DNA of 63,576 nt, the filler included. It is 5 parts of 5 records of this genome, joined end to end, with 100 filler letters (N's around TTAATTAATTAA, not from the genome) between each part and the next. Parts side by side here need not be neighbours in the genome. Positions count along the whole stretch, not along the records: positions 46,696 to 57,471 come from DRR723986_5109; 4 more parts are not named here. One strand, written 5' to 3'. Positions 1-63,576 of the stretch are shown piece after piece. The notes under the pieces were generated by a model. The model ran no database searches, had not been told where the DNA came from, and saw nothing but the letters and a program-made list of their open reading frames with translations. Position 1 is the stretch's first letter. Every line of letters starts with the position of its first letter. The position numbers and the translations under genes were made by a program.

Positions 1-711
1 GCCACCCCAGCCAAGTTCGTAGTAGGCCCAGTAGGAGCCCATCGCGATGCCGAGCGTGAGAAAGCACCAGGCAAGCAGTGTCCAGGGCCGCACCCATCGT
101 GCCCAGGCCGCATCGATACGGCCGAGGATAAGTGCAGCCACCGCAAAGGAGAAGGTGATGGAGAAGCCGACATACCCGACGTAAAGCAGAGGCGGGTGAA
201 TGGCGAGGCCGATGTCCTGCAGGATCGGGTTCAGGTCAGACCCTTCCAGCGGAGGATTTGCAATCCGGGTAAAAGGATTGGACGTTGCCAGCAGGAACAT
301 GACAAAACCTGCGGTAACCCAGCCTTGGACGGACAATGTCACTGCTCTCAGGTCGGCCGGCAGGTTGCCCCCGAAGACGCCAACAAGAGCCCCGAAGAAA
401 ACCAGGATGAGCACCCACAGAAGCATAGAGCCTTCGTGGTTTCCCCAAACGCCGGTGAACTTGTAGAGCAGGGGTTTTGCCGAATGGCTGTTCTCGACAA
501 CGTTCAGCACCGAGAAATCGGAATTGAGATAAGCACCTGTCAGCACCACAAAGGACAGAAGGACCAGGAGAAAGAGCATCACCGAAACCGGCGGCGCCAC
601 CGCCATCAGGCGTTCATCCTTCTGGAGCGCCCCCCAGATCGGCAGAACGGATTGGACAAGTGTCAGCGCGAAGGCCAGCACAAGTGCGTAGTGTCCGAAT
701 TCGACAATCAT
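1..711 (-). CDS. ccmF: Cytochrome c heme lyase CcmF (CycK), 3' end truncated by window edge
   Basis: Not in the ORF track. Minus-strand translation from ATG at 711 gives MIVEFGHYALVLAFALTLVQ... with WGNHEGS, LNPILQD and HPPLLY motifs and a W-rich GSYWAYYELGWGG segment at the edge. GAGGAA RBS; directly downstream of ccmE. Confidence 0.95.
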   Translation of the reverse strand, partial: MIVEFGHYALVLAFALTLVQSVLPIWGALQKDERLMAVAPPVSVMLFLLVLLSFVVLTGAYLNSDFSVLNVVENSHSAKPLLYKFTGVWGNHEGSMLLWVLILVFFGALVGVFGGNLPADLRAVTLSVQGWVTAGFVMFLLATSNPFTRIANPPLEGSDLNPILQDIGLAIHPPLLYVGYVGFSITFSFAVAALILGRIDAAWARWVRPWTLLAWCFLTLGIAMGSYWAYYELGWGG

Positions 712-745
712 GTCCGTTCCTCTTCCTCACCGGCACTGCGAACAA

Positions 746-1195
746 TCAGTTCGCGTTGCCCTCTTCACCTTGCCAGTGTCCCTGCGCCTTCAGCGCTTCG
801 GCCACTTCCTTGGGAATGTAGTTCTCATCGTGCTTGGCCAGCACACTGTCCGCAACGAAAACTCCGTCAGAGCCGACGACACCCTCTGTCACCACACCCT
901 GCCCTTCCCGGAACAGATCCGGCAGGATGCCCTTGTAGGTGACGGCAACCGTATTGGCCGTGTCGGTTACACGGAAGCTGACCTCGGCATTGTCGGAGCG
1001 CACGACCGAGCCTTCCTCGACCAGGCCACCGAGCCGAATCCGCTGACCGGGTGCAACGCCGTTCTGGGTGATTTCGGTCGGGCTCTGGAAAAACACGATC
1101 TCGCTTCTCAGCGCGATCAGAATCAGCGTCAGGGCAATGGCCAGAACCGCACCAGCCGAACCGATAAGGGTCAATCGTCTTTGTTTGCGTGTCAT
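746..1195 (-). CDS. ccmE: Heme chaperone CcmE (CycJ)
   Basis: N-terminal membrane anchor, [10 protein letters not shown] and LAKHDENY heme-binding motif. Confidence 0.97.
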
Positions 1196-1257
1196 CAGCG
1201 AAGCGTCCGATTTTCAATTCCCCGGCGCAACTGCGCCGCCTGCGGCAGGTCTGCCGC

Positions 1258-2391
1258 TCAACCGTCTGTTAGACCAAGCTGGCTGGCAGCGTCCTTGATC
1301 ATGGACAAGTCCTCCGGCTTGTCCGCATACGCCGACAGCGCCTCCTCAAGAGCCTTTTCCGCATCCTGTTTCTTACCCAGGACCATATAGGCACGGATCA
1401 GCCGGTTCCACTCATCCACCGATCCACCTTCCGTGGACAGACGCTCGGCAAGGCCGGCAACCATGCCGGCGATCATGGCCTGACGGTCATCTGCGGCCAT
1501 TTCGCTGGCGGCAGCAACCTCCTCCTGGGACGGTCCCGGCAAACTGTTGCCTACCGGTGCGCCGCCTGTCAGCCGGGCCATTTCCTGACGCGCGGCCCCA
1601 ACCCAGGCTTGGGTCTCATCAGCACCCTGAAGGAGAGCCTGCCAAGCGGCAATCGCGTCTTCCTTGCGGCCTTCCTGGCCAAGCGCCAGTGCGAGAAAGA
1701 ATCGTGGCTTTACGGCTGCAGGTTCCAGCGACACGGCCTGCTCGAAAGCGGCGCGGGCATCGGCTGTAACCAGCCCCTGATTTGCAATCGTCAGGGCTTC
1801 GCCCATATCGGTGAGCCAGGCCTGGTTCGACCCGAGAATGCGGATTGCATTGGAATAGGCTTTCGCAGAAGCCTGAGGCTGACCGAGCGACAGGTAGACC
1901 GGAGCAATGACTGCCCAGCCTTGCCCATCTTCCGGATTTTCCGCCAGATGCCGTTCAACACGGGCAACCAGCAGATCGACGGATTGTTCTTCCGCCGGTG
2001 CGCTCAGACGGCTGAGCAACGGCTGGTCGGGAAGATCGGGAGAGCCAAGGACAAGATAAAGTCCGAAAGCTGAAGCTGGCAGCGCCAGCAGGGCCAGCCC
2101 CTGCGCAAGCTTGAAGCCTCCACCCTTGGAGCCGTCCTGTTTTTTGCTGTCGCCCCTGTCGTGGGCTGCAAGCAGACGGCGCGCGATTTCCGTTCGCGCT
2201 GCCTCGGCTGCTTCGGCGTCAATCAGGCCCCGTTCGAGTTCCGTCTCGATCGCCGCAAGCTGCTCGCGATAAACCGCCTCGTCCGCACGTGCCGGTGCAT
2301 CCTCCTGGTGGCGCCGTGTGCGCGATAGGGGAATAAGTACCGACAATGTCGCAACCCCGGTCAACAGGGCAATCAGGATCCAGAACACCAT
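1258..2391 (-). CDS. ccmI: Cytochrome c biogenesis protein CcmI (CycH), TPR-like
   Basis: N-terminal TM, VYREQL..IE.ELERGLI motif, LY..LGSP, TPR-like repeats; precedes ccmE-ccmF. Confidence 0.93.
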   Translation of the reverse strand: MVFWILIALLTGVATLSVLIPLSRTRRHQEDAPARADEAVYREQLAAIETELERGLIDAEAAEAARTEIARRLLAAHDRGDSKKQDGSKGGGFKLAQGLALLALPASAFGLYLVLGSPDLPDQPLLSRLSAPAEEQSVDLLVARVERHLAENPEDGQGWAVIAPVYLSLGQPQASAKAYSNAIRILGSNQAWLTDMGEALTIANQGLVTADARAAFEQAVSLEPAAVKPRFFLALALGQEGRKEDAIAAWQALLQGADETQAWVGAARQEMARLTGGAPVGNSLPGPSQEEVAAASEMAADDRQAMIAGMVAGLAERLSTEGGSVDEWNRLIRAYMVLGKKQDAEKALEEALSAYADKPEDLSMIKDAASQLGLTDG

Positions 2392-2549
2392 GGCCGCACT
2401 ATAGACAATTCAATGCGGACAAAAGCAAGGTGGCTGGGATGTGACCGGCGGTCGCGGCGCAAACAAATCGGTGAATGAGGCCAAACCTGCAAAACCAATG
2501 TGGCAACCGGCTTTGTGATGCGCCGACTTCAAAGGCCTAGCGGGAACCG

Positions 2550-4031
2550 TCAGCGCCGGCCAAGAGCATTGGCGACAAGTTTGCGTTCAGGACTGGGACC
2601 GGAACTGGCATCGGCCGCGTTCTTGCTCGCTTTTGCATAGGCGGATTGCCGGCTGCGGCGGAGCTGCGCGGCGTAATCCGTGCCGAAATAGATCTCCGAC
2701 AGCATGATGGCGACGTCGGCTGCGGCAATCTGTGCCTCCAGCGCAGGTCCCTTGGATTTGCCAAGATCGGTGATCAGAGAACGGGTCAGGATTTCAAGCG
2801 TCTGTTCGACTGCCTGGCGTGTACTTTTGCCGATCTCGTTGACGGCGAAAGTCTCGGAGGCGTTCCGAACCATAGCGACCACGCGCAACGTACGTACGGC
2901 GTCATCAATCGCGATCTGGTCGATCTGCAGCTTGCCGTCCTTGTCGAACTTCGGCACCTGCAGGGCGCGCCGCACACTGCTGTGGGCGCTGTTCAGTTCC
3001 CGGGTGACGACACTGGAGATGCTGCGTTTGGTTTCCGCCAGACGTTTGTGCCACCTGCCGGTGACCGAGAGATCCATGTCACGTTCAACGCCGCGGACCA
3101 GCAAGTGGTACTCCGACAGCGCCTGAGAAAAGGCCACCGGGTCCGGATTGTTGTTGCGATGTTCGAACGCTAGGATCTGCAGGCGTTCGGCCTCGCTCAT
3201 GACCACATCAACAAATGGTGCGAACTGCGAACGAGCAATCGCCTTGGGGTCAGGGTCGCCTGCCAGACGTCCGGCGAAGGCACACAAGGCCGAAGGCATG
3301 TCCGAGCGGTCCACCAGCGCGGCGGCGATCACCGGAACATGGTCGGGAAATCGTGCGGTGCATTTGTCGACGAGACGCAGCACCTCAGTATCCTGCTTCA
3401 ACCGATGCTCGTTGATGCGATCCGGTATGTTCTGCAGGAACGGCACCAGCCAACGTTCTGCCGCAAAGATCTTCTGAATGTCCCTGACTTCGGAGATACC
3501 GCGTTCGCCGCCAAGTTCGATTGCCATTCGGCGCTTGTCTTTGTCGGACGTTTCCGCGCGGCGCAGCATGTCGCCGATGGCGTCCACGGCACGCGAGCGC
3601 AGAGCCTGCACCAGGGCATCCACACGCTCACCACTAACGGCAGAATTTCCGGCCTGTTCCAGCACAAGGCGAATGTCGGCAGCCATGACATCACGACCGA
3701 GCCAGTTCCAGACACGGTCGAGAATGCCCCGCTGGATTCGGCCCTCCTGCCGCTGTGGCAGCATTTCGTTGATCAGAAAATCATCCAGCGGTGTGAAGAA
3801 CATCCGCTGGATCTGATTGCGTCGCTGAGCGCCGCCCGGCATGCTCGGTGCAACCGGCTGCGGTTTGCGAATGAGTGCCACGGCTGCGGCAAGAACGAGC
3901 TGGATATGCGGATCAGCGTGTTTTTGAACCTTGGCGCGTTCCAAATTGCGGACCAGAGCCTCAACCGCCTTGGGGCTCAGACTACGCAAGTAGGTTTTGA
4001 TTTTGGTTTCAAGCTGGTCCGAATATGTCAT
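2550..4031 (-). CDS. Hypothetical protein, 493 aa, predicted mostly alpha-helical, cytoplasmic
   Basis: Long ORF with natural amino-acid composition, co-oriented with neighbours; no motif recognised. Confidence 0.8.
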   Translation of the reverse strand: MTYSDQLETKIKTYLRSLSPKAVEALVRNLERAKVQKHADPHIQLVLAAAVALIRKPQPVAPSMPGGAQRRNQIQRMFFTPLDDFLINEMLPQRQEGRIQRGILDRVWNWLGRDVMAADIRLVLEQAGNSAVSGERVDALVQALRSRAVDAIGDMLRRAETSDKDKRRMAIELGGERGISEVRDIQKIFAAERWLVPFLQNIPDRINEHRLKQDTEVLRLVDKCTARFPDHVPVIAAALVDRSDMPSALCAFAGRLAGDPDPKAIARSQFAPFVDVVMSEAERLQILAFEHRNNNPDPVAFSQALSEYHLLVRGVERDMDLSVTGRWHKRLAETKRSISSVVTRELNSAHSSVRRALQVPKFDKDGKLQIDQIAIDDAVRTLRVVAMVRNASETFAVNEIGKSTRQAVEQTLEILTRSLITDLGKSKGPALEAQIAAADVAIMLSEIYFGTDYAAQLRRSRQSAYAKASKNAADASSGPSPERKLVANALGRR

Positions 4032-4181
4032 TCACAGCGTCAACATCGCGATCCTAGTTACCGCGAGTTTAACGTTAGAAGACTTAAGCAAGTGTTGAGA
4101 ATAAATACCGGGAACTTAAAGGGCTTCGGACAGCATCACCAGAACACTGTCTCCCTTTGAACCTTTTCCGCGCCGGCTGGT

Positions 4182-4619
4182 TCAGCCGATCACCTGCCAG
4201 GCACCCTGGTCGGTTTCACACGCCGTGCCGCGCGCCTGCAAGGTGCGGCCCTGGAGAACCATCTCGTGCGTAAATTCGCGGCAGCTGGTCTCGTTGACGA
4301 AATAGACCGGTCCGGGACGAACTTGACCACTGCGGCCGGTACGCTCGTTCTGCCAGGCAACCGATACCCCAAGGCCACGCGCGCGCAGGGCCCTGCTCTG
4401 AGCATCTTCGGCTGCCTTGCGGTCAGACGGCTCAAGCGCGTCCCCGAACTCGTTGTTCACCAGCACCGAAATGGCCGTATTCGCTTCCGAGCCGGAAACA
4501 TTCGCATTCGGGTCACCGAAAAAGGACCCCCAAGTGTTGCTGTCTCTCGACCCGGACGTCATGGAGCAACCTGCCAAAGCAAAGGCAAGAGCAAGACACG
4601 AGGCACCGCGAAGACGCAT
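4182..4619 (-). CDS. Lipoprotein, 17-kDa surface antigen / RT0821-like family
   Basis: Lipobox LAGC after a hydrophobic signal (start taken at ATG 4619); W.N..TG..G and CREF..GTAC....G.W family pattern. Confidence 0.85.
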   Translation of the reverse strand: MRLRGASCLALAFALAGCSMTSGSRDSNTWGSFFGDPNANVSGSEANTAISVLVNNEFGDALEPSDRKAAEDAQSRALRARGLGVSVAWQNERTGRSGQVRPGPVYFVNETSCREFTHEMVLQGRTLQARGTACETDQGAWQVIG

Positions 4620-4868
4620 TCTTGAAAGCTCCAAGTTCTTCGAATTTCAACCAGAAGCAGCTGAAATCCGATTGCTGACCATTTTCCAAAGGCTAGCGCA
4701 AAATGACTGCACTAGAAGGCGTGAAACCGGCGCAAACCGGTCGATGAATCAGTGTTATTTTCAATTTGTGGCCGAACTTGGCCACAACCGTGTCTTTGTT
4801 TCCGCTATTTGCATCACATCCTATCACAGTCCCGCAAGGGCGGCCCAAGCGAACGTTTGGTAAATCCC

Positions 4869-6296
4869 CTATTCCTTACTGAGCGCAGGTAGCACCAGAC
4901 GTGCCTTCAGGCCTCCGAGCGAGGAACTTTCAAGATCGAAGGTGCCACCGTATAGGGCGGCGAGATCTGCCACGATCGACAGTCCAAGACCTGTTCCCGG
5001 CACGGTTTCATCCAGACGCCGACCGCGCTTGATGGCTTCGGCGCGCTGTTCAGGCGTCAGTCCGGGCCCATCATCCTCGACCGTAATCGTGAACATGTCC
5101 CGGTTCGTGGCCGGATCGTTCAAAGGGGCCACCTGCACCCGCACCTTCGAACCTGCCCATTTGCAGGCATTGTCGATCAGGTTGCCGCTCATTTCTTCCA
5201 GGTCCTGGCTTTCGCCTCGAAAGCGGATCTGACCGGACTGCGCGAAACCGACATCAACGCCTTTGTCCTGATAGATCTTGCCCATGGCCCGGATCAGACG
5301 GGCAAGAACCGGCTCGGTCTCGCATGAAACACCGATGACCCGCCGCTGCGCTGCCATGCGGGCCCGCTCCAGATGATGCTGGATCTGGGTCGACATGATC
5401 GATGCCTGTTCGGACACCTTGTCCGCCAAGGGACCACCGGACGCCCTTGCCTCGTTTGAAATGACCGACAGTGGGGTCTTCAGACCGTGTGCAAGGTTGC
5501 CGACGTGGGTGCGTGCCCGCTCGACGATTTCCTTGTTCGACACGATGAGCGCGTTGAGTTCCACCGCCAGCGGCGCGATCTCGCGCGGCAGAGCCTCGTC
5601 AATGCGTTCGGCTTCACCCTGTCGAACGGCCGAAAGCGACGCACGCAAGCGCGCAAGTGGCCGCAAGCCGAATTTCACCTGCAGGAAGATCGCCAGAATG
5701 AGCCCGAGCCCGACAATGCAAAGCGTGATGGCCACAAGCCGCGCGAACTCGAAGATATCCGCCCAGAACCCTGCCGTTGCAGCGCCGACGGCAATTACAT
5801 AGGCCGCGTCTTCAACGGTAATTCTCTGCTGGAGTACGCGGATTTCATCACCGGTCGGCCCGACGATAAACCCGGCATTGGCGTCGTCCTGCCCGATCGG
5901 CGGCGTGTTCAGCGGATCCCCCACCAGCGACTCCGATGCATACAGGATCGACGGGCTGTCGGCGCGTCGAACCGTCCAGTACCAGCCGGACAGTGGCAGG
6001 GAGAACCGGGGATCGCCGCGGTAGGTCGGCGCAGTCAGGATTGCGGTTGCCTGGTCAGCACTGGCATCTGCATTGGTTGCCAGCATTTCGGCAATCAGTG
6101 CCTTGATATGAACTTCGAGCTGGGCGTCAAACGCCCGTTCGCTCGCTCTTTCATAAAGGCTCACCAGGAACACCCCGGCGATGGCGAGCGCGATGGTGGA
6201 CCATACAGCCGCCACGAACACCAGACGTGCGGCAAGCGACCGCTGAGGCCGGTTCACGGGCCGGCCGTCCCCGTTGGCAGAGTTCTCAGGTGTCAC
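4869..6296 (-). CDS. feuQ: Sensor histidine kinase, FeuQ/PhoQ-like
   Basis: Two TMs, H-box NLAHGLKTPL, N-box NLIDNACKW, DDGPG, GTGLGL; feuP-feuQ-lipoprotein-cycHJK synteny. Confidence 0.85.
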   Translation of the reverse strand: MTPENSANGDGRPVNRPQRSLAARLVFVAAVWSTIALAIAGVFLVSLYERASERAFDAQLEVHIKALIAEMLATNADASADQATAILTAPTYRGDPRFSLPLSGWYWTVRRADSPSILYASESLVGDPLNTPPIGQDDANAGFIVGPTGDEIRVLQQRITVEDAAYVIAVGAATAGFWADIFEFARLVAITLCIVGLGLILAIFLQVKFGLRPLARLRASLSAVRQGEAERIDEALPREIAPLAVELNALIVSNKEIVERARTHVGNLAHGLKTPLSVISNEARASGGPLADKVSEQASIMSTQIQHHLERARMAAQRRVIGVSCETEPVLARLIRAMGKIYQDKGVDVGFAQSGQIRFRGESQDLEEMSGNLIDNACKWAGSKVRVQVAPLNDPATNRDMFTITVEDDGPGLTPEQRAEAIKRGRRLDETVPGTGLGLSIVADLAALYGGTFDLESSSLGGLKARLVLPALSKE

Positions 6297-6954
6297 TCGC
6301 CGCTCCCAGGCGGTATCCGAGCCCTCGGATGGTTTCGATCATGTCCGAACCGATTTTCTTGCGCAGACGGCCGACGAAGACTTCCACCGTGTTGGAATCA
6401 CGATCGAAATCCTGATCGTAGAGATGTTCGGTCAATTCAGTCCGGGAGATCACCTTGCCCTGGTGATGCAGCAGGTAGGACAACAGCCGGTATTCATGCG
6501 AAGTCAGCTTGACCGCGCTGCCGTCCACGGTTACCCGGCCGGATCTCAGATCCAGCCGCACCGCACCGCAAGTGAGTTCGTTGGAGGCATGCCCAGCGGC
6601 CCGGCGCACAAGCGCACGCACACGGGCAAGCACTTCCTCCATGTGGAAAGGCTTTGCAACATAATCATCGGCACCGGCGTCGATCCCCGCAACCTTGTCC
6701 GACCAGCGGTCGCGCGCAGTCAGGATGAGAACCGGCATGGTGCGCCCGTCGCGGCGCCAGTTTTCCAGAACGGACAGTCCGTCGAGGGACGGCAGGCCGA
6801 GGTCAAGCACCACGGCGTCATATGGCTCGGTGTCGCCAAGAAAATGCCCGTCCTCGCCGTCCGTCGCACTGTCGACCACATAGCCGGCCTCTTCCAGGGC
6901 GGCCACCAGCTGGCGGTTCAGATCGGTATCGTCTTCGACAACAAGAATGCGCAT
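6286..6954 (-). CDS. feuP: OmpR-family response regulator, FeuP-like
   Basis: MRILVVEDD...LDLGLP...GADDYVAKPF, winged-helix C-terminus ETIRGLGY; overlaps the kinase start. Confidence 0.88.
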   Translation of the reverse strand: MRILVVEDDTDLNRQLVAALEEAGYVVDSATDGEDGHFLGDTEPYDAVVLDLGLPSLDGLSVLENWRRDGRTMPVLILTARDRWSDKVAGIDAGADDYVAKPFHMEEVLARVRALVRRAAGHASNELTCGAVRLDLRSGRVTVDGSAVKLTSHEYRLLSYLLHHQGKVISRTELTEHLYDQDFDRDSNTVEVFVGRLRKKIGSDMIETIRGLGYRLGAASDT

Positions 6955-7033
6955 GAAATTCAACTTTATGACTGATGGAGTCGGAACCAGATCAACCAAC
7001 CGAAAGCCGGCAGGAAGATGTCGCTTCTAGCAA

Positions 7034-7288
7034 TTACCTGTTGGCGTTGACTGTGACAGTTGTCACCTTGCCACCCTTTAGGACCGACAACAGATAGACG
7101 TATCCTCCACCCTGCTGGCAAAGCTGGGCCTTGACGATTTCACCGCCTGCCTGCCCTGCAACCGCCCCAAGCGGGGCGGCCTTGCCGCTGGCCACGGCTT
7201 CACGGGCCTGCGACTGGGACAAACAAGCGGCTTGCGCCGGCGCAATGACGGCGAATGTCAGGATCAAAAGGGCAAATATCTGTTTCAC
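7034..7288 (-). CDS. Small secreted PepSY-like protein (FeuN-like)
   Basis: Signal peptide ending AQA, two Cys, CLS..AREAV.SG.A.PL pattern, upstream of the two-component pair. Confidence 0.75.
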   Translation of the reverse strand: MKQIFALLILTFAVIAPAQAACLSQSQAREAVASGKAAPLGAVAGQAGGEIVKAQLCQQGGGYVYLLSVLKGGKVTTVTVNANR

Positions 7289-7342
7289 GTGTCCGATTCC
7301 GGTCTGCTCACGAGGTCATGCGCAAGGTGTAATCAATTTCAC

Positions 7343-7359
7343 CTGAACGCAAGCTGAAC
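7343..7359 (-). promoter_or_regulatory. Candidate OmpR-family (FeuP) direct-repeat site GTTCAG-N5-GTTCAG
   Basis: CTGAAC at 7343 and 7354 (11-bp period), about 55 bp upstream of the PepSY-RR-HK operon. Confidence 0.5.
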
Positions 7360-7416
7360 CGGTTGTTTGGATTTCTTCAGCAGCCCTTCTTGCGGCGGCG
7401 TGCTTCCGCCGCCTTG

Positions 7417-8712
7417 TCAGCCCAGCGCCACTTCGTCCGTCTGCAGGTCGTCGTAACGGCCCTTGAACTGCTCGAACACCTGCAGCGTCCGCCGGGCGAT
7501 CCCTGTCCAGCCGAACACGCGGCGTGCGAAGCGAGCGCCCTCCACCGAGAGGGTTTCGCGCATCCAGGAGTATTGCATCGGCATGTTCAGCATGGCTGCA
7601 AACTCTTCTGGTCGCTTGGGATCGGCCACCAGCGCATGTCGGCCAAATTCGATCTGGTCGAAAAGGCCGCCGTGAATCGTCACGACAGTCGGCGTTCCGC
7701 AGGCCATCGCTTCCACGGCGGTCATGCCGAAAGGCTCATAGCGGGAGGGAAGCGCGAAGATGCCCGGACCACGATAGAAATCGGCCAGATCTTCATCCGC
7801 GACATACCCACGCCAGCTGATGGCATCGGAGACGCCCAGGGAAGAAGCGACTTCCTTCCATTGCGCGAGCAGCGCCTTGTCGCTGTCCGAATTGGCACCG
7901 GCGGCAAGCACAAGGCGTGCGTCGGGCTGCAGTTTCAGGAGGCTCGGCAAGGCTTCGATGATCAGGTCATAGCCCTTGTTTTCCGCTGCCCTGCCAACGA
8001 CGTAGATATCCGTTTCCTTGAAGTCGTGCTTCCGGCGCGCTTCCGCGACCACATCCGGTGTTGCGGGCGTAAACCGGCCTTCGTCGATGCCCGGCGGGAT
8101 CATGGTTATATGCTCACGCGGCAGCTGGTATTGCTCGACGATCAGGTCCGTTTGCTGCTCGGTCGTCGCGATGATGTGGTCGCAGTTGCGGTAAAGAACG
8201 AATTCCTTCTGGATACGCTCCTTGAAGCGGTACCCGGCCATCTCTTCTTCACCCGCTCCCACCATGTCGTGTTCTTTCCACCAGCCAAGGGAGTGCGGCG
8301 TGTGGATGTGAGGGATCTGCAGCTCCTCGGCGATTTTCTGGCCGGCGACGCCTGCATCCCAGTAATGAGAGTTGATCACGTCATAATGCAACTTGCGATG
8401 ACGGATCATCGCCAGCGCATTGGTGACGAAGTCACCGTACCAGTCGTGCATGTCCTCCTTCCGGATGAAATCGGATCCTCCGAAAGGAACGCGCACGACG
8501 CGCAGGTTCTCGTTGATGATATCCTCGGCCGGCTGGTCTTCGAACTGGCGCGTCATGACATCGACCCTGTAGCCGAGCCGCGCGAACCGTTTTGCCAGCT
8601 CCAGTACGAAGACCACCTGGCCGCCCGTATCCGGTTTACCCAGTTCCGGCGATCCGGCCACGTAACCGTGCAGCGAGATCATCAGAAGGGAACCGATATT
8701 TTGCTTGTTCAT
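7417..8712 (-). CDS. mfpsA: GT4 glycosyltransferase, mannosylfructose-phosphate synthase (MfpsA) / sucrose-phosphate synthase family
   Basis: ISLHGYV, DTGGQVVFVLELA, NSHYWDAG, HTPHSLG, RYEPFGMTAVEAMACGTPTVVTIHGG. As recalled, closer to Agrobacterium MfpsA than to cyanobacterial SPS. Confidence 0.75.
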   Translation of the reverse strand: MNKQNIGSLLMISLHGYVAGSPELGKPDTGGQVVFVLELAKRFARLGYRVDVMTRQFEDQPAEDIINENLRVVRVPFGGSDFIRKEDMHDWYGDFVTNALAMIRHRKLHYDVINSHYWDAGVAGQKIAEELQIPHIHTPHSLGWWKEHDMVGAGEEEMAGYRFKERIQKEFVLYRNCDHIIATTEQQTDLIVEQYQLPREHITMIPPGIDEGRFTPATPDVVAEARRKHDFKETDIYVVGRAAENKGYDLIIEALPSLLKLQPDARLVLAAGANSDSDKALLAQWKEVASSLGVSDAISWRGYVADEDLADFYRGPGIFALPSRYEPFGMTAVEAMACGTPTVVTIHGGLFDQIEFGRHALVADPKRPEEFAAMLNMPMQYSWMRETLSVEGARFARRVFGWTGIARRTLQVFEQFKGRYDDLQTDEVALG

Positions 8713-8826
8713 GTGTCGTTACCTTGTTCGTGTGTCTTGATCTCCATCTACCCAGGCGTTCTTTTGCTCTTTTTGCTCATCGGCCCGCCGACGTTGCAGC
8801 AGGCAGCAGCCTCATGAAAGGCCGGA

Positions 8827-9576
8827 TCAGACTGCCGATTGCGGCAGCAGGCCCATTACCGTCAGCCCTTCCAGCACGCCGGCCGCATGGTGGGCGGATG
8901 CCAGATAGGTCTTGTGCCGCGGCAGGGTTGATAATAGTTCCTGGCGGGCATTACCGACCGCAATTGCCTTGCCCGCTGCTTCGAACAGCGCAAGGTCGTT
9001 ACCGGAATCACCGGCAGCGATCGTTCGCTCCATCGGAATGCCAAGATGGCTTGCCAGATGGCGCATGGCAGTGTCCTTGCCTGCGCCGGGGGCGAGAATG
9101 TCCAGGTCACTGGTCCCTGAATAGATGTGCCTGAACGGGATGCCCTCGTCCCGGAGTGCGGCAAGAATCGCGTCCACGCCGTCTTTTCCCGGAACAGCGA
9201 AGCTCGCCTTTCCGTCCGTCTGGAACTTGTCGTCGTGCGCATCATACCCCAGTTTCCGGACGATTTTGCGAACTTCCTCGTCAGGCCAGTCGATAAACCG
9301 GCTTTGCCAGCTTTCCAGAAAGAAACGGTCCAGACGGATTTCGGTTCCCAAACCGGTGATAATCGCGTCCGGTTCGAAGCCTTCGGGGAAGTAGTCGGCA
9401 AGGGTCTGGTCGACACTGGCAGCCGGTCGGCTGGAGTTTAGAGCCAGTTTCAGGTGCGACTTGGCGTTCTTCAACTGATGCCAAAGTCGCTCCAGATCGG
9501 CCCGGTTACCGGTCAGGGTGTCATCGATGTCGCTGACCAGAAGCCAGGTATCACTCTTGCCCGTCTCGCCGGTCAC
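8827..9576 (-). CDS. mfppA: HAD-IIB sugar-phosphate phosphatase (MfppA / sucrose-phosphate phosphatase family)
   Basis: DIDDT (DxDxT) motif I, LDIL..GAGK, GDSGND motif IV; adjacent to the synthase. Confidence 0.75.
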   Translation of the reverse strand: MTGETGKSDTWLLVSDIDDTLTGNRADLERLWHQLKNAKSHLKLALNSSRPAASVDQTLADYFPEGFEPDAIITGLGTEIRLDRFFLESWQSRFIDWPDEEVRKIVRKLGYDAHDDKFQTDGKASFAVPGKDGVDAILAALRDEGIPFRHIYSGTSDLDILAPGAGKDTAMRHLASHLGIPMERTIAAGDSGNDLALFEAAGKAIAVGNARQELLSTLPRHKTYLASAHHAAGVLEGLTVMGLLPQSAV

Positions 9577-11111
9577 CGGCCCTCCCCTTCCTGATCGGGC
9601 GCCCTGTGCGTGACGGAATATGCTGGTTCGACCGTGTGCTCTGTTACCGGACGGCTCAATGTTTCAACCACAAGGTCCTTCAGGCAGACGGCCGCGCTTT
9701 CGGTGTAGAAGCCGATACCGCCTTCGATGAAACTGTCGTCAACCAGCGACAGCACCACATAGCCGTCGATGGAAAACTCGAAGTAAAGGCCGTGCGCCAC
9801 AACCTCGATCTGCCAGGGGCCATGATCGCTGCCCCTGAAATGCGCTTCCTGAAGCGGCTCGTAGCGGAAGGCATGTTCGAATTCAGGTGTCGGGTTTGCC
9901 CCCCATGCCCGCATCTGGGCAATGCCGTTGACGAGATCCAGAGACAGGTAATAACCGTCACCCTCGTCGTTCATCCGCAGCACAAGACCGGTTTTGCCCA
10001 GTCCCTCCAGCATGAGCTGTGCCTTGAGGCGGAAATCCTCATGCTTGCCCGGCAGCATGAAAGCTTCGTACCCGCTCTTGCAGCTCAGATGCAGCCCGTC
10101 CGGCCGATCGATCGCCGACGCGTGTGTGTTGGAATACAGTGCCTTGCACTGGTAGGACGCAGTCACGACCTGGCGATGCGTCACCAGATCGTTGAAGTCC
10201 GAATTCGATTTCAGCTTGAGCCTGCCGGCACTGTCGGTCACCAGTTCCTTCGGCGGCGGCAACAGCTTCTTCACGACCTCGCGCCCGTAGACGTATTCGG
10301 TCTTGGAAAAGAAATTGAACAGAAGCAAACGGTCGCTGGTCCGGCAAATACGGCCTGCATAATTGCCCGTCGGCAGGATCACGTTGTCGAAGAAGTTCTG
10401 GTATGGGCCCTCAATCGTCTCCGCGTACCAGTAGTGGATCTTGGTGTCTTCGCGGATCGATCCCATCAGGTAATAGCGGCCGTCGAGACGAAACAGGTTC
10501 GGCACCTCGACGTCGTCATAAAGACCGGGCCGATAAAGAGGTGGCTCGAACGTGAATTTGTCCGGTTTGGTCTCGCGGGCGAGCCCGACGCAGCCGCGCC
10601 GTATGACCGGCCCTTCCTTGACACGGGCAGAGGCCAGCAGCAGGCGTTCGCCTGTGTCTTCGTCGACATAGAAGAACGGATCGCGGAAACTGACCCACTT
10701 CCGACCTTCGTCTACAGTGCTCTCGTAAAGCGGGCCCGGCACCTGCAGGGGATAATTGCCGTGATTGCAGCGTTCCCAGGTGTAGAGATCCTTGGACCGC
10801 GCCAACCCGACCCGCTGCACCCTGCCATATTCCGCCCGCGCAAGGCCGGTGTAGAACATGCGCCACTCGCCCTGCCGGTCCGGATCGGGCGTCACATGCA
10901 TCGTCCAGAGCATGTCATCATCCCATTCGCCCGGTTCACCGACGAAAAGTGCGTTCTTGACCCGGCGCCATGTCATGCCGTCCGTGCTGACGGCGTGCGC
11001 GATGAAATCGTGATTGGGCAGCACCAGATGGAACAGATGATAGATGCCGTCGTGATAAACGACATCGACGTCGCCAATGTCCGACCGCAGAAATCCATGG
11101 GATGCATACAT
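9573..11111 (-). CDS. Cytoplasmic GH32-like glycoside hydrolase (beta-fructofuranosidase fold)
   Basis: GD..YHDG.YHLF, HAVSTDG.TW, FRDPF, DVEVP, YAG, C-terminal beta-sandwich-like region; no signal peptide; 4-bp overlap with the HAD gene. Confidence 0.8.
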   Translation of the reverse strand: MYASHGFLRSDIGDVDVVYHDGIYHLFHLVLPNHDFIAHAVSTDGMTWRRVKNALFVGEPGEWDDDMLWTMHVTPDPDRQGEWRMFYTGLARAEYGRVQRVGLARSKDLYTWERCNHGNYPLQVPGPLYESTVDEGRKWVSFRDPFFYVDEDTGERLLLASARVKEGPVIRRGCVGLARETKPDKFTFEPPLYRPGLYDDVEVPNLFRLDGRYYLMGSIREDTKIHYWYAETIEGPYQNFFDNVILPTGNYAGRICRTSDRLLLFNFFSKTEYVYGREVVKKLLPPPKELVTDSAGRLKLKSNSDFNDLVTHRQVVTASYQCKALYSNTHASAIDRPDGLHLSCKSGYEAFMLPGKHEDFRLKAQLMLEGLGKTGLVLRMNDEGDGYYLSLDLVNGIAQMRAWGANPTPEFEHAFRYEPLQEAHFRGSDHGPWQIEVVAHGLYFEFSIDGYVVLSLVDDSFIEGGIGFYTESAAVCLKDLVVETLSRPVTEHTVEPAYSVTHRAPDQEGEGR

Positions 11112-11390
11112 GCCCTAACCCTGCCCAGATGTTTCAGCAGGATCAAGAGCCTAAGCCAAAAAATTTGCAGTGCAACATGGCTCGGACGAACAATATCATC
11201 CCTTTGCGCATCCTGCCTGATGACTGGCGGCATTTCTCGAACGATTTGCGGTATGGAACAGAAACAGCCGGATCTCGCCCTTTCAGTTGGCTCGCTGCGC
11301 TCGGCTCTATGCCTAGAATATGATCGTTTCTGAGCCAAAAGCGCGTCGTAAAAGCATTCCTTTGCCGCCCCTATCCTCTAGAATGGGTTC

Positions 11391-12137
11391 ATGACGGACT
11401 GCTGTTGGATCTCACATACCGACTGCCACCGCGGACAAAGCGCGGCGCGCAAGACTTTGCGTCAGGTCATCGGTCTCTTCTCTTTTCTTTCCTTGCTGCT
11501 CCTGCCAGGTCCTGCAGCCGCGTGTTCCCTGTCGCTGGTTCTGGCGATGGACGGTTCGGCCAGCGTCGATGCGCGCGAACACACCTTGCAGCTCAACGGA
11601 CTGGCAGATGCCCTGAGAGACCCGGACGTCGTTCAGGCAATCGAGGCCGTTGGCGGGATCTGGGTTACAAGTTTTGAATGGAGCGGCCGGTACCAGCAAT
11701 TGCTCCAGCTTGGGTGGAGCCATCTTTCCGATGCGCAAAGCGCTGCGAATGCGGCCGAAACCCTGCGACGCTCACCACGAGGCTACACCGAATTTCCAAC
11801 CGCCCTCGGTTATGCACTCGGCCATGCGGCAACCCTTATGCGCAAGGCACCCGCGCCTTGTGTTCGTAAGGTCATAGATGTAGCCGGTGATGGCATCAAC
11901 AACGACGGTTTCGGCCCGGAAAGCGCCTACAGGGCCTTCGATTTCCAGGACGTTATGGTCAACGGGCTGGTGATTTCAGGGGCAGATGAAGCGCCGGTGC
12001 GCTACTATCGGACCCATGTGATCAGGGGTCCGGGTGCCTTTGTCGAGGTTGCAGCCAGTTATGACGACTACGCCGAGGCAATGAAGCGCAAACTGCTGCG
12101 GGAAATCTTCGGCAGCGGCTACGCTTCCCTGCGCTGA
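11391..12137 (+). CDS. DUF1194 (vWA-like) secreted protein
   Basis: Signal peptide, LVLAMDGSASVD..E..LQ, IDVAGDG.NNDG, VI.GPGAF, MKRKLLREI. Confidence 0.85.
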   Translation: MTDCCWISHTDCHRGQSAARKTLRQVIGLFSFLSLLLLPGPAAACSLSLVLAMDGSASVDAREHTLQLNGLADALRDPDVVQAIEAVGGIWVTSFEWSGRYQQLLQLGWSHLSDAQSAANAAETLRRSPRGYTEFPTALGYALGHAATLMRKAPAPCVRKVIDVAGDGINNDGFGPESAYRAFDFQDVMVNGLVISGADEAPVRYYRTHVIRGPGAFVEVAASYDDYAEAMKRKLLREIFGSGYASLR

Positions 12138-12145
12138 AATCAGCT

Positions 12146-13324
12146 TCAGGCTTGCCGGCGCTCCGCCCGGGCCAAAAGAGCCGCTTCGAAATCCGCTACC
12201 GGCATTCTGTCCTGCAGGGCTCTTAGGAAAAGCTGCTTCTGTGTCTCGGGCGCCAGCCCGCCTACAGGCGGATCCCGGTCCAGATTGGTCGGGAAGGAAT
12301 ATCCTTCCGCACACGCGGAAACAGCCGCCTCCAGTCTGGCACCTGACATTGTTGCCTGTCCGGTTTTCGCCAGGAGAACGGGATAGAGCGCCCGGCACAT
12401 GGCATCCCGGTCCACACTTTCCATGGCGCGTCCGAAGGCCGAGGACACCTGAAGCAGGTTTGCCATGCGCTGGATATCTGCACTGGAGTTGTCACCGGCG
12501 GCGTGGAAAAGTGCCGGGTTGAAGAACACCGCATCGCCCTTGCGCAATGGCATCTGCACGTAATGCTTTTCGAAAAACTCCTTGAATGCTTCCAGCCGGT
12601 AGGCTGCGTAGCCCGGACGATAAAGCTGTGAAAACGGCAAGAGTTTCGTGGGACCGCTTTCAATCGGCATGTCTGTATGCGCGACCGCCCCTTGCAGGGT
12701 CATGACCTGTGACAGGTCGTGCACATGGGCCGGATAACGTGCGCAGTCTTCTGCTGACTGGAAACCAAGGTGGTAATCCCGATGTGCCTGCTGCGCCTTG
12801 CCGTCCGGACGTACAAGATTGACCTGGGCCGTCATCTGGTAGTTCGGCCCGAGCCAGGCTTCACAAACGGCATCGATGGCAGGATTGGCAAAATAATCCG
12901 CGAAGACATCGGGGGCTTCCAGGCAGAGTTTCTGCAGTGAGTTCCAGATCCGGTCGTTTGCGCCGGCAGCTGCAAAATGATCCGCACCGCCGCCTGAAGC
13001 AGCTTTCTCCTCGGCGATGATCCGGTTGTAGACCTGCGTTGCCCGGTCTATCGGGGTGACATCCTTATATGCCTCCTCCAGCACCAGCACACCCGAGTGC
13101 AGCCGCATAACCTGCGCCCATTCTGCCATCAACCGGCTACGGCTTTCGCTACCTGCGAGTACGGTCTCCAGATCGGCAACCCGGTAGACGGGAATACCGG
13201 CAACCACCTTGTAGGCGTGCGGCACGATGCCGTCGTCCAGTTTTTGCGACACAAGTTGCCTGAAGTCCTCGACATCGCAACTGGTGGCGTTGAAATACGC
13301 CAGATGATCGACCCGTTTGTCCAT
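12146..13324 (-). CDS. Phytanoyl-CoA dioxygenase (PhyH) family Fe(II)/2-oxoglutarate dioxygenase
   Basis: HRD (HxD) in QQAHRDYHLG, distal His in FNPALFHAAG; start placed at ATG 13324 after a GGAGGGG RBS. Confidence 0.85.
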   Translation of the reverse strand: MDKRVDHLAYFNATSCDVEDFRQLVSQKLDDGIVPHAYKVVAGIPVYRVADLETVLAGSESRSRLMAEWAQVMRLHSGVLVLEEAYKDVTPIDRATQVYNRIIAEEKAASGGGADHFAAAGANDRIWNSLQKLCLEAPDVFADYFANPAIDAVCEAWLGPNYQMTAQVNLVRPDGKAQQAHRDYHLGFQSAEDCARYPAHVHDLSQVMTLQGAVAHTDMPIESGPTKLLPFSQLYRPGYAAYRLEAFKEFFEKHYVQMPLRKGDAVFFNPALFHAAGDNSSADIQRMANLLQVSSAFGRAMESVDRDAMCRALYPVLLAKTGQATMSGARLEAAVSACAEGYSFPTNLDRDPPVGGLAPETQKQLFLRALQDRMPVADFEAALLARAERRQA

Positions 13325-13407
13325 GATCCCCTCCCAGGTTTTGTTGGCTGCAATGCTATCAGGATCGGTCTTGATCGGATCGGCATTTTCCATCAAGAAT
13401 CCATCAA

Positions 13408-14439
13408 ATGACCCATCGCTTCCCGATCAAGGAAATCGCCCTTCAGGCAGGCCTCAGCACTGCCACGGTTGACCGCGTGATGAACGGGCGAGCACATGTC
13501 AGCCCGCAAACCCGTCGCAGGGTTGAGGATGCGATTGCAGAACTGGAACAACAGGAAGGTCAGCTGGCTGCCAGGGGGCGGCGGCTCTTCTTCGATGTGG
13601 TTATGGAAGCGCCGAACAGGTTCAGCAGAGAAGTGCGTCTTGCCTGTGAAAGCGTGCTGACAGATCTGCATCCGATCGCGATCCGCCCCAGGTTCACTTT
13701 CACCGAAACCATGTCGGCAGCCGAATGCAGCGCGATTCTGCAGCGGATTGCAAAGCGAGGCAGCCAGGGCATCTGCCTCAAGGTGCGCGATACAGAGGAA
13801 GTCCGGCATATGATCGCAGGACTGGCAGACCGCAGAATCCCTGTCGTCACCGTCTTTACCGACCTTCCCGCATCCCGGCGGCTTGCCTATGTTGGCCTGG
13901 ATAATCGCAGCGCCGGCAAAACCGCAGCCTATCTCATGCACAAGCTCCTGCCGGCGAACGGAACGGTTCTGACGACGCTCAGCCAGCACACCTTTCAGGG
14001 CGAGGAGGAGCGCTACGAGGGTTTCAGGCAGGAACTGGATCGTCTACGCCCGGAATGCAGATTGGTGGATGCCAGTGGCGGCGGCGGTCTCAATCCCGAA
14101 ACACGGCGGGAGGTCGCCGAGAAGTTGGGCTCCTCTCCGCCGATTTCCGGCGTCTACTCCATGGGAGGCGGCAACAGGGCCATTTTGCAGGCCTTGTCCG
14201 AGGTGGGCCAGATGCCAGGGGTCTATGTCGCGCACGATCTGGACAAGGACAATCTCGAGCTTCTCCGGCAGGAGCAGCTGACGCTGGTGCTTCATCACGA
14301 CCTGCAGTCAGACATGCACGCGGCGTTTCGTCATCTCCTGGCATACCACGGCATCGGCACGTCTCCCTCCGGCGAAACGAGTGATGTTCAGGTGGTCACC
14401 CCCTTGAACATTCCTTCCAGGTTCAATGAACCAGCCTGA
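13408..14439 (+). CDS. LacI-family transcriptional regulator
   Basis: IKEIA.QAGLS.ATVDRV.N HTH plus a sugar-binding domain (YVGLDN..AG.TA). Confidence 0.92.
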   Translation: MTHRFPIKEIALQAGLSTATVDRVMNGRAHVSPQTRRRVEDAIAELEQQEGQLAARGRRLFFDVVMEAPNRFSREVRLACESVLTDLHPIAIRPRFTFTETMSAAECSAILQRIAKRGSQGICLKVRDTEEVRHMIAGLADRRIPVVTVFTDLPASRRLAYVGLDNRSAGKTAAYLMHKLLPANGTVLTTLSQHTFQGEEERYEGFRQELDRLRPECRLVDASGGGGLNPETRREVAEKLGSSPPISGVYSMGGGNRAILQALSEVGQMPGVYVAHDLDKDNLELLRQEQLTLVLHHDLQSDMHAAFRHLLAYHGIGTSPSGETSDVQVVTPLNIPSRFNEPA

Positions 14440-14516
14440 CCTGGCAGTGCTGATCTCCACAGCCAAAGCCTGCCGTTCATCAGAAAACGCGCCAACAGCA
14501 CACTGCCAGCAGTTGA

Positions 14517-15122
14517 TCAACCGTGTTTCAGCTCTGTGCCAACTGCGCGTTCGACAAAAGCCAACATGGATTGCCTGAGCTGTTTTCTGGTCGAAACATC
14601 TCTGGAAACGGCATTCTGGCCACTGCGTTCGATCAAACCAAGAACCAGTTCGGCCGACGTGGCAGGGTTTTCCTCAAACGTTGGCAGGCAGTTGGCAACC
14701 GCTTGAACGAGCCGGGCCCGGGTTTGTTCGAAAAGGCCGCCGATCTCGGGATTTCTGAAGGCCTCGGCAACGATTTCCGCGCTCAGCGCGGCATGTGCCG
14801 GCGACGAACAGAGATCGAAATACTCCGCTCCGAATTGCAGCAGTCTTTCCATCCGATTTCGTGACGTGTCTTCAAGCCGCCTCAGCAAGGGATCAAGTTC
14901 GACAGTTTCCAGTTCCGAGATGGCCGCGATGATCTCGTTCTTGCCCTTGAAGTGATTATAGAGATTGCTGAGGCTGATCCCCGCCTTTCCCGCGATGTCG
15001 CGCATGCCGGTCTGGTGAAACCCCTTTTCGATAAAAAGACTCGCAGCCGTCTCGACGATCATCTGCCGACGCTTGGCGGATTTTTCCAGACGGCTGGTGG
15101 ATTGCGGCCTGGTTTCGGCCAT
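14517..15122 (-). CDS. TetR/AcrR-family regulator
   Basis: LFIEKGFH.T.MRDIA.KAGIS...LYNHFKGK HTH; ATG 15122 with CAGGAG RBS. Confidence 0.92.
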   Translation of the reverse strand: MAETRPQSTSRLEKSAKRRQMIVETAASLFIEKGFHQTGMRDIAGKAGISLSNLYNHFKGKNEIIAAISELETVELDPLLRRLEDTSRNRMERLLQFGAEYFDLCSSPAHAALSAEIVAEAFRNPEIGGLFEQTRARLVQAVANCLPTFEENPATSAELVLGLIERSGQNAVSRDVSTRKQLRQSMLAFVERAVGTELKHG

Positions 15123-15233
15123 CGGGAATCTCCTGTGGGACGCTACGAAGAAAGACCGTAGCCCGACTTCTTCTTCTGCGCTGTTCATTTCAGGTTCGTT
15201 GCCGTCTTGCAATCCTGGGCCGCGCACCCAATT

Positions 15234-15255
15234 AAAGAACGAACGTTCGTTCTTT
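15234..15255. promoter_or_regulatory. Perfect 22-bp palindrome, probable TetR operator
   Basis: AAAGAACGAACGTTCGTTCTTT equals its reverse complement; lies in the tetR/desaturase divergon, 10 bp before the ATG. Confidence 0.8.
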
Positions 15256-15265
15256 GTGAGGTCGC

Positions 15266-16207
15266 ATGTACTCTGATCTGGAACTTCGCCTTCAGGAGGC
15301 GGCTGGTGTCTTCAACGGCATTGAAATTCTGGCGCTGGTCTTTCTTCTTGTTTTGGCTTCCGAAACCGTCTGGGACCGGTTTACCGGCTACCGTCAATCG
15401 CTATCGGAAACCGGCGCAAATCTGATTATCGGCCTTGTCTACGGACTGTTGGAACGAACCGCATACGGGCTGATCGTCGTGATTGCCGTTTTCCTTGCAG
15501 AACCGTTCGCGCTTTGGGACCTGCCCATGAACGGCTTGACGTGGGTACTTGCGATCGTGGTCGCTGATCTGACGTACTACTGGATGCATCGCTGCGAGCA
15601 CCGGGTACGGCTATTCTGGACCTACCACAGCGTTCATCATTCTTCGCCTGAGTTCAACTTCACGACGGCTCTGCGTCTGGCCTGGACCGAAGCGCTGTTC
15701 GAATGGATGTTTTTCATTCCCATGGTGATTGTCGGCTTCGACCCTGTACAGGTGATCGCAGGACTTGCCGTCGTGGTGGCCTATCAATCATGGATCCATA
15801 CCGAAAAGGTCAGACGGCTCGGGTGGCTTGAGAGCATTCTGAACACACCGTCGCATCATCGCGTGCACCACGGCAGCAATCCGGAGTATCTCGACAAGAA
15901 CTATGGCGGCATCCTGATTGTCTGGGACCGGCTCTTTGGAACCTACACACCCGAGCGTGCCAAGGTTGTCTACGGGATCACCGATCCGCTCAACACATCC
16001 AATCCGATCACCATCAACTTTCGAGACTTCATTCGTCTTGGCTCAGATGCGCTCAATGCCCCTTCCTTCGCCCAGGCTCTGAAGATGCTCATGAAACCTC
16101 CCGGCTGGACACCGACGCGCGATACGGCTCTTCCCGCGGACCAGTCCGACACTCAAATGCAGTCGCCTGCAGGTTCCAGCCAAGGGGAACACCACGATGA
16201 ACATTGA
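15266..16207 (+). CDS. Fatty acid hydroxylase/sterol desaturase superfamily, alkylglycerol monooxygenase-like
   Basis: His boxes HRCEH, HSVHH, WIHTE, TPSHHRVHH; DKNYGG.LI.WDRLFGT; several TMs. Confidence 0.88.
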   Translation: MYSDLELRLQEAAGVFNGIEILALVFLLVLASETVWDRFTGYRQSLSETGANLIIGLVYGLLERTAYGLIVVIAVFLAEPFALWDLPMNGLTWVLAIVVADLTYYWMHRCEHRVRLFWTYHSVHHSSPEFNFTTALRLAWTEALFEWMFFIPMVIVGFDPVQVIAGLAVVVAYQSWIHTEKVRRLGWLESILNTPSHHRVHHGSNPEYLDKNYGGILIVWDRLFGTYTPERAKVVYGITDPLNTSNPITINFRDFIRLGSDALNAPSFAQALKMLMKPPGWTPTRDTALPADQSDTQMQSPAGSSQGEHHDEH

Positions 16208-17249
16208 TCTGCTTCTGGCGACGTTTGCCGGCTATCTGGCGGTCTTCGGACTGAGCGACCGGCCACAGGACCCGAAGGTCCGCGACTACCCCATTGAAAC
16301 CATCCAGATCAGAACTGCGTCCGGCACCGCCGTTCTGGATGCCGAGCTGACCTTGCCAAAAGGGAGGGGGCGCGTTCCTGCGGTGGTACTCATCACCGGT
16401 TCCGGCCCACAGGACAAGAATGAAGAAATTGCGGGCCACAAACCTTTTCTCGTGCTCTCGGATCACCTGACGAAATCCGGCTATGCCGTGCTGCGTTACG
16501 ACGACCGCGGCGTGGGCCGGAGCACGGGAGACTTTGCGACAGCAACCCCGCAGGATCTCGCGAGCGACGCAGCCGCCGCGCTTGCCTATGTGAAGTCTCA
16601 TCCGCGTGTTCTTTCCGAAAAAACCGGATACATCGGCCACTCGGAAGGCGGCTATCTCGCGCCGATCGCGCAGCAGATCGAACCGGCCGCCTTTCATGTT
16701 TATCTTGCAGGCCCTGCCCTGCCGCTTGTTCCCGATGTCATGCGCACTCAGGTTCAGGATATCGGGCGTGCGGAAGGCCTGTCCGATGAAGTCATTGCCG
16801 GACAGAGCCGCGCGGTGAATGAGATCAGCTCCGCTCTTTTGAAATCCGGAACGCCGGCAGAATTACGCGAGGACATCACGAAGGCATTGAAGAACTCGGG
16901 GGCGAGCGGTTCACAGGTCAGGCAAAACCTGGCCGTCTGGGCGACGCCCTGGGCTTCCGCCTACGCGCGGCACGATCCGGTTGAGCAACTGGCAGGCCTG
17001 ACCATTCCGGTGCTGGCACTTTTCGGTGAGCACGACTTGCAGGTCTCCGCCAGTGAGAATTCACCTGTCATGCGAGGGGCCCTCACCCACCCGCTCTCGG
17101 ATGTCAGAACGCTGCCTGGCCTCAATCACCTGTTCCAACCAACGCGAACGGGACGTATCAACGAGTATATCCGGATAGCAACGACCATAGATCCAACCGC
17201 ATTGCAGGCGATTGCGACATGGCTCGATATGATCGTGCAGGTGCCATAA
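16197..17249 (+). CDS. Alpha/beta hydrolase (esterase/peptidase S9-like), membrane-anchored or secreted
   Basis: GSGPQD, RYDDRG, nucleophile elbow GHSEG, DLQV, LNHLFQ; overlaps the upstream gene. Confidence 0.88.
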   Translation: MNIDLLLATFAGYLAVFGLSDRPQDPKVRDYPIETIQIRTASGTAVLDAELTLPKGRGRVPAVVLITGSGPQDKNEEIAGHKPFLVLSDHLTKSGYAVLRYDDRGVGRSTGDFATATPQDLASDAAAALAYVKSHPRVLSEKTGYIGHSEGGYLAPIAQQIEPAAFHVYLAGPALPLVPDVMRTQVQDIGRAEGLSDEVIAGQSRAVNEISSALLKSGTPAELREDITKALKNSGASGSQVRQNLAVWATPWASAYARHDPVEQLAGLTIPVLALFGEHDLQVSASENSPVMRGALTHPLSDVRTLPGLNHLFQPTRTGRINEYIRIATTIDPTALQAIATWLDMIVQVP

Positions 17250-17278
17250 AAACGCGGGAACGGTACCCTGCTCCCGCG
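17248..17278 (-). terminator. Rho-independent terminator of the VOC-WYL operon
   Basis: Minus strand reads CGCGGGAGCAG-GGTA-CCGTTCCCGCG followed by TTTTT, between convergent genes. Confidence 0.6.
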
Positions 17279-17287
17279 GCCAGGCCG

Positions 17288-17989
17288 TCACCCCCCGGTG
17301 TTGCCGTAGTTTTCCTCCTCCATGCCCCGGTAGAAATCCTTCAGCGTCTTGCCGGGCTCCGGATCAAACCGGTCTCCCGTCTCCCGCATCTCGGAAATCC
17401 TGTCCAAACGGAACATGCGGAAGTCCTGGCGCAATTCGCACCAGGCAACCAGCGTCCAGACCTTGCCCCAGAACCACAGGCCGAGAGGGCGGATCGTACG
17501 ATCGGTCGGCTCTCCCTTGCTATCGCAATACGCCACGAACAAGCGCTTGCGGCCATCGGCAGCCGCTTCCAGAAAATCGATATGAGCCCGGATTTGCGGT
17601 GTCATCTCTGGCGCGAACGCGTGGATCTCGACTTCGTTCTGACGCACCCGCATCTTTTCCGGCAGGACAGCGTCAATCTTGATCATCGCCTCTTCGGCGG
17701 CCCGGGCCATGGCGGCCCCGCCCCAGGCACGGATCAGACGCGCACCGGCGAGTAGAGCGACAATTTCATCCCGGGTGAACATGAGTGGTGGCAGTTCATA
17801 GCCATCGCGCATGATGTAGCCGACACCAGCCGCACCTTCGATCGGCACGCCGGATGCCTGCAAGTCGGCAACATCGCGATAGATGGTGCGTTCGGATACT
17901 TCCAGCCATTCGGACAGCTGACGTGCCCGCACGAGCCGGCCGCCGCGCAGATATTGCACGATCTGGAAAAGGCGGTCGGCGCGTCTCAT
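17288..17989 (-). CDS. YafY-family HTH-WYL transcriptional regulator
   Basis: MRRADRL, LEVSERTIYRD HTH_11, LPPLMFT, WYL domain R.IRPL...WTLVAWCELRQDFRMFRLDRI. Confidence 0.93.
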   Translation of the reverse strand: MRRADRLFQIVQYLRGGRLVRARQLSEWLEVSERTIYRDVADLQASGVPIEGAAGVGYIMRDGYELPPLMFTRDEIVALLAGARLIRAWGGAAMARAAEEAMIKIDAVLPEKMRVRQNEVEIHAFAPEMTPQIRAHIDFLEAAADGRKRLFVAYCDSKGEPTDRTIRPLGLWFWGKVWTLVAWCELRQDFRMFRLDRISEMRETGDRFDPEPGKTLKDFYRGMEEENYGNTGG

Positions 17990-18031
17990 GATGCCGGCTC
18001 CTTGCGAAGCCGACATCCTGTCAGTCTCAAA

Positions 18032-18406
18032 TCAGCGTGCGAACATGCCGATGGAATTTCCGTCCGGGTCGATGCCATAGGCAAAGCGCCCCGCCGGAAT
18101 GGCAGCCGGATCGGAAATGATCTCTCCCCCCTTGGCAGCAAACCGTTCCATCGTTTCTTCCAGGGTGTCCGGGCAGGCGAGATGAATGGTTGGTCCGGTT
18201 CCGTTCTGCGCGGGTTTTCCCGGGTAAAGGTGACCTGCAATCCCACCCTGCTCCTTGGTCGGAAAGATTGCGATCTCATTTGGTCCCATGTCGATGACAC
18301 GTCTAAGCTCCGTTTTGAAAACGTCGTTATAAAAGCTGACCGCCTTGTCCAGATCGGAGACGGGAATCTCCATCCAGACGTTGAAGTGATCGGGTGCAAA
18401 AGTCAT
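18032..18406 (-). CDS. VOC (glyoxalase/bleomycin resistance) family protein
   Basis: WMEIPV.DLDKA..FY and DPDGN.IG motifs; GGAG RBS. Confidence 0.9.
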   Translation of the reverse strand: MTFAPDHFNVWMEIPVSDLDKAVSFYNDVFKTELRRVIDMGPNEIAIFPTKEQGGIAGHLYPGKPAQNGTGPTIHLACPDTLEETMERFAAKGGEIISDPAAIPAGRFAYGIDPDGNSIGMFAR

Positions 18407-18450
18407 GGAAAGTCTCCTCAGGCGCTGTGATGAGGATCACCTTATCAAAC

Positions 18451-18478
18451 CTCTCCTGACAGCATTCTGTCAGGAGAG
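18451..18478. promoter_or_regulatory. Inverted repeat, probable WYL-regulator operator
   Basis: CTCTCCTGACAG-CATT-CTGTCAGGAGAG with perfect 12-bp arms, 44 bp upstream of the VOC gene. Confidence 0.7.
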
Positions 18479-18645
18479 AGTGACAAACATATATGACGCA
18501 AGGGCAAGTAAACACCTGCAAATTTCGTCTCACGGATGAATTCGGAAAAGAGGCTGATGACAATTTGCCGGCACCGCGTCGTCACAGCTAAACTGCATGG
18601 GCCGGGACGCAGACCAAGGCGGTTCGACAACCGGAAGGAGAGATC

Positions 18646-19887
18646 ATGAAACGCTGGCAGATGATCCTTTTCAGCCTCTTGCTTCTGCTGACAAACTTCA
18701 CGCCTGCCTTCGCGCATTTTTCGGAAGGTACCAAGGTGCGCACGCTTCTGGTCTCCCGTGAAGGTGACACGCTTACAGTTTATGTGCGGGCGCCCGCTCC
18801 GCTTGTCTTCTCGGATCTCGTCGGTCGCTCGCAGGTCGAACAGGTACCACTGGTCTCGCCGTTTCTTCGCCTGGAGCAAAACCCGGACGGTGAGCGCTAC
18901 CGGGTTGATCTCGGCGCAATCGACAGCAATCGATCTGCCTTTGAAAACCGGCTGCGCAACGCCCTCGTCTTTTCGCAGGCGGGCCTTGCCCTGCCGGTGG
19001 AGATCATCGGGTTTACGGTTCACGCCAGTCGACCTGATCAGGACATCGACACAGCTGTTGCCGCCCAATCCGCGTTGAGCGAAGCTTTCCCGAATGAAGA
19101 CCCGCTCTTTGGTACGGCAGTCATCGACTACGCGCTCAGGCTGGAAAGCAGCGATCCGACCGGTGTCCTTCAGGTGCAGTCCGGGTACGTTCCCCTGATC
19201 CCGGGGCCCGGCATAGCCATCGACAACCACCTGATTGATACCCGCATCACCCCTTCGGTTTCGACCACGGCTCCCGGGCAACTGGAAGAACCTGCGCGGT
19301 TCGACGGATCCCGACTGAGCACGTTTCTGCATTTCATCCACCAGGGTACCCTGCATATTCTGGAAGGCCTTGATCACGTCTTTCTGGTGATTGCGCTGGC
19401 TCTGGGCGTCGGGGCAACGCGGAGACTGATTTACCTCGTCACCGCCTTCACGATCGGGCACTCAGTCACGCTGATTGCCACGTTCCTCGGGGCAACACCT
19501 TCCTGGCCATGGTTCATCCCGCTGGTGGAGACGGCCATTGCCGCTTCCGTTCTTTATGCGGCCATCGCGGCAATGGTCCGGAAGTCGGGCTCGGTGATCG
19601 TCTTCGCCGCGATCGGCCTGTTGCACGGCCTCGGCTTTTCCTTCGTTCTTGCGGACATTCTCGGCCGGGGCGCACCGGATCTCATACCCGCGCTGCTGGC
19701 ATTCAACATCGGCATCGAATTTGGCCAGCTGATCATTCTCGCCGTAACGCTCTCCATCGTCCTGCTTCTGCGAAAGACAGCTGAACCCGCCCTGCAACCC
19801 TTGAGGCTCGGCGCGCTGTCGGGGATTGCGATCCTGTCGGCCTGGTGGGTCATCGAGCGCCTGCCCGGATTGCTGATTTCGGCCTGA
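18646..19887 (+). CDS. HupE/UreJ-family membrane protein with large N-terminal periplasmic domain
   Basis: Signal peptide AFA-H; C-terminal G..HILEGLDH, TAFTIGHS.TL, GLLHGLGF, FNIGIE.GQ. Confidence 0.88.
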   Translation: MKRWQMILFSLLLLLTNFTPAFAHFSEGTKVRTLLVSREGDTLTVYVRAPAPLVFSDLVGRSQVEQVPLVSPFLRLEQNPDGERYRVDLGAIDSNRSAFENRLRNALVFSQAGLALPVEIIGFTVHASRPDQDIDTAVAAQSALSEAFPNEDPLFGTAVIDYALRLESSDPTGVLQVQSGYVPLIPGPGIAIDNHLIDTRITPSVSTTAPGQLEEPARFDGSRLSTFLHFIHQGTLHILEGLDHVFLVIALALGVGATRRLIYLVTAFTIGHSVTLIATFLGATPSWPWFIPLVETAIAASVLYAAIAAMVRKSGSVIVFAAIGLLHGLGFSFVLADILGRGAPDLIPALLAFNIGIEFGQLIILAVTLSIVLLLRKTAEPALQPLRLGALSGIAILSAWWVIERLPGLLISA

Positions 19888-20041
19888 CTTGAGGGCGCTT
19901 CATGGCTATTTCAGGCAAAAAACACCCTAAAAAGACACAAAAAGCTGATTAATCTGCCGGGTTAAGCGCCGTTAATTCTAACAATTGACTTGTTCTTAAT
20001 CCCGACCGTGCAACTTGGGCGGAATAATAATTGGCAATGAA

Positions 20042-21346
20042 ATGGCTCGTCACGGTACCTCGCCCAATACCCGCCCACTATTAAAAGGCTCTCTTGCAGG
20101 CCTCGCGACGGTTGCCGTCATGTTGCTTATAGCCTGGGCCGGTGTCGCCTATGACGGGCAAAGCGAACTGCAGAAACAGACGGCAGACCTTCTTGGCATC
20201 TGGCAGTCCAACATAGACCGTGGAAACAAGCTCTACGGAGCGCTGGAAAGACTTCCCGAAGACGATTGCAGCGATGCGCATCTGAAAACGCTGAACACGC
20301 TCGTCTACAACGACAATCACATTACCAATATCTGGTTTTTTCCGAACGGCGACACGAACGCCGCCTGCTCTTCGAGCTTCGGACGTTTCGAACCTGCCCA
20401 CGATTTCGGCCCGCCTGAAAAGGCGCAACTGTTCCGCGATGGCAGGGAGACCTGGTACAGGGTGCCCTTCGACAAGGCCGAGGGTGTCGACAGCGTTACA
20501 GTGATCAAGAAGGGCCGCTACGGCGTTTCATTCTATCAGACCGGCAACCTGGCAACGGCCGCCGACGACATGTTCTATGTGTCGAGTGTTGAAGACCCTT
20601 ACACGGTTCTGTTCCACGCCAATGGAAACGCGGGCCTTCTGAAGCAATACCGCGACAACTACGGCCCGATGTTCGGCAACGTCTACGCACAGGCCTGCGG
20701 CGAAGGCGATGTCAGGCTGTGTTACCTGACCATGATCCCTGCCAGCCGGATCGTTCAGCAAAATATCGGCCTGCTCGCAATTTTTGCAGTCTTCGGCATC
20801 GTCACCGGCGCGCTCGTTTTCCTGAGGGTCAAACGGATCGTGCGTGACCGCCACAGTCCCGCCGGGCGGATCCGTCACGCGATCGCCAACGGCGGCAAAG
20901 GTTTCGAGCCGCACTACCAGCCCATCTTGTCGCTCGACACGATGAAATGCGAAGGCTGTGAGGTTCTGGCCCGGTTCGAAGATGCCCAGGGCAAGCTTTT
21001 CCCGGATGAATTCGTAAACATAATCCAGCAGGAGAACCTGACCTGGGAGTTTACCGAGATCATCATCGCCAAGGCACTGCGCGACCTGAAACCGCTGCTT
21101 GCGGGACGGCCGGGTTTCAAGGTGTCAGTCAATTTCTTCCAGGCGGATCTCGAAGACGAACAGATCCAGTCCGTTATTCAGTCGCCGGTTTTTGCGATGG
21201 CGACAGAAGCCGGTCTTTCCCTGTGCTGCGAGATCCTGGAAACCGGGATCCGGTCCGGTACCAGCATTGCAAAATCACTGGAATACCTGCGAAGCATCGG
21301 CTGCCTGATCGCAATTGACGATTTCGGCACCGGCTATTCCAACCTT
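20042..21346 (+). CDS. CSS-motif / EAL c-di-GMP phosphodiesterase, truncated at contig end
   Basis: TM-periplasmic (CS..HL and ACSS)-TM, then YQPI, EVLAR, SVN, IDDFGTGYSNL. Confidence 0.88.
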
Positions 21347-21446
21347 NNNNNNNNNNNNNNNNNNNNNNNNNNNNNNNNNNNNNNNNNNNNTTAATTAATT
21401 AANNNNNNNNNNNNNNNNNNNNNNNNNNNNNNNNNNNNNNNNNNNN
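21347..21446. other. Artificial contig spacer
   Basis: N-run, TTAATTAATTAA (stops in all six frames), N-run; 100 bp. Confidence 0.99.
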
Positions 21447-21553
21447 CGTTTCTTCTTGGCCCAAATACCGCTGCACCCCGCTCTCCGCTTGCGCAACATC
21501 CGGGTCGCGAGACCCCAGGCCCCGGTCTATCCTGCCCCGAAAGGAGAGCCGCC

Positions 21554-22396
21554 ATGCCCAAGGACGACACCGACAGCTACCATTATCAGGTCATGGCCCG
21601 CGCCATAGAGGTGGTGGATCGGCTCGGACCGCAGGCCACGCTGGACCAGATCGCCGCCCGGATGGGCATGAGCGCCGCGCATTTCCAGCGCCTCTTCAGC
21701 GCCTGGGCCGGGGTCTCGCCGAAACGCTACCAACAATACCTGACCCTTGGCCATGCCAAGCGCCTGCTGGCAGAGCGTTTCACCACGCTGGATACCGCCT
21801 TGGCCACCGGCCTCTCGGGCGGCGGCCGGTTGCACGACCTCTTCCTGCGCTGGGACGCGATGAGCCCCGGAGACTTCGCCCGCGCGGGCGAGGGGCTGAC
21901 GATCTTCTGGGGCTGGTTCGAAAGCCCCTTCGGCCCGGCGCTGGTCATGGGCACCGACCGGGGCCTCTGCGGCATCGCCTTCGCCGCCGAGACGACGGCA
22001 GAGGCAGCGATGGAGGATCTCGTCTCGCGCTGGCCCAAGGCCCTTTTTTGCGAGGACCCCATGCGTCTGCGCCCTTGGGTCCTAAGGGCCTTCGGCGTCG
22101 CGCAGGACGGGCCGGTGCCGCTTTTCCTGATCGGCGCGCCCTTCCAGATCAAGGTCTGGGAGGCGCTGATGCAGATCCCCTCGGGCCATGTCACCACCTA
22201 TTCGGAAATCGCTCAGGCCGTCGGCCACCCCAAGGCGGTGCGCGCGGTCGGAACCGCGGTCGGACGCAACCCGATCAGCTACCTGATCCCCTGCCACCGC
22301 GCCCTGCGCAAATCCGGCGGCCTTGGCGGCTACCATTGGGGACTGCCGGTGAAACGCGCCATCCTCGCGCGCGAGGCGGCGCGGCTGGAGGCCTGA
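21554..22396 (+). CDS. ada: AraC-type HTH fused to O6-methylguanine-DNA methyltransferase (Ada/Ogt-like)
   Basis: HFQRLF..WAGVSPK HTH; FQ.KVW.AL..IP.G...TY, IPCHR active site; no N-terminal Ada Zn domain. Confidence 0.88.
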   Translation: MPKDDTDSYHYQVMARAIEVVDRLGPQATLDQIAARMGMSAAHFQRLFSAWAGVSPKRYQQYLTLGHAKRLLAERFTTLDTALATGLSGGGRLHDLFLRWDAMSPGDFARAGEGLTIFWGWFESPFGPALVMGTDRGLCGIAFAAETTAEAAMEDLVSRWPKALFCEDPMRLRPWVLRAFGVAQDGPVPLFLIGAPFQIKVWEALMQIPSGHVTTYSEIAQAVGHPKAVRAVGTAVGRNPISYLIPCHRALRKSGGLGGYHWGLPVKRAILAREAARLEA

Positions 22397-22562
22397 GGCC
22401 CCGCCCCCGAGACCCCAAGGCCGGGCACCATTCCGCCGATCGGGGCGCGGTTGCCGATTTTCACGGTGACAGCGGTCGCACGGCCTCTACATACGGGTTA
22501 CATATGCGTAAATGCCCGGAAACCGGGCATCAGATCCCAATGCGGAAGAGGCACAGTACACC

Positions 22563-23231
22563 ATGATCCGAGCACGCAACCCCATCCTGATCTCCGCCGG
22601 TCTGGCGCTGGCGCTGGCCGGCTGTACCGATGGCAGCGGCATGTTCCAGAACGACCCCAACCAGAAGGCCAAGCAGGGCGCCCTGATCGGCGCCGCGGCC
22701 GGTGCCCTTGCCGGGCGCGCCGCGGGCGGCGGCGACTCGGGTGAGCGCAACCGCGCCACGGTCGCCGGCGCCCTCGTCGGTGCCGCTGCCGGTGCCGCCA
22801 TCGGCAACCAGCTGGACAAGCAGGCCGCGGAACTGCGCCAGCAGCTTGGCTCCGAGGTCGACATCCGCAACACCGGCGACCGCCTGATCGTCACCATGCC
22901 GCAGGACATCCTGTTCGCCACCGACAGCGCCGACCTGCGTCCGACGCTGATCTCGGACCTGCGTGACGTGGCGCAGAGCCTGTTGGCCTACCCGAACACC
23001 ACCGCTCAGGTCATCGGCCACACCGATTCCGACGGCGACGCCTCGTACAACCTGAACCTGTCGCAGCGTCGCGCGCAGTCCGTCGCGAACGTGCTGATCT
23101 CGGGCGGCGTCCCGACCTCGCGTCTCAGCGTTGTCGGCCGTGGCGAGGACCAGCCGATCGCGTCGAACCTGACCGCGGAAGGCAAGGCCCAGAACCGCCG
23201 GGTCGAGATCGTGATCCTGCCGAACGCCTGA
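22563..23231 (+). CDS. OmpA-family lipoprotein with glycine zipper (YiaD-like)
   Basis: Lipobox LAGC, Gly-zipper, GHTD, N..LS.RRA, NRRVEI. Confidence 0.93.
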   Translation: MIRARNPILISAGLALALAGCTDGSGMFQNDPNQKAKQGALIGAAAGALAGRAAGGGDSGERNRATVAGALVGAAAGAAIGNQLDKQAAELRQQLGSEVDIRNTGDRLIVTMPQDILFATDSADLRPTLISDLRDVAQSLLAYPNTTAQVIGHTDSDGDASYNLNLSQRRAQSVANVLISGGVPTSRLSVVGRGEDQPIASNLTAEGKAQNRRVEIVILPNA

Positions 23232-23255
23232 TCGGGCGCCGACAGACGACATACC

Positions 23256-23288
23256 AAGGGCGCCGCGAGCCACGCGGCGCCCTTTTTT
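23256..23288 (+). terminator. Rho-independent terminator
   Basis: AAGGGCGCCGCG-AGCCA-CGCGGCGCCCTT followed by T-tract, just after the OmpA gene. Confidence 0.85.
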
Positions 23289-23559
23289 CATGTCTGGAGT
23301 GGGGGCGATACCTCGACCGGCGCCCGCCCGCAGGTCCCCCGGATGCAGCGGCGGACCGCCCCCCGCAAGATGCGCTGGCCCATCGGCAGTCGGACCGTCA
23401 CAGGCCACCGCCGGATGTGGAGAAGGCGCACGGCGCCAGAACATCGCAAGGGGTCAGAGCGCGATCGCCGAGGCGTCCATCGGAGAGGGCTTCGGGCGCC
23501 CGTTCAGGCGGGGCACGGCGTAACGGTCAGGCGCCCCGCACCAGCCGAAGGGCAAAGCC

Positions 23560-24252
23560 TCAGCAGCCGGTGCCGCGAAGGACCACACGCACGGTCTTGA
23601 GAATCACGCCAAGGTCGGTCCGGAACGAAACCTTCCGCAGGTAGGCGGTGTCGTACCGGGCGCGGTCCATGAAGGAACTCTCGTTGCGGACCGAGATCTG
23701 CCAGAAGCCGGTCAACCCGGGGCGCAGCGCGTAATAGGCGGTGCCGGGATAAAGATCCGTCTGGCTCGTCAGCATCGGACGCGGGCCGACAAGGCTCATG
23801 TCGCCCTTCAGCACGTTCCACAGCTGCGGCAGCTCATCCATGGAGGACTTCCGGATGACCTTGCCGATCCATGTGATCCGGGGATCGTTGCGCAGCTTCT
23901 GCGCATGGGCCCATTCGGCCCGGGCCGCCGGATCCTCCTCGAGATGCCGGGCCAGCAGGGCGTCGGCATTGTGGACCATCGAGCGCAGCTTCAGCATCCG
24001 GAAGGTCCGCCCGCCACGCCCCACCCGCTCTTGCCAATAGAACGGAGACCGCCCATCCAGCGCCACAAGCGCGCCCAGCACCGCCACGATCACAAGGGCC
24101 GGGAACGCGGTGAACAGCACGAGCGTCACGTCGAGAAAGCGCTTCAGGCCGTTGCGATAGACCCGGCCGCGGGACGAAACCGAAAGGATCTCGTCCACGA
24201 GTGCGTCGATTTCGGAGGCCGCGGGGATCGGCTGGCGCATGTGCAAAGTCAA
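23560..24252 (-). CDS. Priming sugar transferase (undecaprenyl-phosphate glycosylphosphotransferase, ExoY/WcaJ type)
   Basis: KRFLD, F.M.KLRSM, DPRIT, DELPQL.NVLKGDMSLVGPRP, PGLTG.WQ; TTG start at 24252 with GGAGAG RBS (ATG 24240 is an alternative). Confidence 0.92.
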   Translation of the reverse strand: MTLHMRQPIPAASEIDALVDEILSVSSRGRVYRNGLKRFLDVTLVLFTAFPALVIVAVLGALVALDGRSPFYWQERVGRGGRTFRMLKLRSMVHNADALLARHLEEDPAARAEWAHAQKLRNDPRITWIGKVIRKSSMDELPQLWNVLKGDMSLVGPRPMLTSQTDLYPGTAYYALRPGLTGFWQISVRNESSFMDRARYDTAYLRKVSFRTDLGVILKTVRVVLRGTGC

Positions 24253-25115
24253 GTTACTCTCCTTCGAGTCACTTTTCCACGAGAGGCGGGCCCGACCGTC
24301 AGGTCTGTTCCGGCAGGCCCCCAAGGGACGTTTGCACGGCGTTCCTGCCGTTGCCTGCCTGGACGTCGAAGACTGACGCTGCGCGGACCGCGCTTTCCCA
24401 ATTCAAAACTTGCACCAGCCCCCCAGCGCAGCATTTGGGCAAATTGAGACCAAAATCTGTCAAATTCGCCACAGTCCGATCTTATGATGCCGCAGGGGCG
24501 ATCCGTCAACATTGCCGAGAGACCACCCCAATAGGTTGAATTCGTTGAATTGCCGCGGGGCCGAAGCCTTCGGATCGCCCGGGTATTCCGGCCCTCCGCC
24601 CCACCCCAAAACCGGCGGGCCGCGCCCATCGCGCTCCGTCTGCCCGGGTCGACAATCCGGTGAACTGTGCCCTCCTGTTCCCGCGCAAACGCGCGCTTTT
24701 TCGGACGATTTGAGGACAATCGTGTGAAATTTGATCATCTGGTCAGCGACCCGCGTCATTCGCGCCATTCCGAATGCGATTAGCCTTGCCGGGGCGTGAA
24801 CAATCCCCGGCCCGCAGATCGACCCGGACGCTGGTTCCTGGCTCTCTCCCGTCACATCTGCGGGCCATTTCCGGGGATTCCGCAGGACAGCCTGCGGAAG
24901 AGCAGCGGCGCTCACGGAATGTTACAACCCCGTGCAAACCCGTGAACCAACGGCCCGAATCACGTCAGCCGGCAGCCACAGTTTTGCCCGAATCCTGCCC
25001 TGCCCACCCCGACCGGCGCGATGTGCCCGCCGCAACATCTCCCGGGCCAGAGTTGAAACACCCCGCACCCGGCGATATGTGCAGAGGGGACAAGAGCGCG
25101 ATGCCCGGGGTTGCC

Positions 25116-25730
25116 GTGACGAATTTTCTGCACAGGGGCGACCTGCCCGACGATCTGGATCTTGGCGCGGTCGTGGCCATCGATTGCGAGACCATGGGCC
25201 TCAATCCGCATCGCGACCGGCTTTGCGTCGTGCAGCTCTCCGCCGGGGACGGCAATGCTCACCTCGTGCAGATCGCCCCCGACCAGACCGATGCGCCAAA
25301 CCTTGCCCGCCTCGTCGAGGATCCGGAGGTGCTGAAGCTCTTCCACTTCGGCCGGTTCGACATCGCCGCCATCTACAACACCTTCGGCGCATTGGCCGCG
25401 CCGGTCTGGTGCACCAAGATCGCCAGCCGCCTCGTGCGGACCTACACCGACCGCCACGGCCTGCGAAACCTGACGCAAGAGCTTCTGGGCGTAGACATCT
25501 CGAAACAACAGCAGTCCAGCGACTGGGGCGCAGAGGCCCTGACGGAAGCGCAACTGGCCTATGCCGCCTCGGACGTGCTCCACCTGCACCGCCTGCGCGA
25601 GGCGCTCACCGCCATGCTGGAACGCGAGGGCCGGGCCGAGATCGCCGGCGCCTGCTTCGACTTCCTCCCTGCCCGAGCGTTGCTGGACCTCGAAGGCTGG
25701 CCCGACACGGATATCTTCGCCCATGCCTGA
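25116..25730 (+). CDS. rnd: Ribonuclease D-like 3'-5' exonuclease
   Basis: DEDDy motifs AIDCETMGL, FHFGRFD, YAASDV; start GTG 25116 or ATG 25101. Confidence 0.88.
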   Translation: MTNFLHRGDLPDDLDLGAVVAIDCETMGLNPHRDRLCVVQLSAGDGNAHLVQIAPDQTDAPNLARLVEDPEVLKLFHFGRFDIAAIYNTFGALAAPVWCTKIASRLVRTYTDRHGLRNLTQELLGVDISKQQQSSDWGAEALTEAQLAYAASDVLHLHRLREALTAMLEREGRAEIAGACFDFLPARALLDLEGWPDTDIFAHA

Positions 25731-25743
25731 GGCGGGCTGAGCC

Positions 25744-26361
25744 ATGGCCCGCGCGCAGGGTCTGTATTCGCGGATGATCGCATGGGCCAAGATCGTCCTG
25801 CCCTTGGTCGCGCTTGCGCTGCTGTCGACGATCTTCCTGCTGTCCGACCGGCGCGAACCCATGGAAACGGTGCCCTTCGCCGAAGCCCTGCAGGACGGAG
25901 AGACCACGCGCGAAGGCGTTTCCGCTCCCTATTACTCGGGCAAGACGCAACGCGGGGACCTGCTGACCATGACCGCCACCCGCGCCCGCCCGCAAAGCGA
26001 CGGCCGCATCATCGCCGATGACCTCGCCGCCGCCATGCGCCTCACCGATGGCAGCGAGATCCTGCTGGACGCGCAATCCGCCACGCTGACGGACGCCGAG
26101 GACGGCGCCCTGCTGGAGGGCGGCGTGCGCATCCGAAGCTCCACCGGCTACAGCCTCGACACCGACGCCATGACCTCTGCCCTCGACCGGATCGAGGCGG
26201 AAACCCTTGGCCCCGTCAGCGGAGCGGGCCCTCTTGGCACGCTGGAGGCCGGGCGCATGCGCATAGCGACGACCGGCGAGGTCGGGGACGTGCAATTGCT
26301 GTTCACCGAAGGCGTAAAGCTGATATATCAGCCGCCAGAAGAAGAGAGTTCCTCCGAATGA
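25744..26361 (+). CDS. lptC: LPS export protein LptC
   Basis: Single N-terminal TM (K..LPL.AL.LLSTIF), beta-rich body, upstream of lptA. Confidence 0.82.
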   Translation: MARAQGLYSRMIAWAKIVLPLVALALLSTIFLLSDRREPMETVPFAEALQDGETTREGVSAPYYSGKTQRGDLLTMTATRARPQSDGRIIADDLAAAMRLTDGSEILLDAQSATLTDAEDGALLEGGVRIRSSTGYSLDTDAMTSALDRIEAETLGPVSGAGPLGTLEAGRMRIATTGEVGDVQLLFTEGVKLIYQPPEEESSSE

Positions 26362-26864
26362 TGCGCCTTGCCCTTGCCGCCGCGCTTGCGCTGCTTCCCC
26401 TGACCGCCTTCGCCCAGCAGGGCGCGCAGGTCCAGTTCGGCGGGATGCAGCAGGACACCCGCGCCCCCGTCGAAGTGACCGCCGACCAGTTGCAGGTCAA
26501 CCAGTCCGACGGCACCGCGCTCTATACCGGCAACGTCATCATCGCGCAGGGCGACATGCGCCTTTCGGCCCCCCGCGTGCTGGTGGTCTATGCCGAGGCC
26601 GCCGGCCGGATCGAGCGGTTGGAGGCGACGGGCGGCGTCGTCATGGTCAGCGGCTCCGAGGCGGCAGAGGCCGACCGCGCCGATTACAACATCGAACAGG
26701 GGCAGGTCGTCATGTCCGGCAACGTGCTGCTGACGCAGGGGCCGAACGCCCTGACCTCCGAGCGGATGACCGTCAACCTCGAGGACGGCACCGCGCAGAT
26801 GTCGGGCCGGGTGAAGACCGTGCTTCAGCAGCAGGACGATGCGCAGACAGGCGGGGGGCAGTAA
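26358..26864 (+). CDS. lptA: LPS transport periplasmic protein LptA
   Basis: Signal peptide, PVEVTAD.L, GNV...QG OstA repeats. Confidence 0.92.
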   Translation: MMRLALAAALALLPLTAFAQQGAQVQFGGMQQDTRAPVEVTADQLQVNQSDGTALYTGNVIIAQGDMRLSAPRVLVVYAEAAGRIERLEATGGVVMVSGSEAAEADRADYNIEQGQVVMSGNVLLTQGPNALTSERMTVNLEDGTAQMSGRVKTVLQQQDDAQTGGGQ

Positions 26865-27623
26865 TTGGCCCAACCCGATCTGACCGTGACCGAGGGGGAC
26901 AGCGGCCTGCGCGTCTCGCACCTGCGCAAGAGCTACCGCAAGCGCGTCGTCATCCGCGACGTGACCATGCGGCTCGACCGCGGTGAGGTCGTCGCCCTGC
27001 TGGGTCCGAACGGGTCGGGCAAGACCACCTCCTTCTACGCCATCGCCGGATTGGTGAACCCCGATGCCGGGCAGGTCCTCATCGACGGGCGCGACGCGAC
27101 CTATCTGCCGATGTACCGCCGCGCGCGGCTGGGGATCGGCTACCTCCCGCAGGAGATGTCGATCTTTCGCGGCCTCAGCGTCGAGGACAACATCGGCGCC
27201 GTGCTCGACATTTCCGTCCGCGACAACCAGCAAAAGCGCGAGCGGCTCGAGGAATTGCTGGGCGAGTTCTCGATCGAGCACCTGCGCCGCGCGCCCGCCC
27301 TGGCGCTGTCGGGGGGCGAACGGCGCCGGGTCGAGATCGCCCGCTGTCTGGCCGCAAATCCCAAGTACCTGCTGCTCGACGAACCCTTCGCGGGGGTCGA
27401 TCCCATCAGCGTCGGCGACATCCGCCACCTTGTCGCCGACCTCAAGACCCGGGGCATCGGCGTGCTCATCACCGACCACAACGTGCGCGAAACGCTCGAG
27501 ATCGTGGATCGCGCCTATATCCTGCACGATGGCACCGTGCTGATGTCCGGGACCCCCGAAGAGGTCGTGCAGAACGAGAACGTGCGCCGCGTCTATCTGG
27601 GCGACAACTTTCGCTTTGGTTAA
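26865..27623 (+). CDS. lptB: LPS export ABC ATPase LptB
   Basis: [40 protein letters not shown]. Confidence 0.96.
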
Positions 27624-27885
27624 GATCCTCCCCGGACATTCTGTTGCCGCCGAACGTGACGGTCCCGTGACGGTTTCGATTGACAGGCACACCGCTTTGC
27701 AACTCAAATGAGAGCATGGTGCATCCAGATGCTGACAGGCTGACCGGCATGATCCTCGATCCCGAGGCCGGGTTTGCCCAATCCGCAACCATGCATCTTC
27801 CCTAGCGTTCTACAGGACATGCTCCACGGGGGGACTCCCCTCGCCGGGGGCATATCGTGTCGGACCATGACGTAAAGGAAACACA

Positions 27886-28449
27886 ATGCGGTATCAGATC
27901 ACCGGAAAGCAGATCGACGTGGGCGAAGCGCTTCAGACCCATGTCACCAACGAGCTGGGCTCCATGCTGGAGAAATATTCCCAGCGCCCGACCGATGCGA
28001 ACGTGATCTTTTCGAGGGCCGGGCACGAGTATGTCTGCGAAGTCATCGTGCACCTGTCGAGCGGTCTGAACGCCGCCGCCAAGGGTCATGCCTCGGAAAT
28101 CTATGCAGCTTTCGAATCCTGCAACGAGAAGATGGACAAGCAGCTGCGCCGCTACAAGCGCCGTCTGAAGGACCATCACAAGGACCGCGCCGGTCCTGTT
28201 GAACATTTCGGTGCGTCCTCGTATATCCTCGCCGGAGAAACGGATTCGGACGATGCAGAGCCGGAGACGTTGCAGCCGATGATCGTGGCCGAGATGGAGG
28301 CCAAGATCCCCTCGCTGTCCGTCGGTGAGGCGGTGATGCAGATGGAACTCGCAGGCGCGCCCGTCCTGGTGTTTCGGAACGAAAAGAAGGAATGCGTGAA
28401 CGTCGTGTACCGCCGCGACGATGGCAATATCGGCTGGATCGACCCGTAA
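27886..28449 (+). CDS. hpf: Ribosome hibernation promoting factor (long HPF/RaiA)
   Basis: ITGKQIDVG, KQLRRYKRRLK, NVVYRR.DGNIGWIDP. Confidence 0.94.
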   Translation: MRYQITGKQIDVGEALQTHVTNELGSMLEKYSQRPTDANVIFSRAGHEYVCEVIVHLSSGLNAAAKGHASEIYAAFESCNEKMDKQLRRYKRRLKDHHKDRAGPVEHFGASSYILAGETDSDDAEPETLQPMIVAEMEAKIPSLSVGEAVMQMELAGAPVLVFRNEKKECVNVVYRRDDGNIGWIDP

Positions 28450-28503
28450 TATCGGGGGCGGTCTCACGCTTCGGGCAAGGCTCAACAATATAACAGGCAC
28501 GGC

Positions 28504-28968
28504 ATGAAGTTTATCGACCTTCTGAAAAGCGACGCCATCAAGGTTGTCCAATCAACCTCGAGCAAGAAACGCCTGCTCCACGATGTCGCCGAACTTGCAG
28601 AAAGTGCCTACGGGCTCGAGAGCCAGACCACGATCGAGGCTTTGCTCGAGCGTGAATCGCTTGGGCCGACCGGGGTGGGGCATGGTGTTGCCCTGCCCCA
28701 CGCCCGGCTTCAGGGGCTGGAAAAGGTCGCCGGGGTCTTCATCCTGCTGGATCGCCCGGTGGATTTCGATTCCGTCGACCGGCAGCCGGTGGATCTCGTG
28801 TTCGGGCTGTTCGCGCCCGAGGATGCCGGCGTCGAACATCTGAAGGCGCTGGCGTTGGTCTCGCGCTCGCTGCGTGATCCCAGCCTGTGCAGCAAGCTGC
28901 GGGCGAACCCCGACCCGGCGACGCTTTACACGATCCTCACCGAATCCGAGGCGGTCAAGGCCGCCTGA
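28504..28968 (+). CDS. ptsN: PTS IIA-Ntr
   Basis: RE.LGPTGVG.GVALPHAR, D.QPVDL.F.L, HLKAL. Confidence 0.93.
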   Translation: MKFIDLLKSDAIKVVQSTSSKKRLLHDVAELAESAYGLESQTTIEALLERESLGPTGVGHGVALPHARLQGLEKVAGVFILLDRPVDFDSVDRQPVDLVFGLFAPEDAGVEHLKALALVSRSLRDPSLCSKLRANPDPATLYTILTESEAVKAA

Positions 28969-29141
28969 CGGCCGTCCGCCGGCCCGCCTGCGGGGCTTGA
29001 CCGGGGCCGTGCGCCTGTCCGCATAGGGTTCGAGGGCACGGTTTTCCGTTGAAATTCAGCGCCTTCGCTTGCCGATGCTCCGTCCGGCGCCGGCGGGTGG
29101 GCGCTTTTGCGCGCCGCGCAAACAAAGCCGCCCGGCCGGCA

Positions 29142-29662
29142 TCAGGCCCAGTCCTGAAAACCGAACATGTCGTAGTCGCGTTGATAGGCGTCTCGCGCCA
29201 AGCTCTCGATCTGGTCGTCGTAGATCTGCGCCAAGGCGAAGGGCGCGCGGGTCGCCACCGGCTGCGGATCGGGCGGCGCTTCGTGCCCGGCCTGCATGGC
29301 CAGCGCGGGCAGATACATCGCCATCTCATCCTCGCGCACCACCATGTCGGGCAGCGTGTAGTCGGCCATGCCCTGAATGCACTGCGTCTGCGTCGCCCAA
29401 TGGCCATCCACCCGCACCGCCGTCTGGCCCGACAGGTTGGCCTTCACGAAGGCCAGCCACGCGGTAAAGGCCTCGCGGTGCGCCGCCTCGTCGTAATCCG
29501 GGCCCGGTTCATCCTCGGGGATCGGCAGGGCATGGGCGCGGCGCAGGGTCTTGCGGATGCCCTTGAAGCTGCCCTTGCCGGTGGTCAGGATCTTAGAACA
29601 AAAGGCCTCGTGCGCGCGGGCAAGCGGGTGCCGGATCACGGTGAAACTGCGGTGCCCGGGCC
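29142..29662 (-). CDS. C-terminal part of a sulfotransferase-like (NodH-annotated) protein, 5' truncated
   Basis: FTVIRHP..R PAPS-binding-like motif, D.HW.TQ, Y.RDY..FGF; convergent on ptsN. Confidence 0.65.
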
Positions 29663-29762
29663 NNNNNNNNNNNNNNNNNNNNNNNNNNNNNNNNNNNNNN
29701 NNNNNNTTAATTAATTAANNNNNNNNNNNNNNNNNNNNNNNNNNNNNNNNNNNNNNNNNNNN
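29663..29762. other. Artificial contig spacer
   Basis: N-run + TTAATTAATTAA + N-run. Confidence 0.99.
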
Positions 29763-29792
29763 GCCAATGGACCGCTTCGCCAATGGACCGCT
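29763..29792. repeat. Tandem repeat (16-bp period) at contig start
   Basis: GCCAATGGACCGCT at 29763 and 29779. Confidence 0.7.
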
Positions 29793-29894
29793 GAGATCAA
29801 AGCCAGAAGATGCTTTAGCTAGCATTGCGGCCCAGGTGCATCGGCTGGCGATGCAGAAAGAATTCGGACCTAGGGAGCCCGACGCATTCATACT

Positions 29895-30113
29895 TCAGTC
29901 GACGCTTACTGAATTAACAATGTGCAGGCCAGTACCAGCGCGTCGCACCGTCTCTTGTGCCATCTGCTTGGCATAAAAAGTCCGAACCTTGCCATGCAAG
30001 TGTAGGCGTTCGCCGTCCTGTTCGACGCGAATCCTACGGATCTCAGCAAGAGGACTCTCGGCCAAGAGGTGTCGAATGCGACCTGTTATGTCGCGAAAAC
30101 CTGAGTCGATCAT
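29895..30113 (-). CDS. Small BON-domain protein (planctomycete type)
   Basis: L.G.V.TFY.KQ.AQE.V...IVN.V.V pattern; start ATG 30113 or 30122. Confidence 0.75.
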   Translation of the reverse strand: MIDSGFRDITGRIRHLLAESPLAEIRRIRVEQDGERLHLHGKVRTFYAKQMAQETVRRAGTGLHIVNSVSVD

Positions 30114-30418
30114 ATCGCCCATCCTTAGCGGACTGCCGCCAGTATTCTCAAAGAAACTGCTTCGCCGAGTTTGGGTAAATCCATTAAGCACAGCAAACAA
30201 GAGGTCGTGACCCAAACTCTCCCAAACCAGTATGCCGTTTTTAGTTCGCTAGTCAATCGGATTCTCACAATCATCACAATCCGAACAAACGGACAAGACG
30301 AACTCCATATTCAAATTGCAGTGCTCAATGTCAACTGCCGCAGCCCAACCAGTAACGTAGCTTCAAGTACTTAAAACTATACCCGCAGGCGCCCCTGCTG
30401 CTCGAAAGTGTTCGAAAT

Positions 30419-31966
30419 ATGTTAATAGAAGTACTCTTTACGCTCGCCGGTGTAATCGCTGGCGTAGTAATTGTTGCTTCACTCATGCAACACCAGGATC
30501 GAAAGGCTCAGTTCTCTGCGCAGAAGGAAGAGCCGCTCGATACCAGCAAGATCCAGGGCATCGCAGAGCAACTGTCGGTCATTTCGAAGAAGGTTGCGGC
30601 GAACGTCTCGGCTCATAGTGAGAAAGTTGGCCAGTTCAGCGGGCAACTCAATGACGATGATACCCCGGAACAATTGCTGACCACGATCAACGAGATCATC
30701 TCGGTCAACCAGGCTATGCAGTCGCAGTTGGCCGACGCTCAGGAACGGATTGACCAGCAGTCGACGATGATCGAGCAAGCTAGCAAACAAGCGCGCACCG
30801 ATGCGTTGACTGGTTTAGCCAACCGTCGCGCTCTGGATGAATTCCTGAGCAACAGTCTCGATTCTGCTCCGGCAGACGAGAAAACGGCGCTAATGCTGCT
30901 CGACATCGACCACTTCAAGAAGTTCAACGATAGCTTTGGTCACACGACCGGTGATGCTGTCCTAGCCGCATTTGCTCGCGCCATCACTGATATCAGCGAC
31001 TCAGCATGCTACCCAGCTCGATTTGGTGGCGAAGAGTTCGCGGTGATCATCAGCGGAACCAGCATTCTCGATCTAGTTGACCAAGCAGCCAAAATCCGGC
31101 ACTTCGTAAGCGAACAAGTGATCAGCTACGATGATATGCAGCTAAAGATCACCGCCAGCGGTGGTCTGTGCCTGCTTGAAGCAGGTGACGATATTTCGGC
31201 CGCTTATGAACGAGCCGACCAGGGTTTGTACAAGTCCAAGGAATCAGGTCGAAACTGCGGACACTGGCTCGATGGCTCCAACTGGAAGCCCTTCCCGGAC
31301 CCAACTCCGCCCGAAAGCGAAGAAGAAGACGGACAGCAGGCTAGCGTTAGCGCTGAAAAGGCTCCTGCATCAAAAGAGGCTGGCGATACGCTCGAAGCCA
31401 TCATGTCTGGCTTCTCCAATGACGCTGCGGCCGAGTTGGCAAACGACGGCCCAAGCGATGATGATGCGAGTGACGAGGAAGCAGAGATCTGGGATCTTGC
31501 AACCTTCATGACGCACGTCGAAGCGAAGACGCAACAGCTTCGTCGTGGCGGCCATGGCGCAACAGCACTCATGGTGGAAGCGGTCGGACTCAGCGATGCC
31601 GATCCTGCCGAAGCAGCGACGGCTTGGGAGCACACAATGACGCTCATCCAAATCAATCTGCGCGGACTGGACCTCGCTTGCACCTACCGACCGTACGCAC
31701 TGGCGATTTTCTTGCCCAGCACGTCATACGAAAAAGCATTCGAACAAGCGAGTGTTATCCACAGCAGCTTGCCGAAGGCCAAAGCCGAATGGCCAGAGTA
31801 TGTTGCGCCAGATCGGTTTGCAGTCAGCATTGCAACGCTGGACGATACCGAACAGCCTCAGGAGTTCCTCAACCGGCTTGAAACCGCGCTCAATGAAGCC
31901 GTGTCCAGCGACTCGGACCAAGCATACGTGCACACCGGCGAAAGCTGTGAACCTCAACCGTTCTAG
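30419..31966 (+). CDS. Membrane-anchored diguanylate cyclase with second degenerate GGDEF domain
   Basis: TM, coiled coil, D.LTGLANRR, DIDHFK.FND.FGH..GD, RFGGEEF; C-terminal GGDEF-like fold with RGLD. Confidence 0.9.
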   Translation: MLIEVLFTLAGVIAGVVIVASLMQHQDRKAQFSAQKEEPLDTSKIQGIAEQLSVISKKVAANVSAHSEKVGQFSGQLNDDDTPEQLLTTINEIISVNQAMQSQLADAQERIDQQSTMIEQASKQARTDALTGLANRRALDEFLSNSLDSAPADEKTALMLLDIDHFKKFNDSFGHTTGDAVLAAFARAITDISDSACYPARFGGEEFAVIISGTSILDLVDQAAKIRHFVSEQVISYDDMQLKITASGGLCLLEAGDDISAAYERADQGLYKSKESGRNCGHWLDGSNWKPFPDPTPPESEEEDGQQASVSAEKAPASKEAGDTLEAIMSGFSNDAAAELANDGPSDDDASDEEAEIWDLATFMTHVEAKTQQLRRGGHGATALMVEAVGLSDADPAEAATAWEHTMTLIQINLRGLDLACTYRPYALAIFLPSTSYEKAFEQASVIHSSLPKAKAEWPEYVAPDRFAVSIATLDDTEQPQEFLNRLETALNEAVSSDSDQAYVHTGESCEPQPF

Positions 31967-32711
31967 CACAAACGTCAACTTCAATCTTCGATTGCGCCGC
32001 CGGCTCACCGGCTCAGCCGCACAAGTCCGTTCGCTAACCGGCGACCGACGAGTGCTGCTTGAAGCGTAACTCTTTGCATCGACTCACTGGCTGCAAAGGG
32101 GTGCACCGCCAGGATCGCAGTGGCTTGTTTCTTAGCTAGCAAAAGCAGCTTTTTTGCGGCTCTGCGAAAACGCGTAGACCTTTCTGCAAATGCACTTGAC
32201 CAGACAACCCCCTGGAACATAACCTCCCACTCATCAGTTGGAGAGGCCAACTGGCTTGTAACAGCGGGACGCATTCAGTGAAACATTCTGGCGTCCAGAG
32301 AACAAAAAAACCGGTCTTGCACACGGAAGTCAGATTCGGTTAATCTCCTGGAAACAGCGAACGGAGAAGAGAGCAGCAGGACGCAGCTCACTACTTCACC
32401 TCAACCTTACATTGCTCCCGGATTTGTATAGCTCGCAGTCCTCCGCCCCCCTGGGACTCGTTCACAATCCGGGAGCTTTTTTTGCGCGCACTTCAATGCT
32501 AGCATTGCACTGAACCTGTGGCACAGAACTCGTAAGCGTTCCTCTCTCAAGCCGCCCGAATGGAACCTCAACCCGCAAACTCTTCGCGAGCCGTCTAGCA
32601 CGCACGTTCGCAGCTAGGTTCAACTGAAGTTACCGGCTGGAACGATCTTTCCCTTTGTATGCCTCCGTTCAATTGTGATGGCAATGCTATCAATGCAGGG
32701 AAACGTAAAGC

Positions 32712-34124
32712 ATGGTCCAATTGCAAATCAAAAGAATCCTCTGCGTTGTCGTTAGCTGCGTCCTCACACCGAATGCGCACGGGCAACTAGACGCGAAGCC
32801 CGCGGCCGATCGGACGCTGCAACTTAGGAGCCTAAAACGATCCACTGGCTTGCTAAGCCCAACCCGGTTTCAACGTACGGTTAGCGAACAACCTCCGACG
32901 GTAGAAACTGCTCCTGTGCAAGTAGAAAGCTCTCGGCTAGATCGCACGCAGATAGAACGCCCGCAAGTAGAACGACCTGTCGAGAAGCGCACGATCCGAC
33001 TGACATCCTCGTCCAGTCGTTCATCGGCGCAGTTTCTGAACACTCAACCGGCAATCTCCAATAGCTACCAAGTGATTCGCCTGGACGGGCCAGCCGTAGC
33101 CTGTGCCGCAGCCCAGAACTGGAGCCCGTCAAAGGCCCTACGCGCCCGCGGCAGGACGATTGTGCGACTGTACTGCGATGAAGACGACTGCTCGAGAAAA
33201 GCCGCCCACGCCCTGGCCCGATTCCTGAATATGCAAGCGGCCCAACAGGACGACACGGGAGCGGCGACCGCGCTGCGAGCCTACTACGCGCGTATCGGTC
33301 TCGCCCAGCAAGCTTCGCTGACTCGCAAGGGCCTGGATCTGATCACCGAACAGCAAACTGCCCAACGAGCACTGGCAGCCGGCGGAATCGCCTCAGGTAT
33401 CGACACTACCGCCCTGGATCGACGACTCATCCAACTGCAGGATAATTCTGCCCAAGTTGATTCGAAGGACAAGCAACTCGACACGCTGCTCCAGCACATT
33501 GCTGGCACGACGTTCACAGCCGACCAACCTGGCGTCGAGGCGCTGGAGATTTGGCGGCAAACTCTGGGCTGCGATTCTCTAGTCGGTTTCGCGCATAGCA
33601 ATCGGCAGGACCTCTTGGCGTGGATCTATCTCCGCAGCCAAATCAATTCGGAAACCGCTCCGGTGATCGCCAAGATGTTCACCACAGCCACTGGCGGGTT
33701 TTCGCTCCCACTGCCACCAGTTGGACCGCTGGAGAAGTTGTTCTGCGGTGACGACTATGAAGCATTGGCGGCTAGCATGCGTTCGGAGATGTCCTGCGTC
33801 ATCGCGGCTCAACGAGACTGGATCACCAAGACCGTTAGTGAAAAATGCCACGAGCTAGAGCTTGCGTACACTCGGCACGAACTGTCACTTCGCATGGTTG
33901 AAAGCTGGCTGGGACGGCTTAAGCAGCTCGAACAAATGGCTGCCCAAGGGCAATCGAAACCGCAAAGCGTCGCTGAAGCTGAAGCGGGACTGCTGGCCGC
34001 ACAAGTCGAAGAAGTCGCCAGACGAATGGAGGCCAAGACGGCCGAAGTCGACTTGGCGGAGGCCACTGGAGGATTAGCATGCCGCTGTTGCGCTGGCTCC
34101 CCCTGGTTGGTCACCGGTCTATGA
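32712..34124 (+). CDS. Secreted helical protein, probable divergent TolC/outer-membrane efflux protein
   Basis: Signal peptide; two helical repeats ending ...L..IAG and AEV.L.EATG, as in OEP proteins; convergent on the DevC genes. Confidence 0.55.
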   Translation: MVQLQIKRILCVVVSCVLTPNAHGQLDAKPAADRTLQLRSLKRSTGLLSPTRFQRTVSEQPPTVETAPVQVESSRLDRTQIERPQVERPVEKRTIRLTSSSSRSSAQFLNTQPAISNSYQVIRLDGPAVACAAAQNWSPSKALRARGRTIVRLYCDEDDCSRKAAHALARFLNMQAAQQDDTGAATALRAYYARIGLAQQASLTRKGLDLITEQQTAQRALAAGGIASGIDTTALDRRLIQLQDNSAQVDSKDKQLDTLLQHIAGTTFTADQPGVEALEIWRQTLGCDSLVGFAHSNRQDLLAWIYLRSQINSETAPVIAKMFTTATGGFSLPLPPVGPLEKLFCGDDYEALAASMRSEMSCVIAAQRDWITKTVSEKCHELELAYTRHELSLRMVESWLGRLKQLEQMAAQGQSKPQSVAEAEAGLLAAQVEEVARRMEAKTAEVDLAEATGGLACRCCAGSPWLVTGL

Positions 34125-34143
34125 CCCAGCGGGCTCCAACAGC

Positions 34144-35325
34144 CTAAAACAGACTGGCAGGGTCGGAGTTAAACAGCTTGCGTATCGCGAGACTACCGCT
34201 GATGGCGCACATGAGCAGTGTCAGCACCCAGACGACAAGCACTCGTCCCCAAGTCATGATCATGAGCAGCCCGCTGAAATAGGCGAGCAACTGATACAGG
34301 CCAAGGGCAACCAAGAATCCAGGCAAGAAGCCCAGGCACGCCAGGTAAAACGACTGCCACAGAACGATGCTCCAGAAATATCCCGGCCCATACCCCATGG
34401 CCTTCAGCGTGGCGAATTCAGGCATGTGCTCGCTGATATCCGTAAACTGAATCTGGTAGCAAATAATTGCACCGACAAACAACCCCATGATCGTACCGAT
34501 CAAAAAGATCTTCCCGATGGGAGTCTTTGTCGCCCAAAACGCTCGCTCTTTTTCAATCAATTCGGCCGTTGGAAGTGCGACAATCTGATTCGGCGCAAGA
34601 GACTGGACCGCGCTGGCGACCAAGTTGACATCAACGCCATCGGCCACACTCAAAAGGGCGATATCCACCGCGTCGAGAGGATTGCCGGTTTCGCTTCGCC
34701 ATGGAAAGTAGTCTGCAAGAGTGTCTTCCGACATAAGCAACGTTCCATCGTTGCCAAAATCTGTTCCAAGTGCGAAATGACCTTCCAGCGAGAGTTGCTT
34801 CCCATTCAGCTCTGCCGACTGGTCTCTTAGCCCGGCTGCATCCCGAGCGAACCGGTAGTTTGACTTACTGCGAGAATCAACGAGCGCACCACTTTGCACC
34901 TGTGCTTGGACTAATTCCTGATAAACGTCAGGTTCCCGGAAGAACGGCTCCGCAGTATCTGACAACTGCAGTCCAAGGACACGGATTGGCCTGCCGCGCT
35001 GGCCATCGATAGCGATGCTGGCCGCCCCGCGTTCAAGACTTACCGTCATCGCGTTGCGGACGCCTTCCACCGACATCGCCACATCGACAATGTCTCGCGA
35101 AAACCGCTTCTCCGTGGCGACGTTGTATCTCGCACGACTGATGATCGCAATCTTCGCTTCCGAGAGATCGAACAGAGAGAACAACTGCACGTTGTTGTCG
35201 ATCAATGCGTACCGAAACCCGATTTGCATGAACATCAAAACGACGGCAAAACCAACACCGATCGCCGCCAGGACGCATTTGCCCAAGCTGCTCGTTAGGT
35301 TTTTCCAAGCAAGCGGAGTTCTCAT
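34144..35325 (-). CDS. devC: ABC exporter permease, DevC family (copy 2)
   Basis: MRTPLAW.NL, GVGFAV.LMFMQ.GF, PIG.IF..G, EFATLKAMGY, IRKL..DPA.LF; ATG 35325. Confidence 0.88.
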   Translation of the reverse strand: MRTPLAWKNLTSSLGKCVLAAIGVGFAVVLMFMQIGFRYALIDNNVQLFSLFDLSEAKIAIISRARYNVATEKRFSRDIVDVAMSVEGVRNAMTVSLERGAASIAIDGQRGRPIRVLGLQLSDTAEPFFREPDVYQELVQAQVQSGALVDSRSKSNYRFARDAAGLRDQSAELNGKQLSLEGHFALGTDFGNDGTLLMSEDTLADYFPWRSETGNPLDAVDIALLSVADGVDVNLVASAVQSLAPNQIVALPTAELIEKERAFWATKTPIGKIFLIGTIMGLFVGAIICYQIQFTDISEHMPEFATLKAMGYGPGYFWSIVLWQSFYLACLGFLPGFLVALGLYQLLAYFSGLLMIMTWGRVLVVWVLTLLMCAISGSLAIRKLFNSDPASLF

Positions 35326-35374
35326 CTTAAGATCACTCCAGCCGATTTTGATTCTAATTTCACGATTGGTCGCC

Positions 35375-36634
35375 CTAGAAGAGATTCGCTGGTTCAGCTT
35401 TCCAGAGCTTTCGCAGTGCCAACAACCCACTGACACAGCACATGACAACCCCCAGCAGCGCGACAACAACAACCCGAATCGGAGTCATCTCAAGGGGAAT
35501 TGCTGAGAACGCTGTTGTCGCCCGATAGAGCCCTTCAGCCGAGGCCCAAGCCAGAGCAAATCCCAACCCACAAAGTGTTAACGCCTGTGTCATCACAATG
35601 CTGGCCAAGTAAAAGCGGGAATACCCCATCGCCAAAAGTGTCGCATACTCGGGCAAACGATTCGCCACATCAGTGCTGAGAATCATGTAAACAATCGCGG
35701 CCCCAACGAGCAAAGACAGAACAACGCCCAGTTGAAAAATCAAGCCAATGGGCGTCTGCCACAGCCATCTGGCACGTTCAAAATCCAGGGCCTCCTGTTT
35801 CGTCAACACGTCGGCCGCGTAACCGCCATCGGTCTCCAAAATGTCTCGCACTGCCGCGATCGCCTTAGCTTGTCCGGCGGCACTTTTGCTGACACTTGCA
35901 TCGGCATTGGCACCATCATCTGCCAGGCTGATCAGCCCCAGCGACGCATGTTCGCGGACGTTCCATGGAAAGACACGCTGAAAGCCTGCGGGACTAGTAA
36001 GCATCGCTCCGTTTGCTGCCAACCCCGTTCCGAGTTCATATAGCCCCGCAATTCGAAAGCGACTTCCACCGATTTCAGTATCACGTCCAATATCGTCTGC
36101 GGTGAAACGCTTTGCATTTCGCGGTCCGTAGTCGGCTTGTGTGCTGTCGTCGACCATCATCAGATCACTGCTAGACAACTCTGCCAGTTTGCCATTGAGT
36201 GACGCTTTGACAAATGGACGGTCCACGGCATGCCCAGACATGACCGCGACGGGCAAGTAAACACTCTCCGCGTCACCACGTGCTGCGGCATCGCTTACAA
36301 CCACAGCGTCTGCCGTTTTTGCAGTGGGCATGGTTCGCCACTGCTGAACCGTCACCCAGAAAGGCCGCACCCGCTCAACACCAGGGACAGACTCAACTCT
36401 GGTCAACAGGTCGCTGCGAACTGTTCCAGCTTCATAAAACTGTTCGTAGCTTCGAGAGCGAACGATCAGGTCAAAGTCTAGATTCCCGATAACGTTTGTC
36501 GCTGTGTGCGAAACGGCCCCTTGGAACCCCAATTGCATGAAGACCAGCAGCAACGCGAAGGCTACGCCGACGATATTAACGATCGTCTTCGCACCTTGGT
36601 GCCATAAATTCAGAAGGGCTAGAGGGGTCTTCAT
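35375..36634 (-). CDS. devC: ABC exporter permease, DevC family (copy 1)
   Basis: MKTPLA.LNL, GVAFA.LL.FMQLGF, EYATL.AMGY, LRKL..AEPA.LF. Confidence 0.88.
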   Translation of the reverse strand: MKTPLALLNLWHQGAKTIVNIVGVAFALLLVFMQLGFQGAVSHTATNVIGNLDFDLIVRSRSYEQFYEAGTVRSDLLTRVESVPGVERVRPFWVTVQQWRTMPTAKTADAVVVSDAAARGDAESVYLPVAVMSGHAVDRPFVKASLNGKLAELSSSDLMMVDDSTQADYGPRNAKRFTADDIGRDTEIGGSRFRIAGLYELGTGLAANGAMLTSPAGFQRVFPWNVREHASLGLISLADDGANADASVSKSAAGQAKAIAAVRDILETDGGYAADVLTKQEALDFERARWLWQTPIGLIFQLGVVLSLLVGAAIVYMILSTDVANRLPEYATLLAMGYSRFYLASIVMTQALTLCGLGFALAWASAEGLYRATTAFSAIPLEMTPIRVVVVALLGVVMCCVSGLLALRKLWKAEPANLF

Positions 36635-36675
36635 GCCGGCGTGTGTGCTTTCTCATGGTGGGGCTGTCCCCAACC

Positions 36676-37830
36676 TCATTCAAGCTCGATTTCAACCTTA
36701 ACTTGCAACTGCAACCAGGACGCAGCCCGTTTGCTGGAGGCTTTATCGAGCTGGACAACCGCCGTGATGGTTCGGTAATCGACCCGTGCCAGCGGATCGA
36801 GCTGCCGCAATTGTGGCTTGCCGACCAGGGCATACTTCTTGATGACCTGCCCTTGCATTGGTTCTTCGAACGCGCGGCTTGTTATCTTGGCAGTCTGGCC
36901 TACCTCCACAAGTGCGGCGTCTTGTTCGTTTATCTCGACCTCGCAAACCATTTGCGAGACATTGGCCATCTCGATCAGAGGAAAGGCCGACGTTGCTTCT
37001 CCGGGACTGACGCGTACGGAGAGAATCTTTCCTTCCGTTGGTGCTTTCACCTTAGCCGCCACCGACTTCTTGTTCAGTGCCTCGAGCTCTTTCTGAATCG
37101 CAACCGCAGCTTCACTCTGCAAGGCTGCCGAGAGCGCAAGCTTCGCATTCTCAACATCAACTTCGGCTGCTTGAACCGCAAACCTTGCATCCTTGAGCGC
37201 ACGACGGTGTTCTTCTTTACGGGTCAACTGGGCGAGCCTAGCTTCACCGACTTTGAGCTCTTGTTGCTCGACCTCCAACTGCCCAATAAATTCTCGCGTG
37301 ACGTCGTTGGCAGCAAGTCGCTTTAGTTTTTCCGACATGGCCGCCCCAGCCTCGACCTGCTGTTCGGCTACATCCAACAATTTTTGGCCGCCTGACACAC
37401 TCTCGAAGACCGCTTTTGCGCGTTCCAGTTGAAGCCCCGCTGCATTGACCTGCAATTCTGCAGCAGCGACCGCCTGCTCTCGAGCAAGTACAGCCTGCTC
37501 GTATCGAAACTTAACCGCTTCGATCTGACTGGCCAGGACTTCTTCACTACGCATGTTGATCAGTAGGTCTCCCGCCGTGACGTTCTGTCCAGGTTCGACG
37601 TGAACCTTGGAAACAATGTCTCCTGGAGCGGCCGCCAGGCGCACAATACCGCCGTCGGGCAAGAGCTGGCCCTGAGCAATAACGCGTGACTTGTTTACAC
37701 GCACATCGCCGCCAGACGTTCCCGTCGGAGTCGACTGTGAGCACGCGGAGAATAGACAGATGATTAGACCAAGGACCGGCAGCCTGACTGCGGCGGTCTG
37801 GTCAACTAAGTAGTGGGGGCGAAATGTCAC
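36676..37830 (-). CDS. devB: Membrane fusion protein, DevB/HlyD family, probable lipoprotein
   Basis: FSAC lipobox-like signal, A.G.L.P...V..G..V..G lipoyl half, long coiled coil, APTEG.I, D.R...VV.LD. Confidence 0.85.
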   Translation of the reverse strand: MTFRPHYLVDQTAAVRLPVLGLIICLFSACSQSTPTGTSGGDVRVNKSRVIAQGQLLPDGGIVRLAAAPGDIVSKVHVEPGQNVTAGDLLINMRSEEVLASQIEAVKFRYEQAVLAREQAVAAAELQVNAAGLQLERAKAVFESVSGGQKLLDVAEQQVEAGAAMSEKLKRLAANDVTREFIGQLEVEQQELKVGEARLAQLTRKEEHRRALKDARFAVQAAEVDVENAKLALSAALQSEAAVAIQKELEALNKKSVAAKVKAPTEGKILSVRVSPGEATSAFPLIEMANVSQMVCEVEINEQDAALVEVGQTAKITSRAFEEPMQGQVIKKYALVGKPQLRQLDPLARVDYRTITAVVQLDKASSKRAASWLQLQVKVEIELE

Positions 37831-38113
37831 ACCGTTTTCCCGGCAAAGTAGCAGTTCGGAAGCAGCAGACGAGATTCAATCCGATCCGCTGTACGAAACG
37901 AGACCTGAAAACAAAGCTCGTCGAAGTATAGTCTACGTTTAACCGAGAGAGGGTCAGAAGGCTTGCCCACAAGTGAAACCACAGGTTGATTCCACGTGCT
38001 AAGCTTCGTTGAATCAGCGAGATGGATGCCCTCAATGCCGCTCATCGCAGTTGTGCGGGTTATGATGGATCGAGCACCCTCGCCTCCGAGAAACCAAACA
38101 ACAAATCAGCAGT

Positions 38114-39268
38114 ATGTCCGAGCCCCCGTCCCACCCCTCTGCAGTTCGCTATGACCCTCAATGGCGAAAGCGAATCTCCGAAGGAGAGAGTCCAGCCATC
38201 TCGGCGCGGGAACTCCAGCATTACTACGGCGCTGGCGAGCTGCGTAAACAAGTCTTGTTTGACAATACGCTGGAAATCTACCCCGGCGAGATCATCATCA
38301 TGACTGGGCCCAGTGGCTCGGGCAAAACGACCCTGCTAACGCTGATCGGCACCCTTCGCCGCGTTCAAGAGGGCCAGCTAAACGTCCTTGGCCGACCTCT
38401 GCATGAAGCAACCAGTTCAGATCTGCTTCAGATTCGTCGTGAGATAGGGTTTATCTTCCAGGCTCACAACTTGTTCGACTCACTCAGTGCGACACAAAAT
38501 GTCCGCATGGCTCTCGAACTAGCCGATCCATCGGGCAGCCGAAAAGAACAGACGAAGCTATCACGTGAGATGCTCGACCAAGTGGAACTTGGCCACCGCA
38601 CCGACCACCTACCCAAGCAGCTATCCGGAGGCCAGAAGCAACGCGTTGCTATTGCGCGGGGCTTGGTGCATCGCCCACGTCTTGTTTTGGCCGACGAACC
38701 CACTGCGGCGCTCGACGAAAAGAGCGGTCGAACCGTCGTCAATCTTTTTCGTAAGATGGCCCAAGAAGACAAAGTCACCATCATCATCGTGACTCACGAC
38801 AATCGCATCTTGGACGTTGCTGACCGGATCGTCAACTTGGTCGACGGCCGGATCCGGAGTGATGTTTTGGTGCAAGAAGCTGCAATTGTGAGTCAGATGC
38901 TGATGCGATGCGACGTCTTCAAACATCTCACGCCGCGTAGCTTGGCCGGCATGGCGGACCATCTTCATTCCGAACAATTCGCAGCCGGCAAACAGATTAT
39001 CGCCGAAGGTGATTCTGGTGACAAATTCTATCTCCTTCGCGATGGAGCCGTTGACGTTCTGCGAGGCGGTGACAAAGTGGCAACCCTCGGCGAAGGCGAC
39101 TTCTTCGGAGAGATGGCTTTGTTAACTGGGCAACCGCGTAACGCCAGCGTTATCGCTACCGAAGACACTGTCTTGTACTCCCTCAGCCAAGAACAATTCC
39201 GAACGGCCATCTCGGAACAAGCCTCGTTTGAAGCCGAGATTCGCACGAGCCTGTTCGATCGTCAGTAG
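38114..39268 (+). CDS. devA: DevA-type ABC ATPase fused to a C-terminal cyclic-nucleotide-binding domain
   Basis: YG.GELRKQVLFD, GPSGSGKT, LSGGQKQR, ADEPT, VTHD; then I.EGD.GD.FY...G and FFGEMALL..PRNASV. Confidence 0.9.
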   Translation: MSEPPSHPSAVRYDPQWRKRISEGESPAISARELQHYYGAGELRKQVLFDNTLEIYPGEIIIMTGPSGSGKTTLLTLIGTLRRVQEGQLNVLGRPLHEATSSDLLQIRREIGFIFQAHNLFDSLSATQNVRMALELADPSGSRKEQTKLSREMLDQVELGHRTDHLPKQLSGGQKQRVAIARGLVHRPRLVLADEPTAALDEKSGRTVVNLFRKMAQEDKVTIIIVTHDNRILDVADRIVNLVDGRIRSDVLVQEAAIVSQMLMRCDVFKHLTPRSLAGMADHLHSEQFAAGKQIIAEGDSGDKFYLLRDGAVDVLRGGDKVATLGEGDFFGEMALLTGQPRNASVIATEDTVLYSLSQEQFRTAISEQASFEAEIRTSLFDRQ

Positions 39269-39298
39269 CAAGTAGACAGCGTCCTTACTAGCCCCGCA

Positions 39299-40381
39299 TC
39301 AATAACGCCGAGCATCACCAAGCTCCGCCGGCTCGCCAAAATTTTGCTGCTGGTTCGACGGCGGAAGCTGTGCATCCTCCAAATAACGCGGACTGCTCGA
39401 CTCTAAACGCCCTGAGTTGGGCGGGGTACCGAACGAGTCGAAGCGTCCACCTGATGAAGTAGACGGGACAAAACTTTCGCGAGGGGGTGTAGTCGAGGGC
39501 GGCAGGGTCGGTGATGGCACAGGACCTCGATAGTAGGGAGCCGGAAACGCCGCGAAGCTCCCGTAGGGCTGAGCAGCAAATGAGCGGTTGGTCGTGCCGG
39601 CTGACGGAACGGGCGGAGCTGCTGAGACGCCTTCGCTATACAAGCCAGCGATCGTCACCGCCGCATCAACGTACTTCGTCTGATTGCCATTGCGCTGATC
39701 GATCCCCTTCTTGAGCGTAGCGATCTGCTCTTCGAGCTTCTCTAGTTTTTTGGTGCGCCACCATGTTTCAATCTGGTAATGTGCTTGGTAGTTTTCTCCG
39801 AGCGCTTCCAGAACCTGCTTCTTCTCGGAGTCGCTGGCAGCTTTGAGTTTCTGTAGCAGGATCGGATGGCGTCCCGCAGTAATTGTCAGAACCGCTGAAC
39901 GTGTTCCGTCGATGCCGAGCTTGGCGTCCAAGACCTCTTGCCAGGTCATATCCAAGCGAAGGGTCGTTTCCTCGGTTTCCGCAACACGGCCCGGTGGGAG
40001 TGGGTTTCCGAATGGATCGGAAACGTTGACGTCCTTGAAGACTGTCCTGGTGATCGACATCTCCGTGCTTGGGTACTCGATCTTTGCCTTTGACGGAGCG
40101 AACAGGCCTGAGAACTGGCTGTCGAACTCACTGAGCCCCTCTTCAACCGACTTGGTTGCTGACAGATCTTTTTCATCGTCTTGCTCCGGAGACTCTTGCG
40201 GCAATGTCAGATCCGAATCTACCGACAATGCCAAGCTGCTTCCCACCTCCGCCCGCAAACTGGCATCAGCCGGTTCAAGAGCGGGTTGATCTACTGTGGT
40301 TAAGGGCTTGTTTTGAGCGTGTGCGAGCGAGGCTGCAACGCCGTATGTGAGGATGCTGGTCGCTAGTATGAATTTCCTCAT
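39299..40381 (-). CDS. Hypothetical secreted protein with coiled coil and Pro/Ser-rich tail
   Basis: Signal peptide ending AHA-Q; ATGA overlap with the kinase stop; GGAGG RBS. Confidence 0.78.
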   Translation of the reverse strand: MRKFILATSILTYGVAASLAHAQNKPLTTVDQPALEPADASLRAEVGSSLALSVDSDLTLPQESPEQDDEKDLSATKSVEEGLSEFDSQFSGLFAPSKAKIEYPSTEMSITRTVFKDVNVSDPFGNPLPPGRVAETEETTLRLDMTWQEVLDAKLGIDGTRSAVLTITAGRHPILLQKLKAASDSEKKQVLEALGENYQAHYQIETWWRTKKLEKLEEQIATLKKGIDQRNGNQTKYVDAAVTIAGLYSEGVSAAPPVPSAGTTNRSFAAQPYGSFAAFPAPYYRGPVPSPTLPPSTTPPRESFVPSTSSGGRFDSFGTPPNSGRLESSSPRYLEDAQLPPSNQQQNFGEPAELGDARRY

Positions 40382-42297
40382 TGGTTTCCTCCTAAAGGTG
40401 GATCTGAAAAACTGTTTTCCTGCGCGGCTTGCGGACCACTATTGGTAACTGTTTCGCCAGAGCGGTTCCCAAATTGTGCGATCGTTTGTTCGATATCCCG
40501 CATGACTTGATCAAAGTCGGATTCGACGTTCGGGGCCGGAGCGAAGACATCAAAGCTAGGCGGGTGAGTCAGTTGCTGAAGCTCTTGTATCTTGCTGGCC
40601 AGTTCTTCGTACTCGCGATTCCAACGTCCGCTGCGCACATCGAACCGGTTCTCTTCAGTTGCCGCGTTTTCTGGCTGGCCAATTGGCGTTCCGTTGGCCC
40701 TTAAGTCCAAGCTTGAATCGGAGTTGGCACTGAAGTCTTGCGGCGGCAGTTCAGAAAAACCGCCCAACGATGCGGACGACCGCCTGTTCGCACTTGCCCC
40801 CGCTGTGGATGGAGGCAATGGACCTGTACTCGGGTTCATTGCTGGAAGCCGTCCGGCGAACGGACGGGCAGGCGGACCAACATCATTTGCCTGATCTATA
40901 TCATCAAAGTGCATCGGATTGGTCACGTGCGGCCCTTCGCTGTTTGGAGACCAAGATTCCATGGGAGATAGGTCCTCTTCAACTTGCCCTCCCACTATTG
41001 CGTGTCGATCCCGACCAATCGAACGACGGATCGCTTCTCGCGATGAGTACGCCCACCAGGACAAGCCGCCGCAAACCAGCAGCAATCCAGTCCAAGCCAG
41101 CAGTTGGCGGTATTTGCCTCGCCGAACAACGCGCTCACTTGGCACCATCTCTGCCGATACACCGATGTGTTCCAAACTGCCCGACACTTCGACGCATCGC
41201 CGGAAGACTTCATCGGCAGACTGTGGTCGCTCCTCAGGTGATTTTGCGAGCAGGCTATCAACCAGCGCTGAAACCGCAATCGGTACTGAAGGGTTTAACT
41301 GGCGAACCGATGTGTGTTTGGACTCGCAAATTCTATTGAGCACCGCGAGGGTCTTTTCGGCGCGAAACGGCGGCTGCCCTGTCAGCATGAAGTACAGGAC
41401 GCTCCCGAGACTAAACAAATCGCTTCTCACGCAAACGCTGCCACCCCTCGCTTGCTCGGGCGACATGTAGTGAGGCGTACCGGCAACAAATCCGGTTCGC
41501 GTCAAACCGACATCATCAACGGCCCGCGCCAGCCCGAAGTCTGAAATCCAAGCTCTTTGTCCGGCCGATTCGATAAGGACGTTGGCTGGCTTAACATCGC
41601 GATGAACGATACCACGCTCGTGCGCGGCCGACAAACCAGCCGCAACTTGTGAAATGATTCGCAGTGCTTCAGGAGCATCTAAAGGTCCGGCCTTGGCCAC
41701 AATCTGGTCCAGCGAAACCCCGTCGACATACTGCATGACAAGGTAGGGAACATTGCGGGTTGAGTGCACGTGATGGATGGCAACAACGTTCTCATGTGCG
41801 ACCGCAGCACAGGCCTGTCCTTCGCGAGCGAATCGACGACGCGCGGCATTGCTAAGAGCCAAGTCGGGGGAAAGCACTTTGACCGCAACCACCCGGCCGA
41901 GCTCAACATCCTTCGCCCTGAATACGATCCCGGTTCCCCCGAGCCCCAACGTTTCTTCCAACTGGTAACGATCTAGCCTGCCAATGGAGGCAGTGTCATC
42001 CTTGGCAATCAATCCGGATTCAACGAGACGCTTTACAACAAACTCTGCTTGAGCTCCCAAGGAGTATTGATCTTGAAAATCACACGTGTCTTCTGAAGGA
42101 GCTGTGAGCATGCGGGGAAGTTCGTCCCACCAAGGCGCCACGGCGGAGATTTCCATCAAGCGTTGTTGACAAACGGCGCAGCCAGCAAGATGCTCCGTCG
42201 CCCTGTCGAGCTCTTTGGAGGTTGCTTCTTCCCGGACAACTGCCTCGAGAGTTGCTGGGTCGCAATGCCGATTGGTTCCGAATCTTAAGAAGCTCAT
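40378..42297 (-). CDS. Membrane Hanks-type Ser/Thr kinase with N-terminal HxxxCxxC (ZAS-like) motif
   Basis: HLAGCAVC; GLGGTG, VAVK, HRDVKPAN, DFG, GTPHYMSPE; TM near residue 400. Confidence 0.93.
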   Translation of the reverse strand: MSFLRFGTNRHCDPATLEAVVREEATSKELDRATEHLAGCAVCQQRLMEISAVAPWWDELPRMLTAPSEDTCDFQDQYSLGAQAEFVVKRLVESGLIAKDDTASIGRLDRYQLEETLGLGGTGIVFRAKDVELGRVVAVKVLSPDLALSNAARRRFAREGQACAAVAHENVVAIHHVHSTRNVPYLVMQYVDGVSLDQIVAKAGPLDAPEALRIISQVAAGLSAAHERGIVHRDVKPANVLIESAGQRAWISDFGLARAVDDVGLTRTGFVAGTPHYMSPEQARGGSVCVRSDLFSLGSVLYFMLTGQPPFRAEKTLAVLNRICESKHTSVRQLNPSVPIAVSALVDSLLAKSPEERPQSADEVFRRCVEVSGSLEHIGVSAEMVPSERVVRRGKYRQLLAWTGLLLVCGGLSWWAYSSREAIRRSIGRDRHAIVGGQVEEDLSPMESWSPNSEGPHVTNPMHFDDIDQANDVGPPARPFAGRLPAMNPSTGPLPPSTAGASANRRSSASLGGFSELPPQDFSANSDSSLDLRANGTPIGQPENAATEENRFDVRSGRWNREYEELASKIQELQQLTHPPSFDVFAPAPNVESDFDQVMRDIEQTIAQFGNRSGETVTNSGPQAAQENSFSDPPLGGNQ

Positions 42298-42980
42298 TGA
42301 TCAACCCCCTTCGCCGAATCTTCGGTTTGCAAGCCAAGTAGGCTCGTTTGTCTGGCGTGCTCGGCAGAACGCAGATCACTTGCGACTGCATCGGGATCCT
42401 CTTCGGCGGTAACCAACTGAACTTCCTCCCTCAATCGCCGCATCACGCGACAACGGGCAATGTAGACGGCACCAACGCTGAGCTGTAGTTCCGATGCAAC
42501 GCTTTCGATTGCCTGCCCTTCGACACTGGTCAGCCAGAACGCTTGCCATGTCCGTTCATGAAAGTCATCCCGGATGCGCTCCGTGGCCCAAGCGAACGCT
42601 CGACGTCGATGTTCTAGCAAGACCATGTCGCTCGATGGTCGCTGCTGTAAGTCTTTTACGTCCGCCGACTGCGGTTGCCGACGCCGATCGCGTGCCACTT
42701 TCTCAAGTTGCTGTAGACAGATGTTTTTGCCAATTGCGTACAACCAGGTGCGAAACCGGCCCCGGCTCTCATCCTGTCGAAACCGACGCACTGCCTTGCT
42801 AACGGCAACGAACGTCCCTTGCACGACCTCCGACGCATCTGCATGCTGAAGCCCGTACCGTCGCGCTTGCGCGTAAATGAATGGCTCATAAATCTCAACG
42901 AAGTCATGCCAGGCATCTTGATTGGTTGCCGTTTGGATGCTGGCTATCAGGCTGCTTCGCGTATCAGGCGGTCGATTCAT
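42294..42980 (-). CDS. ECF sigma factor, planctomycete kinase-associated type
   Basis: T.SSL, AW..F...Y, G.FR.WL (sigma2); W.AF......G.....VA.EL......VY.A..RV (sigma4). Confidence 0.9.
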   Translation of the reverse strand: MNRPPDTRSSLIASIQTATNQDAWHDFVEIYEPFIYAQARRYGLQHADASEVVQGTFVAVSKAVRRFRQDESRGRFRTWLYAIGKNICLQQLEKVARDRRRQPQSADVKDLQQRPSSDMVLLEHRRRAFAWATERIRDDFHERTWQAFWLTSVEGQAIESVASELQLSVGAVYIARCRVMRRLREEVQLVTAEEDPDAVASDLRSAEHARQTSLLGLQTEDSAKGVDQ

Positions 42981-43403
42981 TGATTGCGCGTCCTTTCGTT
43001 ACGTTTGACTCCAGCCTGGCAGCATATCCTTTCGCGCAGATGAAAAGAATTGTGGGAATATCCACTCGCGCGGCGGAAGATCGCCAATGCTTGCTTTTGG
43101 TGGCCTAGGAGCCTTTGCGGAAAGCCACAACGCCGTTCAAACCGCACTTCTGCGGCCACAAGGGTGCCTGGCGGCGCATTGACGCCGTTCTACGGGATTG
43201 AAACTCGCAAAGCGCAGTTTTCACGCCTCGACAGGATGCTTATAATCCTGGCGGAATCAGTTCCCGTTGCACTCGTACAGCAAGCGCGGCGGCAATCTCC
43301 AGCTCACAACAAAGCAGCAGCAAGATTTTCTGAGCAAGTTGGAGGAAATTGACGATTCTAACGTTAGTGGGCCCGTTATCGTCTATCTGCAAGGCTGCAA
43401 AAG

Positions 43404-43862
43404 ATGACTCCAGATGCTGATTTCTACCAGTTCTCCAAAGAGGTCTGGGACGCCGTACATGATCAGGCTCAGAATGCGCTTGTTAGGCGTGAGTACCTGC
43501 CGGACGAGTCAAAGATTGACTCGATTCGCTGCGTTTTCTTAGACGAAGAGAGCGAAAACAACTACGGACGTCAGGTTTGGTTTTTCGAGGCCGCGGGCAT
43601 GGACCCCGTTGGTCGAAGCCACCGACTGTTTGGTGCCTTGGACTTTTCTGTGGAATACGGCCTGCTCGAACCAACTCGGGCAATGCTGCTGGACGATCCG
43701 CATCACCGACAGCGATTCTTGGAATCCATCACTCGACCACTGAAGAACCAAGTCTGGTCGAGTCCTTCGACGCGTGTGTGGGTCCGATTAACGCTCGCCT
43801 CAGTGGTGATCCTATCTTCGATCTGGCTGCTTTCTCTCGCAGCAGTTCTGCAAGGCGGCTAA
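43404..43862 (+). CDS. Hypothetical protein with C-terminal TM helix
   Basis: 152-aa ORF with natural composition and a hydrophobic C-terminus. Confidence 0.7.
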   Translation: MTPDADFYQFSKEVWDAVHDQAQNALVRREYLPDESKIDSIRCVFLDEESENNYGRQVWFFEAAGMDPVGRSHRLFGALDFSVEYGLLEPTRAMLLDDPHHRQRFLESITRPLKNQVWSSPSTRVWVRLTLASVVILSSIWLLSLAAVLQGG

Positions 43863-44250
43863 GACGCAGTCCTCCAAGGGCTAAACGTCAGGGAGCAGCT
43901 CGGCATGAGATACTCACCGATTGCGTTCTGCTAACGACGGCGACGAAGAATTCTTCGATTCTGCTGCAAATAGTTAGGCCAATACTGCCGCGTTCGGTGC
44001 CTAGAAGCTAACGTAGGAGCTTCGCGGACTGAGGTTGCCTGGGCCACGCTTGCGTTTGACGGTTTGGATAGCTGGCATATTCCTCCGCCGCAGCAAATAT
44101 TTGGCCCGGCCAGTCGAAACCAATCTAGAGTCAAACCCGCTGTGAACGTTCACTGTCCAGCGTGTTCACTCATTCTTGGTAGTCGCCTAACGATCACTCC
44201 CTGCGCCGATACAAGGTGCTTGATTCATAGCTTGTGCAAACAATTTGATC

Positions 44251-45228
44251 ATGGACAGCTCAGCAGCAATTGAGGTGCTCGACCTCAAAAAACGATATCA
44301 GGGCGGATGGATTTTCGGTAAAGGATTCTTGGCTCTCAAAGGAGTCAACTTGACCGTGAACCGTGGTGAGGTCTTTGGACTTCTTGGCCCCAACGGTGCC
44401 GGCAAAACGACACTTATCAAGATCCTCCTTGGGATCATTCGCCGAAGTGAAGGCAAGGCTTCTTTGCTGGGCACGCCAGCCGGCAGCAAGGGTGCTCGGC
44501 GAAAGATCGGCTACCTGCCTGAAAACCTGAACTTCCCGGCCCACCATACGGCTTGGCGAGCACTGAAACTCTACGGTCGCTTGAGTGGCGTTTCTGAATC
44601 CCAGATCAACGCACGCGGCCGAGAACTGCTTGAGATGGTCGGCCTTGCCGGCCGCGACTCGGAACTGGTCCGGAAATATAGCAAGGGGATGCGTCAACGA
44701 TTGGGGCTCGCTCAATCGATGCTGCATGAGCCTGAGTTGATGATCCTGGACGAACCGACCGATGGCCTCGATCCAGTTGGACGGAACGAAATCCGGCAGA
44801 TCATTACTCGACTAAAAGATGAAGGCAAAACAGTCTTTCTGAACAGCCACATTCTTCAGGAAGTTGAGCTTATCTGCGACCGGGTTGCGATCCTTGCTGG
44901 CGGAGAAGTGCGTGGAGTTGGGACACCTCGCGAGCTGACTCAAAAGTTACAGGGACAACTATCCTCTCGACTTCGGATCGAAATCACTTCCACACAAACC
45001 GAACTCGTCGATGCATTTCGAGGTTCTCTGACCAATCATCCACACCAATCCGACTTGGTCGCATTGCCGGGTCAACGTTGGGAACTGACGACTTCGGTGG
45101 AAACGCAGGACGAGACCGACCGCTTGGTCGATCTCCTTCGCCAAAATCAAATTGGCATTTGTCGCCTTGAGAAAACACAGCCAACCCTGGAAGAGGTGTT
45201 CCTCTCCGCCGTTCAGGAGGGGAACTAG
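44251..45228 (+). CDS. ABC-2 type ATPase
   Basis: GPNGAGKT, YSKGMRQR, LDEPT, NSH, PTLEEVF. Confidence 0.92.
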   Translation: MDSSAAIEVLDLKKRYQGGWIFGKGFLALKGVNLTVNRGEVFGLLGPNGAGKTTLIKILLGIIRRSEGKASLLGTPAGSKGARRKIGYLPENLNFPAHHTAWRALKLYGRLSGVSESQINARGRELLEMVGLAGRDSELVRKYSKGMRQRLGLAQSMLHEPELMILDEPTDGLDPVGRNEIRQIITRLKDEGKTVFLNSHILQEVELICDRVAILAGGEVRGVGTPRELTQKLQGQLSSRLRIEITSTQTELVDAFRGSLTNHPHQSDLVALPGQRWELTTSVETQDETDRLVDLLRQNQIGICRLEKTQPTLEEVFLSAVQEGN

Positions 45229-45231
45229 GCC

Positions 45232-46595
45232 ATGAAACCATACATCGCAATCCTTATCGATTCATTCTGGGAAGCAGTTAGCAACAAAGTGCTCTGGGCA
45301 CTGCTAATCTGTTGGTCCCTTGTCCTGCTTGCGCTCATGCCGTTTGGCTATGTCTCGGAAACGAGCTACAAACTGAACCGGTGGGACATCCAAGACCGAG
45401 CTGGCGCGGCCGATGCTCTACGACTGGCAACTCGAGGCGGCGGATCGCCTGAGATGCAGGCCATTGCCAGCAAGTTGAAGCCTGAGTTTGCTGACAAGCT
45501 TAAGAAAATCAGCTCCGCCAAAGCTCCCGAATTGGAGAACATCAAATCCAGTGATTTGGCAAAGGAACTCAACCACGTCCTCAAAGCCTCTGATCTGTAT
45601 GACGAAGACGTTTTTGTTTTACCAAAGGAAGGCAAACGCCGTGAACGCCTCGATCCGCTCATCAACGCGGACGCGGACTCCTTGAGCGAATTAGATCGTG
45701 ATGAACTCAATCGCGAACTCATCCACATGGGAATGAAACGATACATTTCGCGAGCTCAAGGTGAACAACTCTGGATAGGCTACGGCGGGTTCAAACTCGG
45801 TAACCCAATTCCGATCAGCCGTCGTGCAATTCGTGAGTACATCGAACCACTCATTCTCTCAGGAATTATCAAGCTGGGTCTCGGCGTGCTGGCCGTCTTG
45901 GTTGCCATCGTCGTAACAAGCCCCATCATCCCGGACACCTTCAAGTCTGGTTCCTTGCACTTACTCCTGAGTAAGCCGATCTCACGAGTTTGGCTCTACC
46001 TTTCGAAGTTCTTCGGAGGAACCATTTTCGTCCTAGTCAACATAACATTCGTGCTCACCGGTCTGTACTTGATCGCCGGGATACGGTTCGACATTTGGAA
46101 CGCTGGCTTGCTGGCCTGCATCCCGATCTTGATGTTTGTGTTTGTTATATTCTACACCGTCTCGGCACTGGCTGGCTTGATTTGGGGCAACGCGATCGTC
46201 TGCGTTATTAGCTGCATGGTCTTTTGGGCATCCTGCTTTGCAATTGGTGCCGTTCATGACGCCATGTCCACTCACTTTGAAGTTAGCCAACAAGCGACAC
46301 GAGTCGTTCCCATAGCGGATGATTTGCTCGTGGTCGACAACGAAGGCCGGGTGAATGTGTGGAACTCTGAATTCTCGGTCTGGCAGCCTGCCATGGAGAG
46401 TGAAAGTCGCCGAAAGTCGCGTACCTTCGGTCCATTCTACGACGAAGAGAATCAGCGTATTATCAGCAAGAGTTTCTTCACGAACCAGTTCGGTAACTTG
46501 GGTGCAAAGAATCGCGATTTAAACCTGATCAGCTTGGCAGATGACGACGCGGTGGGCGCTCGCAACGAAAGCGAGACAGCCGAAAGCGAGACAGC
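45232..46595 (+). CDS. ABC-2 type permease, truncated at contig end
   Basis: I.DSFWEA, GSL.LLLSKPISR...L.KF.G, several TMs. Confidence 0.88.
46566..46595 (+). repeat. 15-bp coding tandem repeat at contig end
   Basis: CGAAAGCGAGACAGC x2, encoding ESETA repeats. Confidence 0.75.
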
Positions 46596-46695
46596 NNNNN
46601 NNNNNNNNNNNNNNNNNNNNNNNNNNNNNNNNNNNNNNNTTAATTAATTAANNNNNNNNNNNNNNNNNNNNNNNNNNNNNNNNNNNNNNNNNNNN
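46596..46695. other. Artificial contig spacer
   Basis: N-run + TTAATTAATTAA + N-run. Confidence 0.99.
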
Positions 46696-46696
46696 G

Positions 46697-47452
46697 CACA
46701 AGACCTTCTGCATCCCGCATGGCGGCGGCGGCCCCGGCATGGGCCCCATTGGTGTAAAGGAACATCTGATTGCGCATCTGCCGGGCCATCCCAATGATGG
46801 CGGCAGCGCCGTATCGGCGGCGCCATACGGCTCGCCATCGCTGTTGCCGATCTCATGGGCCTATTGCCTGATGATGGGCGGTGAGGGCCTGACCCAGGCC
46901 ACCCGCGTTGCGATCCTGAATGCCAACTACATCGCCAAGCGGCTCGAAGGGGCCTATGACGTGCTTTACAAAGGGCCATCTGGCCGTGTCGCCCATGAAT
47001 GCATCATTGATGTGCGCCCCTTTGACGAAAGCGCCGGTGTGACGGTGGATGACATCGCCAAACGTCTGATCGACTGTGGCTTCCATGCGCCAACGATGTC
47101 TTGGCCGGTGGCGGGTACGCTGATGGTTGAGCCGACCGAAAGCGAAAACAAGGCAGAGCTGGACCGGTTCTGTGATGCGATGCTGGCGATCCGTGCAGAG
47201 ATTGACGCGATTGAAAAAGGCGACATGCCGCGCGAGAACAATCCACTTAAGAATGCGCCGCATACGGTTGAGGATCTGGTGCTGGAATGGGGCGACCGTC
47301 CCTATACCCGCGAACAGGGTTGTTTCCCTCCGGGCGCGTTCCGGGTGGACAAATACTGGCCTCCGGTCAACCGCGTCGACAACGTGCATGGCGACCGCAA
47401 CCTGATCTGCACCTGCCCGCCCATGGAGGATTATGCCGAAGCGGCGGAATGA
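46697..47452 (+). CDS. gcvP: Glycine dehydrogenase (P protein), C-terminal fragment
   Basis: [17 protein letters not shown]-lysine motif, GFHAPT, EPTESE, DNV.GDRNL.C.C. Confidence 0.96.
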
Positions 47453-47472
47453 TCTGGCGGGATTGAGACAGT

Positions 47473-47510
47473 GCAAAAGGCGGGGCGTAACGCTCCGCCT
47501 TTTGTGTTTT
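47473..47510. terminator. Bidirectional Rho-independent terminator
   Basis: GCAAAAGGCGGGGCG-TAA-CGCTCCGCCTTTTGT between convergent genes. Confidence 0.8.
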
Positions 47511-47519
47511 CGGCAGCGG

Positions 47520-48404
47520 TCAGGTGCTGTCCGGCTCATGCGTTACAAGGAAATCAAAGACCTTTCGCAGCCGGTTCCATGTGGTGCGATCAGGCGCAAC
47601 CAGCAGATGACCATTGCGGCGGGCGGCGGTATATGGCCCGCCATCCAGCATCTCAACATGAGCACCGGCCTGCGCACAGATCAACGCCCCGGCGGCGTGA
47701 TCCCAGGGGTGCAACATTCCGGTCAACAGGAAATCCACATGGCCCTGCGCGACCATCCGATATTCATGGGCAGAACAACGCAGGCTGCTGACGCGGGCAA
47801 AACTTGGCAATGTGGCCGCGACCCGCCGCAACACCGGCCCTTCAAACAAACTGAGCGGGATATACCCCGACAGGTTCTCAATCTGTTTGCCCATCGCAAC
47901 CCTGAGGGGGCTGCTGTTGCCGTTGGCCTTTTGCAACTCGGCCAGCCCCGTCGCGCTGTCTGCGATGGCCCAATCATCGGCAAGTGGATCGTAAATTAGC
48001 CCGAAACCGGGTTTGCCAAATTGTGTGACCGCAAGGATCACGCCAAAGACCGCCATCCCATGCGCAAAATTCCACGTGCCATCCACCGGATCAATGATGA
48101 ACGCCAGCGGTGCATTGGCCAACCCATCCAGCAAGGACGGATCTTTGGAAACGGCTTCCTCCCCGATCACCAGGGCATCGGGGAAGGCGATCTTGAGCGC
48201 CCGTGTGATCATCGCCTCGGCCTGCAGATCGGCGGTGGTCACCAGATCATCGGGGCGCGATTTGCTGCTGATCTCGGCGTCTGCCAAGGCGCGAAAGCGT
48301 GGCAGGATTTCGGCCTTTGCCGCACGGCGGACAATGTTCACGACGTGCTGCTGCTGCGCGGGGCGCAAGGCGAGGGGCAGGGGGGCAGGCAAGTCCTGGG
48401 TCAT
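47520..48404 (-). CDS. Inositol monophosphatase family protein
   Basis: DLVT.AD, GEE, DPVDGT.NF, WDHAAG. Confidence 0.92.
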   Translation of the reverse strand: MTQDLPAPLPLALRPAQQQHVVNIVRRAAKAEILPRFRALADAEISSKSRPDDLVTTADLQAEAMITRALKIAFPDALVIGEEAVSKDPSLLDGLANAPLAFIIDPVDGTWNFAHGMAVFGVILAVTQFGKPGFGLIYDPLADDWAIADSATGLAELQKANGNSSPLRVAMGKQIENLSGYIPLSLFEGPVLRRVAATLPSFARVSSLRCSAHEYRMVAQGHVDFLLTGMLHPWDHAAGALICAQAGAHVEMLDGGPYTAARRNGHLLVAPDRTTWNRLRKVFDFLVTHEPDST

Positions 48405-48418
48405 GTCACATCCGGTTG

Positions 48419-50935
48419 CTATTCACGGGCACGCAATACCTGAGCGGGCCGGGCATTGAGGGACCGCAGCGCAAAGCCGAGGCCGGCAAGGACGGTGGCC
48501 AACACGCCGCCTGCAATGATCATCAGGGCCGATGGCCAGATGATTGTAAAGTCGGTTTCCATCACAAACCGGCTCACCGCCCAACCGCCAAGCACCCCGG
48601 CGAGCAGGGCAACCGCCCCAGCAAACACGCCCAAAAGGGCGGCGCGCAGCATGAAGCTGGCGGCGATGGCGCGGCGGGATGCACCAAGGGTCTTGAGAAG
48701 GGCCGCCTCATAGGTGCGGGCCTGCGCCCCGGCGGCGGCGGCCCCGATCAGCACCAGAAAACCGGTCAAAAGCGTTGCCAAAGCGCCGTAAGACGTGGCA
48801 GCGGCCAGACCGGCCAGCACAGCAGAGACCCTGTCAATCGCGTCGCGCACCCGAATGGCAGTGATGTTGGGATAGGCGCTTGCCAGATCGCGCAGGATCT
48901 GCGCTTCGGCTTCCGCTTCGGCGTAGACGGTTGAAATAAACGTATGCGGTGCGCCGGACAATGCGGCGGGGTTCATCGTCAGGACGAAGCCGATACCAGC
49001 GGTGGAAAAATCGACCTCCTGAAAGCTGGCGATGGTGCCTTTGATATCGCGGCCCAGCACATTGATGGTCAATGTATCGCCCAACGACAGGCCAATCTCC
49101 TCGGCCTCTTCGGTGGCAAAGCTGATCAGGGGCGGGCCGGAATAATCCTCCGGCCACCATGATCCTGCGGTGAGGCGGGCATCGGGGTCAGGCGCTGCGG
49201 CGTAGGTCACGCCGCGGTCGCCCCGCACCACCCAGTGATCGCCTGCAACCTCGTCGGCGGGTTGTCCGTTGATCTTGGTGATGACACCGCGCAACATCGG
49301 CGCGCTGTCGATGCGGCTGACGGCAGGGTCGTTTTCCAAGCGTTCGGTATAGCCGCCGATTTGATCCTTCTGGATATCGACAAAGAAATACGAGGGCGCA
49401 ACATCCGGCAAATTGCCGGAGATTGCATTGCGCAGGTTGCCGTCGATCTGACCCACGGCGGCCAAAACCGACAGGCCAAGGCCAAGGGAAAGAACCACGG
49501 CTCCGGCCCCTTCGCCCTGACCGCTGATCGCGGCGAGGGCCCATCGCAGGCGTGAACGCCCCCGCGCCAAACGTGCCGCCCGGCGCGACAACAGGCGCAG
49601 CAGACCCGCCGCGAGAACCAGCAAGACCAATGCCCCGGCGATGCCGCCCAAGGTCCAAAGCGTTAGCATCCATGATCCGTTGAACCACGCCGCCAGCCCC
49701 ACAAGCGTCGCAACAATCAGCGCGATCACCACCAGATATCGCGGCGCAGGCAGCCGCCGTGCGCCTTGCCATGCATCGCGGAACAATGTGGCGGCCCGCA
49801 CGTCTTCGCTGCGGGCCAGTGGCCAAAGGGTGAAGGCCAGTGCGGTCAGCAAGCCATAAGTCGCGGCCTCGATCAGCGGCAGCGGATAAAACGCAAAGCG
49901 GGCAGGCACCGGCAGACGCGCCTCGATCAACGGCGACAGCAGCATTGGCGCGACCGCACCAAGGATGACGCCGATGGTAACACCCAAAATCGACAGGATC
50001 CCGATCTGGAGAAAATAGGTCTGGAAAATCGTCGCGCGATCTGCGCCCAAGGCCCGCAGGGTGGCAATCACACCTGTCTTGCCATTCAGATAGGACCGCA
50101 CAGCCGCCGACACGCCAACGCCGCCCACCGCCAAACCGGACAGTCCGACCAGCACCAAAAATGCCCCAAGACGTTCGACAAAGCGGGCCACGCCGGGTGC
50201 GCCGTTCCGGGCATCTGTCCAACGCATACCGCTGTTTTCAAATTGCTCAAGGGCCGCCGCTTTGAGCCCGTCAAGGTCGGTGCCCTGCGGCAAAGTCAGC
50301 CGGTACTTGGAGTTGAACAACGTGCCCGGACCAAGCAGGCCGGACCCTTCCAGCGCATCTCGGCGCAACAGGGTGCGCGGCCCGAGGGCAAAACCGCTGG
50401 CGGCGCTGTCAGGCTCTCGAACAATCAAAGCGGACAGATGGTAGGCTTTGCTGCCTAGCTTGAACGTGTCACCTGCTGCAATGCCAAGCCGATCCGACAG
50501 CGCCCGTTCCATCACCGCGCCGGGATTGCCGCCGTGATCCGCCAATGCCGCATCAAGCGGCATCGCGGGATCCAGCACCATCTGCCCGACCAATGGATAG
50601 GCATCATCAACACCTTTGATCTGCGTCAGCGCCCGTTCGTCGCCCACCACTGCCATGGACCGAAATTCAACAATTTCGGAAACAGATGTGGCGCGGGACG
50701 CGATCCAGTCCTGTTCCTCTTCGGTTGCAAACCGGTAGGTGAAATCCAGCTCTGCCGCGCCGCCCAAGAGGGCCGCGCCCTCCCGTTGCAAACCTGCATC
50801 AATCGCGGCGCGGACCGATCCAACTGCGGCAATTGCGGCCACGCCAAGTGCGAGACAGGCCAGAAACAGGCGAAACCCTTTGAGGCCGCCGCGCATTTCA
50901 CGGCGGGCAAAGCGGCTGGCGAGAGGCAGGCTCAT
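48419..50935 (-). CDS. ybbP: ABC permease, YbbP family (duplicated FtsX domains)
   Basis: RE.R.G, CLALGVAAIA, P..FF.DIQ, two FtsX-type halves; 838 aa. Confidence 0.88.
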   Translation of the reverse strand: MSLPLASRFARREMRGGLKGFRLFLACLALGVAAIAAVGSVRAAIDAGLQREGAALLGGAAELDFTYRFATEEEQDWIASRATSVSEIVEFRSMAVVGDERALTQIKGVDDAYPLVGQMVLDPAMPLDAALADHGGNPGAVMERALSDRLGIAAGDTFKLGSKAYHLSALIVREPDSAASGFALGPRTLLRRDALEGSGLLGPGTLFNSKYRLTLPQGTDLDGLKAAALEQFENSGMRWTDARNGAPGVARFVERLGAFLVLVGLSGLAVGGVGVSAAVRSYLNGKTGVIATLRALGADRATIFQTYFLQIGILSILGVTIGVILGAVAPMLLSPLIEARLPVPARFAFYPLPLIEAATYGLLTALAFTLWPLARSEDVRAATLFRDAWQGARRLPAPRYLVVIALIVATLVGLAAWFNGSWMLTLWTLGGIAGALVLLVLAAGLLRLLSRRAARLARGRSRLRWALAAISGQGEGAGAVVLSLGLGLSVLAAVGQIDGNLRNAISGNLPDVAPSYFFVDIQKDQIGGYTERLENDPAVSRIDSAPMLRGVITKINGQPADEVAGDHWVVRGDRGVTYAAAPDPDARLTAGSWWPEDYSGPPLISFATEEAEEIGLSLGDTLTINVLGRDIKGTIASFQEVDFSTAGIGFVLTMNPAALSGAPHTFISTVYAEAEAEAQILRDLASAYPNITAIRVRDAIDRVSAVLAGLAAATSYGALATLLTGFLVLIGAAAAGAQARTYEAALLKTLGASRRAIAASFMLRAALLGVFAGAVALLAGVLGGWAVSRFVMETDFTIIWPSALMIIAGGVLATVLAGLGFALRSLNARPAQVLRARE

Positions 50936-51600
50936 GCGATTTTTCCATCGGCGAGCGCCACGGACCGATCACAACGTTCTGCAAGCGCAGGATCGTGGGT
51001 CACCAACACCAGCGTGGCCCCGTAGGTGTCGCGCATCTCGAACAGCAGATCCATAATGGCGCTGCCATTGGTGCTGTCCAGATTGCCGGTGGGTTCATCA
51101 GCAAGCAAAATCGCTGGGCGCGGCGCACAGGCCCGCGCAAGGGCGACGCGCTGTTGCTCGCCGCCCGAAAGCTGTGCGGGGTAGTGATCAACGCGGTGGC
51201 CAAGGCCAACCGCCTCCAACGCCTCTCGCGCCCGATCAAAGGCATCCGTCTGACCAGAAATCTCCAACGGTGTGGCGACATTTTCTAGCGCGGTCATGGT
51301 CGGGATCAGGTGAAAGGACTGAAATACAATGCCCATGCGCCCCTGCCGGAACCGTGCCAGCGCATCCTCGTCCATCGTGCTGAGGTCATGGCCCAAAGCC
51401 TCAACCGTGCCGCCTGTGGCCTGTTCCAAACCGCCCATCACCATCAGCAAGGATGATTTGCCAGACCCGGACGGCCCAACCAGTGCAACGCTTTCGCGGC
51501 TGTGGACCTTGAGGGAAATTCCGCGCAGGATATCGACCTGTCCGGCATTGCCTCTGAGCGAAAAAGCCACATCTTTAAGCTGGAACACGAGGTCTGTCAT
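50932..51600 (-). CDS. ybbA: ABC ATPase, YbbA family
   Basis: Start ATG 51600; [29 protein letters not shown]; divergent from tesA. Confidence 0.9.
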
Positions 51601-51648
51601 AGGGCCGCCTTTAATTGGGTATCTGCTGGATATGGAGGTCAGTTTGAA

Positions 51649-52290
51649 ATGCGCAAGGTAATGATTGGAATTGTGGTCAGTTTCGCAGGAATTGCGCAAG
51701 CAGAAGAGGTGGTTATTGCCGCCTTGGGCGACAGTTTGACCCAAGGGTATGGATTGCCAGCCGAACAGGGGTTTGTGCCGCAGTTGCAAGCCTGGCTGGA
51801 TGCCAATGGCGCAGAGGTGCGATTGATCAATGCCGGAGTGTCCGGCGATACCACGGCTGGCGGATTGGCGCGGGTGGATTGGACGCTGACGCCGGATGTG
51901 GATGGGATGATCGTGGCGCTGGGCGGCAATGACGTGCTGCGCGGGCTGCCGCCGGAACAGGCGCGGCACAATCTGACCGGTATCCTCACCGCCGCCCAAG
52001 CGGCAGAGGTCGAGGTTCTGCTGGTCGGAATGCAAGCGCCGGGGAACTACGGCGAAGACTACAAAGCCGACTTTGAGGGGATCTACCCCGATTTGGCAAA
52101 AGACTTTGACACTCTTTATCTCGACAGCTTTTTTGCGGGGCTGACCGAGGAGCAGGAAAGCGAAGACCTCAGCGCCTATCGTGCACTGTTCCAGGGTGAT
52201 GGCGTGCATCCCAATGCCGAAGGCGTGGCGATGATTGTTGCGCGGTTTGGGCCAGAGCTGTTGCAGTTGATCAACCAGATTGAGGGCTGA
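51649..52290 (+). CDS. tesA: SGNH/GDSL arylesterase (TesA)
   Basis: GDSL, NAGVSGDTT.GG, LGGND, DGVHPN; signal peptide. Confidence 0.92.
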   Translation: MRKVMIGIVVSFAGIAQAEEVVIAALGDSLTQGYGLPAEQGFVPQLQAWLDANGAEVRLINAGVSGDTTAGGLARVDWTLTPDVDGMIVALGGNDVLRGLPPEQARHNLTGILTAAQAAEVEVLLVGMQAPGNYGEDYKADFEGIYPDLAKDFDTLYLDSFFAGLTEEQESEDLSAYRALFQGDGVHPNAEGVAMIVARFGPELLQLINQIEG

Positions 52291-52293
52291 CCG

Positions 52294-52911
52294 ATGCCCG
52301 GACGCCTGTTTTTGACATCGCCGATCTCTGATTTGCGCGATGTTACGGGCGCCGATACATCCGCGTTCGAGAACGAGCCGCCCCGCCATAATATCGCACC
52401 GGGGCAAGAGCTGTTGTGCGTCACGGCTCTTGGGTTGTCGCGCATGCGGTGGGGGATCATTCCGGTGGGCCGGGTCAATGCGCGGGGGCGTCCGGTGATG
52501 GAAACGCTGATCAATGCCCGGTCCGAAACCGTTTTTGAAAAAACCGCTTATGAAGGCACGGGACGGGCGGTTGTGCCGGTGAACGGATGGTACGAATGGA
52601 CCGGTGAGAAGCGCAAGAAAACCGCTTGGCGGATAGCGCCAAAGGACGGTGGATTGCTGTTTTTCGCGGCGATCACCGACGTATGGAATGGTCCCGGCGG
52701 CGTCACGGTGGAACAAGTCGCCACGGTAACCTGCCCGCCAAACGCAGATGTTGAACCGATCCACCACAGGATGGGTGTTCTGCTGAGGCCGAGTGATATC
52801 GCGCTTTGGCTGCAAGGGCAGGTCTCAGAGGTGCAAAAGCTCATGGTCCCATGGCCTGAAGGTTTGTTGCGCATTGAAAAAGCGGAAGGCGTTGATTGGT
52901 CGGGAGCCTAA
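52294..52911 (+). CDS. SOS response-associated peptidase (SRAP/YedK/HMCES) family protein, Cys2->Pro variant
   Basis: MPGR start, NIAP, RWG.IP, INARSET, GWYEW, IHHRM. Confidence 0.9.
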   Translation: MPGRLFLTSPISDLRDVTGADTSAFENEPPRHNIAPGQELLCVTALGLSRMRWGIIPVGRVNARGRPVMETLINARSETVFEKTAYEGTGRAVVPVNGWYEWTGEKRKKTAWRIAPKDGGLLFFAAITDVWNGPGGVTVEQVATVTCPPNADVEPIHHRMGVLLRPSDIALWLQGQVSEVQKLMVPWPEGLLRIEKAEGVDWSGA

Positions 52912-52980
52912 GCATCCTGACCCTTGCACAATTCTTTGGCATCCCGTGCCGATGATGCATTTTCTTGCACCCTCAATAAT

Positions 52981-52996
52981 TTTACCAGTTGATAAA
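52981..52996. promoter_or_regulatory. RutR/PydR box upstream of preT
   Basis: TTTACCA-GT-TGATAAA, one arm mismatch relative to the box at 56919. Confidence 0.75.
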
Positions 52997-53050
52997 AAAA
53001 TGAATCCGTGAGACCGTTTTTAAAAATCAGGTCATTCAGGGGTGTACCAG

Positions 53051-54373
53051 ATGTCATCAGACGTTTTTGCCGAAGGGATCAAACCGGGCAGGTTGGATCA
53101 AGAGAGTTACGAAGCACAGTTTTCGGATTTGCATCCGCCGCTTGATGCGCATGAGGCGTTGGTGGCAGCCGATCGCTGCTATTTCTGCCATGATGCGCCC
53201 TGCATCACGGCCTGTCCGACGGATATTGATATTCCGCTGTTCATCCGCCAGATCGCCACGGGCACGCCTGATGCGGCCGCCAAAACGATCCTGAGCCAGA
53301 ACATCATGGGCGGCATGTGCGCGCGCGTCTGTCCGACAGAGACGCTTTGTGAAGAGGCCTGCGTGCGGGAATTGGCGGAGGGCAAGCCTGTTTTGATTGG
53401 TCAGTTGCAGCGCTATGCAACCGACCATTTGCAAGAACAGGGTGTGCATCCGTTTGAACGCGCTGCGGCCACGGGCAAGAAGGTGGCGGTTGTGGGGGCG
53501 GGGCCAGCAGGCCTGTCGGCGGCGCACCGTTTGGCGATGATGGGGCATGATGTCGTGGTGCATGACGCGCGGCCCAAGCCTGGCGGGCTTAATGAATATG
53601 GGATCGCGGCTTACAAGACGCCGGATGGCTTTGCGCAGGGCGAGGTGGATTGGCTGCTGAAGATTGGCGGGATCACGCTGCAACATGATGCCAAACTGGG
53701 GCAGGGGATCACCCTGCAAGGTCTGCGCGATGGGTATGACGCGGTGTTCCTCGGGATTGGTCTGGGCGGCGTGAACGCGCTGGGCGCAGAGGGCGAGGAT
53801 AAGGGCGGCGTGACAGATGCGGTGGATTTCATCGCCGATCTGCGGCAAGCCAGCGATTTGGCAACAGTGCCTATTGGCCGCGATGTTGTGGTGATCGGCG
53901 GCGGCATGACTGCTGTAGATGCCGCGGTGCAGGCCAAGCTGCTGGGCGCGTTGAATGTCACGTTGGTGTATCGCCGGGGCCGTGACCGGATGAACGCCAG
54001 TGCCTTTGAACAGGATCTGGCCGCGTCCAAGGGCGTGCGGATCGTGACCCATGCGGTGCCAAAGGCGGTGCATGGCAATGGCGCGGTGCGCGAGATCGAA
54101 TTTGAATATGTGGACGAAGATATGAACGGCACGGGCCAGTCGCTGCGCCTTGCTGCGGACCAGGTGTTCAAGGCAATTGGCCAGACCCTTGAAGGGGATG
54201 ACCTGCCGGAACTGGAGGGCCGCAAGATCAAAGTGGATGGCACGGGGCGCACGTCGCTGGACGGTGTCTGGGCCGGGGGTGATTGTGCATCTGGCGGCGA
54301 TGATTTGACAGTGACAGCCGTGGCTGAGGGCCGTGATGCGGCAATGGATATACATGGGGTGTTGGTGGGTTGA
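53051..54373 (+). CDS. preT: Dihydropyrimidine dehydrogenase subunit PreT (PydX)
   Basis: RC..C.DAPC..ACP, CARVCP...LCE.AC, GAGPAG, GGG.TA.D; upstream of preA. Confidence 0.92.
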   Translation: MSSDVFAEGIKPGRLDQESYEAQFSDLHPPLDAHEALVAADRCYFCHDAPCITACPTDIDIPLFIRQIATGTPDAAAKTILSQNIMGGMCARVCPTETLCEEACVRELAEGKPVLIGQLQRYATDHLQEQGVHPFERAAATGKKVAVVGAGPAGLSAAHRLAMMGHDVVVHDARPKPGGLNEYGIAAYKTPDGFAQGEVDWLLKIGGITLQHDAKLGQGITLQGLRDGYDAVFLGIGLGGVNALGAEGEDKGGVTDAVDFIADLRQASDLATVPIGRDVVVIGGGMTAVDAAVQAKLLGALNVTLVYRRGRDRMNASAFEQDLAASKGVRIVTHAVPKAVHGNGAVREIEFEYVDEDMNGTGQSLRLAADQVFKAIGQTLEGDDLPELEGRKIKVDGTGRTSLDGVWAGGDCASGGDDLTVTAVAEGRDAAMDIHGVLVG

Positions 54374-54398
54374 ACCCCACCCAACGGGAGAGTGAAGA

Positions 54399-55700
54399 AT
54401 GGCTGATCTGACAAGCAATTTCATCGGGATCAAATCCCCAAACCCGTTCTGGCTGGCCTCTGCGCCGCCGACGGACAAAGCCTACAACGTGCGCCGCGCC
54501 TTTGATGCGGGTTGGGGCGGTGTTGTCTGGAAAACCCTTGGGTTAGACCCACATGTGGTCAACGTGAATGGCCCGCGCTATGGCGCGATCTATGGTGCCG
54601 ACCGCCGGCTTTTGGGGCTGAACAACATCGAATTAATCACGGATCGTCCATTGCAGACCAATCTGGACGAGATCAAAGAGGTCAAGCGCGACTACCCTGC
54701 CCAAGCGATGATCGTGTCGCTCATGGTGCCTTGCGAGGAAGAGCCGTGGAAGATGATCCTGCCGATGGTCGAAGAGACCGGCGCGGATGGGGTTGAGCTG
54801 AACTTTGGCTGCCCGCATGGGATGAGCGAGCGGGGCATGGGATCTGCCGTGGGGCAGGTGCCGGAATACATCGAGATGGTCACCCGCTGGGTCAAGGCGA
54901 ACACCCGCATGCCGGTGATCGTGAAACTCACGCCAAACATCACCGACGTGCGCAAACCTGCCGAAGCGGCCAAGCGCGGCGGCGCGGATGCGGTGAGCTT
55001 GATCAATACAATCAACTCGATCACTTCGGTTGATCTGGATCTCTTTGCGCCCGAACCGACCATTGACGGCAAAGGTGCCCATGGCGGCTATTGCGGACCT
55101 GCGGTCAAACCCATCGCCCTGAACATGGTGGCAGAAATTGCCCGCGATCCGGGCCTGCAAGGTCTGCCGATCAGCGGCATTGGCGGGGTCACAACATGGA
55201 AAGATGCGGCTGAATTCCTTGCTTTGGGGGCTGGCAATGTGCAGGTCTGCACCGCGGCGATGACCTATGGCTTCAAGATCGTGCAGGAAATGATCTCGGG
55301 TCTGAGCGATTATATGGACAGCAAGGGCATCACGTCGGTTGACGAAATTGTTGGCCGGGCTGTGCCGAATGTGACCGACTGGAACCAGTTGAACCTGAAC
55401 TACATCGCAAAAGCGAAGATTGATCAGGATCTGTGCATTTCCTGTGGTCGCTGTTTTGCCGCCTGCGAGGATACCTCGCATCAGGCGATTGCCATGTCCG
55501 AGGATCGCACCTTTTCCGTGATCGACGACGAATGCGTGGCCTGCAACCTCTGCGTCAATGTTTGCCCCGTCGAGGGCTGCATCACGATGGAGGCCATGGC
55601 GCCGGGCGAGACTGATCCGCGGACAGGAAAGGTTGTCCAGCCGGACTATGCCAACTGGACAACCCATCCCAACAACCCTGCCGCCAACGCGGCAGAATAA
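54399..55700 (+). CDS. preA: Dihydropyrimidine dehydrogenase subunit PreA (PydA)
   Basis: NPFWLASAPP, NNIELI, LNFGCPHG, KLTPN, two C-terminal 4Fe-4S motifs. Confidence 0.95.
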   Translation: MADLTSNFIGIKSPNPFWLASAPPTDKAYNVRRAFDAGWGGVVWKTLGLDPHVVNVNGPRYGAIYGADRRLLGLNNIELITDRPLQTNLDEIKEVKRDYPAQAMIVSLMVPCEEEPWKMILPMVEETGADGVELNFGCPHGMSERGMGSAVGQVPEYIEMVTRWVKANTRMPVIVKLTPNITDVRKPAEAAKRGGADAVSLINTINSITSVDLDLFAPEPTIDGKGAHGGYCGPAVKPIALNMVAEIARDPGLQGLPISGIGGVTTWKDAAEFLALGAGNVQVCTAAMTYGFKIVQEMISGLSDYMDSKGITSVDEIVGRAVPNVTDWNQLNLNYIAKAKIDQDLCISCGRCFAACEDTSHQAIAMSEDRTFSVIDDECVACNLCVNVCPVEGCITMEAMAPGETDPRTGKVVQPDYANWTTHPNNPAANAAE

Positions 55701-55723
55701 CAGCTCCTCCCGACCTGTTGACC

Positions 55724-56086
55724 TTACCCTTTCTTCAGAAAGGGCGAGGTCGGCAGCGGGTCAGGCATCGACACTTCGGGAAGGCCGGCACCGGGCAAAG
55801 GTGCCGGTTTTTCTGTTTGGGTTTGTGCCGCGACAACCGAACTTCGGGTCGCATCGGCTGGGCGCGGGAATGCGCCGTTGGTCATTTTGCGAAACAGCGC
55901 GACATTTGCGCCTTGATCGCTGGTGCCACTGTTGCCCGATCCTGAAAAACCGGTGCTGTTGCCCGCCGCACGCCCCTGCGAGGCGGCGATGGTTGGCGCG
56001 ATGACAGGAACGCTGGTGGTTTCTGCCGCAACACCGGGCGGAGGCGCCTGTGTGACAAACGGATTGGAAAGTAAGATAGAACTCAT
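55724..56086 (-). CDS. Small hypothetical, low-complexity protein
   Basis: 120-aa ORF with GGAG RBS, Pro/Ser/Gly-rich, ends MPDPLPTSPFLKKG. Confidence 0.6.
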   Translation of the reverse strand: MSSILLSNPFVTQAPPPGVAAETTSVPVIAPTIAASQGRAAGNSTGFSGSGNSGTSDQGANVALFRKMTNGAFPRPADATRSSVVAAQTQTEKPAPLPGAGLPEVSMPDPLPTSPFLKKG

Positions 56087-56199
56087 GCTGTGCTCCGATC
56101 TTGATCAAGAGGAGCCCGCCACCCGCAATTACCTTGGGGCAAATGTGTAAATGATGTCCTAAGGCAGTGGATCAGCGTCAATCACGGTAAACCAAAGGT

Positions 56200-56811
56200 T
56201 CACGGCGCCAGCAATTTTCGAAACATGGTTTGCAGATGGTTCGCTGCCCCGTCAAACACTTCGGCCCCGCCCCCCAAAAGCGTATCCACCTGAACTTCGA
56301 AATCGGCATAATGCTGGGTTGTTGCCCAGATCGAGAATAGCAGGTGCCGCGGGTCCACAGGGGCGAGCTTCCCCGCCTTGACCCAACCCGTGATTACGGC
56401 ACATTTTTCGTCAAACAACGGTTTCAGCCCCTCATGCAATTGCGCCCCCATCCGCGGCGCACCTTGCAGAATTTCATTGGCAAAGAGCCGGCTTTCGCGC
56501 GGCAAATCGCGGGTCATGTCCAGCTTGCGCTGCACGTAGGCCAGGATTTCATCCAAGGGGTCGCCGCCCGCATCCATCTCGACCAATGGATCCAGCCAGG
56601 TTTCCATCAACTGGCTTAGCAAGGTGACGTGGATCTCTTCCTTGCCGTTGAAATAATACAGGATATTCGGCTTGCTGAGCCCCGCCTCTGTCGCGATCTG
56701 GTCGAGGGTCGCACCGCGGTAGCCGTGGCGGGAAAATACCTCTAGAGCGGCATCAAGAATAACGCGGCGGTTGCGCATTTGAATGCGGCTTGGCTTTTTC
56801 GTATCAGACAC
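56200..56811 (-). CDS. rutR: TetR-family pyrimidine regulator RutR/PydR
   Basis: IA..AGLSKPN.LYYF, W..P, SRLFA.EI.QGAP, IWA.TQHYADF. Confidence 0.9.
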   Translation of the reverse strand: MSDTKKPSRIQMRNRRVILDAALEVFSRHGYRGATLDQIATEAGLSKPNILYYFNGKEEIHVTLLSQLMETWLDPLVEMDAGGDPLDEILAYVQRKLDMTRDLPRESRLFANEILQGAPRMGAQLHEGLKPLFDEKCAVITGWVKAGKLAPVDPRHLLFSIWATTQHYADFEVQVDTLLGGGAEVFDGAANHLQTMFRKLLAP

Positions 56812-56918
56812 CGTGGCGAAATCCTTGTTGTTGCCGCAAAAAAAGGCATCTTACCTCTATACGGGCTTTCTAGGTAAAACCAGTTCTTGACAGAGAACAT
56901 GGTAGACGCAATCGTGGA

Positions 56919-56934
56919 TTTACCAAATGGTAAA
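56919..56934. promoter_or_regulatory. RutR/PydR box
   Basis: TTTACCA-AA-TGGTAAA with perfect arms, resembles the RutR consensus TTGACCAnnTGGTCAA; lies in the rutR/hydrolase divergon. Confidence 0.85.
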
Positions 56935-56967
56935 ATTTCTGACGCTAGCCGATTAAGGAGCCCGCCG

Positions 56968-57471
56968 ATGCCAGCCCCCGGAGAAAACCTAAAGATCAAT
57001 CCAGATCGTTTATGGGACAGTCTGATGGAAATGGCCAAGATCGGGCCGGGTGTGGCAGGCGGCAACAACCGCCAGACACTCACCGATGAAGATGGCGAAG
57101 GCCGGGCGCTCTTTCAAAAATGGTGCGAAGATGCCGGCTGCACCATGGGGCTGGACCAGATGGGCAATATGTTTGCCCGCCGCGAAGGCACCGATCCCGA
57201 TGCGCTGCCGGTCTATGTGGGTAGCCATTTGGACACCCAGCCAACGGGCGGTAAATACGATGGCGTCTTGGGCGTTCTGGGCGGGCTGGAAATCCTGCGC
57301 ACGATGAATGATCTGGGGATCAAGACCAAACATCCGATTGTGGTGACAAACTTCACCAATGAAGAGGGCACACGCTATGCCCCCGCGATGCTGTCATCGG
57401 GGGTGTTTGCGGGCATTCATACGCAAGACTGGGCGTATGACCGCGAAGATGCCGAGGGCAAGAAATTTGGC
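56968..57471 (+). CDS. pydC: Zn-dependent M20 amidohydrolase, beta-ureidopropionase (PydC-like), truncated
   Basis: GSHLDTQPTGGKYDG.LGV, NEEG.R; AAGGAG RBS; pyrimidine catabolism context. Confidence 0.85.
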
Positions 57472-57571
57472 NNNNNNNNNNNNNNNNNNNNNNNNNNNNN
57501 NNNNNNNNNNNNNNNTTAATTAATTAANNNNNNNNNNNNNNNNNNNNNNNNNNNNNNNNNNNNNNNNNNNN
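57472..57571. other. Artificial contig spacer
   Basis: N-run + TTAATTAATTAA + N-run. Confidence 0.99.
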
Positions 57572-57954
57572 CACATGAAGGTCTTGTAGTAGAACCCGGC
57601 GCTCAGGAAATTCGGGAACAGGTCGTTCACCGACAGCAGGTCATAGGCCAGAGGCCCCATGCGGTTCTGGCTGGTGGCGTCCAGCCCGTCATAAAGCTCC
57701 TGCACCGTGGCGCGCACGTTTGGCACCGTGGCCGCGCCGCGTCCGATTTCCACCATCGCATTGGGTTCTTCCGACCCCGCGGTCAGCACCCCGCGCGGGC
57801 GATGATATTTGAACGACCGCCCCATCAGCTTCACGCCAGACGCAAGCAAGGCCGAGGCCAGCGTGTCGCCGTGAAAGCCCTGATAGCCCTTGCCATCGAA
57901 ACTGAAGCGAACCGCCCGGCCCGCGTCGATCCGGCCTTTGCCTTCGATCCGCAT
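57572..57954 (-). CDS. soxA: Sarcosine oxidase subunit alpha, N-terminal fragment
   Basis: GDTLASALLA, RSFKYHRPRG, EEPNA, AGFYYKTFM; start overlaps the soxD stop (TGATG). Confidence 0.93.
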
Positions 57955-58226
57955 CACGCGTTCCCCCGCTTGGCGTCGCGGGCCAGTTCGACCCGCAGGA
58001 TATCATGGGTGACGGTATCGCGTTCCACACGCAGCCAGCTTGTGCAGCCCGCGCCGTGATACCAAAGCTCTTGCGTGACACCCGCCGGGTTGTCGCGCAG
58101 GTGCAGATAGGAGTCCCAAGCCGGGCTCCATGCCTCGTCAGTCGGCCGGTCGAGATAGGTCTCGTGGCCCATGGGGGTGAATTCGCGGCTGTCGCGGTCC
58201 CCGCAGAGGGGGCATTTGATACGCAT
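57954..58226 (-). CDS. soxD: Sarcosine oxidase subunit delta
   Basis: CP.CG.R...EF, R.NP.G, E.W.H..GC, RDT.TH Zn motif. Confidence 0.93.
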   Translation of the reverse strand: MRIKCPLCGDRDSREFTPMGHETYLDRPTDEAWSPAWDSYLHLRDNPAGVTQELWYHGAGCTSWLRVERDTVTHDILRVELARDAKRGNA

Positions 58227-58735
58227 CAGAACTCCGAACAGGCTTCAGGTTGGGCGGCATAAAGCCGGTAGGCGGTTTCGACGTCGTAGGTTTCACCAAG
58301 CGAGGAATAGACCCCGTCGTAGTCGTCCCCGCGGTTCATACCCACGCGCAGGTGATAGGTGGTGAATTCGATCATATCGCCATCGAACTGAGTGATCTCG
58401 AACGTGCCGCCATCGGCCTCGACCCCGCAGCCAGATGGGCGGTTGCAAAAGCCGGTCTCGGTCATGACATTGCCACCAAGCCCGTCTTGGGCCGCATGCC
58501 CCTGATCGGCCATCATCGCGATGACATTGAAATAGAGCAGACTGTCCGGCGCGCTGTCTTCCAACCGGTAAAAATTCAGCCGCAGACGTTCCACCACCTG
58601 CGATGGATACGCGGCCAGATGTTCTGCCGAATAGTCGCGCGCGAAACAGCCCATGGGGAAGGTGTCATTCGCCAAAGCCGGGATCGCGGCCATCACGCTA
58701 GTGAAGATTATGCTGAGAGCCCTTGGATTCCTCAT
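58226..58735 (-). CDS. Hypothetical secreted Cys-containing protein inserted in the sox operon
   Basis: Signal-like ...AAIPALA, CFARDY..EHL...P.Q.V, C.VEADGG; stop overlaps the soxD ATG; start uncertain. Confidence 0.7.
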   Translation of the reverse strand: MRNPRALSIIFTSVMAAIPALANDTFPMGCFARDYSAEHLAAYPSQVVERLRLNFYRLEDSAPDSLLYFNVIAMMADQGHAAQDGLGGNVMTETGFCNRPSGCGVEADGGTFEITQFDGDMIEFTTYHLRVGMNRGDDYDGVYSSLGETYDVETAYRLYAAQPEACSEF

Positions 58736-59948
58736 CCAGGATCCTCCCTGTGTTGAACCGGTCCAAACGGTGGCGGGTTGCGGCCTCGTGCGGGCGGTCG
58801 GTGGCAATCAGGTGGGCATAGCAATGACCCGAGGCGGGCGTTGCCTTGAACCCGCCATAGCACCAGCCCGCATTGACGTAGAGCCCCTCGATATGGGTCT
58901 TGTCGATGATGGGCGAGCCGTCGGACGACATGTCCATGATGCCGCCCCAAGAACGCAGCATCTTGGCCTTGCCGATCATCGGCATCAGGGTCATCCCCGC
59001 TTCCATCACATGTTCCGCAGTGGGCAGGTTCCCCCGCGCCGCGTAAGAAGCGTAGAAATCGATGTCGCCACCGAAGACCAGGCCACCCTTGTCGGATTGG
59101 CTGATGTAGAAATGGCCCATACCATAGGTGATCACGTTGTCGATGACGGGTTTCAGCCCCTCGGTGACGAAGGCCTGCAAGACAGTGCTTTCAATCGGCA
59201 GGCGCATCCCCGCCATGGCCGCCACCTGACCGGACCGGCCCGCCGCGCACATCGCAACCTTCTTGGCCCGGATCGCGCCGCGGCTGGTCTGAACGCCCAC
59301 GACCTTGCCGTTTTCGATGTCGATACCCGTCACTTCGCATTTCTGGATCAGATCAACGCCCCGCTGATCGGCCCCGCGCGCAAAGCCCCAGGCCACGGCA
59401 TCGTGTCGGGCGGTGCCGCCGCGCTTGTGGTAGAGACCGCCGAAGATGGGGAAACGGGTCTGGTCGTAGTCGAGGAACGGCATCAGCTTGCGGCAGCCGT
59501 CACGGTCCAAAAGAATCGCGTCGTCGCCCTGGCTGATCATCATGTTGGCGCGCCGCGCATAGGCGTCGCGTTGGCCATCGGAATGGAACAGGTTCACGAT
59601 CCCGCGCTGGCTGTGCATGACGTTGTAGTTCAGGTCCTGTTCCAGTCCTTCCCACAGTTTCAGAGAATGCGAATAGAACTGAGAGTTGCCTTCCAGCCCG
59701 TAATTGGCGCGCACGATGGTGGTGTTCCGACCGACGTTGCCGCCGCCCAGATAACCCTTTTCCAGCACCGCGATATTGGTCAGCCCGTGTTCCTTGGCCA
59801 GATAATAGGCCGTGGCCAGCCCGTGACCGCCACCGCCGATGATCACCGCGTCATATTCTGCCTTGGGCGACGGATCGCGCCATGCCGGTTTCCAGCCCCG
59901 GTTGCCCGACAGACCTTGCTTGATGACCTGCCAACCCGAATAGCGCAT
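58698..59948 (-). CDS. soxB: Sarcosine oxidase subunit beta
   Basis: GGGGHGLA.AYYLAK, GRNTT..R.NY, GTARHDAVAWG, GWCYGGFKATP. Confidence 0.95.
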   Translation of the reverse strand: MRYSGWQVIKQGLSGNRGWKPAWRDPSPKAEYDAVIIGGGGHGLATAYYLAKEHGLTNIAVLEKGYLGGGNVGRNTTIVRANYGLEGNSQFYSHSLKLWEGLEQDLNYNVMHSQRGIVNLFHSDGQRDAYARRANMMISQGDDAILLDRDGCRKLMPFLDYDQTRFPIFGGLYHKRGGTARHDAVAWGFARGADQRGVDLIQKCEVTGIDIENGKVVGVQTSRGAIRAKKVAMCAAGRSGQVAAMAGMRLPIESTVLQAFVTEGLKPVIDNVITYGMGHFYISQSDKGGLVFGGDIDFYASYAARGNLPTAEHVMEAGMTLMPMIGKAKMLRSWGGIMDMSSDGSPIIDKTHIEGLYVNAGWCYGGFKATPASGHCYAHLIATDRPHEAATRHRLDRFNTGRILDEESKGSQHNLH

Positions 59949-60060
59949 GACCTCTCCTTGCCCGGTCGGTGGTATAGACGGGGCGAGTGTAGTCAGGCGT
60001 TGCGGGAAAGGGAACTCAAGCGCACGACACGGGAAGGTCAGTTATCGACGTCCATGCAGA

Positions 60061-60717
60061 TCAGGACGGATCGAAATCCCAGTCGGGATCGTAGTCAGGG
60101 TCATCATCGCCTTCTTCGCTGACGTAGTAAAAGCCGTCCAGACCGGAAGGATGACCGCTGTTCGAATAGACATAGGAATTGTCCAGATCGGCAACGAAGG
60201 CCACCTGCCCGGCGAAGCGGGGGCGAGTAATGGTGAAGTTCACGAATTCCTGATCCGCCAGACCGGCGCTGAAGGCCGGACGATGCGGCAGGAAGGTTTC
60301 GATCAACAGCATTCGGTCGCCATAGGCCATGATCGGGATGCGGTCGACGAAGTCGGGAAAGTCGCTGGCCCGGATATATGTCAGACCGTCGGTGCCATGC
60401 GACCAGTCGATCCGGTAGCCGGCACTTTGCCGGGTGATCTGCGTCACGCGCAGCGACGAGCCCGCAGTGTTTCGGGTCAGGAACTGGAATACGTCTGCCA
60501 GCCCTTCGATATCGGTGCTTGAAATCTGGCTGGTTCGGCGAGACAGCACGTCAGCCACCGCATAGGTCGCCTTGATCGACGTATTGTAGACGCGGAACGC
60601 ATCGAAGAAGACAAAGCTTGCCACGAAGACCCAGGCAAGGATCGGCATCACGATGACCGCCTCCAGCGCGACCGAGGCCCTTTCGTCTCTCCAGAATGAT
60701 CTGATCATGCGCGTCAT
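60061..60717 (-). CDS. TadE/TadF-like pseudopilin with acidic tail
   Basis: RDERAS..LE...MP prepilin-like motif, YAVAD..SR, RPRF. Confidence 0.82.
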   Translation of the reverse strand: MTRMIRSFWRDERASVALEAVIVMPILAWVFVASFVFFDAFRVYNTSIKATYAVADVLSRRTSQISSTDIEGLADVFQFLTRNTAGSSLRVTQITRQSAGYRIDWSHGTDGLTYIRASDFPDFVDRIPIMAYGDRMLLIETFLPHRPAFSAGLADQEFVNFTITRPRFAGQVAFVADLDNSYVYSNSGHPSGLDGFYYVSEEGDDDPDYDPDWDFDPS

Positions 60718-60724
60718 GGCTGTA

Positions 60725-61255
60725 TCACTCCGGCTCGTTCACGAAGATGGTGGCCGCGGTGATGTGAATGGCGCCGGTGTCGTCACGGGTCAGGTCGAGC
60801 CCAAGCCCCGAGATCGGCAGAATACGGTCCACCAGTGCACAGGCGCGGATCAGCATCAGCTCGTTATCGGCACCGCCATGAAATTCATTCGCCGGATTGA
60901 CCGTCCCGGTCCGGTCCACGCATAGCGTATGATAGTCCGGCAGGTTGTAGGTGTTCTGGTCGATGACCCGCAGATCCAGCAGCAGCGATTCCTCGCAGTT
61001 GATCAGGATTGGTGTGTTCTCGCACAGATTGTCACGGATCGCGTCATGGGTGACGGACACGCCCGATGTCAGACGCAGATGACGCACGGCACTGTCAAGC
61101 GACCGTTCCATCATCACCTGACGGGTCAGAAGCATCGCGGTTTCAAAGGCAGCCACGAAAATCAGAATGATCAGCGGGAATACGATAACGAATTCCACCG
61201 TCGCATTGGCGTCCTCTCTTCGGAAGAACCGGGATATTTTGGTCAGGCCCCACAT
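60725..61255 (-). CDS. tadE: TadE-like pseudopilin
   Basis: RREDANATVEF..FP, Cys pairs, ends FVNEP. Confidence 0.85.
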   Translation of the reverse strand: MWGLTKISRFFRREDANATVEFVIVFPLIILIFVAAFETAMLLTRQVMMERSLDSAVRHLRLTSGVSVTHDAIRDNLCENTPILINCEESLLLDLRVIDQNTYNLPDYHTLCVDRTGTVNPANEFHGGADNELMLIRACALVDRILPISGLGLDLTRDDTGAIHITAATIFVNEPE

Positions 61256-61263
61256 GACATGCC

Positions 61264-62853
61264 CTACTGGATCAGCTTGAGCTGGTTGATCGACGCCGCG
61301 ATGGAGGCGAATGCTTCGGAAATTTCGATCCCTTCCGCGTCATAGTAATGGGCAGGTGTCGTGGCGCAGTATTGCATCACGCTTTCACCGCGCGAGGGCG
61401 CTTCGAATGCGATGGTGAACACGATGATTCCGGCATCGTTGGCCGCGTCGCAGATGTTGCGCAGGTTGGTATCCGCTGCATTCGACCCGGCGTAGGTCTC
61501 GATCGAATAATTGCGCAGGTCGCGGTAGTAGTCCCAGTCACCAGCGTAGTAGTAGTATTCTCCCGCCAGCATCCGCGCGGAATAGGTTCCCCAAAGTTCT
61601 GCCCACGGGATCGCCACGGCATTTGCACCGCCATAAGGGTAGGAGCTGTAGCTGTCATTGTGGTGCCAGTAGTACAGGTCATAGTTTGGCAGATAGGCTG
61701 AGGTGCGGCCGCTGCTTGGATCGCGGAACACCGTGGACGGGCCACGCTTGTATTCTTGCACCACGTCAACCTGGCTGGTGTTCTCACCATCCGTCATCAG
61801 GATGATGATCTTCAGAACCTCGGGTTCATCATAGGAATGGGGTCGCCCTTCGAAATCCTCGTCCACCTCGCCCGCGTCAATCAGGTCCGACACGGCGGAC
61901 TGCGCGGCGGGGTCGAGAAGGCCGACCGCCCATCTCATGCCAAGGTCGATTGCCGTGTTTCCGTTTGCACTCAGACTATCGACCAGCGCATGCAATTCAT
62001 CGGCGTCGTTCGACCAGGGCACAATTGCCGCATAGTCGCTGGTGGTGCAATGCGGGGTACGGAAGGTGCGATATCTCGACCGGTTGTTGTAGTCGAAATG
62101 GGCAATTCGCTCGATCGCGACATCGGGGTCGATGGCGGTGTTGTTGTAATCCGAAGGATCGAACCGGGTGCAGTTCGACTCGTCATGTTCGTCCGACAGC
62201 GTAAAGACACTGGCCAGCGTCGTGCCCGCGTTGACCTGGCTGTGATAGGGAATGATCGAGATCGAGACCTGATCTTCCTCTTCATTCGCGGCCAGCACGG
62301 TATCAATGAATTCATTGGCCGCATCGCGCATGTTGCGGATCTTGTTGTTCCAGCCCATGGAGCCGGAGATATCCAGAACCATGGAAATCTCGATATCCAT
62401 GATCCGTTCTTCCGCCGCACCGCGCGCGGGCGAGGTCAGGGCGTTCACACCGAACATGTTCATGAAATAGGATTGCAGATCCATCTCTGCATAGGCTGAC
62501 ACCCGGCGGAAGTTCAGGCCTTCATCCACATCGACGTTCAGCCGGTAATGTTCCAGGCCAGAGGTCGCGAAATAGTCGATCACGACCGCCTCCGGGTCTT
62601 CGGTCTGGTTCAGCGCCGCGGCGGCCAGAACGGCGCGGTCCAGCGTGTACTGCAACTGGGTCCGCTGTGTTTCATAGCGCATCACATCAATCGCTATCCC
62701 GCCAGCGGCCAGCATCAGGACGAACATCATCAAGGCAAAGATCGTCACCGTGCCGCGTTCGTCGCGGACGAACCCGGCCTTCTGCGGAATCTGCGCAGAT
62801 CGCTCGGGGCGGTTCTGATCGGTTGTTCGGGTCATCCCGGAAGCCTCATTCAA
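61264..62853 (-). CDS. tadG: TadG-like pilus protein with vWA domain
   Basis: RDERG..TIF, LD.AVLAAA, MIDAS DISGS, TDGEN, C..A...GI.VFTIAF; start may be 62835. Confidence 0.88.
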   Translation of the reverse strand: MNEASGMTRTTDQNRPERSAQIPQKAGFVRDERGTVTIFALMMFVLMLAAGGIAIDVMRYETQRTQLQYTLDRAVLAAAALNQTEDPEAVVIDYFATSGLEHYRLNVDVDEGLNFRRVSAYAEMDLQSYFMNMFGVNALTSPARGAAEERIMDIEISMVLDISGSMGWNNKIRNMRDAANEFIDTVLAANEEEDQVSISIIPYHSQVNAGTTLASVFTLSDEHDESNCTRFDPSDYNNTAIDPDVAIERIAHFDYNNRSRYRTFRTPHCTTSDYAAIVPWSNDADELHALVDSLSANGNTAIDLGMRWAVGLLDPAAQSAVSDLIDAGEVDEDFEGRPHSYDEPEVLKIIILMTDGENTSQVDVVQEYKRGPSTVFRDPSSGRTSAYLPNYDLYYWHHNDSYSSYPYGGANAVAIPWAELWGTYSARMLAGEYYYYAGDWDYYRDLRNYSIETYAGSNAADTNLRNICDAANDAGIIVFTIAFEAPSRGESVMQYCATTPAHYYDAEGIEISEAFASIAASINQLKLIQ

Positions 62854-63122
62854 TGTGACGAGTCACGGATCGACGCATTTCGACCCATGTTCTTCCTCGT
62901 TTAGAACAACGGCAGAATTGGGGCGGAAGAACGAAGGAAACGGGGAGTTTTAGGAGTGAGAACAATCAAATTGACGCCCTTTTTTCCGGAACATCCATGA
63001 AACTGACTGTTTCAACGACAGGTTGTCTTGCCAGCGCGCGCCAGCTGTGGTCCGCTCAAAAAATGGGCGGTTTGTAAACAAGTCAAGCTCTGTCCAAGGA
63101 ACGCGCCAAGGAGGTATTCGCG

Positions 63123-63576
63123 ATGTCCGTCACCGGAGAACCGAGTTTCCGTCAGTCAGTGGACCTGATGTTCAACAGAGCCGCGTCCCTGATGGATCTG
63201 CCGCCAGGGTTGGAAGAAAAAATCCGCGTTTGTAACGCCACTTACACGGTGCGTTTCGGTGTCCGTCTGCGCGGCGAGATAAGAACCTTCACTGGCTATC
63301 GCTCGGTCCATTCGGAACATTTCGAACCGGCCAAGGGCGGCATCCGCTACGCCCCTAACGTGAACCAGGACGAGGTAGAAGCGCTGGCGGCGTTGATGAC
63401 GTACAAATGCGCTCTGGTCGAAGCCCCCTTTGGCGGGTCGAAGGGCGGGCTGTGCATTGATCCACGCGACTACGAAGAACATGAGCTGGAACAGATCACC
63501 CGGCGCTTCGCCTATGAGCTGATCAAGCGCGACATGATCAACCCGGCGCAGAACGTGCCCGCCCCCGACATGGGCA
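63123..63576 (+). CDS. gdhA: Glu/Leu/Phe/Val dehydrogenase (glutamate dehydrogenase), truncated by window end
   Basis: Not in the ORF track. MSVTGEPSFR...KGGIRY...MTYKCA...PFGGSKGG...PAPDMG; GGAGG RBS. Confidence 0.92.
   Translation, partial: MSVTGEPSFRQSVDLMFNRAASLMDLPPGLEEKIRVCNATYTVRFGVRLRGEIRTFTGYRSVHSEHFEPAKGGIRYAPNVNQDEVEALAALMTYKCALVEAPFGGSKGGLCIDPRDYEEHELEQITRRFAYELIKRDMINPAQNVPAPDMG

Follow-up and report, generated by a model that had tools for sequence, protein, structure and literature searches.

The window, that is, the whole stretch of DNA analysed (63,576 nucleotides, filler included), derives from a marine bacterium, and its DRR723986_5109 part carries a gene for a protein of the SRAP superfamily (Table 1). 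The open reading frame begins with ATG CCC GGA CGC, and the encoded protein therefore starts with MPGR and not with MCGR. The protein matched the Pfam family SRAP (PF02586) with an E value of 6.6e-41 and a score of 140.6 bits (cut-off 27.1) over profile positions 1-203 of 214, and its sequence matches in the PDB include E. coli YedK and human HMCES. The AF2 model had a pLDDT of 92.9 and a pTM of 0.89. In Foldseek the top matches of this model were the SRAP structures 2f20, 6kbz, 6nua, 8d2m and 6oea, YedK and HMCES among them, with TM values of 0.74-0.84, and among the matches listed, all those with an E value of 1.5e-08 or lower (ranks 1-21) were SRAP structures. The full-length profile match and the predicted SRAP fold indicate that the protein belongs to the superfamily by descent. 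No specific NCBIfam model was found for it, and the YedK subfamily model scored 50.9 bits, which is below its cut-off of 349.

The esterase gene upstream of the SRAP gene ends 3 nt before the SRAP start, indicating that both are probably transcribed together. The esterase also matched the NCBIfam model PRK10528 (acyl-CoA thioesterase I), though with a score under the curated cut-off. In 79 of 80 related loci, an esterase gene of this type was located directly 5' of the SRAP gene in the same orientation, and in 78 of 80 the ABC transporter pair was found upstream in the opposite orientation. The transporter pair is a case of conserved synteny and is probably functionally unrelated to SRAP. The gene context, with its secreted-type TesA-like esterase, gives no link to DNA repair.

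The alphaproteobacterial LexA-type box is GTTC-N7-GTTC. Five matches to this motif were present in the window, where 2.4 are expected by chance, and all of them lay more than 7 kb from the SRAP gene. Among the 80 related loci, four had a box, each within the ABC ATPase gene, and none was detected in the approximately 3.6-kb loci of five canonical paralogues. Membership in the SOS regulon was rejected because no GTTC-N7-GTTC operator was found within 7 kb of the gene in the window. The promoter and terminator scan yielded nothing above shuffles, and Rfam gave no RNA family within the window. RNA run X18 covered only 51400-51538, a stretch that does not include the SRAP gene.

Table 1. Features of the SRAP locus, in positions of the window; residue numbers in brackets are those of YedK.
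Feature	Position	Strand	Remarks
Divergent ABC transporter pair (ybbA-like ATPase and 838-aa permease)	48419..51640 (upper boundary near 51640 approximate)	-	ORFs
TesA-like GDSL esterase gene, upstream of SRAP	51502..52290	+	Pfam Lipase_GDSL_2
Pro2-SRAP gene	52294..52911	+	205 aa plus stop; ORF, PF02586 match, AF2 model, Foldseek
Codon 2, CCC (Pro), equivalent to catalytic Cys2 of YedK/HMCES	52297..52299	+	
Gly3-Arg4	52300..52305	+	Invariant in 81/81 copies; Arg4 is a DNA contact in YedK
Clade-specific Arg-rich loop PVGRVNARGRPVM (residues 57-69)	52462..52500	+	Replaces the Trp67/Trp68 'Loop45' DNA wedge of YedK
NARSE: Asn74 (Asn75), Arg76 (Arg77), Glu78 (Glu79)	52513..52527	+	Conserved in 81/81
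WYEW: Trp99 (pocket residue 103), Glu101 (catalytic Glu105), Trp102 (Trp106)	52588..52599	+	81/81
TVTC: Thr144 (pocket Ile147), Thr146 (anchor Thr149), Cys147 (position 150)	52723..52734	+	
HHRMG: His157 (catalytic His160), Arg159 (anchor Arg162), Gly161 (pocket Pro164)	52762..52776	+	His and Arg in 81/81

Proline at the second codon

The stop codon of the GDSL gene, an in-frame TGA at 52288-52290, lies two codons 5' of the SRAP ATG, indicating that an upstream start is not possible. A Shine-Dalgarno-like GAGGG motif is located at 52282-52286, 5' of the ATG, and there is no Cys nearby in the N-terminal region of the protein. Metagenome contigs from three studies (X1 record 1, spanning the whole stretch; X3 record 10, 52259-53100; X4 record 15, 51763-53009) had no listed difference over 52294-52302, although X1 may be the source sample of the window itself. 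The listed contig differences closest to codon 2 were at 52258 and 52392. The sequence-only reading had called the MPGR start in place of MCGR and had pointed out that TGC to CCC takes two base changes. Both statements hold, and its own reservation, that TGC might turn out to be supported, was not borne out, as the contigs of the three studies agree with CCC. The chance that an ordinary Cys2 protein is masked by miscalled bases or a misassigned start is negligible. Such an artefact is refuted by the TGA upstream of the ATG, by the lack of a nearby Cys, by the same arrangement in 81/81 independent genomes and by the agreement of the codon in three metagenome assemblies, and nothing was found in its favor.

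In database searches, from which the best 120 or 150 matches were sampled, residue 2 was Pro in 120/120 best homologues, all beginning with [MVL]PGR. Every one of the 81 genomic copies had ATG, GTG or TTG followed directly by a Pro codon. All four CCN codons were used (CCG in 55 copies, CCC in 19, CCA in 5 and CCT in 2), and an in-frame stop occurred within 33 nt upstream of the start in 64 of 80 loci. Together, the order of start and Pro codons, the upstream stops and the common [MVL]PGR beginning indicate that Pro must occupy the N-terminus. The dN/dS ratio between the window gene and its relative L021 was 0.102 (dS 0.40). It was 0.10-0.17 in the four closest pairs, with a median of 0.22 over 1188 pairs, and 48 of 205 alignment columns were invariant. 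The Pro2-SRAP gene is under purifying selection. The earlier proposal of a conserved MPGR clade maintained by purifying selection thus agrees with the data; MPGR is not a singleton, and selection on it is not relaxed.

Cys2 has been described as absolutely conserved in SRAP and always the second residue (Aravind 2013). The window protein, 81/81 loci and 120/120 best homologues lack this residue, which characterizes the crosslinkers of the YedK/HMCES type. Without a thiol at residue 2 the thiazolidine ring cannot close, and a crosslink of the YedK/HMCES type is chemically excluded for Pro2-SRAP. No paper on a Pro2 variant of SRAP was found in the literature searched.

Catalytic centre, thiazolidine pocket and DNA-wedge loop

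The motifs NIAP (residues 33-36), RWG (52-54), NARSET (74-79), GWYEW (98-102) and IHHRM (156-160) are present in the window protein. The sequence-only reading had considered all motifs other than the N-terminus intact, which is correct for those it named but not for the Trp DNA wedge loop of YedK, whose place an Arg-rich loop has taken in this clade. The equivalents of YedK N75, R77, E105, W106, T149, H160, R162, R4 and P40 were kept in 81/81 copies, and with them the Asn75/Glu105/His160 centre (Asn74, Glu101 and His157 in the window protein) and the AP-site phosphate anchor Arg77/Thr149/Arg162. In YedK, ssDNA binding was weakened by R4A (Wang 2019). The window protein is therefore similar to YedK and HMCES in its homologous sequence and predicted fold, in its centre and anchor and in having the nucleophile position right after Met1, followed by Gly-Arg. 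It differs from them in Pro2, in the exchange of Ile147 for Thr and of Pro164 for Gly, in the Arg-rich loop at the place of the Trp67/Trp68 wedge and in a C-terminus that is 17 residues shorter than that of YedK (205 versus 222 aa).

The thiazolidine pocket of YedK consists of Trp103, Ile147, Thr149 and Pro164 (Wang 2019). This hydrophobic pocket is not preserved in the window protein, in which Trp99 and Thr146 are retained but Ile147 and Pro164 have become Thr144 and Gly161, respectively. Position 164 was Pro in 197/197 Cys2 proteins, whereas the 140 Pro2 proteins had Gly (107), Ala (27), Pro (5) or a gap (1). At position 147 the Cys2 proteins had Ile, Val, Leu or Met without exception (197/197). 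The five commonest residues at this position in the 131 roseobacter-type Pro2 proteins were Thr (96), Ala (24), Ser (5), Val (3) and Ile (1), and the planctomycete Pro2 proteins had Val in 9/9. Position 103 was Trp in 140/140 Pro2 proteins, while the 197 Cys2 proteins had Phe (178), Tyr (12) or Trp (7). Judged from these alignments, the residues of the thiazolidine pocket co-vary with residue 2.

Cys147 was considered as a replacement thiol and judged unlikely. It alternates on a beta-strand with the pocket-facing positions 147 and 149 of YedK, indicating that it should face away. The corresponding YedK position 150 was Cys in 137 of 140 Pro2 proteins and also in 19 of 197 Cys2 proteins. The remodelling of the pocket alongside residue 2 had been missed by the sequence-only reading.

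Within the Arg-rich loop, P57, G59, R60, R64, G65, R66, P67, V68 and M69 were invariant in the 81 copies, and the loop formed the block with the lowest pLDDT in the AF2 model (67). In all roseobacter-type Pro2 proteins, the column of YedK W67 held either Gly or a gap, and these proteins thus lack the Loop45 wedge. In YedK, W67A and W68A abolished ssDNA binding (Wang 2019). The absence of the Trp67/Trp68 wedge from the roseobacter clade indicates that its ligand may differ from the ssDNA geometry bound by YedK. Among the nine planctomycete Pro2 proteins, seven retained a Trp in Loop45, indicating that the change of the loop is not coupled to the switch from Cys to Pro.

The same covalent chemistry might be directed at another electrophile or nucleic acid, such as the 3'-unsaturated-aldehyde ends that lyases leave behind, formyl-base lesions, RNA with abasic sites, or DNA in junction or duplex form, with the Arg-rich loop setting the specificity. 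The invariance of this loop in the roseobacter clade and the shortened C-terminus are consistent with such a substrate, as is the reaction of YedK itself with 3'-PUA ends (Paulin 2022, PMC9436759). However, the Arg/Thr/Arg anchor for the AP-site phosphate is unchanged and most planctomycete Pro2 proteins keep the Trp. A different substrate is regarded as quite unlikely.

Paralogues and phylogeny of Pro2-SRAP

Of five genomes checked, four also had a canonical MCGR SRAP, as had been anticipated from the sequence of the window. In a 201-genome family sample centred on genome G042, a Pro2-type match occurred in 32 genomes, of which 30 had at least two SRAP matches. The occurrence of Pro2 and Cys2 paralogues in one genome fits a division of labor. 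The Pro2 gene persisted in genomes G046, G050 and G196, where the canonical copy was broken or not found. Genome G001, with 68-74% DNA identity at the SRAP locus but not kin there, had only a canonical MCGR SRAP. Cluster look-up of the divergent Pro2 forms yielded a single name, Roseobacter sp. for P0127.

The Pro2 protein could be the dead relic of a duplicated SRAP, either with a structural or binding role that needs no Pro specifically or drifting towards loss. The canonical nucleophile is lost, the Pfam scores of Pro2 proteins (126-139 bits) are far below those of the canonical paralogues (220-232 bits), and the gene context holds no repair pointers, all of which is consistent with such a relic. 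Nevertheless, this is a very unlikely explanation. A dN/dS of about 0.1 argues against it, and so do the invariance of Pro2, Gly3 and Arg4 despite synonymous turnover of the Pro codon, the invariant Glu/His/Asn centre, the coordinated pocket changes common to the planctomycete group and the persistence of the Pro2 gene in G046, G050 and G196.

The nine sequences of the planctomycete Pro2 group have GWYEWT, TCEPN and HHRMG in common with the roseobacter-type proteins. A quick LG+G4 tree placed the planctomycete group and sequence P0140 outside the main Pro2 clade, and a FastTree analysis run after masking of the trait and pocket columns did likewise. When all Pro2 proteins, a group that was named in knowledge of the first tree, were constrained to be together, the likelihood was higher than in the free search by 127.9 lnL (p-AU 0.992), and by 51.9 lnL with the columns masked (p-AU 0.863). 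The higher likelihood of the constrained trees indicates that the quick trees are unreliable. On these alignments, a single origin of Pro2 SRAP is favored over multiple origins.

Proposed chemistry and its implications

Mutants of YedK provide a precedent for thiol-less SRAP proteins. The N-terminal amine of YedK C2A reacts to a Schiff base that borohydride can trap, and AP-DNA is cleaved and not crosslinked (Paulin 2022, PMC9436759). The sequence-only reading was thus correct in its premise that SRAP shifts to cleavage when the thiol is lost. The cleavage rates in that study, with units not given, were 0.05 for C2A, 0.002 for C2A/E105Q and 0.02 for C2A/H160Q, indicating that Glu105 and His160 drive this chemistry. 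Pro2-SRAP shares the thiol-less SRAP fold with the C2A and C2S mutants, in which the amine forms the Schiff base, the strand is cut and Glu105 and His160 contribute. The mutants have a primary amine, an unaltered pocket and slow activity, whereas Pro2-SRAP has a secondary amine and a co-evolved pocket and is under natural selection.

Catalysis by an N-terminal Pro has parallels outside the SRAP family. An N-terminal Pro is reportedly the Schiff-base nucleophile of Fpg, and the nucleophile of Nei2 is an N-terminal Pro as well. Mycobacterial Nei2 has been described as a beta-lyase acting on AP sites in ssDNA. The similarity to these H2TH proteins is one of principle, namely an N-terminal Pro, freed by removal of Met, that acts as a Schiff-base nucleophile on C1'. 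The folds are unrelated: SRAP was the sole Pfam match of the window protein, which had no H2TH or zinc-finger match, no Fpg or Nei structure was found among its fold matches, and only the N-terminal Pro is common to both. No glycosylase function is implied, and the likeness would be convergence, not membership. In the tautomerase superfamily (4-oxalocrotonate tautomerase, MIF), a free N-terminal proline, Pro1, is the catalytic amine. Fold and substrates are unrelated there too, with no sequence or fold match to the window protein.

The conservation of the Pro2 version across many species indicates that it may cut damaged ssDNA rather than crosslink to it. With a probability of roughly 45%, slightly short of even, Pro2-SRAP is a selected SRAP paralogue whose Pro2 amine forms an iminium with ssDNA abasic sites, which would lead to strand incision and not to a stable crosslink. 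We infer the chemical steps as follows. Methionine aminopeptidase would remove Met1 and free the secondary amine of Pro, as the specificity of that enzyme suggests and as in Fpg. Single-stranded nucleic acid would be bound in a YedK-like manner by the Arg76/Thr146/Arg159 anchor together with Arg4, Pro36 and Trp102, judging from their conservation. By homology, Glu101 and His157 would open the abasic sugar ring, and C1' would be attacked by the Pro amine to give the iminium. The charged iminium would either hydrolyse back or drive beta-elimination, which would make the protein a turnover ssDNA AP lyase and not a suicide crosslinker. The thiazolidine pocket of YedK may have been rebuilt for the pyrrolidine ring through the exchange of Pro164 for Gly and of Ile147 for Thr and the fixation of Trp at 103. 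The protein would operate alongside the canonical Cys2 SRAP that the same genome encodes.

Several points stand against a lyase. YedK C2A acts only slowly as a lyase, and the natural Pro2 protein may suppress such a side reaction and not exploit it. In a Pro iminium, C-delta replaces the N-H that is hydrogen-bonded to Glu105 in the YedK crosslink, and the geometry may differ. In addition, the wedge is lost in the roseobacter clade, the gene context is not linked to repair, and no LexA-type box lies near the SRAP gene.

The protein may also bind AP sites or ssDNA without cleaving. The proline ring has its sulphur analogue in the thiazolidine that Cys forms with an aldehyde, and the Pro2 pyrrolidine could mimic this thiazolidine in a thioproline-like manner. 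Pro2-SRAP would then shield or sense AP sites, non-covalently or through a reversible iminium, and avoid the DNA-protein crosslink of its paralogue. Every DNA-anchor residue is retained, and the thiazolidine sits in the same pocket that co-varies with Pro2. The tight binding of YedK to a THF site that cannot react (Kd 0.17 uM; Wang 2019) also speaks for such a binder, as does the reversibility of SRAP crosslinks through a Schiff base (Paulin 2022, PMC9436759). On the other hand, the strict placement of Pro directly after the start codon (81/81) suggests a free amine that does chemistry, the fully retained Glu/His acid-base pair points to chemistry and not to space filling, and a C1' iminium is intrinsically prone to beta-elimination. 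A non-cleaving binder is considered rather unlikely.

Returning to the incising enzyme, we tentatively propose that the SRAP nucleophile has been swapped from Cys to Pro and the ring pocket rebuilt, which would have converted a crosslinking shield into a turnover ssDNA AP lyase or, in broader terms, an enzyme that works through an iminium. The subfamily would be old enough to occur in both Roseobacteraceae and Planctomycetes and would work beside the canonical SRAP, letting bacteria choose between protecting and cutting.

In the SRAP field, Cys2 is held to be invariant, and the thiazolidine crosslink is seen as the reason for the family to exist. A Pro2 subfamily with a co-evolved pocket is a natural counterpart of the C2A mutant and may show how the fold behaves without crosslinking. 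Pro2 proteins carry the database names 'SOS response-associated peptidase' and 'abasic site processing protein', in which the changed nucleophile is not flagged, indicating that function has probably been mis-transferred to at least hundreds of Pro2 entries. Pro2-SRAP is a candidate for a dedicated bacterial ssDNA AP lyase, which would be convergent with the chemistry of Fpg/Nei on an unrelated fold. With Cys2 and Pro2 paralogues in one cell, bacteria would have a paired system for the choice between shielding and incising at replication forks.

A proline directly after the start codon

The product of the Pro2-SRAP gene (listed below) matched the Pfam SRAP profile (PF02586) over positions 1 to 203 of its 214, scoring 140.6 bits where the cut-off is 27.1, and a sequence search of the PDB returned YedK, HMCES and other SRAP chains. 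The AlphaFold2 model of the protein was confident (pLDDT 92.9, pTM 0.89), and Foldseek matched it to SRAP structures at TM scores of 0.74 to 0.84, among them the YedK crosslink (6nua) and the Schiff-base complex of C2A (8d2m). Every motif named in the sequence-only reading was found in the protein. An earlier start is impossible because the in-frame stop of the esterase gene lies just ahead of the ATG. A miscall at codon 2 had been judged unlikely, and this held: contigs from three metagenome studies, one run possibly being the window's own source, cover the gene start, with no difference listed at positions 52294-52302.

Features of the window around the Pro2-SRAP gene and the island boundary
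Feature	Position	Strand	Remarks
Pro2-SRAP ORF	52294..52911	+	205 aa; start ATG CCC GGA CGC (MPGR)
GDSL esterase stop TGA	52288-52290	+	in the SRAP frame, two codons ahead of the SRAP ATG
Plausible ribosome-binding site GAGGG	52282-52286	+	upstream of the SRAP ATG
PreT/PreA-like NAD-dependent dihydropyrimidine dehydrogenase pair	53042-55700	+	directly downstream of the SRAP gene
Ada-like fusion	21554-22393	+	AraC-type HTH and O6-methylguanine-DNA methyltransferase DNA-binding domain; island boundary
tRNA-Gly	22587-22671	-	island boundary

At least 1596 homologues were found at an E value of 0.001 or better (word-indexed search, 1819 candidates). As had been proposed, MPGR is not a singleton: all of the best 120 of these 1596 (64 to 94% identity) start with [M/V/L]PGR. 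The scan of species-representative genomes gave 199 encoding stretches. The 80 kept as loci come from Sulfitobacter, Tateyamaria, Roseobacter, Ruegeria, Shimia, Chachezhania and other Roseobacteraceae, the closest among them being S. mediterraneus DSM 12244 (93%). In all 81 genes (window and 80 loci) a Pro codon directly follows the start codon, indicating that the conserved feature is a proline right after the initiator, beyond the mere presence of proline. The start codons are ATG (63), GTG (14) and TTG (4), and all four Pro codons are used (CCG 55, CCC 19, CCA 5, CCT 2); an in-frame stop is located within 33 nt upstream in 64 of the 80 loci. The position of Pro2 follows the same rule as that of Cys2 in the rest of the SRAP family.

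The purifying selection expected for the MPGR clade was detected, with a dN/dS of 0.102 between the window gene and locus L021 (dS 0.40) and of 0.10 to 0.17 for the four closest pairs (Nei-Gojobori). The median over 1188 pairs with 0.05 < dS < 1.5 was 0.22 by the same method, a value probably inflated by dS saturation. In the clade alignment, 48 of 205 columns are invariant. The explanation that the Pro2 SRAP is a dead relic or an artefact is given little weight.

The gene immediately preceding SRAP, in the same orientation, encodes a TesA-like GDSL esterase in 79 of the 80 loci; in 78, a ybbA/ybbP-like ABC transporter pair is found upstream in divergent orientation, and in 51, PreT- or PreA-like genes, one or both, lie downstream. 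The gap of 3 nt implies that the esterase and SRAP genes are probably co-transcribed. The esterase N-terminus reads as signal-peptide-like, and the pairing looks like inherited synteny, with no functional tie apparent. No LexA-type box was found near the gene in a scan of the window and the related loci. Window positions 1-21347 are 98% identical to, and colinear with, G001:C1:641440-662785, and the rest of the window is only 68 to 74% identical to that genome or absent from it; G001 ranks as nearest (26% shared words) because of this stretch. The stretch has the look of an island, 21 kb or longer, that was exchanged recently. It ends just ahead of the tRNA-Gly and the Ada-like gene, another DNA-damage gene in the window.

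Catalytic centre, thiazolidine pocket and wedge loop

In YedK numbering (L112), Arg4, Pro40, Asn75, Arg77, Glu79, Glu105, Trp106, Thr149, His160 and Arg162 are kept in 81 of 81 Pro2 copies. By alignment, these are the counterparts of the YedK catalytic Asn/Glu/His centre and AP-phosphate "anchor". In Wang 2019, mutation of anchor residues abolished ssDNA binding by YedK, and the thiazolidine ring of the crosslink is described in a hydrophobic pocket of Trp103, Ile147, Thr149 and Pro164. This pocket was compared in an alignment of 365 sequences, whose rows are related to one another, not independent samples, and were gathered as neighbours of two Pro2 queries, so that the counts below express association, not statistics.

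Residues at three pocket positions in Cys2 and Pro2 proteins
YedK position	Cys2 (n=197)	Pro2 (n=140 unless stated)
164	Pro 197	Gly 107, Ala 27, Pro 5, gap 1
147	Ile 159, Val 18, Leu 17, Met 3	roseobacter type (n=131), five commonest: Thr 96, Ala 24, Ser 5, Val 3, Ile 1; planctomycete type (n=9): Val 9
103	Phe 178, Tyr 12, Trp 7	Trp 140

These differences indicate that all proteins with Pro at residue 2 have a rebuilt ring-holding pocket. The thiazolidine that Cys forms with an aldehyde corresponds to a proline ring with sulphur in it. Pro2 can therefore reasonably be expected to sit in that pocket and to require more space there, in line with the changes of Pro164 to Gly and Ile147 to Thr or Ala. 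Pro164 persists in five Pro2 proteins. The divergent P0124, P0126, P0127 and P0140 are among them, and two quick trees (one by FastTree) place these at the base of the main Pro2 clade or close to it. This suggests that Cys-to-Pro came first and Pro164-to-Gly later. The Cys2 protein P0138 (213 aa, 3 cluster members, MCGRFFLQ) groups with the Pro2 clade in trees. It has Trp103, Cys150 and HHRMP, and WHDW for WYEW, which places Asp at the catalytic Glu; it may be an intermediate or a side branch of the Cys-to-Pro transition.

The roseobacter clade carries an invariant Arg-rich loop, PVGRVNARGRPVM (residues 57-69), in place of the Trp67/Trp68 loop; it is the least confident part of the window-protein model. 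Wang 2019 reports that W67A and W68A each abolished ssDNA binding by YedK. Because these wedge tryptophans are essential in YedK and replaced in the roseobacter clade, DNA recognition on the 5' side must, as judged from the alignment, differ from that of YedK. That the Pro2 SRAP acts on another substrate is considered quite unlikely.

Origin of the Pro2 type and its canonical paralogues

A search of 50%-identity representatives gave 11189 matches at an E value of 0.001 or better; among the best 150 of these, Pro2 proteins took the top ranks, followed by canonical MCGR proteins. Two representatives, P0199 and P0230, start with MPGRLIQD, and a search with P0199 added seven Pro2 proteins, giving a group of nine. 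Two of the nine are labelled Planctomycetes MAGs by the source, the nearest Cys2 protein shares 46% identity, and seven keep the Loop45 Trp. GWYEWT, TCEPN and HHRMG are common to the nine and the roseobacter clade. The two groups were not joined in the quick tree or by FastTree. A tree constrained to hold all Pro2 rows together gained 127.9 lnL over the free search (p-AU 0.992). When residues 1-4 and the pocket columns were masked, the gain was 51.9 lnL (p-AU 0.863). Since the constrained trees beat the free searches, a single, old origin is the best tree found and is not rejected. If there are two independent groups, the shared pocket changes would be convergent; these changes look functional under one origin or several.

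The predicted canonical MCGR paralogue was found in addition to the Pro2 gene in four of five Pro2-carrying genomes (Pfam model search), starting with MCGR[M/F]A[V/I]TLP; canonical genes scored 220 to 232 bits and Pro2 genes 126 to 139 bits. In the fifth, Roseobacter cerasinus, the sole other SRAP match is a fragment with an internal TAA (L110, G046:C11:33679-33990). Its Pro2 gene is intact, showing that this copy can outlive the canonical one. S. mediterraneus has a third SRAP, a divergent Cys2 copy (L111, G042:C6:166932-167549; MCNLYANK; 108.8 bits to Pfam). Some 55 kb away from the Pro2 gene of that contig, it adjoins a possible mobile-element ORF and is perhaps of phage type. The family of S. 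mediterraneus was sampled evenly with 201 genomes; 169 had a SRAP match, and 32 of these a Pro2-type match, called by similarity only (51 to 93% identity, E 7e-57 or better; 3 of the 32 partial) and not by N-termini. A clean gap follows, down to 41% identity. Two or more SRAP matches, counted irrespective of Cys2 status, were present in 30 of the 32. The Pro2 SRAP is a paralogue and not a replacement of the canonical protein. Two short cluster representatives resembling the Pro2 clade, P0136 (158 aa) and P0170 (134 aa), start with MHGR, with a His codon that differs from a Pro codon by one base; errors, decay of the copies or another variant could account for these starts.

Possible chemistry of Pro2 and place in the family

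N-terminal proline is reportedly a proven Schiff-base nucleophile in Fpg, and removal of Met ahead of Pro by methionine aminopeptidase is standard. Pro2 would attack the AP site once its ring is open, yielding an iminium that no thiol could capture; because this iminium would be permanently charged, beta-elimination or hydrolysis may be favoured. In SRAP proteins the alpha-amine of residue 2 first forms the Schiff base and the thiol then closes the thiazolidine; removal of the thiol prevents crosslinking, and YedK C2A gives a borohydride-trappable imine and DNA cleavage (Paulin 2022, PMC9436759). According to the same paper, C2A cleavage needs Glu105 (rate 0.05 for C2A versus 0.002 for C2A/E105Q), and His160 contributes (0.02 for C2A/H160Q versus 0.05). 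A lyase or turnover outcome for the Pro2 SRAP is given a probability of about 0.45; a reversible binder that does not cleave is an unlikely alternative.

According to Aravind 2013, the SRAP cysteine is absolutely conserved and invariably occupies the second position. A literature search over the main text of open-access papers found neither "Pro2" nor "N-terminal proline" in SRAP papers, and the sources annotate Pro2 proteins as ordinary SOS response-associated peptidases. By descent, the Pro2 protein is a member of the SRAP superfamily. Because Cys2, the pocket residues Ile147 and Pro164 and the Loop45 tryptophans of the crosslinking class (YedK/HMCES) are replaced in it, it is a variant within SRAP that stands outside that class.
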